Source: Owenia fusiformis (Eukaryota). Taken from it: a stretch of DNA of 64,000 nucleotides. The stretch lies in assembly GCA_903813345.2 (NCBI GenBank), contig CAIIXF020000001.1, forward strand, positions 16,368,001 to 16,432,000, written 5' to 3'. The translations under genes and the position numbers were made by a program. Under the pieces are notes generated by a model. That model saw nothing but the letters and a program-made list of their open reading frames with translations, was not told where the DNA came from and searched no databases. Positions 1-64,000 of the stretch are shown here, one piece after another (positions within the stretch are counted from its first letter, which is position 1; the number at the start of each line of letters is the position of its first letter).

Positions 1-780
1 AAGAATTCCAACTACTTGTGATATTTAGGTAGATACATGAGCAATATGTTCATTCCATTTTAGTTTATCATCGATAATAACTCCAAGAAAAGTAGTCTTT
101 GAAATTCTCTCAATAGGTATATTTCGAATTTTAATATTTAGCATTTTTATTTCAAATGTTTTTGATTTCTGTGAATTAAAGATCATGAATTTAGATTTTT
201 CTGTATTAAGCGATAGTTTATTTACACGTAGCCATTCGTCAAGAATTTCTAATTCAGAGTTTACATGATTAATAAGAGTACTTAGATTTTTATGTGAGCA
301 GAGGAGATTTGTATAGTATAATTTTTGAAGAAGTATCTCATGATTAACAGTATCAAATGCTTTAGATAAGTCGATAAAAATGGCAATATTAAAATCTTTC
401 TTTTCAATTCAATGGGATTAATATAATGTCTCTAAGAAGCTGGTAATAGCCATATATGTAGATCTAGTTTTCCTAAAGCCAAATTGATGTTCACAGAAGA
501 TTTTGTATTTTTCTAGAAAATCTATGAGTCGATTTGCCATTACTCGCTCCAGCACTTTTGAGAATACTGATAATAGGGAGTTTGGTCTATAATTATTGAA
601 TTTAGTTTCACCCTCCTTTTTGAACATAAGTTTGATTTGACCTTGGCCAGGGCTTTTGTATCCAAGTTCTTTAGAGATTTTGCTCATTTCATAATTTGAG
701 ACATCTGATAGGAAAATTGACCTGTTAAAATTTTTTTCAAGTTCTTTTTTCTAAATAATACCTTGGCTGTTTCAATACTA
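1..780 (-). mobile_element. Degraded non-LTR retrotransposon RT fragment (CR1/L2 group), runs off the window start
   Basis: ORF 418-687 has NYRPxSLLSVFSKVLER...HQFGFRK..ST; downstream minus-strand pieces read IFIDLSKAFDTVNHEIL, DTNLL and WLRVNKLSLN, with stops and deletions. Confidence 0.85.
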
Positions 781-1481
781 CATGTAATAATCCCCATCAA
801 GATTTTTGTTTGAAACGTCTCCACAGATCATCACCATATGGGTTTTAAAATACATGGTGATAGAGATTATTAATCAAGTCTGATATAAACGGTGACAATA
901 ACTGTCATTAAACAAGAATTTCGCAGTATTTCTTTTCAGTATAGTTGAGTACGTATTTGAGGAGAGCTCGAACTAAGATTAGATGATGCTCTTTACGTAT
1001 GAACTTGCTGTCTGGTTCCTTGATATGTGTTCCCCATGAGTCAAAATACCTTGTTTGTCCCGCAGTGGTAGCTGTACAAGGAGTGGTGATCATGCCCAAC
1101 GTTCTTTGTGAAGATTCGACAATCAAAATTCACGTATACTAGTACGTTATGTTTATAATTGTATACTCATTTTCAGCAATGGTCGTAAATTTATGATGGT
1201 GACAAAACAGATGTTAAACAAGATGATTCCATACGAATGATTCGGCGTAGAAAACGCCAAGCTGCAAGTACTGCTGCAAGTAAGCGCTAGGCTATATAGA
1301 GAAACGCCATTCAATAATTTTGGTATTATTCAGATAAGAGGTAATAATATATCATATCAGGAAATGACTACAATGCAGCATTTAAAATCCACATATACGG
1401 CAAGTTAATAAGTTATCGGCGCTGTCTGTTGCGGAAAGGCCATTTTGTGGAATGGTGGAAATAAGGGAGCTCTCTTGTAAT

Positions 1482-1661
1482 GATGTGTCGCGCATGCATT
1501 GTTACACATTTTGTGGCGTAATCCAGAGGATCCTCGCTTTTAACTTGATAATGTGACGTTTTTGAGAAAAATGTACACACATGAAAATCCTTTCGTCCTC
1601 CACATTTACCTCTATATCCCGAAACATTTTAGACGAATAACTCTGATATCATATATATATT
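1482..1661 (-). mobile_element. Family A non-autonomous TIR element, first piece of a split copy
   Basis: Reverse complement matches the last ~190 bp of the copies at 55595-56504 and 61403-62312; the match stops at gatatcatatatatatt. Confidence 0.9.
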
Positions 1662-1880
1662 TAAACCTGGCTGAACTCTGACACAGAGAAGCAATGTGCA
1701 TCTCTTTTCTCTGATTATACACCGTATTTCTCTTCTAGAACTGATCGTGCAGGCGGGGGTGCTGCTTTATTCATTTTTAATGGTATTTGCCACAAATTCA
1801 GACATGATATCAAATTTCACGATGATCAGTGCAATTCCTTAGCCATTGAAATTGTCAACCAACAATCTAAGAACATCATC
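1662..1880 (+). mobile_element. 5' piece of a truncated LINE: AP-endonuclease fragment
   Basis: Translates TWLNSDTEK...SRTDRAGGGAALFI...NSLAIEIVNQQSKNII, the ETWL / R..GGG / IEI..KNII pattern of LINE APE domains; begins exactly where family A is interrupted. Confidence 0.8.
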
Positions 1881-2742
1881 CAAGCCGCAAATGTGCTTCG
1901 GTTAGGCCGATTTCTACTTCCGCCGGGACGTCATAAAGTCCGATATTTCGATTTCGTCGGTAGAGCCCCAAATCACCCAGCCATTTTTGATTGTTCCTAA
2001 CTTTGTGAATTTTTGATGAAATTGAATTCTGTTTTCAGTTTTGAGTTATATAAGTCTAGAACTTAGTTCATTGGAGTGGATATGACTCAAAGCTCGTGAA
2101 AATGCAGCTGAAATGCTTTCGAAACAATTCGAATTTTTTTCAAGCGATTTTTTAAGAAATTAAAACTTTTTCGAAAAAACTGGCAGAAAACCATCTCCCC
2201 CTGCTCTGAGATTCAAAGTGGTATTTAAATGATACAAGACGATATGGGAAACATTTTTATCGACTTACCTTTTGTGAAGAATACGTGCAACTCGCTGAAA
2301 ATTACTTTCAAACCTAGATCATTATTTTCGATTTTCTTGTTTCACTATTGAAGAGCGATCGTTAGTTTCCGGTTCCGCCGTGCGTTACAAACTTTTTGCT
2401 TTTGAACATGTTGAACATTTAGACCTTTTTAGGTTGAATATAATGATACTCATGCAGATTTACTATGTTGTATATGTATGCTGTATATCTGACTACCCAT
2501 GGACCTCATAATGAGTAAGTACAAACGCTTAATTGAGCCTAGGATCGACGAAACATGTCAGTTAATTGACCTAGATTTTTCAAAATGGATGCCATATTTT
2601 CGATTCCCAATCGGTAAAAACTATGTTTTGATATCTATAATAACATATTTTCAGGGTAATAAATTGAACGATTACAATACACCTGGACTCACTAACGACA
2701 TATTGTGGACATCAGAAGGTACAAATCGTTTTGCAGCATTAA

Positions 2743-3156
2743 GGACAGGGTGCATGTTGGGAAATTTTCTGCATTCCTCAATTGAGTCACATGTTATTTT
2801 TCAAACATGAATAACTCCTTCCCCACATTGTCTTCATCTTCCAAGTTTGCACAAAGAGTGCACCTTTGTGCCTAGAAAAGCCTTGTGAGAAGGTTTGTTT
2901 TGTAAAATGTATAAAAAATGAGAAAATTCAGTGAAAAAAAATTCTGAAAATTTTCTGATTTTTTTCACTGAATTTTCTTGTTTTTTATACACTTTATCAA
3001 AACATTCTTTTCACAAGTCTTTTCTAGGCACATAAGTGCACTCTTTGTGCAAAACTGGAAGATAAAGACAATGAAGAGAAGGAGTGATTCTTGTTTGAAA
3101 AATAACATGTGACTCAATTGAGGAATGCAGAAAATTTCCCATCATGCACCCTGACC
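2743..3156. mobile_element. Palindromic (foldback) MITE, Kolobok-like
   Basis: ~414-bp imperfect palindrome centred near 2950; TTAA at 2739-2742 and 3157-3160; termini GG...CC. Confidence 0.85.
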
Positions 3157-3389
3157 TTAACACATTGAGACAGGTTGGTTATTTCCTTATTTCATTGGTT
3201 CCAAGCTTCAAAATTTTGATACATTCTCTCTGACTGCAATTTTGAACCAGGGTAAACGGTTTTAGAATCTGTCTTTATATTCTCAAGTCAATTTATAATT
3301 TTTGACTCAAATTGCTGTAGATATTGACTCTACCTTTACTTGAGATACTGTTTTAGCTTCTAATCATTTTCTATTATCATAACGAGACC

Positions 3390-5551
3390 CTATCTGTTGC
3401 AAGACTAACGCCTGGCGTAACCGTCACCATGTTATTCAGTGTTTTTAAGTAGCGCAAGGATCCTGCCATGACCGCGGTAATGTTATCATGAAAGCTTGGT
3501 ATAACCGCGACAATGCTGTATTATATTGCAATGCCTGCCATGACCGTGACAATGTAATATAGTACTGCAAGGCCTGGCATGACCGTGACAATGTTATATA
3601 GTTCTGCAAGGCTTGGCATGACTGTGACAATGTAATATAGTATTGCAAGTTCAGGTATGAGATTGATAAGGTATACATTTACGATTAGGACTGCTATAAC
3701 CGTGACAATGTGTATTGCAAAGCCTGGCATGATCGTGGTAATGTAATATAGTACTGCAAGGCCTGGCATGGCCATGACAATGTAATATAGTATTGCAAGG
3801 CTTGGTATGACTGCCGTGGCAATGTGATATAGTATTCCAGGTTCGGGTATGAGAGTGGTAATGTAGAAATTTATGATTACTATAAGTGACCGTGAAAGTA
3901 TTTGAAAACCTGGCATGACTGTGACAATGTATTATGGGATCACAAAGCCTGGTATGACCATGACAATGTAATATAGTATTGCAAGGCCAGGTATGAGGGT
4001 GGTAATGTAGAAATTTAGGCTTAATTAGTCCTACTATGATCGTTATAATGTATTGCAATGACTAGTAAATATGTATGACATTAATGCTAGGAATATCCTT
4101 AACAATTTTAAGTGATCGTCATTACAATTAAACAGTTTAATACTATGATCATGGTGTTTAACTACCTTAGTACCACGGACAGGTTGTATGATGCAGTCGT
4201 TTTTTACTCTATATTTGCAATAGAACAACCATTTTTATTGAAATTTTCAAGATTTATTCTAGAGACAATTTCCAACATGGAAAATAAATATTTCATCAAA
4301 ATTTCCAATTTTATGATTTTGACGGGCTTTTTTCAAAAACACTACACTCTCAATAAAATACAGATTTTTGCTTGAACAATTGAACTTTTAACGTCATTTC
4401 AAATATTGTCTGGCTATGGAATTTCCGGCCGCCTAAAGTCTTTCCAGATATATCTGTTGCCATATTCATAATATTGGCTGATTATTGTTATTCATTGAGT
4501 CATATTCAATATTATTACAGTGCATTAGGCCAATAAAAATTTGTTGCTCTGGGCCTCGTTTTGTGAAGCATTCCCTAGATTGAGCCCAGATAGAGGAGGT
4601 CAATTTTCTTGTCCACAAACATGAGTTCAACCTGTGGTCACTGTTCAATACTGTCCAAAATAAAGTAAAACATTACGAATCTCCTATTTGAAGTATTCTT
4701 GGCATTAGATCCTTCAGAGATGTTAATACAGCTGTGTCAACTTTTATCATGAAATTGTCAGGGAGATCTGACATTTTAAAACCATGGTACAATTTACGTG
4801 CCACGGGCTCACATGCTGAGTGACGGTGGCGGAAAAAACCCAGTGGAGAAAAAGGTGCGTTTTCAGAGAAAACGTGACCCAAAATGAAAAGTTTTTCATT
4901 GGCCTAATGTACTGTAATAATATTAGGCCTATTGAATATGACTAAAATGAATAACAATAATCAGCCACAATTAATATGGCATCAAATACATCTGGGAAGA
5001 CTTTAGGCTGTCAAAAATCCAATAGCTAGCCAAACTTTGAAATGACGTCAAAAGTTCAATTGTTTAAGCAAAAACCTGTTTTTTATTGACAGTGTAGTGT
5101 TTTTGAAAAAAGCCCGTCAAAATCATAAAATTGGAAATTTTGACAAAATATTTATTTTCCATGTTGGAAATTGTCTCCAGAACAAAATATGAAAATTTCA
5201 ATAAGAATGGTTGTTCTATTGCAAATATAGAGTAAAAAAACGACTGCATCATACAACCTGTCCGGGGTACTAATCATGTCAAAATCAAAATTACTACTAA
5301 ACATTAATATTCACATTCGCTTATAAACCACAATAAAGGCTACGGTCGCGCCAGGCTTCCACGATAACACTTCGAGGGTCATGACAGGCCTTGCAATATA
5401 ATACAGCATTGTCACGGTTATACCAGCCTGTCACGGTTATACCAGGCTTACACGATAACACTACCACGGTCATGGCAGGATCCTTGCGCTACTTAAAAAC
5501 ACTGATTAACATGGCAACGGTTGTGACAGGCGTAAGTCTTGCAATAGATAG
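3390..5551. mobile_element. Non-autonomous TIR element with internal ~42-bp subrepeats
   Basis: Left end ctatctgttgcaagact...agcgcaaggatcctgccatgacc is the inverse of right end ggtcatggcaggatccttgcgct...agtcttgcaatagatag; array of catgaccgtgacaatgtaatatagtattgcaaggcctgg-like units at ~3460-4010. Confidence 0.85.
4170..5270. mobile_element. MITE with ~370-bp TIRs nested in the previous element
   Basis: gtaccacggacaggttgtatgatgcagtcg... inverted at ...cgactgcatcatacaacctgtccggggtac; TA on both sides; explains mirror ORFs 4112+ and 5064-. Confidence 0.88.
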
Positions 5552-6270
5552 CATGTGATCATAACTCCCCTAGCTTTAGGCATAAATCTGTTTCAGCTCT
5601 CTGATTTTTTTCTCTATCAGACTCTGCTCGGACTGAATTTCTAAGCTCTAGGCTTATTCTTTTATTCACTGTATTTTATTGTTACTCTGACAATGGCTGC
5701 CTTTATACATATGAATATTTTATTTCAGAACATTTCAAATGATTATTCTCTACAATCTATGGATGCATCAGGTAAACTTGTAACATGATATAATGAACTT
5801 TGAATATCCTTATAATCAAAAATTATGTTCTTCTCCAGACCAACTTTGGCACACTCTTCCCAATATGGTGGTAGAATGGAATGAAAGGAGTTGGATTATC
5901 TTCTCTAATTGGTGCAGATAACATAGATTGAGGACATGCCAGATGAATCCCAGAATGCACTAGCTGTAATGATCACATCTAGTATTGAGGAGCAATGTAC
6001 TACTCAACATACCAGATTACTGGGACCCCATGCTTCAAACACAAAAGGTGGAGCATTTTAATATTCCCTCATGATGATGATACAAAGATGATTGGGTTCT
6101 GTTTGGTTGTGGGTTGTTACTCTGTGAAAAGCACCATCAATTTTATAGTCACATACACTGTCCTTATTGAAGGCAATTTTGAGTTTGGAGTAAGAAAAAC
6201 TAAAAAACATTAAACTATAAACTTTATCTTTTAAAGGTTTCATATCATTCTCAATATTTCACAATTACTC

Positions 6271-6693
6271 AGATGCGAGTAGGTAGTTACCAGTTTCGCC
6301 ACCAGGGGGCTGATTCGGGGGAAATAACATGGCAGGGTATTACAAAATTCCCTTAAACCTGAATATTGATAAGTTTTAGTGGTTCACTTTTCATATTATC
6401 CTCATGTATGTGATAGTTATACAAATTAAAATATGTCCAGTAAAAGAAAATATTATCTGCCACACACAAGAAAATATATTTCACTTTTTGTGGTTTTACA
6501 ACATGGGGTCTATGGGGAATCTCCCGACCTAGAAGTCACATTTTCAAAAAAAATTAAATTTTCAAAGTTGATAAACTCTTTTCAAAACCACATTTCTAGA
6601 TATAATTTTACATGTAGATTCCAAATATGACATCAGTTTGAATGAATTGTGAATTTCTAATGATGTAAATCAAGATTATTTCTACTCGCATCT
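6271..6693. mobile_element. MITE with 12-bp TIR agatgcgagtag
   Basis: agatgcgagtag ... ctactcgcatct; a related end lies inverted at ~15175-15267. Confidence 0.7.
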
Positions 6694-7083
6694 AGTATAT
6701 TTAATATGACTCAAATTATGATCAAATTAATTCCATCACTTTTGGATACATGTACTGTATGTAGTAAAATGAAAATATCTTCAGCTTTGACTTCCATTTT
6801 GAATAAGCCATCAATATTGTTGATATCCTATGTGTTCATTTTCTAAATGTATTATAGTTGTTTCATTTTTGTAGGATCATGTGCTTCTAATGTGGAGTGA
6901 GGATGCCTCAAATATGAGCAGCTGGCTTTGAACTCTTATGCAACTGGCTCTTACAGACATCTCTCTGAAATGTTTACAAAACCACACGACAGGAAGTTCT
7001 TATCAGTGTAAGTCAGCTTCTCATATGGTTCATAATATGTTCTACCTGCTGTCAAGGTTGGAATTGTCATTTTGGAGATTTAA

Positions 7084-7323
7084 CCCTGGAAGGCCTAAGG
7101 GAGGTACATGTACAAAAAGCTCCTGGAGTTTTGTTTTTTCTTTGAAACATTTTGTCGGTTTTGGGTAGTGTCTTCAAATAGCTGGGGCTACAGGTACATC
7201 AAATGTATTCTTAAAAAATCAGTGGAATTGTACATAGGGTAATTAATTTAATATGCTTATGCCCTTTGTACCCCCTCCCCCTCTTGGGACTTTGTGTGAA
7301 ATTCATACCTAAGGCTTCAAGGG
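7084..7323. mobile_element. piggyBac-like MITE
   Basis: TTAA|ccctggaaggcct ... aggcttcaaggg|TTAA. Confidence 0.75.
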
Positions 7324-8520
7324 TTAATATAGATGTACTTTGCCAATGATGTGATACGCAATATATTTTTATAATGAAGTAATATTTCTGTAGATCTGAC
7401 CTATGGTTAATAATTAAAAATGGATTGGAAACAATGTTTTCAATGTCAAAGAAATCATAGATTTCCTTTTGTTGGATTAAGTGTGAAACTTGTGTAATTT
7501 ATGATTGACATTGATCAAATATTGTATTTGTTTTTATTATCATTTATTGCAGCAAAGTTAAGATAGAACAAACCAATGGGAAAGAATCTATCATGGATTG
7601 TATGTTGCTTCATGCAGCACATCTGATTGGTCCTATATGTTAGACAAACTTGACCGGAGGGTATGCAGATCCTATGATAAAAATGATAAAAGTAAGCTGA
7701 TACCTGTATGTCTCATTATTTATTCACATGTAGGCAGGCATGACATCCAAAAATCCAGTCAATCAGAACACACCATTCAAACTTATATGCATTTTACATT
7801 TTACAACTGATTAAATATTAACAATTTACTTAATTACCTTCCTCAATTTTGTAAGCAGCTGAGTGAATAGTACCAATTTAAATAAGTATTAATCAATAAC
7901 AAGGTAGGTACTTATGCTGGTCAAAATGTTAAAAGATTGAACCCTTTTGAACAGGGAAACCACTCTCATGCAAAGTATTGAGCTTTATTTTACATCAAAT
8001 GTATACATGTATATTTGCAGGATTATAAAGCAGGAGAGATTCCAAATACTCGAATCTTAACACTTTGGCTGTCAGGAGGTCATCTTCCAACTAACAAACA
8101 TTGAACAATGGGAATACAGGAGGATAGCTTTCCCAAGATCATCTGGGCTTATTCCAATAACATTCAAATAAATCCAGTTCCCAAATACAATTTCCATATA
8201 CATCAGATATATTGAATGTTCATGTTATCCCACATGGAATATCCAAGCATATGTGACTACAGTAAAACCTGTCTAATCCGAACACCCATGGGACACCCAT
8301 GGGACTATTGTTGGTCGGGGGGGGGGGAGGATTATCATTGTTCAGTCCACTATATTGAACACTTAATACTTAGTCAGAAAACAATACATGTTGTTGCTGA
8401 GTTTATTCTACAATAAGCCTATAGCCTACATGTATATGCTATGTTTTATTTACATATTGAACAATTTCATTATTTTGGGAAAAATAACTCTTTAATTTTG
8501 GCATTGTATTTAATTAGAGG

Positions 8521-8891
8521 TTATGTCACTATCGTGGCATATATGCCCGAGGTCTCAGTGATATATGGCCCGACCTTGGGAGGGACATTGATCTCTGAGA
8601 ACCGAGGGCATATGTGCCACGATAGTGACATAAACGATTTATAACATAACTATATGATGATGTAGACTGGTCAGCGAGTAACGTTTTCTTATAGAATTGA
8701 CAAACAAATGGTTTGAAAATGATTGAAATGAGTTTAGAAAAATTGCTCGCGCAGTTTTATCGTCGATTGATTGGTTATGACGTCAGCGCCTTGACCAATC
8801 AGAAAGTTAGCGGGCGCGGGCTTTTCAAAACTTATATTGGCCCGCTGTCTTGTGTACACTTTGCACTATACATCATCATAGGTATGTTATA
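8521..8891. repeat. Long hairpin followed by a second inverted-repeat pair
   Basis: ttatgtcactatcgtggcatatatgccc / gggcatatgtgccacgatagtgacataa (8521-8633); tataacataactatatgatgatgta / tacatcatcataggtatgttata (8640-8891). Confidence 0.8.
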
Positions 8892-9387
8892 ATAGCAGAT
8901 ATTAGCACAGGTACGTGTACACAAGTTTATTGACCCCAATTAAATGAAATATGAGCTGGGATGAAAGATCTCAAAAATCCTCAATTTTGGGCTCTCCTGG
9001 ATCGCCAAATCAAGCTCATTATATCATGGCATCTCAGGACTGAGAAGAAATAAGATGTCATGGTATATCATGATGGAATAAGTACTAGTATATGATAGTC
9101 TTGTAAAAAATCTTATGCTTATTAAATGACTTATCTCATATTATGGTTACATAGTACTGCTTTACTTTAGCTTGAAAAAGTCGTTCATTGTTGTTTGTTT
9201 CTTGGCACTTTTAGCATTAGCAATATTTGAGTAGATACCCTCTTTAATTAAAAAGAATTTTTCATGAGTGCTCATTCGAGATGATGCATAATCTTTCAAA
9301 ATATCAATTCAGTATGTCAGATGTGCCTTTTTAGGAGGCATTTTAGTGATAGGATATTACGAAGGTGAATTTTTTCTCTTTCTCATG

Positions 9388-9955
9388 ATATAATCTTGTC
9401 TGCAAATGTGTCTGTGTTGTCTTTGTGATTATAAAACATTTACTGATTGAATCCTAGCTGTCATAACAGACCCATGGGATATAAAACAGTTAAGACTTGT
9501 TCATAATCCAAATCAAAAACATCCCGTTAATTTAGAATAAGGATAAAGCAATTATCTTCTTGATTCACACCTTTCTCTTAATCCAAACATAAAACATTCA
9601 GTTAATTTAAAATAAGGAAAAACCAATTATCTCCCAGATTCTCACCTTTCTCTTAGTCCAAATCTAAAACATCCAGGTAATTTCTAATAATGATAAAACA
9701 ATTATAATCTTGTCTGCAAATGTGTCTGTGATTATAAAACATTTACTGATTGAATCCTAGCTATCATAACAGACACATGGGATATAAAACAGTTAAGACT
9801 TGTTATTCATAATCCAAATCAAAAACATCCAGTTAATTTAAAATAAGGATAAAGCAATTATCTTCTTGATTCACACCTTTCTCTAAATCCAAACATGAAA
9901 CATTCAGTTCTTTTCTAATAGGATAAACCAATTAACTCCCGTATTCACACCTTTC
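9388..9955. repeat. Tandem duplication (~315 bp) with ~60-bp subunits
   Basis: tataatcttgtctgcaaatgtgtctgtg at 9388 and 9703; five aatccaaa...cacacctttc-like subunits. Confidence 0.85.
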
Positions 9956-11029
9956 CTGTTGTTTTCCACAATTAGGTTCATTTGATTCCTGATAAAATGT
10001 TCAGATTAGACAGGTCAGTTTTTCAAATCTGGTTGTTCACTGTTCAGATTAGGAGGTGTTCAGATTTCAAGTTTTTTTAACATGGGGGTCAATGGGAGGG
10101 AAAAAATGGGACCGAAAAAAGGTGTTCAAATTGGAAGGTGTTCGGTTTAGCCAAGTGTTCAGATATACAGGTTCTACTGTATTTTAAAAATATTAAATGT
10201 AGGCATAATGGTCAAAATAAAAGTGTTATTATAAACCTTGAAGTAAATGTTGATCAATGTGAAAAATCTCAACATTTATATATTTTTTATGTTGAACTCT
10301 ACCTGTATATGATAGTACATTTAATTATGCTTTGGGTTAAAATATATTTTACTGTATATTCTGAGAACACATCTGCCATCGAAGTTTGTATAACTAGTTT
10401 ACATTTTTTAAAGAAGTTCCAATCATATTTTTAGTTCTTGGCAAATGTGCACAGTCACAGTATGATGTTTCAATTTTATATCTATCCTTATCAATTAGGC
10501 CTATATGTATTGAATAAGATATGTCCAGTGCTGCCATATTTGAATTGGATAAATAAATATTTTTACTTTCGCTCTACACAGATTTTTATTTGTCAATTCA
10601 CATGATCTATACCCAGGGATCCATAATAATTTCGGAATCTTTTTTATTTTATTTAACTGTCACATTATTAGAATAGTACTGGCAAATGGATGGATATGCA
10701 AAGTATGTGTATTATTTACCAATTTATCCAATCGGTTTTGAAAGACAGGGATCATTGATTTATCCATTTAATTAGTTAATGAAAACAGGGAATGAAATTC
10801 TGCACAAAGGGCTAATGTGAAAAATACAGTCCAATCTAGTGGGGACCCGAGGTCTTGATCTTAAAACAATTATCGCTGAAGCTAATTGACGAAAGCAGTG
10901 AACATCTCTATGACTTTTATCGCACATTCAATAGTTGGCGAAAATAAATAAGAAAATTTGGACATTACACGCTAAAAAAGTTGATCATCACTTTCATGTA
11001 AACACAATAATAATATACAATAATTTTTT

Positions 11030-12400
11030 TAATCCGATCGTCAACGATGTGTCCGTAAGGCTTGAAAGGTTAGCGAGATATCATACATCGTGTAAAACGG
11101 CTGCATATCCATTCATATTTCTTTATGAAAGTTGCCGGCGACGACGTAAAATGAAAGAAATGGAAGTGAACTTAAATTAGAATTGGTCGCACTAAAAATG
11201 GCAGAATCTCGTTTTCCCCAGGATAGGTAAAAAAGAATAACGATCATTGAAATCCTCTTATTTTGATCTACAAGTGGTGAAATAATTTTAGATAAAACCG
11301 GTTGTTAGCGATGTGTCCGTTAGGCTTGAAACAATATCGTTGTTGGATTTTTTAAATATCCGGATGCGATTTTAATTATGGCGGAGACTCTACCTTCAAT
11401 ATAATGTATATATTAAATAAGATAATGAGAATAACCTTCTGAAATTTCTTAATATAAGCTTTGCAAATCAGTTTACTTTGTGGGAAACCGATAAAAGACG
11501 AGTGCTCTAATATCATGTAAAAATGGGTGCATCTCCCAGGAAGTTCAGTCACGCGACAATCTGGTATTATGTGACGTTAAATGATGAAATAAATGGCTAA
11601 AAGACACTTGCACTAAAAATTGGCAGAAACCCATCTCCCCCAGGGTTGGTAAAAAAGAATAACACCATTGAAATCGTCTAGATTTGAGCTAAATAGTGCT
11701 GAATTAATTATTTGTGAAGGCCGCCGTTAACGATTTATCCGTAAGGCTTGAAAACAGTACACATTTTTGCGTTTTCTATAAAAATATCACAATTGCGATT
11801 TTGATTATTGAGACCAGACCTTGAATATAATTAAAAAATGAGAAAGACCGTCTGAAACTACTTGATATACGTTTTTCAAAACTGTTTACCTTGTGGGAAA
11901 CCGATGAAAGACGAGCGCGATATCATCGTGTAAAGATGGGTACATCCGTCCAATAAAGTTCAGTCACGCTACAATCCGGAATATGTGACGTTAAATGATG
12001 AAATAAATGGCTCTAAAAAACACTTGGTCGCACTAAAAATTGGCAGAAACCCATCTCCCCCAGTGTTGGTAAAAAAGAATAACACCATTGAAATCGTCTA
12101 GATTTGAGCTAAATAGTGCTGAACTAATTGTTTGTGAAGGCCGCCGTTAACGATTTATCCGTAAGGCTTGAAAACAGTACACAATTTTGCGTTTTCTATA
12201 AAAATATCACAATTGCGATTTTGATTATTGAGACCAGACCTTGAATGAAATTAAAAAATGAGAAAGACCGTCTGAAACTACTTGATATAAGCTTTTCAAA
12301 ACCGTTTATTTTGTGGGAAACCGATAAAAGACGAGGGAGATACCGTCGTGTAAAAATGGGTGCATCAACCATGACGTTCATTCATGCGAAAATCGCGCGG
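11030..12400. repeat. Tandem array of ~420-bp units (about 3 copies)
   Basis: gcactaaaaattggcagaaacccatctcccccag at ~11610 and ~12030, diverged copy at ~11189; ccgtaaggcttgaaa recurs; tggcagaaaaccatctccccc also occurs at 2181. Confidence 0.85.
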
Positions 12401-12459
12401 GCTAATCACCGTAGATTACTACGCGAAATATGCAGAGAACAATGGAAATGACGTCTTGG

Positions 12460-14320
12460 ATCTCCTGCTGTCAAAGATAGCAGTGCATCTATTGATGATA
12501 TCAAACCTATTATTATACGTCAGTCTAAGGATGACCTTCTAAACCCTCTTCTTTTTATTTATAATATGTCTTTTCAACAGGGATGCTTTCCTGATCTTCT
12601 TAAAATGGCTAAAGTCATACCCATATTTAAATCTGGTGAAAATGACAAATTTACAAATTACAGGCCAATATCGATTTTGTCTGTATTTTCTAAGCTCATT
12701 GAGAAACTTGTCCATAAGCGATTATACACTTTCTTTGAAGAATCAAAATTATTTTACTTACACCAATTTGGATTTCGAAAACATTTCTCCACATATATGG
12801 CAATTTTGACCTTTGTCGAAAATATAAGATCAGCTCTTGAAAATGATAAATACTCCATTGGAATCTTCCTTGACCTGTCAAAAGCGTTTGACACTATCAA
12901 CCACGATATTCTCATAAAAAAAACTTGACTTCTATGGTGTCGGACAAGTTGAACAAAACTTTTTTAAAAGCTATCTTCAAAATCGTAAACAAATTGTTTC
13001 TTATGATGGTGCCCTGTCTGACACCCTAACTGTTTCCCAGGGAGTCCCTCAGGGATCCGTTTTGGGACCACTTTTATTTATCATTTATGTTAATGACCTG
13101 TTCACGGCGTCAAAAAGTCTTAAATCTGTTTTATTTGCAGATGACACTAATCTTCTAGCTTCTGACCATAATTTGACTAGACTTGTAAATACTGTTAATC
13201 AGGAACTCATTACTCTTGATGACTGGTTTAAAGCAAACCTCCTTTCTTTAAACTATTCAAAAACAAAATTCATCGTCTTCTCCAAAAAACGAAAAAAGAT
13301 TTGTCAACAAATTGAAATATTTATAAATGGAAAACAAATTGATAGGGTTCATGAAATAAATTTTTTGGGAGTTACAATTGATGAATTCCTTGACTGGAAA
13401 AGTCACATAAAAAATGTAGAAAGAAAAATATCTAGAACCATTGGAATCTCATTCAAATGCAGATACTTGCTAAACATAAAAAGTATGTTAGCAATTTATA
13501 ATTCTTTAATATATTCCTACTTGAATTATTGCACAATCATTTGGGCCGGAGCATATTCAGCTTTGGATAAACTACTCAAATTACAAAAATCATACCTTCG
13601 TCTCATGGCAGGAAAAGACAGGTTTGAGCACTCGGCTCCACTTTTCAAACAATTTAGAATACTTCCAGTGCATGATATCTATCAATTAAATGTTGGAATT
13701 TTTGTTTATTGCTGGTATAACAATATATTAGTCCACCGCAAGATTTTTGAAAACTATTTTACGTTAAATGTTGACATTCATCGGTATCAAACTAGACATT
13801 CACATGATATCCATGCCTTCAAGTTCAAAACAAATATTGGCCTTTATTCACTGAAAGTGCAAGGTCAGCAAATCTGGAATTCTATATCTCATCATATTCG
13901 ACAAGCAGCCTCACTCTCAATTTTTAAGTCTTTGTTCAAACAAAATAAAATAAATGACATACCTTTATAGTTTTAAAGATTTGAAAATGTCTTTACTATT
14001 GAAAATCTGTACTCTGCCACATTTTGTCTTATCAACTTATATATTTACATATTATAAACTTAGCAGCAATTACCCGTTCTCGTGTCCTGTGTCTCTGTCC
14101 CCGAGTGTTAATATTTTTTACATTTTTGAAATTATTTCCAACAGACTTGGGCCAGTGTCATTCTCAGGTATTTCTCCACTCCATTTTTATTTGTCTTACC
14201 TGTTGGTGTCACTGACCCATTTCTGTCCAGTTAAAACCAACATATATGCTCTTGAGAGCGTCATGTTGTATTGAATGTCATATATAATTTTCAAAATAGT
14301 AATAAATATCTGAATCTGAA
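12460..14320 (+). mobile_element. 3' piece of the LINE: RT domain, 3' UTR and (TCTGAA)2 tail (CR1/L2 group)
   Basis: FPDLLKMAKVIPIFK, NYRPISIL, DLSKAFD, GVPQGSVLGPLLF, FADD; one frameshift in the A-run near 12920; stop at 13970; aataaa then tctgaatctgaa. Confidence 0.93.
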
Positions 14321-15030
14321 TATTGTTAATGGGCTAGGAGCATCATAAAACACGAATCAATTGATATTTTAGGTGAAATAAATATACGTGTTGCTGTGCT
14401 TGAAAATAGGCGAATGGCGTAAATCAGCCCTATTTTAATGAATTTTGAAAACCTTTCGTCCTCCACTTTTCCACATACATCAGAAAACACATACTTTTAC
14501 GAACAAAATGAACTATTTATTAATAAACTAGAGTTTAAAAGCAAAATAATCATGTATGATTTATTAAAAATTGATCTCGTATTTTTTGTTTAATGTACAC
14601 CTGAAATGTTGAAAGTAACAAAAAATGAGCAAAAAAGGTCGCTGTCAACAGATTCTATTTTTCAAACTCTATGACGTCACAATATGGGACGCTTACTAAA
14701 ATTCATCCTTTGAAATAAAACTTCTATCTACCTTTATCAAGACGAAAAATAAGTATAATAGACATATATTGTTTGAGTTATGAGCGTTTAAAGACGAAAA
14801 ATAATTCAAAATGTAACGTGTCAACAGGGGATATTTGCCAGATGTTTTGGTAAAAAACACTTTTTTTAAAAAGAACGCGCAAGAATTGTGAACGGAGTGT
14901 AGTTGATCTAAAAACTTCATCGAAACAGCTTTAAAATGATATATAACTTTAATTAGAATATTGTTTTATAATCCGGGGAATCAAAGTTACAGTCACGCGA
15001 TACCCTTAAAACAAATGCGCCACCTTTTTT
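14321..15030 (-). mobile_element. Family A element, second piece of the split copy
   Basis: tattgttaatgggctaggagc...gcgccaccttttt is the reverse complement of ~61413-62123; the terminal ~10 bp are missing. Confidence 0.92.
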
Positions 15031-15702
15031 AAATAATTACACTTTTTGATGGTTTGGGTAAACATATACTGAACATGATGTTGTGTAGATCAAAGTCCTA
15101 AATGCAATTACAGGTGGTGCTAGATGTGACTGCTAGGGTTATATGAAAATTGAATCATTAAAACAGATGTGATTTAAGTTTAAGGGAACTTTCTCCTATA
15201 CCCGCCATGCTATCTGACCCGAACGAGCCACCTGGTGGTGAATCTGGTAACTACCTACTCGCATCTGCGTTATTAGACTAGCAGTTAAAAATTAAGAAAT
15301 TTGTAAATTGCTTACTAAAAAATATAATATTCTACATGACAATGACCCCATCGTGATCGATGCAGAGCTGAATGCGCTACTTATAATTGGAAAAATGGGT
15401 GATGGTACCGAAACAAAATTTTCTCTAAAGGTCAATAAGTAAACTAGTGAAACTTTCGGATATTCCTGATATTTAAATTATCTGTCAGATGGTCACATTT
15501 CAAGAATATTACTTCATTACTCACATAGTTGTTTTATATTTGTCTTGTAAAACGTTCATGTATGAATTTAACTGTGAGCAATTTCAGATAGTTTCAACAT
15601 ATTGATATCCATCTCTGTCGACTGTATACTAAAGCAATCGGAAAACTTGCTTTTTGCATCAAAAAGTATCTTCATTTTTCTCCCAATCGGTCTGTTTTTC
15701 AG

Positions 15703-16607
15703 GGAGTAAACGGACATGGACGGTCAATAGATGATATCAACCAACTAATGGATTCCTTTCTCATAGAAAAGTTCAGAAATGCTTCTGGTATCCAGGGTCA
15801 ACCAGGACCAGTAGGGCCTAGAGGTCCCCCTGGGAGAGCCGGTGGTGCCATGTATGTAAGATGGGGAAGGACAACCTGTCCAGCAAATGTTGAAATACTT
15901 TACTCAGGTATGTATAATTGTAAGCTTCGAACTTACGCAGGCTAGCTACACTTTGTAAAAACTGACATCGATGATCTTAAACCATGTAAATTATTCTGAT
16001 TTATCAGTCTCTCTCTTTAATTTATTTAAAGCTTGTGAGATAAAGATTCCAAGGAATAGCAAAGATTGTGGATCCCAGAATGCATGTTAATTGCATTTTC
16101 GCACACTTCCAGGCATAATTTCACTATAAACACACTGGGTCAGGAAGTAACTACCTTTGTCTCCCAGAGGTGCCAGAGTGGGGCAAGACCACAGATGGTG
16201 AACAATCGAGTTTAATATTTGGAGTTGAGTATGAAATTGGAGTAAACAGCCCATTCAAAACGGACAACTACCCTGACCCCACCAAACCCTCTAGGTGGCT
16301 TCATGACCACGACGCTGTGTGCGCAGTTTGCAGAGTCCCTGACAGAAGCAGTGGTGTTATGATTCCTGCACAAAAGTCATGCCCTGATACATGGACACGA
16401 GAGTATAATGGCTACCTCATGAGCCAGCATCACACTCAACAGAAGTCGGAGTTTATTTGCGTTGATGAGGCACCCGAGGCAGATGTAAGTGGATATGAGA
16501 ACAAGGATGGGGGATTGCTTTACTTAGTTGAGGCCCATTGTGGCGCTCTCCCTTGTCCAAACTACCACCAAGGATACGAACTTACATGTGCTGTTTGCAG
16601 CAAATAA
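15703..16607 (+). CDS. Short-chain collagen C4-like gene, last two exons (15703-15907 and ~16113-16607); possibly a pseudogene
   Basis: Short Gly-X-Y run (GIQGQPGPVGPRGPPGRAG), then YVRWGRTTCP, GSNYLCLP, GVEYE, CAVC, CPDTWTREYNGYLM, FICVD, LYLVEAHCGALPCPNY...ELTCAVCSK; ag/gt sites at 15702, 15908 and 16112. First exon not located. Confidence 0.85.
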
Positions 16608-18558
16608 TGACCTTTTAATTGTATATACTACTGATAACGTAGCTCATTGCGATTTCTGCCATTTGTCGTTGATTAGTAATTCCATTATATATATATTGTT
16701 AGGTGGAGAGTGCTAAATGCCTTTTAAATGTTGATAATTAATGCATAGTTCTAGTTTATACTATTTATACAATGTTGTTTTAATATGTCAAATTGTGCAA
16801 AATAACGTTTTATTGGAGAAAAGCCTGTTCAAAATAGCTGGAAATCAAGGATTTGAGACTTTAACCTGATAATCACATATACTCGCTTACTTAAACACCC
16901 CAGTGCTATGTTTAACGTTTTCTATGCGCAATATGCCATCCGCAGCCCTCAAAAAAGGAATGGAAAGCATTCGAAAATGTGAATAAAATAGAAATATATT
17001 AATATTGAAGCTGGAGGACCGGCTACACTAATTTTCATCATTTTCACTTCCATGCAGTGTTTTAAATATCATTTAAATGAATAGATGGTATCATATACGG
17101 TCGGAACACATACTGTAGTTGGTACGAATATCTTCGCCATCTTTTATTTTATATTGGAAAAACTTGACATTAAAATTCCACAGGTCAAACATATTTTTGT
17201 AAATTTACTGTAAACTCCGATGTGACCTGTTTGAGCTTTTTTGAACCTCATACACTATTGCTGACACTAGGGCAATTGCAGCTGGGTGGGCGTAGGTGTT
17301 AATTGTCTATTGATAATTGAAACATAAATATTTTAAATCTGGAAGGGTACATTCAGGATCATTTTGATCATTTGGTATTGCGTCAATATTGGATTATGAA
17401 GGTAACTGAAACAAAGTGATATGAGAAGGTGACCTACATTTCCGACAAGAACATGTTGTTAACCTTTAATTGTACTTGGTGTCAATGCAATTTTGGCGTA
17501 AAATATTTCTAGCTGAAACCTAAGTATCATTGACATTTAAATTACTTCTGACACTGATGCAGTATAATTGTAGTAGGGGTAACCAAGGAGGAAGTGGAAG
17601 AGTTTTCTCCATGGTGATCTACCTGAAAAGGTATACAGAATCTACAGCACAATGTTAAGTGAAAGGCAAATTATGATTTTCACCAAGAGCCTTAAATTAA
17701 TAACCGTTATCGGCATCATCAAGCACACTGGGTTTATTTTTTATCAGGAGACCACTTGGACTCAGCACAATAATGATTACTTGTCATTATAATGTTCCTC
17801 GATCACAAACATCCAAAGGATTTTTACATGTTTTTTTCACGTGTCGATGTATCGATCAAAGCTTAAAAACTGGGCCTTAAGGGGGCAGTCCTAGGTGAAT
17901 CACCAACACAAAAAGATATGCGGAAGGTGAATCAAGGCACCTTTATTTTCTTAGGCCCAGGAATAAGATAAGGCATGTTTAAAATGTCGCCTCTTGTTCT
18001 GGAGTTCTGAACTGAATGTAATATATTAACTTCATTTGCATAGACTAATTTGCACATACTCTAGACATAGATATGAAATGGATAACGCTGAAAATAATGA
18101 GGTTTTTGTTACGATTCGAACATGAAAACTCAGCCAGACCGGATGAAATATTGACCTTTGTTTAGAGTTGATGGAAGATGGCGTGAATACAGTCATGTTC
18201 GAATCATAAATTGCTGTTTTTTACAATTCACTAAATCAAAAAGCTACACCCATCTGACGTATAAATCCTTTCACGCATATCAAGAATTAACAGAATTCAA
18301 AACAAGTCTTAATTATTTTTTGGGCAACATTTGGCAAACATTGTGCAAGAAATCAACAGCTCTGTTTTTGAATAAAAATGGTGTTTCCAAATCGGTTTGA
18401 ATAATAAAAACTGTTTACAAATAAGAACGTGGTTTAAAATCAATCTTCATCGCCACTTCTTGCTAGGCTTCACACCATCATTACATTAAGACTTTTACTG
18501 AAGACAGTTTCTACATATCGTTCGAATATGACTTCCGTCTATTCGTCAATGACATTAT

Positions 18559-19189
18559 TGTTACGCGGTAAACACGATACAAAAATATGTCATATCCCGC
18601 AACGAATATGGCATATTCACTTGCGGTGTATGACAGATTCACCTGCGGTATATGGCATACACACTAACCAATGAGAACGTGATACGGAAGTACGCAATTG
18701 TCAATTGCATCGATTGAACGAACAAGTAAAACGTTATATATTATTACAATGATTACTGAATTAACAGTACTGTATATCGAATATATTAACTTAGCAGAAG
18801 TATCAGTCAGCAATCTCACCTAATAAACTTACTCAATCAATCCAGGATTCATAAATTAGTACTCGACGCACTAACTATATTGGTAATCCAGCGTAGTTTT
18901 ACATTTAGAGTCGATTCTCGCAACCAATCAAATCAAGGCTTTCTGTATCACGTTTTCACCTGCGGTATATGTCATATTCACCTGCGATATATGGCATATT
19001 CCGCAAGTGAGTATGACATATTCCGCAGGTGAGTATCAGGTATTCACTGAAATCAATGTATCGCATATTCACTGCGGAATATCGCATACTCACCTGCGGA
19101 ATATGCCATATACCGCAGGTGAGTATGGCATATTCACCCGTATCACAAATACCGCGCAACCATGAATGTATGCCATATACCGCGTAACA
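18559..19189. mobile_element. TG...CA element (family B) with 5-bp TSD and internal ~20-bp subrepeats
   Basis: attat|tgttacgcggta ... taccgcgtaaca|attat; atatggcatattcacctgcgg-like units in both orientations. Confidence 0.8.
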
Positions 19190-19722
19190 ATTATTACGAT
19201 GAAGAAACGGGCAAAGATTAATCAATGTTGAAAACGTGCGCTCTGTATCTCATCTACAGGGTGGGTCAAAATAAACGTTAATATTTTTGCCGATACATAC
19301 TAGTTCCGTTTTTCTTGATATTGAACCCGTCCACTCAATCTCCCTTATTTGTCTCAACGCGCACTCTATTGCTTCAATTTTTCTCAGGAATTTTAATTCC
19401 AACTCGAATAATCGATGTTCTACCAGTACGTAACTTGTCATTGAATACGCACGTGGTTCTTTGCTTTTCAATTAAATCATTAGTTGTTGCATAGTTATTC
19501 CATGGTGGTTTTAGGTGTCGAATGCTTTGGATAGATTGAGGCATACATTTATGCTCAATGATCGGCATCTTCGAATGATTTAATAACATTGGACACACTA
19601 CTATACCCCCATACTGTATCCTGTAGGGTAGTGTGTGGATGCTTAAATTAATTTTAGTGAAATCCATACGCGCTCAAGTATGTATTATTGATAAAATTGA
19701 TTATGTATCACCCCTTTCATTA

Positions 19723-20050
19723 CACAGGGTGTGTACCAAACTAAGCATGACAGTTGAACTCCCAGGGTAAGGTACAACACGAGGGTGAAAAATATCATTC
19801 TAGACAGTGAACTTGACAGAGGAAAATTGATATGCCCGTTATACAGTATACTTATACTATATACGCAGTTTGTGTACTGTAAAGTTCACTTTCTAGGATA
19901 TTGTTACAGACATTTACATACAGAAATATCTAGAAATTAGACCAGATCTTTCTAAAACAATGCAAACATCGGTTTGCTCAAATTTCATCACCCCCTCGTG
20001 TTACCCCATCGCGTTCAACTGCCACCGCTAAATTTGATACAGCCCCTGTG
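19723..20050. mobile_element. CAC...GTG MITE with 4-bp TSD (Chapaev-like)
   Basis: atta|cacagggtgtgtaccaaa ... tttgatacagcccctgtg|atta; ~65-bp degenerate TIRs. Confidence 0.6.
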
Positions 20051-20199
20051 ATTACCCCGAGGGAAAATAGTAGACTAAAAGCGAAGTCAAACGAATTCAA
20101 GGGATACCCTTATACATGCACTTGATCCTATTCATATACACCATACCCTATTTGTACATAATAAACCCCATTTGTATACAAATCAGAGCTCATTGAAAT

Positions 20200-20325
20200 T
20201 TAATTTATTCCTTAGAGTAATGACTCTCCAATAACTGCTCCTTCAAATCCTATCTTCAGGGAGTTCAAAATATTAAATATTTTTGACATAAATAAATTTC
20301 AGATCGCTATATTTGTGCAGAAAAC
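20200..20325 (+). mobile_element. Small LINE ORF2 C-terminal remnant
   Basis: TAPSNPIFREFKILNIFDINKFQIAIFVQK aligns by eye with HSAPLFKQFRILPVHDIYQLNVGIFVY in ORF 13062-13970. Confidence 0.6.
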
Positions 20326-23128
20326 TGTGACCGATCTGGGTCTTTTCATGCAAGCTTATTGTATGCAACATTGTATGATTGATTTTAATTAAATGATTTT
20401 AATTAAATTGAATTGAAAAACTGGATCCTGCAAGTTAGCCATTAAAAACTCGGTGAAATATGCCGAGAATCTATTTTCAAATTGCAAGACCGGTGGAATG
20501 TGGGAAGTATTTTTAATTTCGATGTGTCCCTGATAATCAACATTGAATATAAATTGATATGCCTGAAACAATCAGCTAAAAGTTAAAATTATCGGCGGCA
20601 CAAGTCATTGAGATATTAGAATATTTAAGGCCATGCGGTATCAAGGGATTCCAAACTCACACATTCTAATATCAATTTATTTGACTGTTAGGAAAGCTGA
20701 CATTATGTTTACTTTGTGACATCACAATCATCATTGTCAACAAGTTGTGATAGATGAGTAACACTGAGGTAAATTGAATCTGTCTCTTTCGAAGCAATTC
20801 AAAATAAAGGACATTGTCCAGTTCAAACAGTAATTCTCGGTTTAGCTAATATAGTTTAATAGTGTCAGCCGATGGAAAAAATAAGGGTATTTAGGTTCTT
20901 AACGTCAGCGTTGATATTGATTAAAAAGCTTGTATTGTTACAATTGTAAACACAGTCGCACTTATTCTAATTTCCAATCCGACTGGTATAGTACTTTTAG
21001 TTGATTGCTTGTGATTGGCATTTAATTTTTCTATATAAACTGTAGGGATCACGAGAGGTTGATATGGCAGAACATGATAACGTTTTGGATAGAATCGTCT
21101 GATATCATATTATACACGTTAATGCAGCATGTTGCAGCACTATAACATTGTATAAAGATTGTATAATTATCATCAATAAAATTTATTCAAAATGTTATTT
21201 CATAATTTATCATCAATATAATTTATTCATATACTCTAAGAGCGAGGAGGAAAATTCTTAATAAATGGAGTATAGTTGGTTTGGCAGCATTTTCAGTTAG
21301 AGGGAAGTCTTGGATGAAAATTCTACCTAGGTGATAGCTTCACAGAGTGGTACATAATTCTTTTTTTTCAGGGGATAGCCCCCCACCCCCGAAAAACATC
21401 CCACCCCAGGAAAATTATTTTTTCATTCTCAATAACTTTAGATATCTTGATGTTTTTAAGTTACATACATAGACATTATATATATGAATCATTTGCAATA
21501 TAAATAATGCCAATCACTCCTACAGATTTTGAAAAATAGTACAAAGTATGTAGCCCAGGGGGCAAATTCGTGACCCATTTTCTTACTATACAGAGCCTCA
21601 CTTTTCAATGAGACACTGGAAGACATTGGGAAAATTCATGTGAAGTGCCCAGTAGCAGGGCTATTAGCCCTGAAATTTTCAAACTAATTGAATTAGTAGG
21701 TGCGGAGGAAAAAATTGTTGATTTTTTGAAAAATTTGACAATTTTGAGAGGGGTGATTTTGTGTATGACTATAGCTGATGCCTATGGTTTCTAGATCTTT
21801 CCCCCTTTGATGATAAATATGGTTTTGAAGTATGGAACTAAGATGTAAAAAATACTTAAAATGGTTTTTAAGGAAGTTTAAAGTTTTAAACAAGTTCAAA
21901 ATTCGAAGAATTGTATAATATCAGGTCTGAATTTACGAATTTTAGGTAAGACCTTGGACGAGCCTTAGATGTTTTACATCTGTCCCCCTTTGATGTTTAA
22001 GGATTTTAACAAGTCAAAAATTTGAAGAATTGTACAATATCAGGTCTGAATTTACGAATTTCAGGTAAGACCTTGGATGAGCCTTATATTTTTTACATTT
22101 GTCCCTCTTTGATGATATGTATGGTTTTGTAGTGTGAAACTAATAAGTAAAACATAATTAAGATGAATTTGAAGAGGGTTTAAGGATTTTAATTGAGTCC
22201 AAAATTTGAAGAATTGTACAATATCAGGTCTGAATTTGTGAATTTCAAGTATGACCTTGGACAACCCTTATGTTTTTTACATCCTTCCCTCTTTGATGAT
22301 ATTTATGGTTTTGTAATGTGGAACTAAGATGTAGAAAATGGTTTAGATGGTTTTGAAGAGTGTTTAGAGATTTTAATGAGTCTAAAATTTGAAGAATTGT
22401 ACAATATCATGTCTGAATTCTCGTATTTCAGGTATGACCATTGACGACCCTTTTGTTTTTTACATCTGTTCCTCTTTCTTTGATGATATTTATGGTTTTA
22501 AAGTACAGTGTGGAACTAAGATGTAAAATATAATTTAGATGAATTTTAAGAAGGTTTAAGGATTTTAACAAGTTTAAAATTTGAAGAATTGTACAATATC
22601 AGGTCTGGGATTTTCGAATTTCAGGTATGACCTTGGACGACTCTTTTGCTTTTTACATCTGTCCCTCTTTGATGATAGTTATGGTTTTATGGTTTGGAAC
22701 TAAGAATTAAAATATAGTTTAGATGAATTTTAAGAAGGTTTAAGGATTCTAACAAGTTCAAAATTTGAAGAATTGTACAATATCAGGTCTGAATTTACAA
22801 ATTTTAGGTAAGACCTAAACAACCTAACAGTAAGAGATCTTTAACACATGTTCCTCTTTGATGATATGATTGTATGGTTTTGTAGTGTGGAACTAACATG
22901 CAAAAAATAATTTAGATGCATTTTAAGAAGGTTAGAGAAGGTTAACAATTTGAAGAATAGTACAATATCATGTCTGCAATGAATGAATTTCAAGTATAAC
23001 CTTGGTTGGCTCATATGATTTTTACACCTTTCCCTTTTCCATGATATATTTGGTTTAGTTGTGTGGAAATATGTATAACATAATTTACATCGGTTTTAAA
23101 GAAGCTTAACGTTTTAAACAAGTTCAAA

Positions 23129-23164
<36 letters not shown>

Positions 23165-23449
23165 TCCTTCATTCTTATTTATGTACATGTAAATGTAAAT
23201 ATAAATATGTACATGTAAATGTAATGCAATTAATAATATAAATAAAATTTACGTAGACAGAAAAATACACTTATAGTTATGTTGTAAATGTATGACTAAA
23301 TGAATGTTGAATAAAATTGCAATTGTTGTTGATTGATAAAAGAATGAGTAAGAATAAAGTGTATGTAAAACCAATGCAAGGGGTGTGCTTTCCTATCCTA
23401 TTTTGATGCTGTTTACTAAATGTTGTAAAGGGATCTACAATGTTTTTAT

Positions 23450-26400
23450 TTACTGCTTGAATATCTTTTGAGCAGTTTTCCATGCTTTGTCATGGGCTTC
23501 TAACTTGTTATTCTTCTCTGCATTGCTTCTGCTTATGATTTCCTGGGCTTCAACATATTTCTTGAGGCCTGTCATATTTGGTGGTTTATTGTCTAATTTG
23601 TTGAGATAGATGTAGTGTTTAACCAAGAGTAGCGTCAGGTTTTCTCCCAAACTGGTGTTCTCTCCTAGGAAGTATTTTGCTCTTGTCAGGTTTTGTATTT
23701 GACACAGTTGGGTGACCATCTCTATGAATGGTTTGACAGCTATACATTCGTATAGTCCATGTTCGATGGTATCCTGTTTGTCTTCTTTACACAATTCACA
23801 TTGTGGGCTTGTTTTGATTTTCATATTGTGTAGCATTTTGTTGAAAAATATTGTTCGAAGTAATATTCTATATTGGAAATATCTCAGTTTTGTTTCCTTT
23901 GTTGTTATGTATATTCTACAGTAGTTGCTTTTCCAGTTTATATTTGTGTTGTCTATCGCCTTTTCCCATAGTTGTTGTTGTTTTATTGGTTCTTCAGTGT
24001 GGCTTTTTATTAGTATGTTATATGTATCCTTATTCGTCATTGTTTGTAGTTCCTTTATAGAAATGGATTTTTCTTTCACATCAGTTTCTGTCTCGGTCCT
24101 TCTCGGTGTTTTTATTTGGTTTCTCCATTCAGCTGGTATGCTGTGTATGATGTGGTACCATTGAATAAATGTTGTGTTTATTAAATCAAATTTCCTTTTC
24201 AGTGCTTGGTACGGGATTAATTGATTGTCCTCATACAACTGTTTGATATATATTATCCCTTTGGATTTCCACCCCTCTATATATAAGGTCTCTCTTCTAT
24301 TTTGTACGTGTCTATTGTTCCAAATTATCTGGTTTTCGGGTGTATGGATGTCCTTGTACTCCTTATAATGTATTGCACACCATGCATTGTATACGTCCCT
24401 TGCTGCTGTAAGTTTGATGTTGCTGGCAATCATCGGATTGATTTCTCTGAGGTTGTATTCCCATGCATGTTCTCTGATATCTTCAAACTGCTGTTGCCAG
24501 AGTATTTTCCACTTACTTTTTATGTTGTCGTCCGTTAATTTTTTAATCCATTTGAGTTTTAATTTATTAGCAAGTGATGGAATATGCGTCATTTCAAGAC
24601 CTCCATAAGGTATTCCACCTCTTAATGTTTTTCTTGCTATTTTGTCCGGTTTTCCGTCCCATATAAAATCAAATAGTATTCTTTCTAGTTCTTTGGTCAT
24701 TTCAGCTGTTGGTGCTTTTAACACTGACATTGGATATGTTAACTGTGATAAAAGTAGTGACTTTATAACCACGATTTTACCCATCAGGGATAGATTTCTT
24801 TGCTTCCATATTTGTGCTAATCTTAGTATAGTCCTGATTGGTTTGCTATAGTTGATTTCTTCTATGTTTCTTCCATCTATCGGTATTGTTAAGCCTAGGA
24901 GGTTAATCTCCTTTTCTTCTAGATTCACTCCAATATTTGTGCATATTCTCTGTGTCTTTTGTTTGTTTATCTGGTTGTCTTTTCCAATGGTTACTACTGT
25001 TGTCTTTTCTTTATTGATTTTAAGTCCTGATATCATCTCAAATTTATTAAAAAGATCTAGTGCATTTTCTAAATATGAGGCGTCTTTAAGGAACAAGCAG
25101 GTATCATCTGCATATTGCGAGATTCTGAGTTCTTCGTTTTCTGTTAGATTGATACCTTTTATTTTGTCTGTCTTCCGTGTAGCATTGCTAAGAACTTCTG
25201 CACATAGGATGAATATGTAAGGACTCAATGGGCAGCCTTGTCGTACACCTCTTTCAAGGTTGAAGTACCTGGATGTGAAGCCATTGTTTATTATAGTGCT
25301 GTTTATTCCATTGTAGAAAGTTTCAACCCAGGCTATTAAGTCTGTGCCAAAATTAAAATACTTCAAGGTTTTATAGATGAATTTCCACTCCAATGAGTCG
25401 AATGCCTTTTGGAAGTCGATAGTTGCCATAATGCCATTCTTTCCTTGTTGAGTCAAATGTTCCATTACATCTAGTGATAGTCTTATGTTCTCACCTATGT
25501 ATCTGTTTGATATAAATCCTGTCTGGTCTACGTTGATAAGTTTGTAAAGAACTTTTTTAATGCGTTCTGCTATGGCCTTTGTCATTATTTTGTAGTCGTT
25601 GTTAAGTAGGGTTATGGGTCTCCAGTTCTTTATTTTGTTTGGATCTTTACCTTTTTTGGGTATTAGAGTAATTATTCCTCTTTTTTGTTCTATCGTCATG
25701 TCTTTGTTATTTTTTGAGTAGTTGAAGCTTGCACACATTGGGTCTATGATGTCATCTACAAATGTTTTATAAAATTCACTGGAGAGTCCATCGCTTCCTG
25801 GGGTTTTGTTGTTCTTGAGGTTTGAAATTTGTTTTCTGCATTCATCTGCTGTTATATGCCCTTCACAATTTTGTTTTTCATCTTTGTTTAGTTCCAGGTT
25901 TTCTCCTTTTGGGAAAAAGTCTTTATCAAATTTAGTTGTTTCTACAATTCTTGTTTTATATAATTCACTGTAAAACTTTGCTTGTTCTTCACTTATTTGT
26001 TTTTGGTCTGTTATTAGGACGCCTTCTTCATCTTCAATGGCTGTCATGGTTTTGTTTATGTAATTGTGTTTTTCAAGATTTAGGAAGTATCTTGTTGGCT
26101 TTTCTCCTTCATCTACCCATTGACATTTACTTCTAAAGATAGCGCTTTTAGCCTTCTCTTCTTGCATTAAGTCTATTTCGTTCCTTATTTTTTCAGCTCT
26201 GTCTGTTAACTTCTGTCTTTCTGGATCGGCGAGTGATTTATTGTTTTCCTGATGTTCAATCATAATTACTTGGCCAATTTTAATATCTAGTTCTTGTTTT
26301 TTCTTCCTCTTTTTCTCTGTTGCGTAGCGTCTTGTCTCCATTTTAATGTTAAATTTGATTAATTCCCATAAACTATTTGGGTTGAGGTTTTCATTGTTCT

Positions 26401-27235
26401 GCTTTACATTGTTGATTATTACTTTTATGCTTTCTACATATTCTTTGTCTTTGAGTAATGTGTTGTTAAGTTTCCAGATTCCCGGTCCCCTTCTCTGGTT
26501 TAATAATTTGAGTTCAAGTTTTACTGGTCTATGGTCAGCAATTTTCCTTTTCACCATCGTTTCACTTAGAATCTCTGTATTATTTGTTTGTTGGTAGATG
26601 TCTCTAGTTACTAGAAAATAGTCTAGTCTACATTTAATTGTGTTGTCGTGATTGTTCCAAGTGTATTTTCTACTATGTGGATGTTTTTGTCGCCATACAT
26701 CGCATAGGTCGTGTTCCTCTATCATATTTGTGATAAGCGCCCTTGTTTTGATATGTGAAGCTTGTCTTCCACCTTCTTTGTCCTTTGATATATCTAATGG
26801 GACATTGAAATCTCCTCCAATAATGATTGAGTTTTCATTTTTGTCTCTTAGTTTTTCTTTAATATTTTGAAATAGATTGCTGTCGTCATGGTTGTGGCCG
26901 TAAACATTTACCAGTGTAATGAGTTTGCCTTTTAAGAGGCAGTCCATGATGATGAATCTCCCTTCTTTGTCGATATCACAGTTTATGATTTCAGGGTTAG
27001 GAATACATTTTTTGTTTATTAATGTTGCTACTCCAACTGAATTTGTAGCTGTAGTTGTGAAGTAGGCTTCTCCTCCCCATTGTTGCTTCCAGTTCTTGTC
27101 TTGCCCTTTTCCGCAGTGCGTTTCTTGTAAGAATGCGATGTCAAAATTATCTTCTTGTATATATGTAAATATTTTTTTACGTTTGACCTTGTCCTGTAGA
27201 CCCTTTACATTAATTGATACTATTCTAATTGACAT
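23450..27235 (-). CDS. ORF2: AP endonuclease, reverse transcriptase, C-terminal CCHC
   Basis: 1261 aa uninterrupted; SINVKGL, LQETH, GGDFN, RLDYFLV, DHRPV; NWRPITLLNNDYK, DFQKAFDS, GVRQGCPLSP, QYADD; CELC...HGLYEC. Confidence 0.97.
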   Translation of the reverse strand: MSIRIVSINVKGLQDKVKRKKIFTYIQEDNFDIAFLQETHCGKGQDKNWKQQWGGEAYFTTTATNSVGVATLINKKCIPNPEIINCDIDKEGRFIIMDCLLKGKLITLVNVYGHNHDDSNLFQNIKEKLRDKNENSIIIGGDFNVPLDISKDKEGGRQASHIKTRALITNMIEEHDLCDVWRQKHPHSRKYTWNNHDNTIKCRLDYFLVTRDIYQQTNNTEILSETMVKRKIADHRPVKLELKLLNQRRGPGIWKLNNTLLKDKEYVESIKVIINNVKQNNENLNPNSLWELIKFNIKMETRRYATEKKRKKKQELDIKIGQVIMIEHQENNKSLADPERQKLTDRAEKIRNEIDLMQEEKAKSAIFRSKCQWVDEGEKPTRYFLNLEKHNYINKTMTAIEDEEGVLITDQKQISEEQAKFYSELYKTRIVETTKFDKDFFPKGENLELNKDEKQNCEGHITADECRKQISNLKNNKTPGSDGLSSEFYKTFVDDIIDPMCASFNYSKNNKDMTIEQKRGIITLIPKKGKDPNKIKNWRPITLLNNDYKIMTKAIAERIKKVLYKLINVDQTGFISNRYIGENIRLSLDVMEHLTQQGKNGIMATIDFQKAFDSLEWKFIYKTLKYFNFGTDLIAWVETFYNGINSTIINNGFTSRYFNLERGVRQGCPLSPYIFILCAEVLSNATRKTDKIKGINLTENEELRISQYADDTCLFLKDASYLENALDLFNKFEMISGLKINKEKTTVVTIGKDNQINKQKTQRICTNIGVNLEEKEINLLGLTIPIDGRNIEEINYSKPIRTILRLAQIWKQRNLSLMGKIVVIKSLLLSQLTYPMSVLKAPTAEMTKELERILFDFIWDGKPDKIARKTLRGGIPYGGLEMTHIPSLANKLKLKWIKKLTDDNIKSKWKILWQQQFEDIREHAWEYNLREINPMIASNIKLTAARDVYNAWCAIHYKEYKDIHTPENQIIWNNRHVQNRRETLYIEGWKSKGIIYIKQLYEDNQLIPYQALKRKFDLINTTFIQWYHIIHSIPAEWRNQIKTPRRTETETDVKEKSISIKELQTMTNKDTYNILIKSHTEEPIKQQQLWEKAIDNTNINWKSNYCRIYITTKETKLRYFQYRILLRTIFFNKMLHNMKIKTSPQCELCKEDKQDTIEHGLYECIAVKPFIEMVTQLCQIQNLTRAKYFLGENTSLGENLTLLLVKHYIYLNKLDNKPPNMTGLKKYVEAQEIISRSNAEKNNKLEAHDKAWKTAQKIFKQ

Positions 27236-27577
27236 TTATACAGATTTGTTATGTTACCCTTGCATTGGTTTATACATTTAATTATTATTTTAATTGAAAT
27301 AAATTTTGCTGAAATCTTATATAAAGAATGTTGCTCGTAGAGCGTATTGGGATGATAGTGGAATTCTACCATCTCAATAAGAGGTCGAGATAAAAGCTTT
27401 AGGAGTGCGTTGAACTTACATTAAAGAGGCAGGTTTAAATAAATTCTTACTGTTTGATTCTAACTCAAAAGTTGTTGAGAATTTTGTTTGCTGTACGCTA
27501 AAAAAAAAAATAGTTGCATAAATTGAATAAAAGTTCAGTTTTAACTAATGTCTATTTTGATCTATAAGGGTAAAGAA

Positions 27578-28501
27578 TTATTTTTTGTTCAATCTCTTTG
27601 TGATGATTTCTTTGTATATATCGTCCATATTTACTGGATTGCCGTCAATATATACTCTAACCCCTACCCACTTGACCTTCTTTCTTTGTTGTTTGGCCTC
27701 TTTTGTATATAATTTGTAGGCTAGGTTTTGAATTGCACGGGCATCTTCAGGTAGGTCTTCTCCAATTCTCACATTGCTTTTTGCTTTCTTGGACCAGACT
27801 AGCCTTTTAATCGCATTCGCTTCCTTTTCCGATTCGAATTGTATTAGTACGGGTCTTGGTCTCTGTGATTTTCCTCCTTGTACGCTGGTAGTGGTAGGCC
27901 GCCCGATGCGATAGCAATTTTGAACTGTGGTGTGAGCTCCCTCGTTGAGCTGCTGAAGACGTGATTCGACAGTTTCTTTTAGATCGGTGTTCTCTTGATT
28001 TTCCGGTAGGTCAAACATTATTAGGTTTCTTTTCTTATTGATAATATCGAGCTCTATGTCTCTGATAAATAACTCTCTTACGAAACGTAGTTCTTCCGGT
28101 TTTTCGAGTTGTGTTTCAATTTTGTCCAGTTTTTTTTCGGAGCTTTCAATTCGGGCCTCGAGCTTTTGGTTGATTTCATCCACTTTTCGGTCAGTTTTTC
28201 TCAATTGCTCGAATAATTCGTCGAATTTAGGGTCCAGTGCTGCTAGAATTACATTTGATATTTCCTGATTGTCTGTATTCGTGTTCAAATCCGTTGGGTT
28301 TTGTTTTTTGTTTCCGCTTCTTGTTGATGACGCCATCTTGTTTGGATTGTTTATGTTAGCAACCGTATTTTGCTTTTTGTTTTCAGTTTTTTTGTGATTG
28401 TCGCGGGCAGTCCTTGTGACAAGCTTTCTAAAAAAGGATCCTGAATTATTTACAGTTCTGCTAGAGTCAGAATTCTGGTTATTTATTGCCGTTTTCCTCA
28501 T
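27578..28501 (-). CDS. ORF1: coiled-coil plus probable RRM nucleic-acid chaperone
   Basis: 307 aa upstream of ORF2; heptad-rich segment, then KRNLIMFDLPE, YRIGR, RPRPVLIQF and IGEDLP, typical of LINE ORF1 proteins. True start may be the internal MASSTRSG. Confidence 0.88.
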   Translation of the reverse strand: MRKTAINNQNSDSSRTVNNSGSFFRKLVTRTARDNHKKTENKKQNTVANINNPNKMASSTRSGNKKQNPTDLNTNTDNQEISNVILAALDPKFDELFEQLRKTDRKVDEINQKLEARIESSEKKLDKIETQLEKPEELRFVRELFIRDIELDIINKKRNLIMFDLPENQENTDLKETVESRLQQLNEGAHTTVQNCYRIGRPTTTSVQGGKSQRPRPVLIQFESEKEANAIKRLVWSKKAKSNVRIGEDLPEDARAIQNLAYKLYTKEAKQQRKKVKWVGVRVYIDGNPVNMDDIYKEIITKRLNKK

Positions 28502-31500
28502 TTATTTGGCATAATACGCACCTCCATCAAACTTCCGTCTCCCTCTACTCTCTCTCCATGGCAAAAGAAGTTCAAATCTTGGTGATTGTACAATTTCAGA
28601 TCTGAAATTAATGAATTTAAAGTATAACCTTGCTTGGCCCTTATATTTTTAACATCTGTCCTTTTTTGATGATATATATGGTTTAGTAGTGTGGAGCTAA
28701 TATGTAAAACATAATTAAGATGGGTTTTAAAGAAGTTTAAGGTTTTAAACAACTTCAAATTTTGACGAATTGCACAATATCAGAGCTGATATTATTGAAT
28801 TCCGGGTATTATGGTGAGCCTTATGTTTTTTAAATGTATCCCTTCTTGATGACATATATGCTAGAGTAGAATTGAACTAAGATGTTAAACATAATTTAGA
28901 CAGGTTTTAAAGAAGTTTAAGGTTTAAACAAGAATTTATTAATTTTAGGTATAACTGTGGATGGTCCTTATCTGGTTTTTTTACATATTTCTCTCTTTGA
29001 TAACAGATATGGTTTTGTAGTATGAGACTAAGATATAAAACATAATTTAGATGGGTTTTAAGGAGGTTTAAGGTTTTAAACCTGTTCAAAACTTGACAAA
29101 TTGTACAATATCATATCTGACATTAACGGATTTCAGGTATATATCTCGATCTCTATGATGATATATATGGTTTTGTAGTAAGAGACTAAGATATAAAACA
29201 TAATTTAGATGGGTTTTAAGGAGGTTTAAGGTTTTAAACCTGTTCAAAACTTGACAAATTGTACAATATCATATCTGACATTAACGAATTTCAGGTATAT
29301 ATCTCGATCTCTATGATGATATATATGGTTTAGTAGTATGGAACGAAGATGTAAAACATAATTTAGATGGGTTTTAAGGAAGTTTAAAGACAGAATCAGA
29401 TCTATGAACGTGACAAAATTACAAGCAACATGTACAATTCATGTACCAATTTATTCCTTACAATCTCAAATACAATATTTCCAAAAAGATTCACGATGTA
29501 TAAAAAATTGATGAAGTTATAATGGATTCAAAGTGCAAAAATGAGTGAAAAATGTTTAAATTCTCCCAAAATAATAAGAATGGTAACCATTCTTATGGAA
29601 AAATAAAACATTATTGTAGAAATTTTTAGTTTTCCTGAAATAAAGTGTGCACTTTGGGGATTACTAGCAAATCGATATGAAAAGGAATGACATAAGCAAG
29701 AAATATTCAAAAAGGTCCATGTGCAGTATGGCAAGTGATTTTAGACGGTCATGTCTTTCACCATGAATACTTTCTGGCCATAAATACAATGGTTTTTATT
29801 AAAACAATATGTTTTCTTTCAAGTGAAGTCCTCATGATGATAAAAATATCAATCGAACAATTCGAAAAATTATAAATAGGGACCCCATGTCAACAATTTT
29901 TTCTAAATGTGGAAAATGTGGAAAATCCTTAAACCTTCTTATAATCAATCTTAATTATTTATTTACATCTTAGTTTCACACTACAAAACCATACATATAA
30001 TCAAAGAGGGACAGATGTAAAAAATATATGGCTCACCAAAGGTCTTACCTGAAATTTGTAAATTCAGACCGGATATTATACAATTCTTCAAATTTTGAAC
30101 TTGTTAAAGTCCTTAAACCTTCTTAAAATTCATCTAAATTATATTTTACATCTTTGTTTGTTACTATAAAACCATAAATATCATCAAAGGGGGACAGATA
30201 TAAAAACATAAGGGTCATCCAAGGTCATCTTCCTTAAATTCGTAAATTCAGACCTGATATTGTACAATTCTTCAAATTTTGGACTCATTAAAATCCTTAA
30301 ACCTTCTTGAAATCCATCTAAGTTATTTTTTACATTTTGGTTTCACACTACAAAACCATACATATCATCAAAGAGGGACAGATGTGAAAAATATATGGCT
30401 CACCAAAGGTCTTACCTGAAATTCATAAATTCAGACCGGATATTATACAATTCTTCAAATTTTGAACTTGTTAAAGTCCTTAAACCTTCTTAAAATTCAT
30501 CTAAGTTATTTTTACATTTTGGTTTCACACTACAAAACCATACATATCATCAAAGAGGAACAGATGTGAAAAATATATGGCTCACCAAAGGTCTTACCTG
30601 AAATTTGTAAATTCAGACCGGATATTATACAATTCTTCAAATTTTGAACTTGTTAAAGTCCTTAAACCTTAAAGTTCTTAAAATTCATATAAATTATATT
30701 TTACATCTTAGTTCGTTACTATAAAACCATAAATATCATCAAAGAGGGACAGATATAAAAAATATAAGTCTCATCCAAGGTTATACCTGAAATTCGTAAA
30801 TTCAGACCTCAGATATTGTACAATTCTTCAAATTTTGGATTATTAAAATCCTTAAACTTTCTTAAAAACCATCTTACCTATTTTTTACATCTTAGTTCCA
30901 CACTACAAAACCATAAATATCATCAAAGGGGGACAGATGTAAAAAATCCAAGGCTCATCCAAGGTCTTACCTAAAATTCGTAAATTCAGACCTGATATTG
31001 TACAATTCTTCGAATTTTGAACTTGTTTAAAACTTTAAACTTCCTTAAAACCCATTTAAATTATTTTTTACATCTTAGTTCCATACTTCAAAACCATATT
31101 TATCATCAAGGAGGGATAGATCTAGAAACCATAGGCATCAGCTATAGTCATACACAAAATCACCCCTCTCAAAATTGTCAAATTTTTCAAAAATCAAAAA
31201 AAAATTTCTCGGCTCCTACTAATTCAACTATATTGAATCTTTCAGGGCTAATAGCCCTGCTACTGGGCACTTCACATGAATTTTTCAAATGTCTTCCCAT
31301 GTCTAATTGAAAAGTAGGGCTCTAAATAGTAAGAAAATGGGTCACAAATTTGCCCCCTGGGGTACATACTCTGTACTATTATTCAAATTCTGTAGGAGTA
31401 ACTGGCATTATTTGTATTGCAAATAATTCATATATATAATGTCTATGTATGTAACTTACAAACATCAAGATATCTAAAGTTATTGAGAATGAAAAAATTA

Positions 31501-31689
31501 TTTTCACGGGGTGGGGTGATTTTGGGGGGTGGGGGGCTAAACCCTGAAAAAAAAGAATTATGTACCACTCTGTGAATCCATCACCTAGGTAGAATTTTCA
31601 TCCAAGACTTCCCCCTAACTGAAAATGCTGCCAAACCAACTATACTCCATTTATTAAGAATTTTCCTCCTCGCTCTTAGAGTAATATGC

Positions 31690-32270
31690 ATTATCTCCCA
31701 CTCGGAATGCAACATTGATATTTTTGCCATATATGGTGTAATGACCTTGACCGTATTATCGCGATGTCGTGTCGTGATTACAAAATTTAAAATCAAAATG
31801 TACGCCACTTTTGATTCAGTTCAAGGAGGATTATCTCCAAGAATGCAACATCGATATTTTTGCCATATATGGTGTAATGACCTTGACCGTATGGATTATT
31901 TCCCAGATGCAACATCGATATTTTTGCCATATATGATGTGATGACCTTGACCGTATTATCACGAAGTCGTGTCGTCATTACAAAATCAAAATGTCCGCCA
32001 TTTTTTAATACACCTATATAGTTTAAGCATCTGCGTAAGCAAGAGGGGGATTAACCCTAGAGTTCAAAGATGACATACGCTTATAATGTAAACCTGTATT
32101 GAGATGACCCACGTCTCTGATTGGTCAAAACGACAAACAAAAATGGCGGATTCAAAATTTTCTAATAACGCTTCGAATAATATTATGTTAATTTCTGGCG
32201 TGTTAACCAATATCATAGCTTGTTATTTCACATCAAGATAAAGAAAGATGTAAGAAATATGCTTAAGTCG
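31690..32270 (+). repeat. Interspersed repeat with locally triplicated head; second copy at ~37736-38125
   Basis: atgcaacatcgatattttgccatatatggtgtaatgacc-like unit three times; shared tail ttcaaagatgacatacgcttataatgtaaa...catcaagataaagaaag. Confidence 0.8.
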
Positions 32271-32344
32271 ATTAAGAGATTTTTTTTCAATTTCTCATTT
32301 ATTCCATATATAACATAAAATACATTACAATACTATTGCCTACG

Positions 32345-33906
32345 TTTTTATGTCACCACCAAAAGTGGTGACATATTGTTATGGTCTCCGTTTTTTGCGA
32401 CGGCGGTTGGCGTCCGGCGGTTGGCGTCCGGCGTCTGTAACAATTTCTTACAACTTCCTATAACTTAACAAATACTGTTTAGACTGACTTCAATTTTTTT
32501 CTAAATCATCTACATGTTCTCAGAAGTTCAAATCTGACTTTAGATTTGACATTTGACCTTCAATGACCTTCTCAAGGTCAAAAAGGTCTTTTTTCAACTT
32601 GCTTCACATTGACTAAATTTTTTTTCAAAATCATCTACATGTTCTCAGAAATTCAAATCTGACTTTAGATTTGACTTTAGATTTGACATTTGACCTTCAA
32701 ATCTGACTTAAGATTTGACATTTGACCTTCAATGACCTTCTCAAGGTCAAAAAAGGTCAAAAAGGTCTGTTTTCAACTTGCTTCAAATTGACTAAATTTT
32801 TTTTTCAAAATCATCTACGTGTTCTCAGAAATTCAAATCTGACTTTAGATTTGACTTCAGATTTGACATTTGACCTTCAATGACCTTCTCAAAGTCAAAA
32901 AAGGTCAAAAAGGTCTTTTTTCAACTTGCTTCAAATTGACTAAATTTTTTTTCAAAATCATCTACATGTTCTCAGAAATTCTAATCTGACTTTAGATTTG
33001 ACATTTGACCTTCAATGACCTTCTCAATGTCAAAAAAGGTCAAAAAGGTCTTTTTTCATCTTGCTTCAAATTGACTAAATTTTTTTTTCAAAATCATCTA
33101 CATGTTCTCAGAAATTCAAATATGACTTTAGATTTGACTTTAGATTTGACATTTGACCTTCAATGACCTTCTCAAGGTCAAAAAGGTCTTTTTTCAACTT
33201 GCTTCAAATTGACTAATTTTTTTTCTTCAAAATCATCTACATGTTCTCAGAAATTCAAATCTGACTTTAGATTTGACATTTGACCTTTAATGACCTTCTC
33301 AAGGTCAAAAAAGGTCAAAAAGGTCTGTTTTCAACTTGCTTCAAATTGACCAATTTTTTTTTTCAAAATCATCTACATCTTTTCAGAAGTTCAAATTTGA
33401 CTTTTACAAGTTCTCAGAAGTTCAAATCTGACTTTAGATTTGACCTTTGACCTTCAATGACCTTCTCAAGGTCTAAAAGGTCTTTTTTCAACTTGCTTCA
33501 AATTGATTGATTTTTTTTCAAAATCATCTACATGTTCTCAGAAGTTCAAATCTGACTTTAGATTCGACATTTGACCTTCAATGACCTTTTCAAGGTCAAA
33601 AAGGTCTTTTTTCAACTTGCTTCAAATTTACTTAATTTTTTTTTTCAAAATCATCTACATGTTCTCAGAAGTTCAAATCTGACTTTACATTTGACATTTG
33701 ACCTTTATTACCTTCTCAATGTCAAAAAAAGTCAAAGAGGTATTTTTTCAACTTGCTTCAAATTGACGAATTTTTTTTTCAAAATCATCTACATGTTCTA
33801 AGAAGTTCAAATCAAACCTTCTTAAGGTCAAAAGGTATTTTCCAACTTGCTTTAAATTGACCAAATTGTTTTAGGTGGTGACATTTTGTCATGTTGATGC
33901 CTTGTT
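32345..33906 (+). mobile_element. Helentron-associated non-autonomous element (HINE/DINE-1-like) with central tandem array
   Basis: T-run, 5' hairpin atgtcaccacc-aaaa-gtggtgacat, GC-rich microsatellite ggcgtccggcggtt, ~10 units of ~125-150 bp, 3' subTIR ggtggtgacat then cttgtt. Confidence 0.8.
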
Positions 33907-34204
33907 CAACATTGTCGGCAATATACAAAACATATAAAAATGGAAACAATGAAAATACAATAGATACGGTACATAATAGTAATGGCAGGGAATGTTAGAG
34001 GCTTTCAGGGGGGGGGGTAATCTAAAATATCAAAAGCCTGGCAGATGTAATGGCTAACTATATGAATAATTTGTTCATTATCAGTTACTGTGAGATTTCT
34101 GTCTCCAAATAGTAAAAAATGAATTTTTTCATAAGAGTTAAAATTTTGGAAACGATTGAAAAATCCTAAGGTTTTTAGTCCTGCTAGGAGAGTGCATCTT
34201 TCTT

Positions 34205-37016
34205 CACGGGTAGTATCTAAAGCCCCGCTATGATTTAGAAGTCGCGAGCAAATACCCGCTGAAATCGCGAGCAATTAAAAGAAAAGAAGGGTTATCTTTT
34301 GTTTACTTAAATTGTATGTTGTAAAAAGCGTTTTCATTTAATTTTACTCAATTATTACATGGTATTGATAGTAAAAAGCAACTCCTGCAAAAAAGGATCA
34401 CGAGCTGATGTTCTGAGTTTTGTTATTCGATAATTGGAGAGAGAATGTATCATCTTGAATCTTTATCTATATATTTCTATATTTTATAGCTGAAGAAGGT
34501 CATTGCCCTTCAGTTGAAATGGTCATAGTAATATGAAATGAAGGTATTGTGTGTTTCACTTCCTTAAGTTTCACAAAAAATTATATATTTCAAATTTAGC
34601 ATATCCCTTGAGGCCCCGCTTCTACCATGAGCAATAAACTAAAGATCCCGCTGAAAACATGAGGAGGCCCCGCTGAAAACATGAGGAGGTCCCGCTGAAA
34701 TCAGGAGCAAGTGGCTCTCTAAAATGGAGTGAAGACCGATTTGACTTTGCAAATCTGCCACGACTGTAGCCAACGTCATAAATATATATATTGATACTCT
34801 ACAGAGCACATATATATCATTGTGATTGTTATTATCGGTTCGAGCAACCCTCCCCCCTTACCAAAAGCTGGCTACGAGCATGATTCCAATAAAACCATTT
34901 CACTTAATGTATTTCGACCTGACTCCATCGAGAAATTACCAAGAGAAGATTTAAATCCATTCCACGACTTTTGACAAGTTTCAAATAACTCGTTCTTCTT
35001 TGTATGCAATATATATTTATATTTCACTGAAGTTACATTATACTGTAGTTCAGTATATTACTACCTTAGAGGATTCAGCACCAATGGCGCACACGTTTGA
35101 AAAGGCAATTTATGGATCAACTGCTAGATGTAAGTAACAAAGGAGTACATCATCCGATTATGAGTCCGAAATTATAATAATCAAATAATTTCATCATTAA
35201 CAATTAATCGTAGGATATGTTAAACGCACGTGTTACGCGGAAAACATGATGCAAATATGTGTCATATTCTGCAATAAATATGGCATATTCACTTGCGGTG
35301 TATGACAGATTCAGCTGCAGTATATTGCATACCCACTAAGCAATGAGAACACGATACGGAAGTACGCAATTGTCAATTGCATTGATTGAACAAACGGGTA
35401 ATCATTGTGTCATTTTCACCTGTGGTATATGACATATTCGGCAAGTGAGTATGCATATTCTGCAGGTGACTATCAGGTATTCACTGAAATCAATGTATCG
35501 CATATTCACGGCGGAATATCGCATACTCACCTGCGGAATATGCCATAAACTGCAGGTGAGTATGGCATATACTGTATACCCGTATCACAAATACCACGCA
35601 ACCATAAATGTATGCCATACTCCGCGTAACATCGTATCTGTTACGCGGAATATGGCATATATTCATGGTTGCGTGGTATTTGTGATACGGGTGTATATGC
35701 CATATTCAGCTGTGGTATATGGCGTATTCCGCAGGTGAGTATGGCATATTCCGTATTGAATATGTGATACATTGATTTCAGTAAATACCCCATGCTCGCA
35801 GAATATGTCATACTCACTTGCAGAATATGCCTTACACCGCAGGTGAGTATGCCATATACCGCAGGTGAATCTGTCATACTCCACAAGTGAATATGCCATA
35901 TTCATTGTGGAATATGACATATATTTGTATCGTGTTTACTGCGTAACAATATGTCCAGGAAAATGGCTTATGCAGGACATACGATTTATATGTCCCGGAT
36001 CCACGTTTGAGCGGGACATACGAAAAATATTTGCCCGGATATGGAATATATTCCCGGTTGATATGTCCCTGAAAATTATCAGGTATGGAATACAAATGAT
36101 CATTATTTTAATATATATTTAAAAACAAAAACTTGAATGTTATTGTTAAATTATAAAAGTAGAACCTGAATTATCATGGAGACTTTGTGGTTCTCCTTTC
36201 TCTCTAAATTTCATCTTCTTGCAACTTGGGGTGTCTTTGTTTAATACAAGACTCATTACCCTGAACTTCAGGCTTCAATTAAGTTCATTCTTGAAATGAT
36301 ATCCACCTTTCTCCTATACATTTTGATATGGATGCAACTCTATAAAATGTTTGACGAAATCTCTGGTGGCTTGAAGTTGGAATGGAAACATTAGAAACCT
36401 GGCCCTAGAATGAAACAGTATATATACAGTAATTATTAGAAATACTTAACTTGGTCTTACGTGTACGTTTATTTGAAGAACCTCAATATTTTATGTAATA
36501 GTAATGAGCTTTCCTCGTGATCGAAGCGGGTACTCGTGATATCTGCTCCTGTTTTCAGCGGGACCTCCTCATGTTTTCAGCGGGGCTTCCTCATAATTTC
36601 AGCGGGGCCACTGGCACACCTTCAATGATGTATTATACCCCCCAAAGTGGATGTTTTTGAAAACAAACTTATCAATACATACAATGTTGGTCCAATATTC
36701 ATAATGAGGTATGTATATCGTAGTTCGTGTCTCTATTTTAACCATAAAAGTAATGTGTTAACAGTAAATTATGCAAACGTGCATATTGACGCCCGTTTCT
36801 TCCATGCCAGTAAAAATAGTTATCTTTCATGTCATTGTTTGTGAAGATATACCTGTTCTGAAAGTATACCTAAAGTATCAAAGAACAGTAATGCGTATTC
36901 TCACCTTTTTGGTCCATATTTCCAGATGAATTAAATAAAAAGGACTTTGCTCGTGATTTCAGCGGGAACTTGCTCGCGACCTCTCAATTATAACGGGGCT
37001 TTGGATACAACCCGTG
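34205..37016. mobile_element. 2.8-kb CAC...GTG non-autonomous DNA transposon (Chapaev/Transib-type termini)
   Basis: cacgggtagtatctaaagccccg...gtcgcgagcaa / ttgctcgcgac...cggggctttggatacaacccgtg; tttctt on both sides; repeated cccgctgaaa on the left and tttcagcggg on the right. Confidence 0.85.
35231..35948. mobile_element. Two family B copies in inverted orientation (35231-35631, 35639-35948)
   Basis: Both have tgttacgc...gcgtaaca ends and match 18559-19189; 7-bp spacer. Confidence 0.85.
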
Positions 37017-40000
37017 TTTCTTGTTGCAGCAGAGGGCAGTTTAATAAAAAGTGATGCGTTGTTTGTTGTATGTCACCACATACGCAGAAAGGGTCATTTA
37101 CTGTCACAAAGTTATGGGAATATAAATGTGCTTTTAGAATCAGTCCAGCTCTAAATCTATTGAACAGAATTTCGATTTTCCTTGGCATTGTCATATTCAT
37201 TTTAGTAGTGGATACTCTGGAGTCAGGGCTCATATTTCCTCTTACTAACCTTTTAAATCTAGATATTGGTTGGCCTTTCCTGTCCTCATATGGTATGTCA
37301 TGATAATGGTTGACTTTTTGAATGAATTACTGATTGGAAAGGGTATTCTATAATGCTTAAGAGATCACAATGATAAATTGATTTTGAAAATTCCCGATTA
37401 ACCGATTGTCTTCAATTTAAAACATGGCCACAAAGTGAATATTTCATGTTCTCTCATGAGATGCGACCAAATTTTGACCAATCATGCAAGCTTGACAGTG
37501 ATTTAGGCTAATAATATCCCACATCCAACGTGTGACCCAAGGAGGATTGGATCCCAGACTTCAATCTCGATATTCTGCCATATATGGAGATGTCGAGATT
37601 ACAGAATTCGAATTCCAACAGCCGCCATTCTGTTCACTTCAGAATTTGAATTGAGAGTTTTGGTCTTATTTCCAAACAAAAAATTGATCGAGATATTGGT
37701 TCGAATTTTTTTGACTGTTGATTATGAAATTATAGTCAGTTCAAGGAGGATTATCTCCCAGAGAATGCAACATCGATATTTTTGCCATATATGGTGTAAT
37801 GACCTCGACCGTACTATCATGAAGTCGTGTCGTGATAACAAAATTTAAAATCAAAATGTCCGCCATTTTTTAATGTTGTCATCAGAGGGGGAGAAACACC
37901 AGGGTTCAAAGATGACATACGCTTATAATGTAAATCTGTATTGAGATGACACGGTCGCTGATTGGTCAAAAGTCGACAAACAAATGACGTCATCAATGGC
38001 GGTTTCAAAGTTTTCGAAATACGCTTCGAATAATATTATGTTCATTTCTGGCGTGTTTAACCAATATCATAGCTTCTCATTTCACATCAAGATAAAGAAA
38101 GGTGTACGGAATATGCCTATATCAATTATAACATCCCATCGAAGTGTAGTATTTGATAACTAGCCGATGAAAATTCGAACGAACGAAGGTGGTAAGCAAG
38201 AGAGGTAATTATGTCTGTCATCTTGAAACTCTGGGGCTTTCCCTCCTCTTTGTTGTCATCGACCAAGGTCAAGGTCGAATGTTGAGTTGGAGCCCTTTTG
38301 GCTAATCCTCCTTGTAGGCAGTTATAATGTCTGAAAATAACGACATTCTGACATTTTCATTGTTGGAAAATATCGAGTTGCGTCCCTGGGAGCCAATCCT
38401 TTTTGGCATGACTTAAGGTATGAGTACCGTAATCCAACACCAAATTCGAAAATTCATAACAATACTTTGCACATATGGCGTTCGTGACCAACTATAAAAC
38501 GCTTACCCCCATAGTGTTATATATCAAAATGTACCTGTTCATATAGGGGTTCGATTGATCTACATCAAATTATAGGGAGTCGGGTTACTTTTTGAGATAT
38601 CAGCGTCCATTTATTGTGACTCGCGTTTGCTACCACTTCCTCAATTCTGATATGATGGGCAAACGCGTAGTAAACATGCTCACGTCGGAACTATTTTTGA
38701 CCTACATCGCTATTTTCGTAATTCAAATGAAAGTTGAACTCCTCCTCTTTATTTTGATACCAAATAGTGGCATACTAGGTACCCTAGAAGCCAACTATGG
38801 CGTTATTTAGAACAATACCACGAGTTTTTAAATGGACTATATAGGGATGGATATGGAACCTCATACCCCAATAGTATAGTTTCCATATAGCTTTTGAAAT
38901 CTCGCTAAATCTCGTTTTTCGTGAGATTTTAAGAGACTTGCATACCAGACCTCTAATGACTTACATTACCTTCTTTTAAATGGCATATTTGAATTCAGTG
39001 AAATGTTTTCTCCTATAATACCTTTGATTTACACAGTTATGTAATTTGAAATGACAATTTAAAAAAACTTGGGCCAAATGTCCATAGATGCAATGCTAAA
39101 ATTCTTTAAAACCGTGGATTATTTGTATGTCAATCAACATTTGCATGTTTAATCACAACATGTACATAAACAGGGTCATCATGTGGTATATCATTCAAGT
39201 TTTATACAGATTCAACTAACACACTTTGATAAATCATGAAATTAAGCCACTTTTCCAAGATTTTAACATGTAAGTGAATGGAACTCTAGCCCAAGTTAAA
39301 AGCTGAATAAAAGATGGCAGCACTAGATTTCATTGATTTTTCTGCTATTTAGAAACTATCCTATTATCAGGTATTTATAAAATAAATGTAAAAGACTAAA
39401 TGTTTTATTTTGTTTTGTTGGCCCGCTTTCACAATACACATAAAAACACATATATTTCAATATGTATTTCATTGCAAAATTAATTCCTATGTCTCGATTA
39501 GTATTTGATTAGGACTAAGTTTATGTTAGCCTCAGGTTGTGTATATGTTTGCAGTATACTATTAGTCTTGTTCTTGGATTGGTCATGTAAATCATATCAT
39601 CCGACTTTATCTCTAAAACTTATAAAAAACCTTACTATATTTTGGTGTTTCACTTTTAAGAATTGCATCGGTGCGTGTTCCCAAGCTATGAATCCTTGCG
39701 TAATCAGCTGAGACCACGAATACACTTGGGCTTATCTTTCTGGCATGAAACTATTAGGAATATATTCATTATTTCTTCCGTTTACTTTTCCCCCAGTGCA
39801 TTTATCCTAAACAGAAAAAAGGTGTTAATCCATATAAATGAGCACAATGATTGAAATAACTTACCGTATACAAAAATTATGAGATTTAATTTTGTTGATT
39901 GATTTTGAAATATTGAGTTATACAGGGAGCGGTAATTACGTCCATTATTCTTATTTGATAGTTGCATTTAAGCCTCATTTAAAAATCCCCAGGCAGCTAT

Positions 40001-40105
40001 ACAAAGTACTGAGTGGGCCAATAAACGTTGCTCCCTTTATGGTTTTATAATAAAGCTGTTATATTTCTTTTTGTACAACTTACTAGGCCTATTAACAGAG
40101 GGGGA

Positions 40106-43100
40106 GCAAATTGTTGTATTGTTTTAAAAAGTTTTTGCAAAAATGAATTTACACTCACGGGTACAAAACGATAATTATCGTCCACATACTTGTCTTTTTT
40201 ATATCTGCTAGGAACGCTACACTATTCTCCTAAATAATACTATGGTATTTTGTTATGGTTTGGTATTCAACTATATGACAATAACCAAGCTGTATACACC
40301 TATAATCCACCTTGAAATGTCAACTATAAGTTCATGTGATATTGTATCACTCTGAACTGCACAGAAATGTGCATGTCAACCACAATGTATATTATAGACT
40401 ATTGTTTTGAGCCAAATGTTACTTGATAAATTACTCATAAGCTTTTATTTTTCCGAGGCGATCCTCTCGTGTTCCATTTCAACGTATGCTTGATGTTAGA
40501 ACCATGATTGTGTGCTGGTGGAGTGCTGCTGCTGTCATCCCCGGGGCTGTGGTTGCACATGGGGGTTAGTATTATGCAATGGAGGTCTGCGATAGGTATG
40601 TTCAGAGTGGGATTATGTAAGGTAACTTCTACAAATACAACCAATAACTTCAATTTGAATTTTGTCCAGTTTAGGAACTTATTATTTTCTAAGCTCACTT
40701 TAATTCTCCTGATAACAATCAGTACTCTCATGCTGGGAATATACTTTACACTGTATCATCTTCAATATAACCTAAGGCAACTCATTGACATCAAAACATG
40801 CATAATATCTATTTTAGTTTTATGTAAAATCTTGAGTTCAATGCTTGTTCCAATTTTTGTTCCAGTGTCCATTTCATGGAGACTCTACAGTATAAATAAA
40901 TACAAGCTAAATCCAAGGTACACTCTGGCTCTGTTGCTGACTACATGCCTGTCACTACTTATACCAGGTTTCAGTATACTTTTCTGTCAACCCAATATTT
41001 CTGATCTCATTTTGACCTTGTCCACTGATGTTGAAAGCAATCCCGGGCCTGATGAATATTGTTTTCTCAAATATAAATAGCCGCAGGGCTGATAATGGCG
41101 CTAGATTTGAATCCCTTGATATTTGGAGAAATAACAATGCTAATGTTATAGGACTATGTGAAGCTGGTCTTTTAACAGATAACATTATACATGATAAATA
41201 TTTGCTGAAGGGATTTCACACGCCCCTTTACTCTCCAAATGGTCGCGGTTTAATGATTTACACCCACGAGAACATTTTGCAGACACCTAGGCCTGATCTC
41301 AGTATTGATGGCCTTGATGCAATGTGGGTTGAGTTAAAAATGAAACATAAAAAAATTCTTTACGGGGTCTTTTATCGTTCCCCTTCGCAATCAGCCAATC
41401 AGAGAGATGAATATTTAAACTTGATGAATCAAAAACTCCAACAATTGAACAACATTAATTTCGATGGGATTATTCTAAATGGAGATTTTAACGCAAAAAG
41501 CAAATCTTGGTTCCTCCAGGGAGATGAAGATTACACCGGGAAACTTCTAAATGATATTCTATTTCAAAATGGATTTGACTGTTAAAGAACCCACAAGAAT
41601 AACTCCAACATCATCTAGCTGTATTGATTTGACAATTACCAATTCACCTGGCCTTTTGAACTTTTCCAAGGTGTGTGAACCTATAGGCTCAACTGATCAT
41701 TGTACTCTATTTACCCAACTTGATGCATTGTTACATAAAGAGGAGTCTGAACTTAAACGTGTATGGAAATATAATTTAGCAAATACCGAAGCACTTAATC
41801 AAGACATAGAGGATATTGACTGGAATGAATTTTTTAATCAGACTGAAGATGTAAATATTTTGACTGAAGTGTTTACAAATAAAATGATGGCATTGTTTAC
41901 ACTGCACATTCCAAGCAAACTCAAAAAAGTAAAAGCCAATGATAAACCCTGGTATAATGAGATAATTGCTCATGCTATTCAAAAAAAGAAAAAAATGTTT
42001 TTGAAGTTTAAGTTAAGCAAATCAGAGCAACACTATATGGCTTATAAGGCCCAAGCTGAAGTTGTTAAAAATCTTGTAACATCTACGAAGGACAATTTTA
42101 CAAATGAACAGGTTGACTCATTGAATGGCGAGACTCATGCCAATGACAAATTTTGGGTACTTATCAAAAAACTTTTAGGCAAAAAAGTTAATAGTCAAAT
42201 TCCTACAATGGAACATTCAGGCATAATCTCCAGTTCTAGTCAGGAGAAATCTGATGCCTTTCTTAACTTCTTTGTTGAAAAAAAATCATTCAAATGAAAA
42301 TTTTGACCACTTTAACACTCCTTTTCCTCAGAGGTGCGATAATCTGTTAAGTGGTATTACATTTGATAGACAGGATATTACTAACATAATAAATAATCTC
42401 GACCCTTCCAAGGCCAATGGCCCTGATGAAATCACCATCAAAATGCTCCAAATATGCTCAAAGTCAATTTCATTTCCTCTCTACATTTTATTCAATAAAC
42501 TTTTACAGGCAAACACTTTTCCTCAAATTTGGAAACTTGGGAATGTTTGCCCTATACATAAAAAAGATAGCTAAAATAATCTTAGCAATTACAGACCTAT
42601 CTCTCTCCTTAGCATTGTTTCCAAAATCATTGAAAGGATAGTCTATGATAAAATGTACAAGCACCTTATTGAAAACAATCTACTTTACAAATATCAATCT
42701 GGATTTTTGAAGGGTCATTGCAATGAAATCCAACTTCTAGCGATTCATGATTTTATTTGGACAGATTTTAGTAATGGCTTTGATACTAGGTCGGTCTTTT
42801 TGGACATTCGGCCGCTTTTGATAGGGTACCACACCATCTGTTAATACATAAGCTGAAAGCATATGGCTTTTCAGGAAAGCTCTTGAATTTTATTATTTCA
42901 TACCTCTCAAATAGAAAAATAAAGGTCACAGTAAACGGTAAATCATCTCAAACATCCCCGGACAACTATATAAACTGCAGTGTCCCTCAAGGAAGTATCC
43001 TTGGGCCGCTCCTCTTCCTTATATACATTAATGACTTGCCTGATACTTTATCTTCAAAATGCTTCATATATGCCGATGACACATCAATATTTTTGCCAAC

Positions 43101-44541
43101 AAGCCCAAATGACAACCTATCTCATATTCAACTCCAAAATGATATTCAAAAGGTAGAAAATTGGTCTGACATCTGGAAACTTGAATTTAAGCCAGAAAAA
43201 AGCAAAGAGTTGATTTTTTCTAAGAATAATAATGCAAATAATTATCCTCCAATTGTGTTAAATGGCCACGCAATCACAAGAACTGACACCCACAAACATC
43301 TTGGCTACTACTTTGACAATAAGCTATGTGGATCAGTTCACATCAACGATTTAGCCTCTAAGATCCAGACAGCACTTAATCCAATGAAAGCTCTGAAAGG
43401 AAGACTGAAGTCCAAACATCTTATATCATGTATAATGCCTATATCCAGTCACTCTTTGACTACTGTGATGTCCTATATGATGGTGCAAACCAAATTGACC
43501 TAAAAAAGCTTAGTAGTTTACAGTACCAAGCTGGTCTAATTGTGTCTGGAGCTCTGTCAGGATCAAGTGCCTGTAAAGTATTCAAAATTTTAAATTGGTC
43601 TTGCTTGCTTGATCGTAGAAATTTTCACTTTAAGAGTCTTATGTATAAAGTCGACAATGCCCTCATTCCATCATATATAACAGACATATTCATTCCTTAT
43701 AAAAGAGTCAATATTAGAAATACGCGTTTTAACAGAGATTATATCATGCCTATTAATTATCCCAGAAAATCACCAATATACAAGATGGTCGAGATATGGA
43801 ACAATGTACAACGTGATCAGCCTTATCTGAAGTCCCTTCCTTCATTGGCCTCCTTTAAAAGGAGACTAAAAATCGAAATGTTCCCTGGGATTATATCTAC
43901 TGTGTCCCTTAATATTCTAAATCGCAGGCAAGAGATGTACCTCAACAGAGCCAGAGTCGACCTTATTTTGAAGACCCAATTGATATCTCACAACTGGAAT
44001 AATGTTGACTCCCCAAACTGTGAGTGTGGGTCCCCTGAGACCTTTAGACATTTATTTTTTAGCTGCCCCATGAGAATGAATAAACTTCATCAATTCAATG
44101 AAGCCATTGAGTTAATTGTGGATGATATATCACGTTATAAAACCCAACAGGATAAAATTGATTTATATCTCTTTGGTGATCCCGAACTCACCCATGATAA
44201 ATTAGACAATCTATTTCAGTTGACAGCAACATTTTTTTTAGAAAACTGTTAATGGTTGTGCATGGTTGCACATAATCTGACTACCTTAGACCCCACTTAC
44301 CCAACCCCTATGTGTAATTGGTCGCCCCATCTATGTTGCAGCAGGTCCCCGTCAGTGCACTTCATTTATAACATGCCACATCTAAACAGTGGTTGTGTTT
44401 TATTTTTCTTGAATTTTTCGTATATTTATATGTAACATTGTAATTGAAAGCGGACATAAAATGCCTTGCGATTTGCCGCATGATTGTGTATTATGACATG
44501 AAAAATATATCAATGAAATAAACCTATTGTTAAAAAAAAAA
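40106..44541 (+). mobile_element. CR1-group LINE, apparently complete but frameshifted: hydrophobic leader, 2A-like motif, APE, RT, CCHC
   Basis: 15-bp TSD attaacagaggggga at 40091-40105 and 44542-44556; aataaa and A-tail; GLCE, YRSP, GDFN, TDHC, VPQGSILGPLLF, YADD, CECG...HLFFSCP; breaks near 41051, 41580, 42290, 42574, 42810 and 43430. Confidence 0.92.
41003..41050 (+). other. 2A-like (StopGo) peptide DLILTLSTDVESNPGP
   Basis: gat gtt gaa agc aat ccc ggg cct (41027-41050) matches D(V/I)ExNPGP and sits immediately before the endonuclease domain. Confidence 0.85.
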
Positions 44542-47453
44542 ATTAACAGAGGGGGAATATCAATCAAATTCAAATGTTACATCCTATAATCTACTATTTC
44601 GATATTTGATGTATATTCCTTAGTTTTTCAAAAAAATCTACAAATATTTCGTTGCGGTTTTATCTTTACATCGTAATTTCAACATCCTCCTAAGCAGGTG
44701 TCCAGAATCTGTACCTCCTTCTCCCCCCCCCTGCTATAAGCAGTATAGAAGCGCCCGATTAAACTGAATCACGTGATTTAAATTATTCGCCGATGGCGTA
44801 TAAATGATTTCTGTCTCAGTGTTGCGGCAGCGAATCAAATTGCGAGTTCTTAATCGGGGAAATGCTAACTGCTTACCGCATGGGGTAAAACAAAGAAGAT
44901 ATTCTGGACTTTGAAGCCCTGTGATCGGAGGATGAATTTCAGTCACCGCCATCATTTTCAAACGAGTTACCTTGACTGTATTTTCATACTTGAAGAAACT
45001 AAATGTGACTGTCATTCACCATTTTTTAAGCAGTAAAAAATAATTTGCTACAATGGTGACAACATGTTTCTTGTTTCCTGTTGAATGTCGAGTCTCGCAT
45101 CATACGAATGTATGTAATTTTAGGCGATATGTCTACATGGGTGTTATATGGCTCTGGTTCTGCCTTTAAGATCCAACCAGCATTGAAACTGTATATTTAT
45201 ATTTGCCATAATCAAAGCGCAGTAATTGCAACTAGTTTCTGGGTCTTACCACCATGATAAACTATGACATCTCATTTCTTCTCAGTCCATGTTTCGCCCC
45301 GGGGTGAAACAGAAAGATGTTATGAGTATCAGTATGGGGTCTTACGGGGGCAGTTAAACTTGTTAAAGACTACTTAGAATTAATGCAGGACATTGTGCTA
45401 AGAACGAGATATTGACACATCGGGTTGAAAGTACTTGTCTTCAATATTCCTTTTCCAATTGATCCAATTTGATAAGTTGTCGAGGTAATTCGAATTATCT
45501 ATTTTATAACCTATCATTTAACGAAATTATTTGGGGAAAATAAATTGCCCCTTGTGTGTAGCTCAATATCGAAACTGACGGAATCATTGAATGCAATCTT
45601 TATTGACTTTTATGCAATAATAACAACGGTGCTTCATATTAACAAGTGGAATTTACAACCAAGTTCACTTCAAATATACTGAAAATAATTGAATTGGTAT
45701 TTAATCAAAATATAGTATGATAGATCCGAGCCAGTACGCTTGACTAGTTCTTTATTATGTATTTTTAATGATTTCCAACAAGATTGTATCGATAGCGAAT
45801 GCATATATTTGTTGGAGCGATTGTTAAGTCTATAGACATTGCTGTCCCGAATACCCATAAATCACCAAGTTGTTGTTTAATTCATGGAAAGGATAACTCC
45901 TCCAGCCGCCCGGGGGAACATTCAATAGCAATCGAAACCAATAGAAAAATGGAAATTATAATCAGAATACAAAGTGGAAATTGATAGACAATAAATATGA
46001 GTTAGTTTGTGGGGTAATTTGTAGTCTTATTCAGATCAGTTGTAAATGGATATCCCAAAGCAGGATACGTCAATGCTATATAGAAAACATGCTAACGTCT
46101 GGTCAATAATTTATGTTTTTAATGAAATAGAACTGAAAATAAAGAAGATTAATACAGACAAATAAATCAAGGGAAGATCATTTTTTAATCGACCAAACCC
46201 GTCAATATTTCATCTTTCTTTTATATCAAAGCAGAATCGCAAACGGCATTTTATACGTTAAATTATTGTCAAGTATTCTAGAATGATAGGGTCTCGTTTC
46301 AGGGATTGGTTATTACTCCTCAGAACAAAAAAAGAGAATGCACTGAAAGAATCACGTTTTCCTGCTTCTACGAGATCAAATACAATCCATCGAGAATAAT
46401 GGTCGATACTAGGTATTTAATGTAAAATGACTGTGTTGGAAGAATCCCATGAATGGCATATGTCCACTTAAAAGTATTCAAGACTGAGGGCTTTTCCCGC
46501 AACACTCAACATTCAAACATGCTAGAAACAGACAATCGATCTTAATAGCATCTCTCTATTTACCTTGTCTTTCACTTATGTTGCATCAAAAGCCATGCTT
46601 CTTTATACGCTATTTAGCTTTCTTCCACTTGATTAGACATTACACCTTTTATCGACAGGTGGAACTTACTTTTAGTTGCTTAAAGAATTGCCATATTATT
46701 TAGGATGTCAAAACTGGTCAAAAAGCGATCTTTCATTTATGAACGATTTGAGGCACTGAAATCAGATACTGTATTTAAAGTGGTAATTTTACTTAATCAT
46801 TTAAATTGCCTATTACCTATTTTTGCCAGTTTCGGTTAATCAAATGTCGGAAATATTATCTTCATAATCTCATCCAATGGGATGTTTCTTGTTATTAGGA
46901 AAATTAAAATTAGAAAATTTGACTATTCAGAAAATTAACCACTCGGATTAAATACCACTAATAGATTTTCACGTGATTGAATCGATACTGTTTTGACAAT
47001 AGCTGGCCCTAGGATTATTAAAAATGCTCTATTGATCTTCATATAGTGTTTATTATATTGACACATTCTAATCTGTATTTACTTGTCAAGCAAGACTCGA
47101 AATAGGAAACTGCGAATTCAAACTGTTGCGTTTGCGATTATGTCCCTGACAGATGGAAAATATCAAATGCGTATTACACTTTAATAATATTAAGGTAGTA
47201 ACACTGGAAACATTATAACATGTATATGCATTTTTATCTCTAATTAAACGTGCGTTTGGCTCCGTGTGGTTTAATACAAATGAATCCTCTGGTCCTGGTA
47301 TTACTTTTATTGTATCTTTTGAAATAAAATCCAACATTCCATTCAATAAATGTAAAAATTGCAACCATTGTAAAATGTTTTAATGAGAGATAGATAACAG
47401 GAAAGTGGTGCTTATCTATCTACATTTCAATGTTTAGCATTGCAAATCCTTAA

Positions 47454-48287
47454 AGTCCCCGTCTAAAGTTTGAAAATGTTTTTTTATCATTCATTTACTA
47501 TTTGTCAGGACTTAAAAAGTGATTTTGGAGATTTTTGAACAAAAGTTGTTTTTTTTAAAAAAAAGTTGTGAGCATTTCATTTTTCAAATATTCAAATTTC
47601 CCGTCATTTTTCAAAAAAATTTGAAATTTCTTAATCATCAAATATTTCTTAATGCATTTCAAAAAAGATTATCTTTTTAACACCAATGCAAAGATTGAAC
47701 AAAAGACACACTATTTCAATGATAAAATGTCATATTTAATGGGCCACTTCAATGTTTTAGCTTATCAAAAATATTTTGAAACATTAGTGATGTCACTAAG
47801 GTAACAAAAACTTTTTGAAAAAAATTGAATTTTTTTTTTCGATGTCAATCTTTTCTAAATATGCTAGACTTTCATAAAAAGACAATGTTGATTGTCTAAC
47901 CAGGTTAAAAGGAAGAATAAACTGTGTTTTAGATATCATTGTACCATTGGTTTCTATGAGAACTAAAATTTTGAAATGCATTTTTCTCAGAACCATTTTC
48001 ATGCACTGATAAGTTCATTTCTCGCTTGTTTATCAACCGATTTTCTTAATTCTTTCGGCAAAAAACATGGGAGGATGAATGCTATGCATTGGTATGAATT
48101 GTGGCTAATTAGAAGATATGAGTGACCTCTAAAAGTTGGTTTTAAATAAATTCACAAATTTTGGAACAAAAAGTCTATCAAAAACCACTTTTTGAAATTT
48201 AAAAAATAAGTTTCACATATCACACTTTGATAACATTGGGTAATACTACAATATAAGCCAAAGTGGTTTAAACTTTACACGGGGTCT
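47454..48287 (+). mobile_element. Kolobok-like MITE (family C), uninterrupted copy
   Basis: TTAA|agtccccgtctaaagttt ... aaactttacacggggtct|TTAA; second copy at 60782-62517. Confidence 0.88.
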
Positions 48288-51200
48288 TTAAGAACGTAGT
48301 AACCTGGGAAATGCACTCAGCATAAGATACATTTGCTGTAAACTTGGTCTCAGTGTGAAAGATATAAGCCAATATGGTCCCCCTCCCACTGATTTCCAAA
48401 TGGATTATTCGCAACTCTTCCATATCACGTTATATCCTAACCAGGACAAGAAAGGACCATGTAGAAAACCATAATCCCAAGGAATAAGAACACCGTAATT
48501 CCATTCACACTGGCTGTCGTCGCAATGTTATATCAGTAGTGAGATGCCACATTCGGAAATAAACTTTCCTATTATCGCGATGCATGAAGGAGTCTGTGAT
48601 TTATTTTCCAGCCATGAGTGCCTAGGTACTACGGCGAATCTAGCAATGTAAATACAACAGAGAGTTTATTCCCAATCAAATGATTAATTGATAGTGACAC
48701 TTTACAGTTTATTGAGAATCGGAAAAATAAAACCTCTCACTAGAAATCACATTCAAATAAATTATACAATTATCTTATTTCGCTTGGGTTCTGAATATGG
48801 AACAAATGGGGCTTTGTCATCGAAGCCCGTATTCATAGATAAACAGAAAATAAAGTTCATATCATTGCACTTTTTACTGTTGGTAGATAATCCAAAACAT
48901 TAGTTTTCCACATGGTTATACACCCTTTAATGTCATAATAGCGATAATGCTATAATTGTGAATAGTGCCATACAACAACGCATATCCACACCATTCTAAT
49001 TCCTGAGGCATTTCAATACATTGTCCTCCGTGGAAACACTTATAGTCCATGGTATGAAATCTCTAGGACGTCTAATAAAGGAGCTGGTAGCACACTATAG
49101 CGCAGCGATATTTGAACTTACATTAACATACCTACATATGTTCCCTAATGATTGTTATTATAACCGTTCAATATACTTCCGGCTTTCAGGCTGAATTATG
49201 CCTGCCATTAACAGAGGTAAAAAAATCACCAAAAAATAAAATCCCAATTTTTCACAATTTGGAGTACACAATGAAACAGAAAATAATACAAAATAATTTT
49301 GAATGTATGATTTAGGTTTCTAAGCTATAAGTTTGAGGTTAATTTTCTTATCAATACCCAAAAATATGTAATCAGTGTATTGACATTTTGTATCGTCTCT
49401 CAGGTATTAATAAGATAAATGCTACAAATGAATCACTTTTATATTGGAATGACAAATGCTTAGATTATGCTAGTTTTTCACAAAATGGGTCTCAATACGT
49501 TTTGAGATATGCACTTTTATTCAGCGCTGAAAATTGTCAATAAAGGAGGGCCTATTGCTCTTCCTTGACTAATTGGGACTACGGCTAAAATTCTATTTCC
49601 CGTAGTTAGATATAACTCAGTTGCTTATAAAACAACCATCAAGATTTGATCACATTCATGAATAATTGAGAAAAATCGTTATCATTATCTTCCTAAAATT
49701 TGATTATATCCAGCGGTAAGGTCAAAGAAGAAACCTCCATCAGAAAACTTGATGGTAGCCACAAGTAACGTCGAGGAGGAATTGTAAGGCGTTCGATTGC
49801 ATATGACTCTAATTGATTATTAGACATGTCCTTGGAATATATGAACATTCCAATACCTCTGTAACATTTAATTAGATATAAATCTTACCTATTTGTTATT
49901 GTATTATGTTTTATAAAACATGAACAATAATATGTTGTTAGACCCGCTGCGATTATATGGAAAAATTCTAGTAATAAAATGTTCTAAATAGTAAGAAAAC
50001 TAATATGTTTCCAATCATAAATTACCTAAATATGCCACATAATTTTGTTGAATCGGCTTGGCTGATATTTGAAAAATCAAACAAAATCTGAAAAACACAC
50101 TTGCACAATTACACTAATTAAACACCGACATCTACAATAAAATTAAATAGTATTTTTTTTAAATTATGATAATCTATTTTTGTTCGTATGCTTAGAATAA
50201 CGGTCTGTGTCTTATAAAATGTTTTAAAGTTCGAATCGAAATATTTACGTTTTTTGACCCCCTGTGATGAAAGACATTTTTCGACCCGAAAGCCGGAAGT
50301 TTTTTCAGCAAATGGTATTTTAAAAGAATCAAGACATGTACATCTTCATAAATATTGCTTCAAATGTTGCTGCGCTATACTGTGCTACGGATCATTCATA
50401 TTCGGAAGTCATACCATGGACTATTATACTTCCGTGTTGCCTCACTTCAGAAGGTCACTACCAGTACCAATAACTGGTCCCTGGGACTGGTCTCCACCTG
50501 GTTGTAGTCTTTGTAACACTTATGATCTACAGATATTGTTGCATAATTTCGAATTATGAAATGATTTTGTTTTACACAATGTTTAAACATGGATATTATT
50601 TTACATCGACACGAGAGATATTACAAAATAAGCATTTTATTATTGCCATGAGACTAAGAATAATATAAAAATGTATAAAATAGTTAAGTGTGTTTCAAGA
50701 TTAGATTATACAAGCCATATAAAATATGAACAGAGTACATGCACACCCATTCCTCTTAAAATGCAAAATTTAGGTTTTATATTTAAAAGTTTAGCATTTG
50801 CACGAGTCATTGTTCATAAACTTATCGTTTGAACTTTACGTTAAAAGCACTTATGTCACAAAGCGACGCGATCATGATATACTTTATTCATCTCATCGAT
50901 TTCAAATCCTTCTCTTAAAGGGTATCGTTGATTTATTAAGATTATGTCACGATATTAGCCATTTGATCTTCCTGATGAATCTAACGCAAAGATTGTATAT
51001 TGCATTCTTTCGAAGATTCAGTCTGCATCATTATTCGATCGACAGTTCCAGGAAGCTGCATCCAGCTCAGATCATGAGAACGAATCATGACCTTCAATTA
51101 GTTCCTTTCTAGTTGGAAAACAGAGAGGTGTGATGGGCACCAGAATAATTATCCAGGGGCTCATCAAATCGCAGGACAAATATTCCATATTTTATCTAAA

Positions 51201-51443
51201 TAGTTGTATCCAAAACCATTTCTGAATATTGATTCTATTTTAATTGCGTTACGTTAGACCGTATACAAGTCGCAATTGTCTTGTATAGTAGCTTTTTTTG
51301 TCGTAATGGTTTCTGAATGGCGAAGAAATGGTCAAAGATATAATAAAAAGGTGGGTCAAAACGATCTTATAGCCAAAAAATACTTTGCCGAGTATACACC
51401 AAAATAAATGTACTCGTATATGAAATCTGAACATACATATTAA

Positions 51444-51661
51444 CAGGAGCGTAGCCAGCTTTCAGCCAGGGAGGTGCGATCGCCAAATAAATTTCGGTTT
51501 CTTCAGTCAGGAAGGGGTGCGATTGTGGCATAAACAAGCCAAAAAAAAGATTTATTTTGAATTTTACAAAATTGATACAATACAATATTGAGTTAGAAGC
51601 TTCAAATAAAAAGCATTTTTTGCACCTATCGCACCCCCCCCCCCCCCTTGCTACGCCTATG
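51444..51661. mobile_element. Short MITE (caggagcgtagc...gctacgcctatg); related inverted copy at ~62860-63113
   Basis: Imperfect TIR; shared core ttatttgaagcttcta...tgtaaaattcaaaa...ttatgccac; similar ORFs 51367- and 62969+. Confidence 0.7.
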
Positions 51662-54600
51662 TATTAAAGTAGATAGGCAATAGTTATTTTGATATGTTCT
51701 GCGTAATAGAAGATACATCTACAGCAAACCTTGATTTGGTAAGTCACAATTCTGGTATGAACTCTAGGTTTGTTTTAGGTCAATAAGAGTCACAATACTT
51801 AAAATACCCACTCCTTACCTTAGCTGGTTAATACGGAGTGGAAATCCATGAAGATGTAACCACGTGACTTCTAGCCATATTATCACAATAAATAGTAAAT
51901 AGCTAGTTCAGCAGTCGCCTTTTCTTTTCTTAAAGACTTTCGGTCCTTTATCCTACCTCTAGATTTGGGTGGCATTATGTCCCACAATCCTTTAAAACGA
52001 ATATTAATTTTTCGATAGTAAAAGGACCATATGCATATTCCATTGGGATCTCCCCATGAGAAAAAATAATTCATCTGATTTTTCAAAATGAGTATTCTGC
52101 TTTAATTATTACATTTATATGCACACTAGTATCTTGTTGACCTATATTCAACACTGTATTGATGTATAGGCCACTTATTATGGTCATAATTCAATCATGA
52201 AGTGTAGAGGCATAGATTCCAAACCAGGAAGTATATTTGTGTCTGTCAAAATCCATTTGTATCCTACGCATCCCTACATTTTATCCAACTATGTTACTAC
52301 ATAATGAAATATAATAGTATATTCTTTGGTTTTACAAAGTTGCATGATTTTTGATAAGTGTTCAAATTGTTTTTGGAGCATTTTTCTAAGGCCATTTTGT
52401 AGGGAAAGAATGATGAAAAATGTACTTTTAATGTACATTTTAATGTTCTTTTAATTTTAAGTATGAGCACTTTAATATTTTCCAAAGAGTTATTTGACAT
52501 TCTATTCTTCATGTTACACCTAACAATTATTCATTTTGATCATAGGGGTATTTGCCAATAAACGCACTTCTTCCTTTTGTTGAAAAGGAATCTCCCGCTT
52601 TTGCTTGACGTCATCAAGGTTTGTGTAGGTAGAACACAGACATAACGTCTGAGATTGTCCATCTTGAAATAGGTTCTACACTAAAATGGTGAATTCTACG
52701 TTGATCTGTCTGGTTAGGGGACAAAGCCTACCCTCATAGAAAGGTAAGACCCATCGACCCTTGTGTTAAAACCCGTCTAACTGCCTCCAAACAAGCATCT
52801 TAAAGTTGCATATCTCGTTATCTATTCTGTGTCAGTCAGTTAAGCTTGAGTTCAACTTCAGTTCCCCTAAGAAAATGAGGATTTCAGCAAGGGTGTATTG
52901 ACCTAAAATGGGCCCGGGGTCCGGGGATATCCACAATTACTTAACACATCTTAATAAGTCTTTCAGTTTAGGAACTTAAAGATATTTTGAAATGGTATCG
53001 GCGCTTTGTATGCCCCAAGATAATCGAGATGCGACTTTATTGTGGAGTTTTATTAGAAACTGTAATTAACTCCATATTGCGTCTTGTTATAAATGACATC
53101 ACGATAATCAAAATGTGGCACAGAGCAGAGGCATTTATGTTATTATATGTCTCTGCACAGAGTAACCATTATTGTCTAGACATTTTACTTTTTATTCAAC
53201 ACATTTTTTCATTGGTCTCATTATTAATGTCACGCAATGAAAGTTCAAGTTAAAACGATTGCCAGACAATTGTTTTCCTAATGACTGATTACGTCATTTG
53301 CTGCGTTTTTGTACAGGATTGTCCCCGTTTATTCCAAACAACCATGCATACGTGCATTAGTCATCGAAATATTCCTTCACCTGGCCCGCCATTACCCCAT
53401 GAGCTTCAAAATGCGGTTTGTTTTTAGGCTTTCCAAAGCCGTTGTCTTCAGCAGCTTGAAGAGCCGTTTTTAAAACAGTGATTATACTTGGGCGAGTACC
53501 TCTGTTATTATAATGTTGGCATAGACACATGGTATTTGTCCTATAAGCAAGTGATCATCAATATTTCATTATAGGTCGTTATTTTTCTTTTCAATATGCA
53601 ATTGCACATACATGAAATGGTATTCAAGGAATTACTTAGGATTGTATGACTTATGTACCAAAAGAACAAAATTATTATAACTTTTTAGAATAAATGGAAA
53701 ACTTAATCCAATCGTAAGTTTACCAGACATATTTTGCAGCTACCCTGAACTCCTAAGTTACCACGACCTATACTTAATTGTGGTTTATTTCATGTATTAG
53801 ATGAAAATATAAATCAAGCCCTTAGGTGTGAATTCCATCAGAGGTGATGTCGAACCCCGCTCTGTAAGTAGCGCCAGTCTTATTATTCTGAGTGCCGGAC
53901 CCCTGCAAACATCATCACCGTAAACATAATCCATTATGAAAACAGCAGCCCCACGGAGTACCAACCCAAACCAAGCCAAATATGTAATTTTATCGAAAAA
54001 TGACAGCCATTTTTAATTGAGTGGCCATTTTGAATAAAGGCTCGATTCATGCTCGAAAATAACAATTTATTTCGAAACATGCAAAAATCAATCATACAGT
54101 ATATTAGTTATATAGCAGAATAGATTGAGGAGATTTTGAAAAAGTTTTGAACAGGGATTGTAGACCTTATTAATGCAATATCACTTTGAATGAAAGCGTG
54201 TAGAGACTTCCAGGAAACAGTCAAACATTAAATTTCTATTTAAAATAGTTTTCATTTTGAATAAGGTTTCATGTCCATATAGCATCAGCTTAAAACTTGA
54301 ACCAATTGCAATAGCTGATATTTGAGTAAAGGAAAATTACATTTTGCTGAAAATATCGGCCATTTTGAATTGAGCCGCGATATTTGAAAAAAGGAACCAG
54401 CCTATAAATTCAACTAGGGGTATTTCCGTTAGCCCGGAAACACACACAGACGCACGGTTTGACGGAATGATCTCTATTCGAACTTTGATTTCTTAGATAA
54501 TCACCATAAAAAATCCAAATAAACTATTTAATATAGCTGGTAGCTAGAGCTTATTAGTTTATAACTTAGTTTAAATATAACACAGAAATATGCTGCTTAA

Positions 54601-55594
54601 ATGTGGACTAAGGATTATGTACTGGGAGGTTTCGGACACTCACAGGATTTATCACGCGGAAAATATGGCGTAAAGTTCTAATATCTCCCGAGGGATCGCA
54701 GGGATATACCTTGTATCTAAAGCGGTGCCGTACATAACGGATGTATTCCATACCTACTGAGGTTCCAGATACATTACCTCATAAAGTTCCAAAATCCAAA
54801 AATGTACTGTACGCATTTTCTTCTTAAAAAGTAGTTTTCAAGTTTGTGAGATTTTCACTCTCATATATTGCTGGAGCAGATCAATGAATTGATATTCAAA
54901 GGAGTGGTATCGATATGGAGAACTTTTTGAACACACGTTTCTCTTAAACCAGTCATAAAAAATCTAAAAATTTAACACATCGTCGATATAATGGTCATCT
55001 TTTGAATGGTAACAATATGATTTGAAAAATATATAATATACTTTCATCTATATTGTTTTAGAAAACACATCAAACACTTGTCTTGTTCTTGGTATCATGT
55101 TTCCAGAGTGAAATGAAACATCTTTCCGAACCTCATTGGAACAAAACGACATAAACACAACATGTTTAGGTCTCTCAATATTGTAATTGTACAAAGGAAA
55201 TTTTGGTTGATTTTAAAAAAGTATCTTGTTAATGAAATAAAAGGTTTATGTTGATTTTTATCTATTTTGGGGGGATTTTGTTTTAATTTTTTGACTACTT
55301 TTTTAAAATCAACCAAAAATTCCTTTGTATAGCTATAATATTGAGAGGTCTAAAAACAAGGTTCAGAAAGACATTTTATTTCATTCTCAAGAATTGGTAG
55401 AAAGGAGCAAAAACAATCACACTAAAAAAACAAAAAATGTAAACGTTGTTGAATTCAGTTCTCCATATCGATACCAAACCTTTAAAATATACAGCATAAA
55501 TACGTTTAAGTTTGCTATTCAGAAACGGAACGGGATGGATACAGAGTTTATCCATCCCGGTCCCGGGCTTTGGCGATAGCTGCCTAGATACACT

Positions 55595-56504
55595 GACGTG
55601 TCGCAAAAAGGTGGCGCATTTGTTTTTTAGGGGTATCGCGTGAATGTAACTTTGATTCCCCGGATTCTAAAATAATATTCTAATTAAAGTTGTATATCAT
55701 TTTAAAGCTGTTTCGATGGAGTTTTTAGATCAACTACACTCCGTTCACAATTCTTGCGCGTTCTTTTTTAAAAAAGAGTTTTTTACCAAAACATCTGGCA
55801 AATATCCCCTGTTGACACGTTACATTTTGAATTATTTTTCGTCTTTAAACTCTCATTACTTAAACAATATATGACTATTATACTTATTTTTCGTCTTGAT
55901 AAATGTAGATAGAAGTTTTATTTCAAAGGATGAATTTTAGTAAGCGTCCCATATTGTGACGTCATAGAGTTTGAAAAATAGAATCTGTTGACAGCGACCT
56001 TTTTTGCTCATTTTTTTGTTCCTTCAACTTTTCAGGTGTACATTAAACAAAAAATACGAGATCAATTTTTAATAAATCATACATGATTATTTTGCTCCTA
56101 AACTCTAGTTTATTAATAAATAGTTGATTTTGTTTGCAAAAGTATGTGTTTTCTGTTGTATGTGGAAAAGTGGAGGACGAAAGGTTTTCAAAATTCATCA
56201 AAATAGGGCTAATTTACGCCATTCGCCTATTTTCAAGCACAGCAACACGTATATTTATTTCACCTAAAATATCAATTGATTCGTGTTTTATCATGCTCCT
56301 ACCCCATTAACAATATATATATGATATCAGAGTTATTCGTCTAAAATGTTTTGAGATAGAGAGGTAAATGTGGAGGACGAAAGGATTTTCATGTGTGTAC
56401 ATTTTCCTCAAAAACGTCACATTCTACCATGTTAAAAGCGAGGATCCTCTGGATTACGCCAAAAAATGTGTAACAATGCGTGCGCGACCTTTTTGCGATA
56501 CATC
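55595..56504 (+). mobile_element. Family A element, complete copy
   Basis: act|gacgtgtcgcaaaaag ... ctttttgcgatacatc|act; 3-bp TSD. Confidence 0.92.
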
Positions 56505-57751
56505 ACTATATTCCCGCTCGTTATGTACCTATTTCCGCTCGTTGTGTACCTAAAGTACCTAGAATCTCACACTAAAATACATTGATTGATGTAATGAGGC
56601 ATACAATTAACTGATCGGGGGCTACTGCAACATGCTACAACAATTTGATATTAACCTGTTTTACATAGGTACGACGCTTTAGAGTGGAAACCTGAGATGT
56701 AAAGATTGATCAATCTAGCATTCATGTCGCACGATCCACTTCAAGTCAAACACTAGTGTGTAGAATTGAATCTCATTTGGTTGCCATAAAATATTGAGCA
56801 ATTTGTTCAAATCCGAGAGAAAATTCTCATTGGTTGATGACACGCTGCAAAAACATAAAATTGAAGCATAAGCGATTTGATATTCATTTCTTTGGCGATT
56901 GTTAATAAGGACTGGATGCGTCGAATAAATCTCCCACGGCTATCGCACTGTACTTGAGGAGAGTTGAATACTCATTCTAAAACGTTACCAAGGCATTACC
57001 AGACCACTTATAAAAGAAGTAGAAGAAAAGGCTGACCCCGGAGAATATCGACTCTGTTTACATTGCAATGATAAGCATTGTGTGCATTCTATAATCTGGG
57101 TAAGTTTGTATTTTACAAATAGTTCATCCCTCGTTGTTGCATTTTTTGAGAAACTAGATCAGATGTTTTAATTGTTGAAATTAGATGGCTTACGGATAAT
57201 GGCTAACAAATTTTTGATAAAAAAATGTTTAGTTTAGTAGATAGTTACTGACTTATTTTTTCTGTCGCAGTTACAAAATAATAAAAGAAGACTGTGCCCA
57301 TGGCTTAATGGTCTGATAAATGCTTAATGATCTGATAAATGAAATTTTGCTTTGGTTACATGCACGATAATTGGGATGTGATAAAAATTCCAAATGAGAA
57401 CAAATGTACAGCTTCTTTGTTTTAATATCTAGATATTATCATGCATTGTTAAGTATCATGTTATCTGGGTTGTTAGTGGAAATTATCCGGTAGTAATCTA
57501 CTAGACTCCAGAGATAGCTCGGTGTGTAGAACTTTGAATTGGTAGCTTCCCCGGCCACTTTACCAAGGAATATTCACAATGAAATGCACTAGTTGTCGAG
57601 TTAAGGTTGGAACCATCAACACAATATATGTGAAATGGTAAAATAATACTTACTGTATTTACCTTTGTATGACATAAAAATATGTGGCGAGACCTCAAGA
57701 TTGTGTAATTTCATAATAAAAGTTTCCATTTGGCCTATGGAGGCGAACCCC

Positions 57752-57922
57752 GCATATGACCTCTGGGGTATAACAAATTCCAGCATATGCCCTCTGGGTA
57801 TAACAAATTCCAGCATATGCCCTCTGGGTATAACAAATTCCAGCATATGCCCTCTGGGTATAACAAATTCCAGCATATGCCCTCTGGGTATAACAAATTC
57901 AACCATATGACCTCCCCTCTGG
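57752..57922. repeat. 30-bp minisatellite, ~5.5 units
   Basis: gcatatgccctctgggtataacaaattcca repeated almost perfectly. Confidence 0.95.
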
Positions 57923-58632
57923 GCATTCTAGCGGATCGTATTTAATATTACATTGTGGCAGGATTGTAAAATACAATTAAATAAATCTTCTCTATTTTGT
58001 TCACGGGACACCCATAAACATTTATCAATATGAGTGGTTTCATTAATTTAATTCCAGTAATCACCTCTTGCAAAAACATGAAATTGAATGGGAAATTGAA
58101 AATCAACCGTATCAACAGCATTTGATATATAACATATAAAGTGAACCCAGAATAGTTTGGTCAAGTCAGATTACTCATGCAACAGTCGGAATACTTTGAA
58201 AGTTCAGAATACTTGGAATTCCACAGATGTATGTTATCAATGACCAAGAATACTAGAAAACGAAATGAAGCAGCAATATTTGTACTACCTGTTTGTTATC
58301 TATTCCACCGGAACTTTGTTCATTATGCGGACCATTTTTCAATTACTTCAAAAGTAATTTTTGTACCTTCTTTTGGGTCGGTGTTTTTGAGAAAGAGTAG
58401 GACGTTTCCCTGTAGATGCATTGGAAGCACTTTATGTAAGATTAGATGTATCAACCGATACATACAGTGGAACAATGTTCACCAAATTAGAACCTCTAAG
58501 TGCTCTCCTTAGTGATTTTTAAAGTACCTCTTCTGCACTAAGGTTCCGATACACCGTTGGAAAGTTGAGAGTGTCAGATTTAAAAATGTAGCCTCCATTT
58601 GAATTTTCACTGAATGCAAAATTAGATATTAA

Positions 58633-59708
58633 CCCTTTCATCACCAATGGGTAAAATTAAGAAATCAATCATGCTTTTTCAATCAAAATATATTTTGACA
58701 ATCGCTTTCTATTTTCAATCTAAATGTCTATAACAACAAATTTGGTGTTCTAGACAACACAACAGTATATAATTATGAAGTTTACATTTTGTGGCTAGGA
58801 TTTCATTTTCACTTTAACATTGCCACCCAAATATCGATGAAAACGATGCGAAGTTTCTTTTTAACATCTGGACTTTTCATTGATTTTTCATATAGAACAG
58901 AAGAAAGTACTTTAATTGCATAAAGTATATATTTGTGTCACTCTCCATAATCAGTTGTGTGACTTTGCTTCTCTCCTTAGTTATACTTGCATGAAGGCGG
59001 GAGGGTGGTTGTATGTGAAAATATATGGTTTCAGAATGCCTAGATATATATGGACGGTTATGTCTAAGAAACTATTCATTGGAATCACTCCATATTAGAT
59101 ATTATGAATGCTTGAGATGGAATTCTACATTGGAGTGAAACAAAAAGATGCTGTATGAGCAAATAGGTGTGACAATTGAGGTTTAAGGTTAAATATTTGG
59201 GCTTGATGGATTCCACTTACCCTTGATATATAGTGCATCACCCATACCACTTGTTTAGATTGCGGGTAGTGCTCCTTTGGAATTAATTATATCATTGATA
59301 AGTTAGCTTATAAGGTTAAGTCGAAAAATATAATATTTAGGTCAATGGGATATGATGATACCCAATGTTAAGTCGTGTGAAGTCAATTTACTTTTGCTGC
59401 AATCTTAATATTCTCAGAAAATATAAATAATTTGTATTCCTAAATAACCAAATCACACATTAAAGTACATATTATTTTCAATTATCAAATCCCATTTATA
59501 TTTAAAACCAAAATAATGACGCATTTTGTAGCATTATGGGGTCACTGCACTTAATGACCCCTTAGATAATCTCAGTTTAAGTATAATTTGACCTTGAATT
59601 AGTTGTTGTAAACCTAAAAATAATCCATTCTGGCCATAGACTGAGGAACTTGTCATTATGAAATTGACTTCCATAAAATTAATAAATGACCCATTGGGGA
59701 TGAAAGGG
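58633..59708. mobile_element. piggyBac-like non-autonomous element
   Basis: TTAA|ccctttcatcaccaatggg ... cccattggggatgaaaggg|TTAA. Confidence 0.8.
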
Positions 59709-60380
59709 TTAATATCTGTATTTTGCATTCACTCAAAATTCAAATGGGGATCAGATTCTTGAGCTGACCCTTTCAGCTTTCTAATGGTGTATTGGAACTA
59801 CACACTATTTTCAAACATCAAATCTCATTTCGACCGAAAACAAAAATTCTGAAGCAGTTTGTAGTGGGGCCACTGTACTTAATGACCCCTATCTATATCA
59901 CCCTGGTTTGCTCTACTAAAGTGCCCATTGCATTGTTGAGTTGATTAATATACACGGCCACACAAATATATGAGTAAGTGTCAATTTAGTTTGGGAGGTC
60001 AGACCATTATTTATACACCCCAGATTCTTCAAATTGTCTGAACAAACCATACGTTATAAAATGCATTAACTGACACTTGGATTTTCAGTTCAGAGCAGAA
60101 AATATTGAAAACCCGGCATAGTTTTCCAGTTAGAAACGATTCTCTAGAACAATAAAATCATGTAATAATTTCAGTTTTGTAATTCATCTGTGAATCCCAA
60201 CGCGAACATCTGACTTCGCTGAATGAATGATACATGAGTTGAATGCAGTGGACTTTTAAAATGTCTTGATTAATTATCTCGAGCCAGATTGTAATGACGA
60301 TGTAATGAATCAACTTAGACAATATCTGGAACATATTGATGCAATATTAACAATTTAATGTTAATTTGATGGCTGGCGTG

Positions 60381-60441
60381 AAAAAGTCACTGCGCCTTAG
60401 GGGGAATCGAACCCGCAACCTCCGATTATATCGAGTGCTCT
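60381..60441 (-). other. tRNA-derived fragment (SINE head or tRNA pseudogene)
   Basis: Minus strand agagcactcgatataatcggaggttgcgggttcgattccccctaaggcgcagtgacttttt has a B-box GGTTCGATTCC; no 5' acceptor arm is visible. Confidence 0.55.
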
Positions 60442-60781
60442 GAATAATATAGATTTTACCAAAAGGCTATAGTGGGGTGATATTAACAATTTAAAGATTT
60501 TCAGAGAAGTAAAAGTGGCAAAACATCTCAATATATTCAATTTATACTGACTTACTGATTTCCAAATCAAACCCAATGCTGTGCAACAATTTATTTGTAC
60601 ATGTCAATAAGCAAATTCCCAAGTGTCCCAAATATATTGTACATGTAAATCAACAACAAAATGGAGTCTCAGTAATTTTGCACTTGCAAACTATTAGTAT
60701 TAAAAGTTTATCGTAATCAAAATATAACTGGGAACTTCGCCTGTGTTGTTAAAGGCCCCTTATAAAACTACTTTGGCTTAA

Positions 60782-62517
60782 AGTCCCCGTCTAAAGTTTA
60801 AAAATATTTTTTTATCATTCATTTACTATTTGTCATGACTTAAAAAGTTATTTTGGAGATTTTTAGAAAAAAAATTCAAAAAAGTTGTGAGCATTTCATT
60901 TCTCAAATATTCAAATTTCCCGCCATTTTTCAAAAAAGCTGATATTTTTTAATCATCAAATATTTCTTAATGCATTTCAAAAATGATTATCTTTTTAATG
61001 CAAATGCAAAGATTGAACAAAGGACACACTATTTCAATAATAAAATGCCATATTTAATGGGCCACTTCAATGTTTTAGCATATCAAAAGTATTTTGCAAC
61101 ATTAGTGATGTCACTAAGTTAGCAAAAACTTTTTGAAAAAAATTGAATTTTTTTTTCGATGTCAATCTTTTCTAAATACGCTAGACTTCAATAATAAACT
61201 AATATTAATTGTCTAACCAGGTTAAAAGGAAGAATATATTATGTTTTAGATATCATTGTACCATTGGTTTCTATGAGAACTAAAATTTTGAAATGCATTT
61301 TTCTCGGAACCATTTTCATGCACTGGTGAGTTCATTTCTCCCTTATTTATGAACCGATTTTCTTATTTTTTCGTTGAAAAAACATGGGAGGATGAATGCT
61401 ATGACGTGTCGCAAAAAGGTGGCGCATTTGTTTTTTAAGGGTATCGCGTGAATGTAACTTTGATTCCCCGGATTATAAGATAATATTCTAATTAAAGTTA
61501 TATATCATTTTAAAGGTGTTTCGATGAAGATTTTAGATCAACTACACTCCGTTCACATTTTTTGCGCGTTCGTTTTTAAAAAATAGTTTTTTACCAAAAC
61601 ATCTGGCAAATATCCCATGTTGACACGTTACATTTTGAATTATTTTTCGTCTTTAAACGCTCATAACTCAAACAATATATGACTATTATACTTATTTTTC
61701 GTCTTGATAAAGGAAAATGGAAGTTTTATTTCAAAGGATGAATTTTAGTAAGCGTCCCATATTGTGACGTCATAGAGTCTGAAAAATAGAATCTGTTGAC
61801 AGCGACCTTTTTTGCTCATTTTTTGGTACCTTCAACTTTCCAGGTGTACATTAAACAAAAAATACGAGATCAATTTTTAATAAATCATACATGATTATTT
61901 TGCTCCTAAACTCTAGTTTATTAATAAATAGTTGATTTTGTTCACAAAAGTATGTGTTTTCTGTTGTATGTGGAAAAGTGGAGGACGAAAGGTTTTCAAA
62001 ATTCATTAAAATAGGGCTAATTTACGCCATTCGCCTATTTTCAAGCACAGCAACACGTATATTTATTTCACCTAAAATATCAATTGATTCGTGTTTTATG
62101 ATGCTCCTAGCCCATTAACAATATATATATGATATCAGAGTTATTCGTCTAAAATGTTTTGAGATATAGAGGTAAATGTGGAGGACGAAAGGATTTTCAT
62201 GTGTGTACATTTTTCTCAAAAACGTCACATTCTATCATGTTAAAAGCGAGGATCCTCTGGATTACGCCACAAAATGTGTAACAATGCGTGCGCGAGCTTT
62301 TTGCGACACGTCTATGCATTGGTATAAATTGTGGCTAATTAAAATATATATGTGACCTCAAAAAGTTAGTTTTAATTAAATTCCCAAATTTTGGAACGAA
62401 AAGTCTATCAAAAACCACTTTTTGGAATTCAAAAAAAAAGTTTCACATATCACACTTTGATAACATTGGGTAAGACTACAATATAAGCCAAAGTGGTTTA
62501 AACTTTAGATGGGGACT
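60782..62517 (+). mobile_element. Kolobok-like MITE (family C), copy interrupted by family A
   Basis: TTAA flanks; colinear with 47454-48287 once 61403-62315 is removed. Confidence 0.9.
61403..62312 (+). mobile_element. Family A element, complete copy
   Basis: Perfect 16-bp TIR gacgtgtcgcaaaaag; TSD tat; empty site gaatgctatgcattgg at ~48077. Confidence 0.95.
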
Positions 62518-64000
62518 TTAAATATGAATTGATATTCGATTGATTATTTTTTAGTCACGTGTAGGACATGGACCAATCAGAGAGTGGGGAATATGACAGC
62601 ATAATAATAATGATATTTAACTGACTAACTTATGAAGCAGTGGCACATGCTATCTGAATAGATTTTAACTATTCCATCGGGATAATGGTTTGTGTCTGCA
62701 AATGAAGCTGTATCGTAAATCAGAAGCTAATTGCGAATCCAGTGCGTGAGTATGAATTTGGAAAAGGATACGGATACAGATTAAGTCGACCCCGTATACG
62801 TAAGAGTCCACCACATAAAAAGTAGAAAACTAACGGCGCTAGCCACACACATATGTCTTACCTCAGTGGGGGTGCGAGGGGTGCCCCCCCCCTTATAACC
62901 AATGAAAATACAACCATTAGATAGAAGACGCTTTAAAATGCTTCTTATTTGAAGCTTCTAGCACAATTTTGAAGGAAGTTGCATCATTTTTTGTAAAATT
63001 CAAAACAAATCTTTTTGGCTCGCTTATGCCACGATCGCAACCCCCCCCCCCTCCTCTAACTGAAGACCAAACCTTTTTTGGCGATCACATACTGAAATCA
63101 TGCTACGCCCCTGCCCGCCTCAACGTTTTTGTCAAAGCCAAAAAGAAGCGGCTGTCTCAAATTGTAGAGATATACACTTCAATCTATAAATTGGCCAGTA
63201 TTTCTAAATGGCCACCATCACTTTCATTTTCGATTGCATTACTATCATTACCAAAATGAGAACAATTATATGATAAAAAAACGATGTTATTAAAATAATA
63301 TAAATGTAATAAAATATAAAAATTAATGTTGTGAAATGTTATAATCAACCATGGACTTTCAAGAGAACGCCCATGAATCAACAGATAAGATAATAAACGT
63401 TGTTTTTAGTTTTTTCTATGATCTCGATGGTTATAATCATCACATTTTTTATTTCATCTATGACCTTTTTACTGGTTATCATATTATTTTTGGTGGTGAA
63501 AATCAAAAAAAGTTGTTATCTAGAAGATAGTAAAATGTTATCTGAGTATTGGTTATAATTGTTTTATCCTGGATAGAGAGAAAGTGTTCTAAAACATCAT
63601 TAGAAGAAAAATACGTACGTTACGAAATATGAAATAAAAATAGACCATTGCTTACACCCTCAATAACTTTCATATACTCAGATCGATTAGCCTGATTACA
63701 GCCAAGATAAAATCAATAAATGACCATTTTATGTTTTCCTAGGTAAAGTGTGTAGCTACCTAATAAAGAGTATCTTCGTGGATTTATATTTTTTGTTAGG
63801 AGTTTTGCTAATAAAAGAAACCCTGTTTAACTCCGCTAAAACTTAAAATTGAAAGGGATTTTGCTTAATTTGTAAACATAAACAAAGGACTGTATATTAC
63901 TGTCTCGAAGTATCTTTAAGAAATAATAATCACCGATTTTGTATTATTTGTATTACCATCGGGCTCTAAATCCATTCCCCTTAGCTTTACTAGATGTAAA

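Follow-up and report, generated by a model that had tools for sequence, protein, structure and literature searches.

Non-LTR retrotransposons that mostly lack an ORF1 and carry a 2A ahead of their APE endonuclease are already known (Odon 2013, PMC3708506); an earlier note on the present DNA had likewise mentioned 2A-like motifs upstream of APE domains in invertebrate non-LTR elements. Elements of the Rex1, L2, L2A, Crack, CR1 and Ingi types, among them the L1Tc/Ingi elements of trypanosomes as cited in PMC3708506, show an N-terminal D(V/I)ExNPGP motif in a single ORF; such 2A sequences were active in vitro, and partial skipping is described there as common among 2A-like sequences. In these elements the 2A is located about 40-80 aa from the N-terminus, whereas in the LINE described here it ends at aa 164, following a conserved protein with three predicted hydrophobic helices, and this LINE is further distinguished by an A-run tail and a 15-base target-site duplication (TSD). 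The words transmembrane, hydrophobic and membrane are absent from the main text of PMC3708506.

Coupling of a hydrophobic targeting sequence to an N-terminal 2A, with skipping deciding the fate of the product, has been described for the SpNLR proteins of Strongylocentrotus purpuratus (PMC4981915); there, a host immune protein has a 2A of 26 aa as its signal peptide, whereas the 2A of the present LINE occupies aa 145-164, behind the 144-aa multi-helix leader of a retrotransposon. The esterase-type ORF1p of ZfL2-1, found in CR1/L2-like LINEs (Schneider 2013, PMC3905857), is likewise a LINE protein without an RNA-binding domain; it sets a membrane precedent in that it binds phospholipids and liposomes, and RNP assembly at membranes has been proposed for it. 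It differs from the leader in that a separate ORF1 encodes it and that it combines a coiled coil with an SGNH esterase and binds membranes peripherally; it bears no sequence relation to the leader and has neither integral helices nor a 2A. In the ORF2p-like proteins of a preprint (PMC13405545), a 2A likewise links APE-RT to an extra module at the N-terminus, but these modules (Josephin/OTU deubiquitinases or PPR) are soluble enzymes or repeats of algae and dinoflagellates, and the preprint describes no membrane leader. For non-LTR elements, a transmembrane or conserved multi-helix hydrophobic leader preceding a 2A was not found in the literature searched, nor by term look-up in PMC3708506, PMC3894237, PMC4981915, PMC12338488, PMC13405545 and PMC12846837; supplementary file 1 of PMC3708506 and subscription papers might hold one.

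The DNA analysed, here called the window, is a 64 kb stretch of the marine worm Owenia fusiformis. Its LINE lies on the + strand and spans 40106-44541 between the TSDs, with the following features:

40091-40105, no strand: 5' target-site duplication ATTAACAGAGGGGGA, 15 bases exactly equal to 44542-44556
40106-40558, + strand: 5' UTR of the element, with 0 ORF1 and no + strand ORF of at least 50 aa
40559-41047, + strand: leader coding region, 163 aa (Met1-Gly163), homologous over its whole length to P0001 and P0002
40559-40603, + strand: conserved N-terminal motif MGxSxxQWRxAIG(xF), with M1, G2, S4, Q7, W8, R9, A11, I12 and G13 invariant in the three-sequence alignment
40676-40762, + strand: hydrophobic block 1 (aa 40-68), Kyte-Doolittle peak 2.16; AlphaFold2 helix 32-72, block pLDDT 59-73
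40778-40876, + strand: hydrophobic block 2 (aa 74-106), Kyte-Doolittle peak 2.39; AlphaFold2 helix 78-112
40919-40990, + strand: hydrophobic block 3 (aa 121-144), Kyte-Doolittle peak 2.18; AlphaFold2 helix 119-134
40991-41050, + strand: 2A-like, putative StopGo element (aa 145-164, ending SDLILTLSTDVESNPG/P), recognized from the sequence
41052-41670, + strand: APE-type endonuclease domain, from Pfam and tblastn with P0003, with a frame shift near 41577; the end is an estimate from the Pfam range 49-246 of P0003
41054-41055, + strand: frame break private to the window copy, where other copies have 5 extra bases
42584-43305, + strand: reverse transcriptase domain, from Pfam RVT_1 and tblastn with P0003, with a frame shift near 42806
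43965-44072, + strand: C-terminal Cys/His zinc-knuckle region, a weak Pfam zf-RVT match (E 0.0075) under the cut-off
44250-44541, + strand: stop codon, 3' UTR and A-run (44532-44541), from the ORF list and the sequence
44542-44556, no strand: 3' target-site duplication, the second exact copy of the 15-base ATTAACAGAGGGGGA

The hallmarks of insertion comprise the 15-base TSD, an A-run of 10-11 bases directly before its 3' copy, and a read depth that climbs from 5' to 3' (319 to 1,904), as with 5'-truncated copies of a multi-copy family. Run X1 contains an empty-site-like contig in which 40100 is joined to 44551, a contig of X2 (2,418 bases) begins at 40102, and RNA reads span the leader region. 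Inside the 64 kb window blastn finds no further copy of this LINE, the 3 other RT fragments of the window are devoid of NPGP, and Rfam gives 0 matches. Since the stretch from the 5' TSD to the leader frame has no + strand ORF of at least 50 aa, ORF1 is absent. The earlier note had described much the same anatomy: a leader of ~163 aa from ATG 40559 with three hydrophobic stretches, STDVESNPGP directly before the APE domain, and APE-RT, all within the TSDs and without a separate ORF1; it is borne out by ORF translation, Kyte-Doolittle windows, Pfam and the TSD match.

The reverse transcriptase is of the non-LTR type, with RVT_1 scoring 74.4 bits (cut-off 29.6; E 1.4e-20) and a tblastn match to the EN-RT protein P0003 (E 1.9e-67), the closest EN-RT relative found. 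An in-frame stop at 42572-42574 is situated just upstream of this domain. For the endonuclease, Exo_endo_phos (20.0 bits, E 6.4e-4) and Exo_endo_phos_2 (22.1 bits, E 1.4e-4) stay under their curated cut-offs because the frame shift splits the domain; the APE part of P0003 itself reaches 67.9 bits in Pfam, and residues 44-183 of this protein, which belong to that part, align to 41052-41492 (tblastn, E 2.8e-13). P0003, in which zf-RVT is also matched (Pfam, E 2.9e-5), was the sole match of an APE query among longer proteins and has neither leader nor 2A. In look-ups of short motifs alone, RT motifs of the window such as PQGSILGP, LFLIYIND, NYRPISLLS and AFDRVPH match CR1, Daphne and Crack entries in the RT reference file of PMC3708506, and Jockey entries are also among the matches.

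The frame of ATG 40559 extends over 163 aa to a Gly; Pro164 comes next (41048-41050), and the frame closes with a stop at 41078-41080. Kyte-Doolittle windows of 19 residues reach at least 1.6 at aa 40-68, 74-106 and 121-144; the third block is preceded by an invariant N-P-R (N118, P119, R120) and contains an invariant P-G-x-S (P136, G137, S139). Pfam holds no family for the leader, and its best ESM Atlas score, 0.87 (fungal small proteins), lies under the lead threshold of 0.9. A search of 1.84 billion protein representatives returned only two relatives, P0001 and P0002, both end-to-end matches at 35-37% identity (E 4.2e-13 and 2.6e-11). The leader family is known from three members; one of the two relatives is named Owenia fusiformis, and one of the three members is probably from the same genome as the window. 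Both relatives share with the window leader the N-terminal motif and the three hydrophobic blocks, and both close with a 2A in the corresponding position, reading DVHPNPGP in P0001 and DIELNPGP in P0002 and ending at about aa 151 and about aa 148, respectively; in all three homologues each block reaches at least 1.6, number and position are kept, and helices are predicted on the blocks. Even without the 2A, the similarity gives z 17-19.5, and 0/500 composition-preserving shuffles reach the score. At the level of sequence, the leader is conserved as a protein. The earlier note would have given up its reading if the leader frame were not conserved among copies; this is answered in part: two relatives with only 35-37% identity retain its frame and architecture.

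An AlphaFold2 model based on the three-sequence alignment is of low confidence (pLDDT 51.9, pTM 0.29) and places helices on the hydrophobic segments; hydropathy and this model suggest that the leader is a candidate for a multi-pass membrane-type protein. Judged by eye, the leader has a basic N-terminus, a basic loop 2 and an acidic tail. An amphipathic N-terminal helix was considered and rejected, the hydrophobic moment of residues 3-16 not being above shuffles in 4/4 sequences; N-myristoylation of Gly2 was rejected by eye, the four N-termini failing to match the PROSITE-type pattern.

The leader ends in STDVESNPG/P just before the APE domain, with DVESNPGP at aa 157-164, in agreement with the C-terminal motif D(V/I)ExNPGP. 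No other NPGP occurs in any of the six frames of the window, whose six-frame amino-acid composition predicts about 3e-5 chance matches to D[VI]ExNPGP for its whole length. The residues upstream of the 2A core, PNISDLILTL, have Leu at three positions (-10, -12, -14) and Ile at two (-13, -17), and the leader thus has the hydrophobic, Leu-rich context at about -19 to -10 that in helical form serves as a 2A criterion in PMC13405545, its helical structure being a low-confidence prediction. Of 10 LSNDVE-type peptides in that preprint five skipped (supplementary file 3), and the five non-skipping ones include a core-sharing peptide ending in SNDVESNPGP; the leader's own 2A peptide is absent from the set.

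With a probability of about 55%, the leader is released by StopGo as a small ER-membrane protein and EN-RT is made as a separate chain by the same ribosome. The observations behind this reading are that other copies and RNA show a single frame, as detailed below, and that the leader is conserved; translation, skipping, the membrane steps and function are what we infer from them. Translation would begin at the leader, which is marked by its conserved N-terminal motif, three hydrophobic helices and basic loop, and the first of these helices may carry the translating ribosome together with the LINE mRNA to the ER membrane. StopGo by the 2A at Gly163/Pro164 would set the leader free as a small multi-pass membrane protein in its own right, after which the same ribosome would continue to a free EN-RT beginning with Pro. 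The leader might replace the missing ORF1 protein by siting translation or RNP assembly at the membrane; unskipped chains would represent mis-targeted fusions, so that the dose of EN-RT would be lower. It can further be imagined that this LINE lineage swapped the RNA-binding ORF1 protein for its own small polytopic membrane protein of the ER or nuclear envelope, obtained via StopGo from the same ORF: the leader helices would dock the LINE mRNA, the 2A would free EN-RT beside its own RNA, and cis-preference and RNP assembly would be brought about by membrane anchoring instead of an RNA chaperone. This wider reading we hold to be unlikely.

The family bears on two questions, namely how the RNPs of ORF1-less LINEs are assembled and delivered, and why a 2A is so frequently placed ahead of the endonuclease. 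Odon postulated a function "upstream of 2A", and the leader, a small conserved protein with three membrane-type helices, is a concrete candidate for it. Should it be a released membrane protein, the locus would provide a natural case of a 2A directly after a multi-pass membrane segment, and LINE replication would be tied to membranes, as proposed for esterase-type ORF1 proteins. Membrane-linked replication is known for positive-strand RNA viruses.

A different view of the same sequence, which we hold to be unlikely, is that the 2A and the hydrophobic stretch upstream of it mainly throttle the translation of EN-RT by stalling, fall-off or degradation, while a released leader would have no function as a membrane protein. 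In PMC13405545, 59% of the tested ORF2p-associated 2A-like peptides lower protein abundance, an effect tied to Leu-rich upstream helices, and the non-skipping peptide with the SNDVESNPGP core was scored with reduced protein. Down-regulation of the product downstream of 2A was also proposed by Odon 2013 (PMC3708506). However, about 20-30 aa would suffice for a throttle, yet conservation, at 35-37% identity, extends over 140 aa ahead of the 2A and includes invariant motifs at a distance from it (MGxSxxQWRxAIG, NPR, PGxS), with the z values given above for the similarity outside the 2A. If the leader were a translational throttle only, the result would be a modest extension of 2A-LINE biology.

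Along the lines of the sea-urchin NLR signals, inefficient skipping might instead be put to use by dual targeting, with a membrane-anchored leader-EN-RT fusion beside free EN-RT. In that system a 2A-like N-terminal signal yields both cytoplasmic and exocytic forms (Roulston 2016, PMC4981915), and many 2A-like sequences skip partially (PMC3708506). The charge distribution of the leader, read by eye with the positive-inside rule, suggests an N-in/C-out topology, in which unskipped EN-RT would end up facing the lumen, remote from the nucleus; moreover, the NLR 2A is itself the N-terminal signal, whereas the 2A of the window follows three helices. Dual targeting appears quite improbable to us.

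In the window copy, the frame behind the 2A stops 10 codons on, and the APE-like frame, which opens with ATG 41052, is shifted by +1. The earlier note had seen this shift of 1 nt and had offered two explanations, a mutated copy or re-initiation at ATG 41052. Were the break native, leader-2A would form a separate short ORF, with EN-RT arising by re-initiation at this ATG or by programmed frameshifting; the known leaders (3/3) indeed stop 6-24 aa past NPGP, the two database relatives at 6 and 24 aa, and a profile search among longer proteins found no fused leader-EN-RT protein in the databases, which is weak evidence. But 5 more bases are present behind 41054 in 1/1 contigs of X1 (depth 323.7 of 323.7), in 1/1 contigs of X2 and in 3/3 RNA reads of X22, with 0 reads of RNA run X24 at this junction, and the version of the window occurs in none of these contigs and X22 reads. 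By frame arithmetic, the 5 extra bases bring leader, 2A and APE into one frame in the other copies and RNA reads, the point that the earlier note had asked to check with a genome consensus, and re-initiation at ATG 41052 is therefore unneeded. The +1 break behind the 2A is a private feature of the window copy. The pieces of the window copy lie in frames 2, 0, 1, 2, 2, 1 and 0, and indels of +5, +5, -1, +1 and +1, together with a neutral +3, cancel every shift; in some RNA reads the frame-restoring indel is missing (0/2 and 0/1 at 42806; 0/4 in X22 at 43421). As the four further frame breaks are also matched by indels, the window copy has simply decayed: it is a dead member of an ORF1-less APE-type LINE family, with five frame breaks and one in-frame stop. 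Of the two explanations, mutation stands and re-initiation falls, and a native break is very improbable. Restoration by the indels at the five frame breaks gives a length of 3,705 bases, or 1,235 codons; intact members would accordingly be predicted to contain one ORF of ~1,235 codons, made up of leader (163 aa), 2A, APE, RT and zinc knuckle.

That AT-rich DNA (34% G+C) ahead of a 5'-truncated LINE gave rise to the hydrophobic ORF by chance, for which one might adduce the preference of such DNA for Phe, Ile and Leu codons and the lack of a Pfam family or of an ESM Atlas match of at least 0.9, is refuted by the two full-length homologues, by the shuffles and by the multi-copy occurrence of a leader within the TSDs, next to a 2A motif with the low chance expectation stated above, and retains practically no probability.

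Beyond this family, a metagenome scan with the leader profile gave six loci (L001-L006), all of which match only the 2A residues 145-164, with 72-83% identity. In an hhalign comparison of the leader profile with the N-terminus of L006, only the 2A was aligned. L006 has a similar N-terminal motif, MG-x5-WR-x3-G-x-F, then a near-identical 2A, at the head of an unrelated, transposase-like ORF of 2,092 aa, a hint that different mobile elements may use the leader-2A unit as a portable cassette.

The window copy of the element, an APE-type LINE, lies between two exact copies of a target-site duplication (TSD) and is composed as follows.

Features of the window copy
40091 and 44542: TSD ATTAACAGAGGGGGA, 15 bases, exact repeat; an A-run directly precedes the second copy
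40106-44541, + strand: element between the TSDs, bounds set by the TSD pair
453 bases upstream of ATG 40559: 5' region with no ORF of at least 50 aa
ATG 40559 to stop 41078-41080, + strand: leader frame, 163 aa to Gly163, then Pro164; the stop lies ten codons past Pro164
Leader aa 40-68, 74-106 and 121-144: hydrophobic blocks (19-residue Kyte-Doolittle windows at or above 1.6)
End of leader frame: 2A-like sequence ...SDLILTLSTDVESNPG/P
From ATG 41052, +1 frame relative to the leader: APE-like endonuclease; Pfam matches below cut-off, aligns to the APE part of P0003, the endonuclease-reverse transcriptase (EN-RT) protein used as reference
Downstream: reverse transcriptase (RVT_1, 74.4 bits, Pfam)
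Downstream: zinc knuckle (weak zf-RVT match, Pfam)

The observation of the earlier note is correct in every point, as the TSDs, the leader frame, the blocks, the 2A and the APE/RT pieces were all located as described: a leader of about 163 aa with three hydrophobic stretches, a 2A-like motif at its end ahead of the APE domain, no ORF1 within the TSDs, and an APE frame displaced by 1 nt. When the window is translated in all six frames, no NPGP occurs other than the one at the leader end, and the chance expectation for D[VI]ExNPGP, calculated from the window's own amino-acid composition, is ~3e-5 matches. The insertion bounds are supported by a contig of set X1 (depth 53.1), which joins 40100 to 44551 without the element, like an empty site, with a one-base difference where the TSD has its G-run. 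Such a contig would come either from a polymorphic insertion or, if the flank is repetitive, from a paralogue that the element never entered. On the opposite strand, a 106-aa stop-to-stop ORF (40435-40755, -) runs antisense to the leader start and is probably due to chance.

The coding part of the window copy falls into seven pieces in frames 2,0,1,2,2,1,0: the frame shifts five times and is interrupted once by an in-frame stop (42572-42574). Contig sets X1 and X2 and the raw RNA-seq runs X22 and X24, all public runs with the same organism label, were placed on 40000-44650 at a likeness of at least 85%. Behind 41054, the sole X1 contig (depth 323.7/323.7), the sole X2 contig and 3/3 X22 reads carry five extra bases, which cancel the offset between leader and APE; the window's version of this junction was seen in no X1 or X2 contig and no X22 read, and X24 has no read there. 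Five bases are likewise added behind 41577 (X1, X2, 2/2 X24 reads), one is missing at 42278 (X1 depth 509.3/562.6, X2, 2/4 X22 and 3/3 X24 reads), and single bases are added behind 42806 (X1 and X2; RNA 0/2 X22 and 0/1 X24 reads) and behind 43421 (X1 depth 700/831.7, X2 21.4/43.5, X22 0/4 and X24 5/9 reads). A frame-neutral +3 at 41126 also occurs among the indels of other copies. Frame arithmetic on these indels, as listed for the five frame shifts and with the in-frame stop left outside it, gives a corrected coding span of 3,705 bases, or 1,235 codons. Because the indels in contigs and RNA reads restore the frame, the prevailing form of the family runs leader-2A-APE-RT in a single frame, of which the window holds a decayed copy. 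The earlier note had allowed for a mutated copy or for re-initiation at 41052; the former is supported, and the latter is unnecessary once the family form is read in one frame.

A phmmer search with the 163-aa leader, run on a set of 1.84 billion cluster representatives (E at most 0.001), returned only two matches, each aligned from residue 1 to the 2A: P0001 (157 aa, 37% identity, E 4.2e-13), recorded for Owenia fusiformis as an unnamed protein, partial, and probably representing a diverged subfamily within the same genome, and P0002 (172 aa, E 2.6e-11, 35% identity), encoded on a 1,151-base ENA contig. A profile search of a 5.8-billion-sequence set recovered the same two and nothing further, Pfam held no family for any of the three leaders, and the ESM Atlas gave no match of at least 0.9 for the window leader. 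Invariant in the three-leader alignment are M1, G2, S4, Q7, W8, R9, A11, I12 and G13 at the N-terminus, N-P-R ahead of the third hydrophobic block, P-G-x-S within it, and the end L-x-L-x-L-S-x-D-x-x-x-N-P-G-P. Without the last 20 residues before Pro, Smith-Waterman scores lay 17-19.5 SD above composition-preserving shuffles, and 0/500 shuffles reached the observed score in each of the three pairs; thus, the similarity is more than shared 2A or hydrophobic composition. Both homologues have the three hydrophobic blocks, and AlphaFold2, run on the three-sequence alignment, placed helices at 32-72, 78-112 and 119-134 with low confidence (mean pLDDT 51.9). The frame has stayed open, and the three helices and a number of invariant motifs persist, although identity is down to 35-37%, which speaks for selection acting on the leader protein. 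On the other hand, P0001 and P0002 end 6 and 24 aa past NPGP, and P0003, the nearest EN-RT protein found with the APE piece as query, lacks both the leader and the 2A (33% identity to the APE piece). No fused full-length leader-EN-RT protein was found among longer proteins in the profile search, which is weak evidence.

The proposed mechanism starts from what is established for the family, namely that there is a single ORF and no ORF1, that the leader is conserved and has three hydrophobic helices, and that the 2A core is canonical. D(V/I)ExNPGP, given a suitable upstream helix, causes the ribosome to skip the Gly-Pro bond. The first helices, on emerging, would draw the ribosome and the LINE mRNA to the ER; the leader would then be released between Gly163 and Pro164, and the membrane-docked ribosome would go on to make EN-RT as a separate chain on the cytosolic side. 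Only 19 residues separate the end of the third helix from the skip site. The ribosome exit tunnel holds about 30-40 residues. At release the third helix would thus still be in the tunnel, and its membrane insertion would have to come afterwards. By eye, the N-terminal region and loop 2 are basic and the tail acidic, which by the positive-inside rule suggests an N-in/C-out topology. A fusion that escaped skipping would then have its EN-RT facing the lumen and is probably a dead end, which fits a 2A that doubles as dose limiter, as proposed by Odon 2013 (PMC3708506) and likewise in a 2026 preprint (PMC13405545).

Skipping activity in vitro is reported in PMC3708506 for 2A-like sequences before APE in ORF1-less non-LTR elements. 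The window's 2A peptide is absent from the set tested in PMC13405545; among the ten LSNDVE-containing peptides reported there, five skipped, two showed fall-off only, one fall-off with reduced protein, one was non-skipping and one non-skipping with reduced protein. According to PMC2978324, 2A can be inhibited by upstream sequences translocated into the ER. A membrane role in LINEs has a precedent in the esterase ORF1p of ZfL2-1, described in PMC3905857 as binding phospholipids and liposomes, for which its authors proposed membrane-sited RNP assembly. A function as a membrane protein is plausible for the leader.

A 2A before APE is already known, and it is the conserved three-helix leader that differs here. 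PMC3708506 lists the arrangement for single-ORF LINEs of the Rex1, L2, Crack, CR1 and Ingi clades, with the 2A about 40-80 aa from the N-terminus, whereas the leader of the window family is twice as long and is itself conserved as a protein, with its three hydrophobic helices. A motif look-up in the RT reference file of that paper found the window's short RT motifs in entries from CR1, Daphne, Crack and Jockey, which suggests a place for the element somewhere in the CR1-like group. In the literature searched, no hydrophobic three-helix leader before a 2A was described. The sea-urchin NLR signal sequences of PMC4981915 likewise couple targeting and skipping, but there, as that source presents them, the signal is the 26-aa 2A itself, unlike the window leader. 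Algal ORF2p-like proteins, according to PMC13405545, carry soluble DUB or PPR domains before the 2A and not membrane leaders.

A metagenome scan with the leader profile gave six loci, with the match confined to the 2A. Five (L001-L005; L001:350-748) encode a short N-terminal peptide, a near-identical 2A core (SDLILLLSNDVESNPGP against SDLILTLSTDVESNPGP in the window) and then a coiled-coil-like region, as in the 2A-bearing ORF1p-like proteins presented in PMC13405545. The sixth, L006:1299-7574 (+), begins with MGIDTHLWRLRVGCF, resembling the leader's MGxSxxQWRxAIGxF; its LSNDVESNPGP ends at about aa 148, and the ORF runs on for 2,092 aa. By eye, a cysteine-protease/USP-like stretch directly follows the 2A and is itself followed by a Ser/Pro-rich repeat of some length; the ORF had no Pfam and no PDB match, and the sole Atlas lead for its C-terminal part was weak (RAG1-type RNase H transposase folds, at most 0.82). 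L006 may be a leader-2A unit ahead of a DNA-transposon protein. Its N-terminal resemblance stays an unexplained lead, since hhalign of the leader profile against it did not extend the match past the 2A.

The family is multi-copy. Contig depth, which does not equal copy number, climbs from 319 (40468-40623) to 1,904 (44056-44211), as is usual where LINE copies are 5'-truncated. The leader has low RNA read coverage, the first mate lying mostly on the - strand in a library that may or may not be stranded. Elsewhere in the window, tblastn with P0003 located three further LINE RT fragments, at 12494-13943 (+), 25061-25858 (-) and 319-675 (-); none contains NPGP, so they are 5'-truncated or from other families. 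The 3' flank of the element (44557-44650) is a very high-copy repeat, with a summed contig depth of 21,979 versus 126 in the 5' flank, and many loose contig ends fall at 44598.
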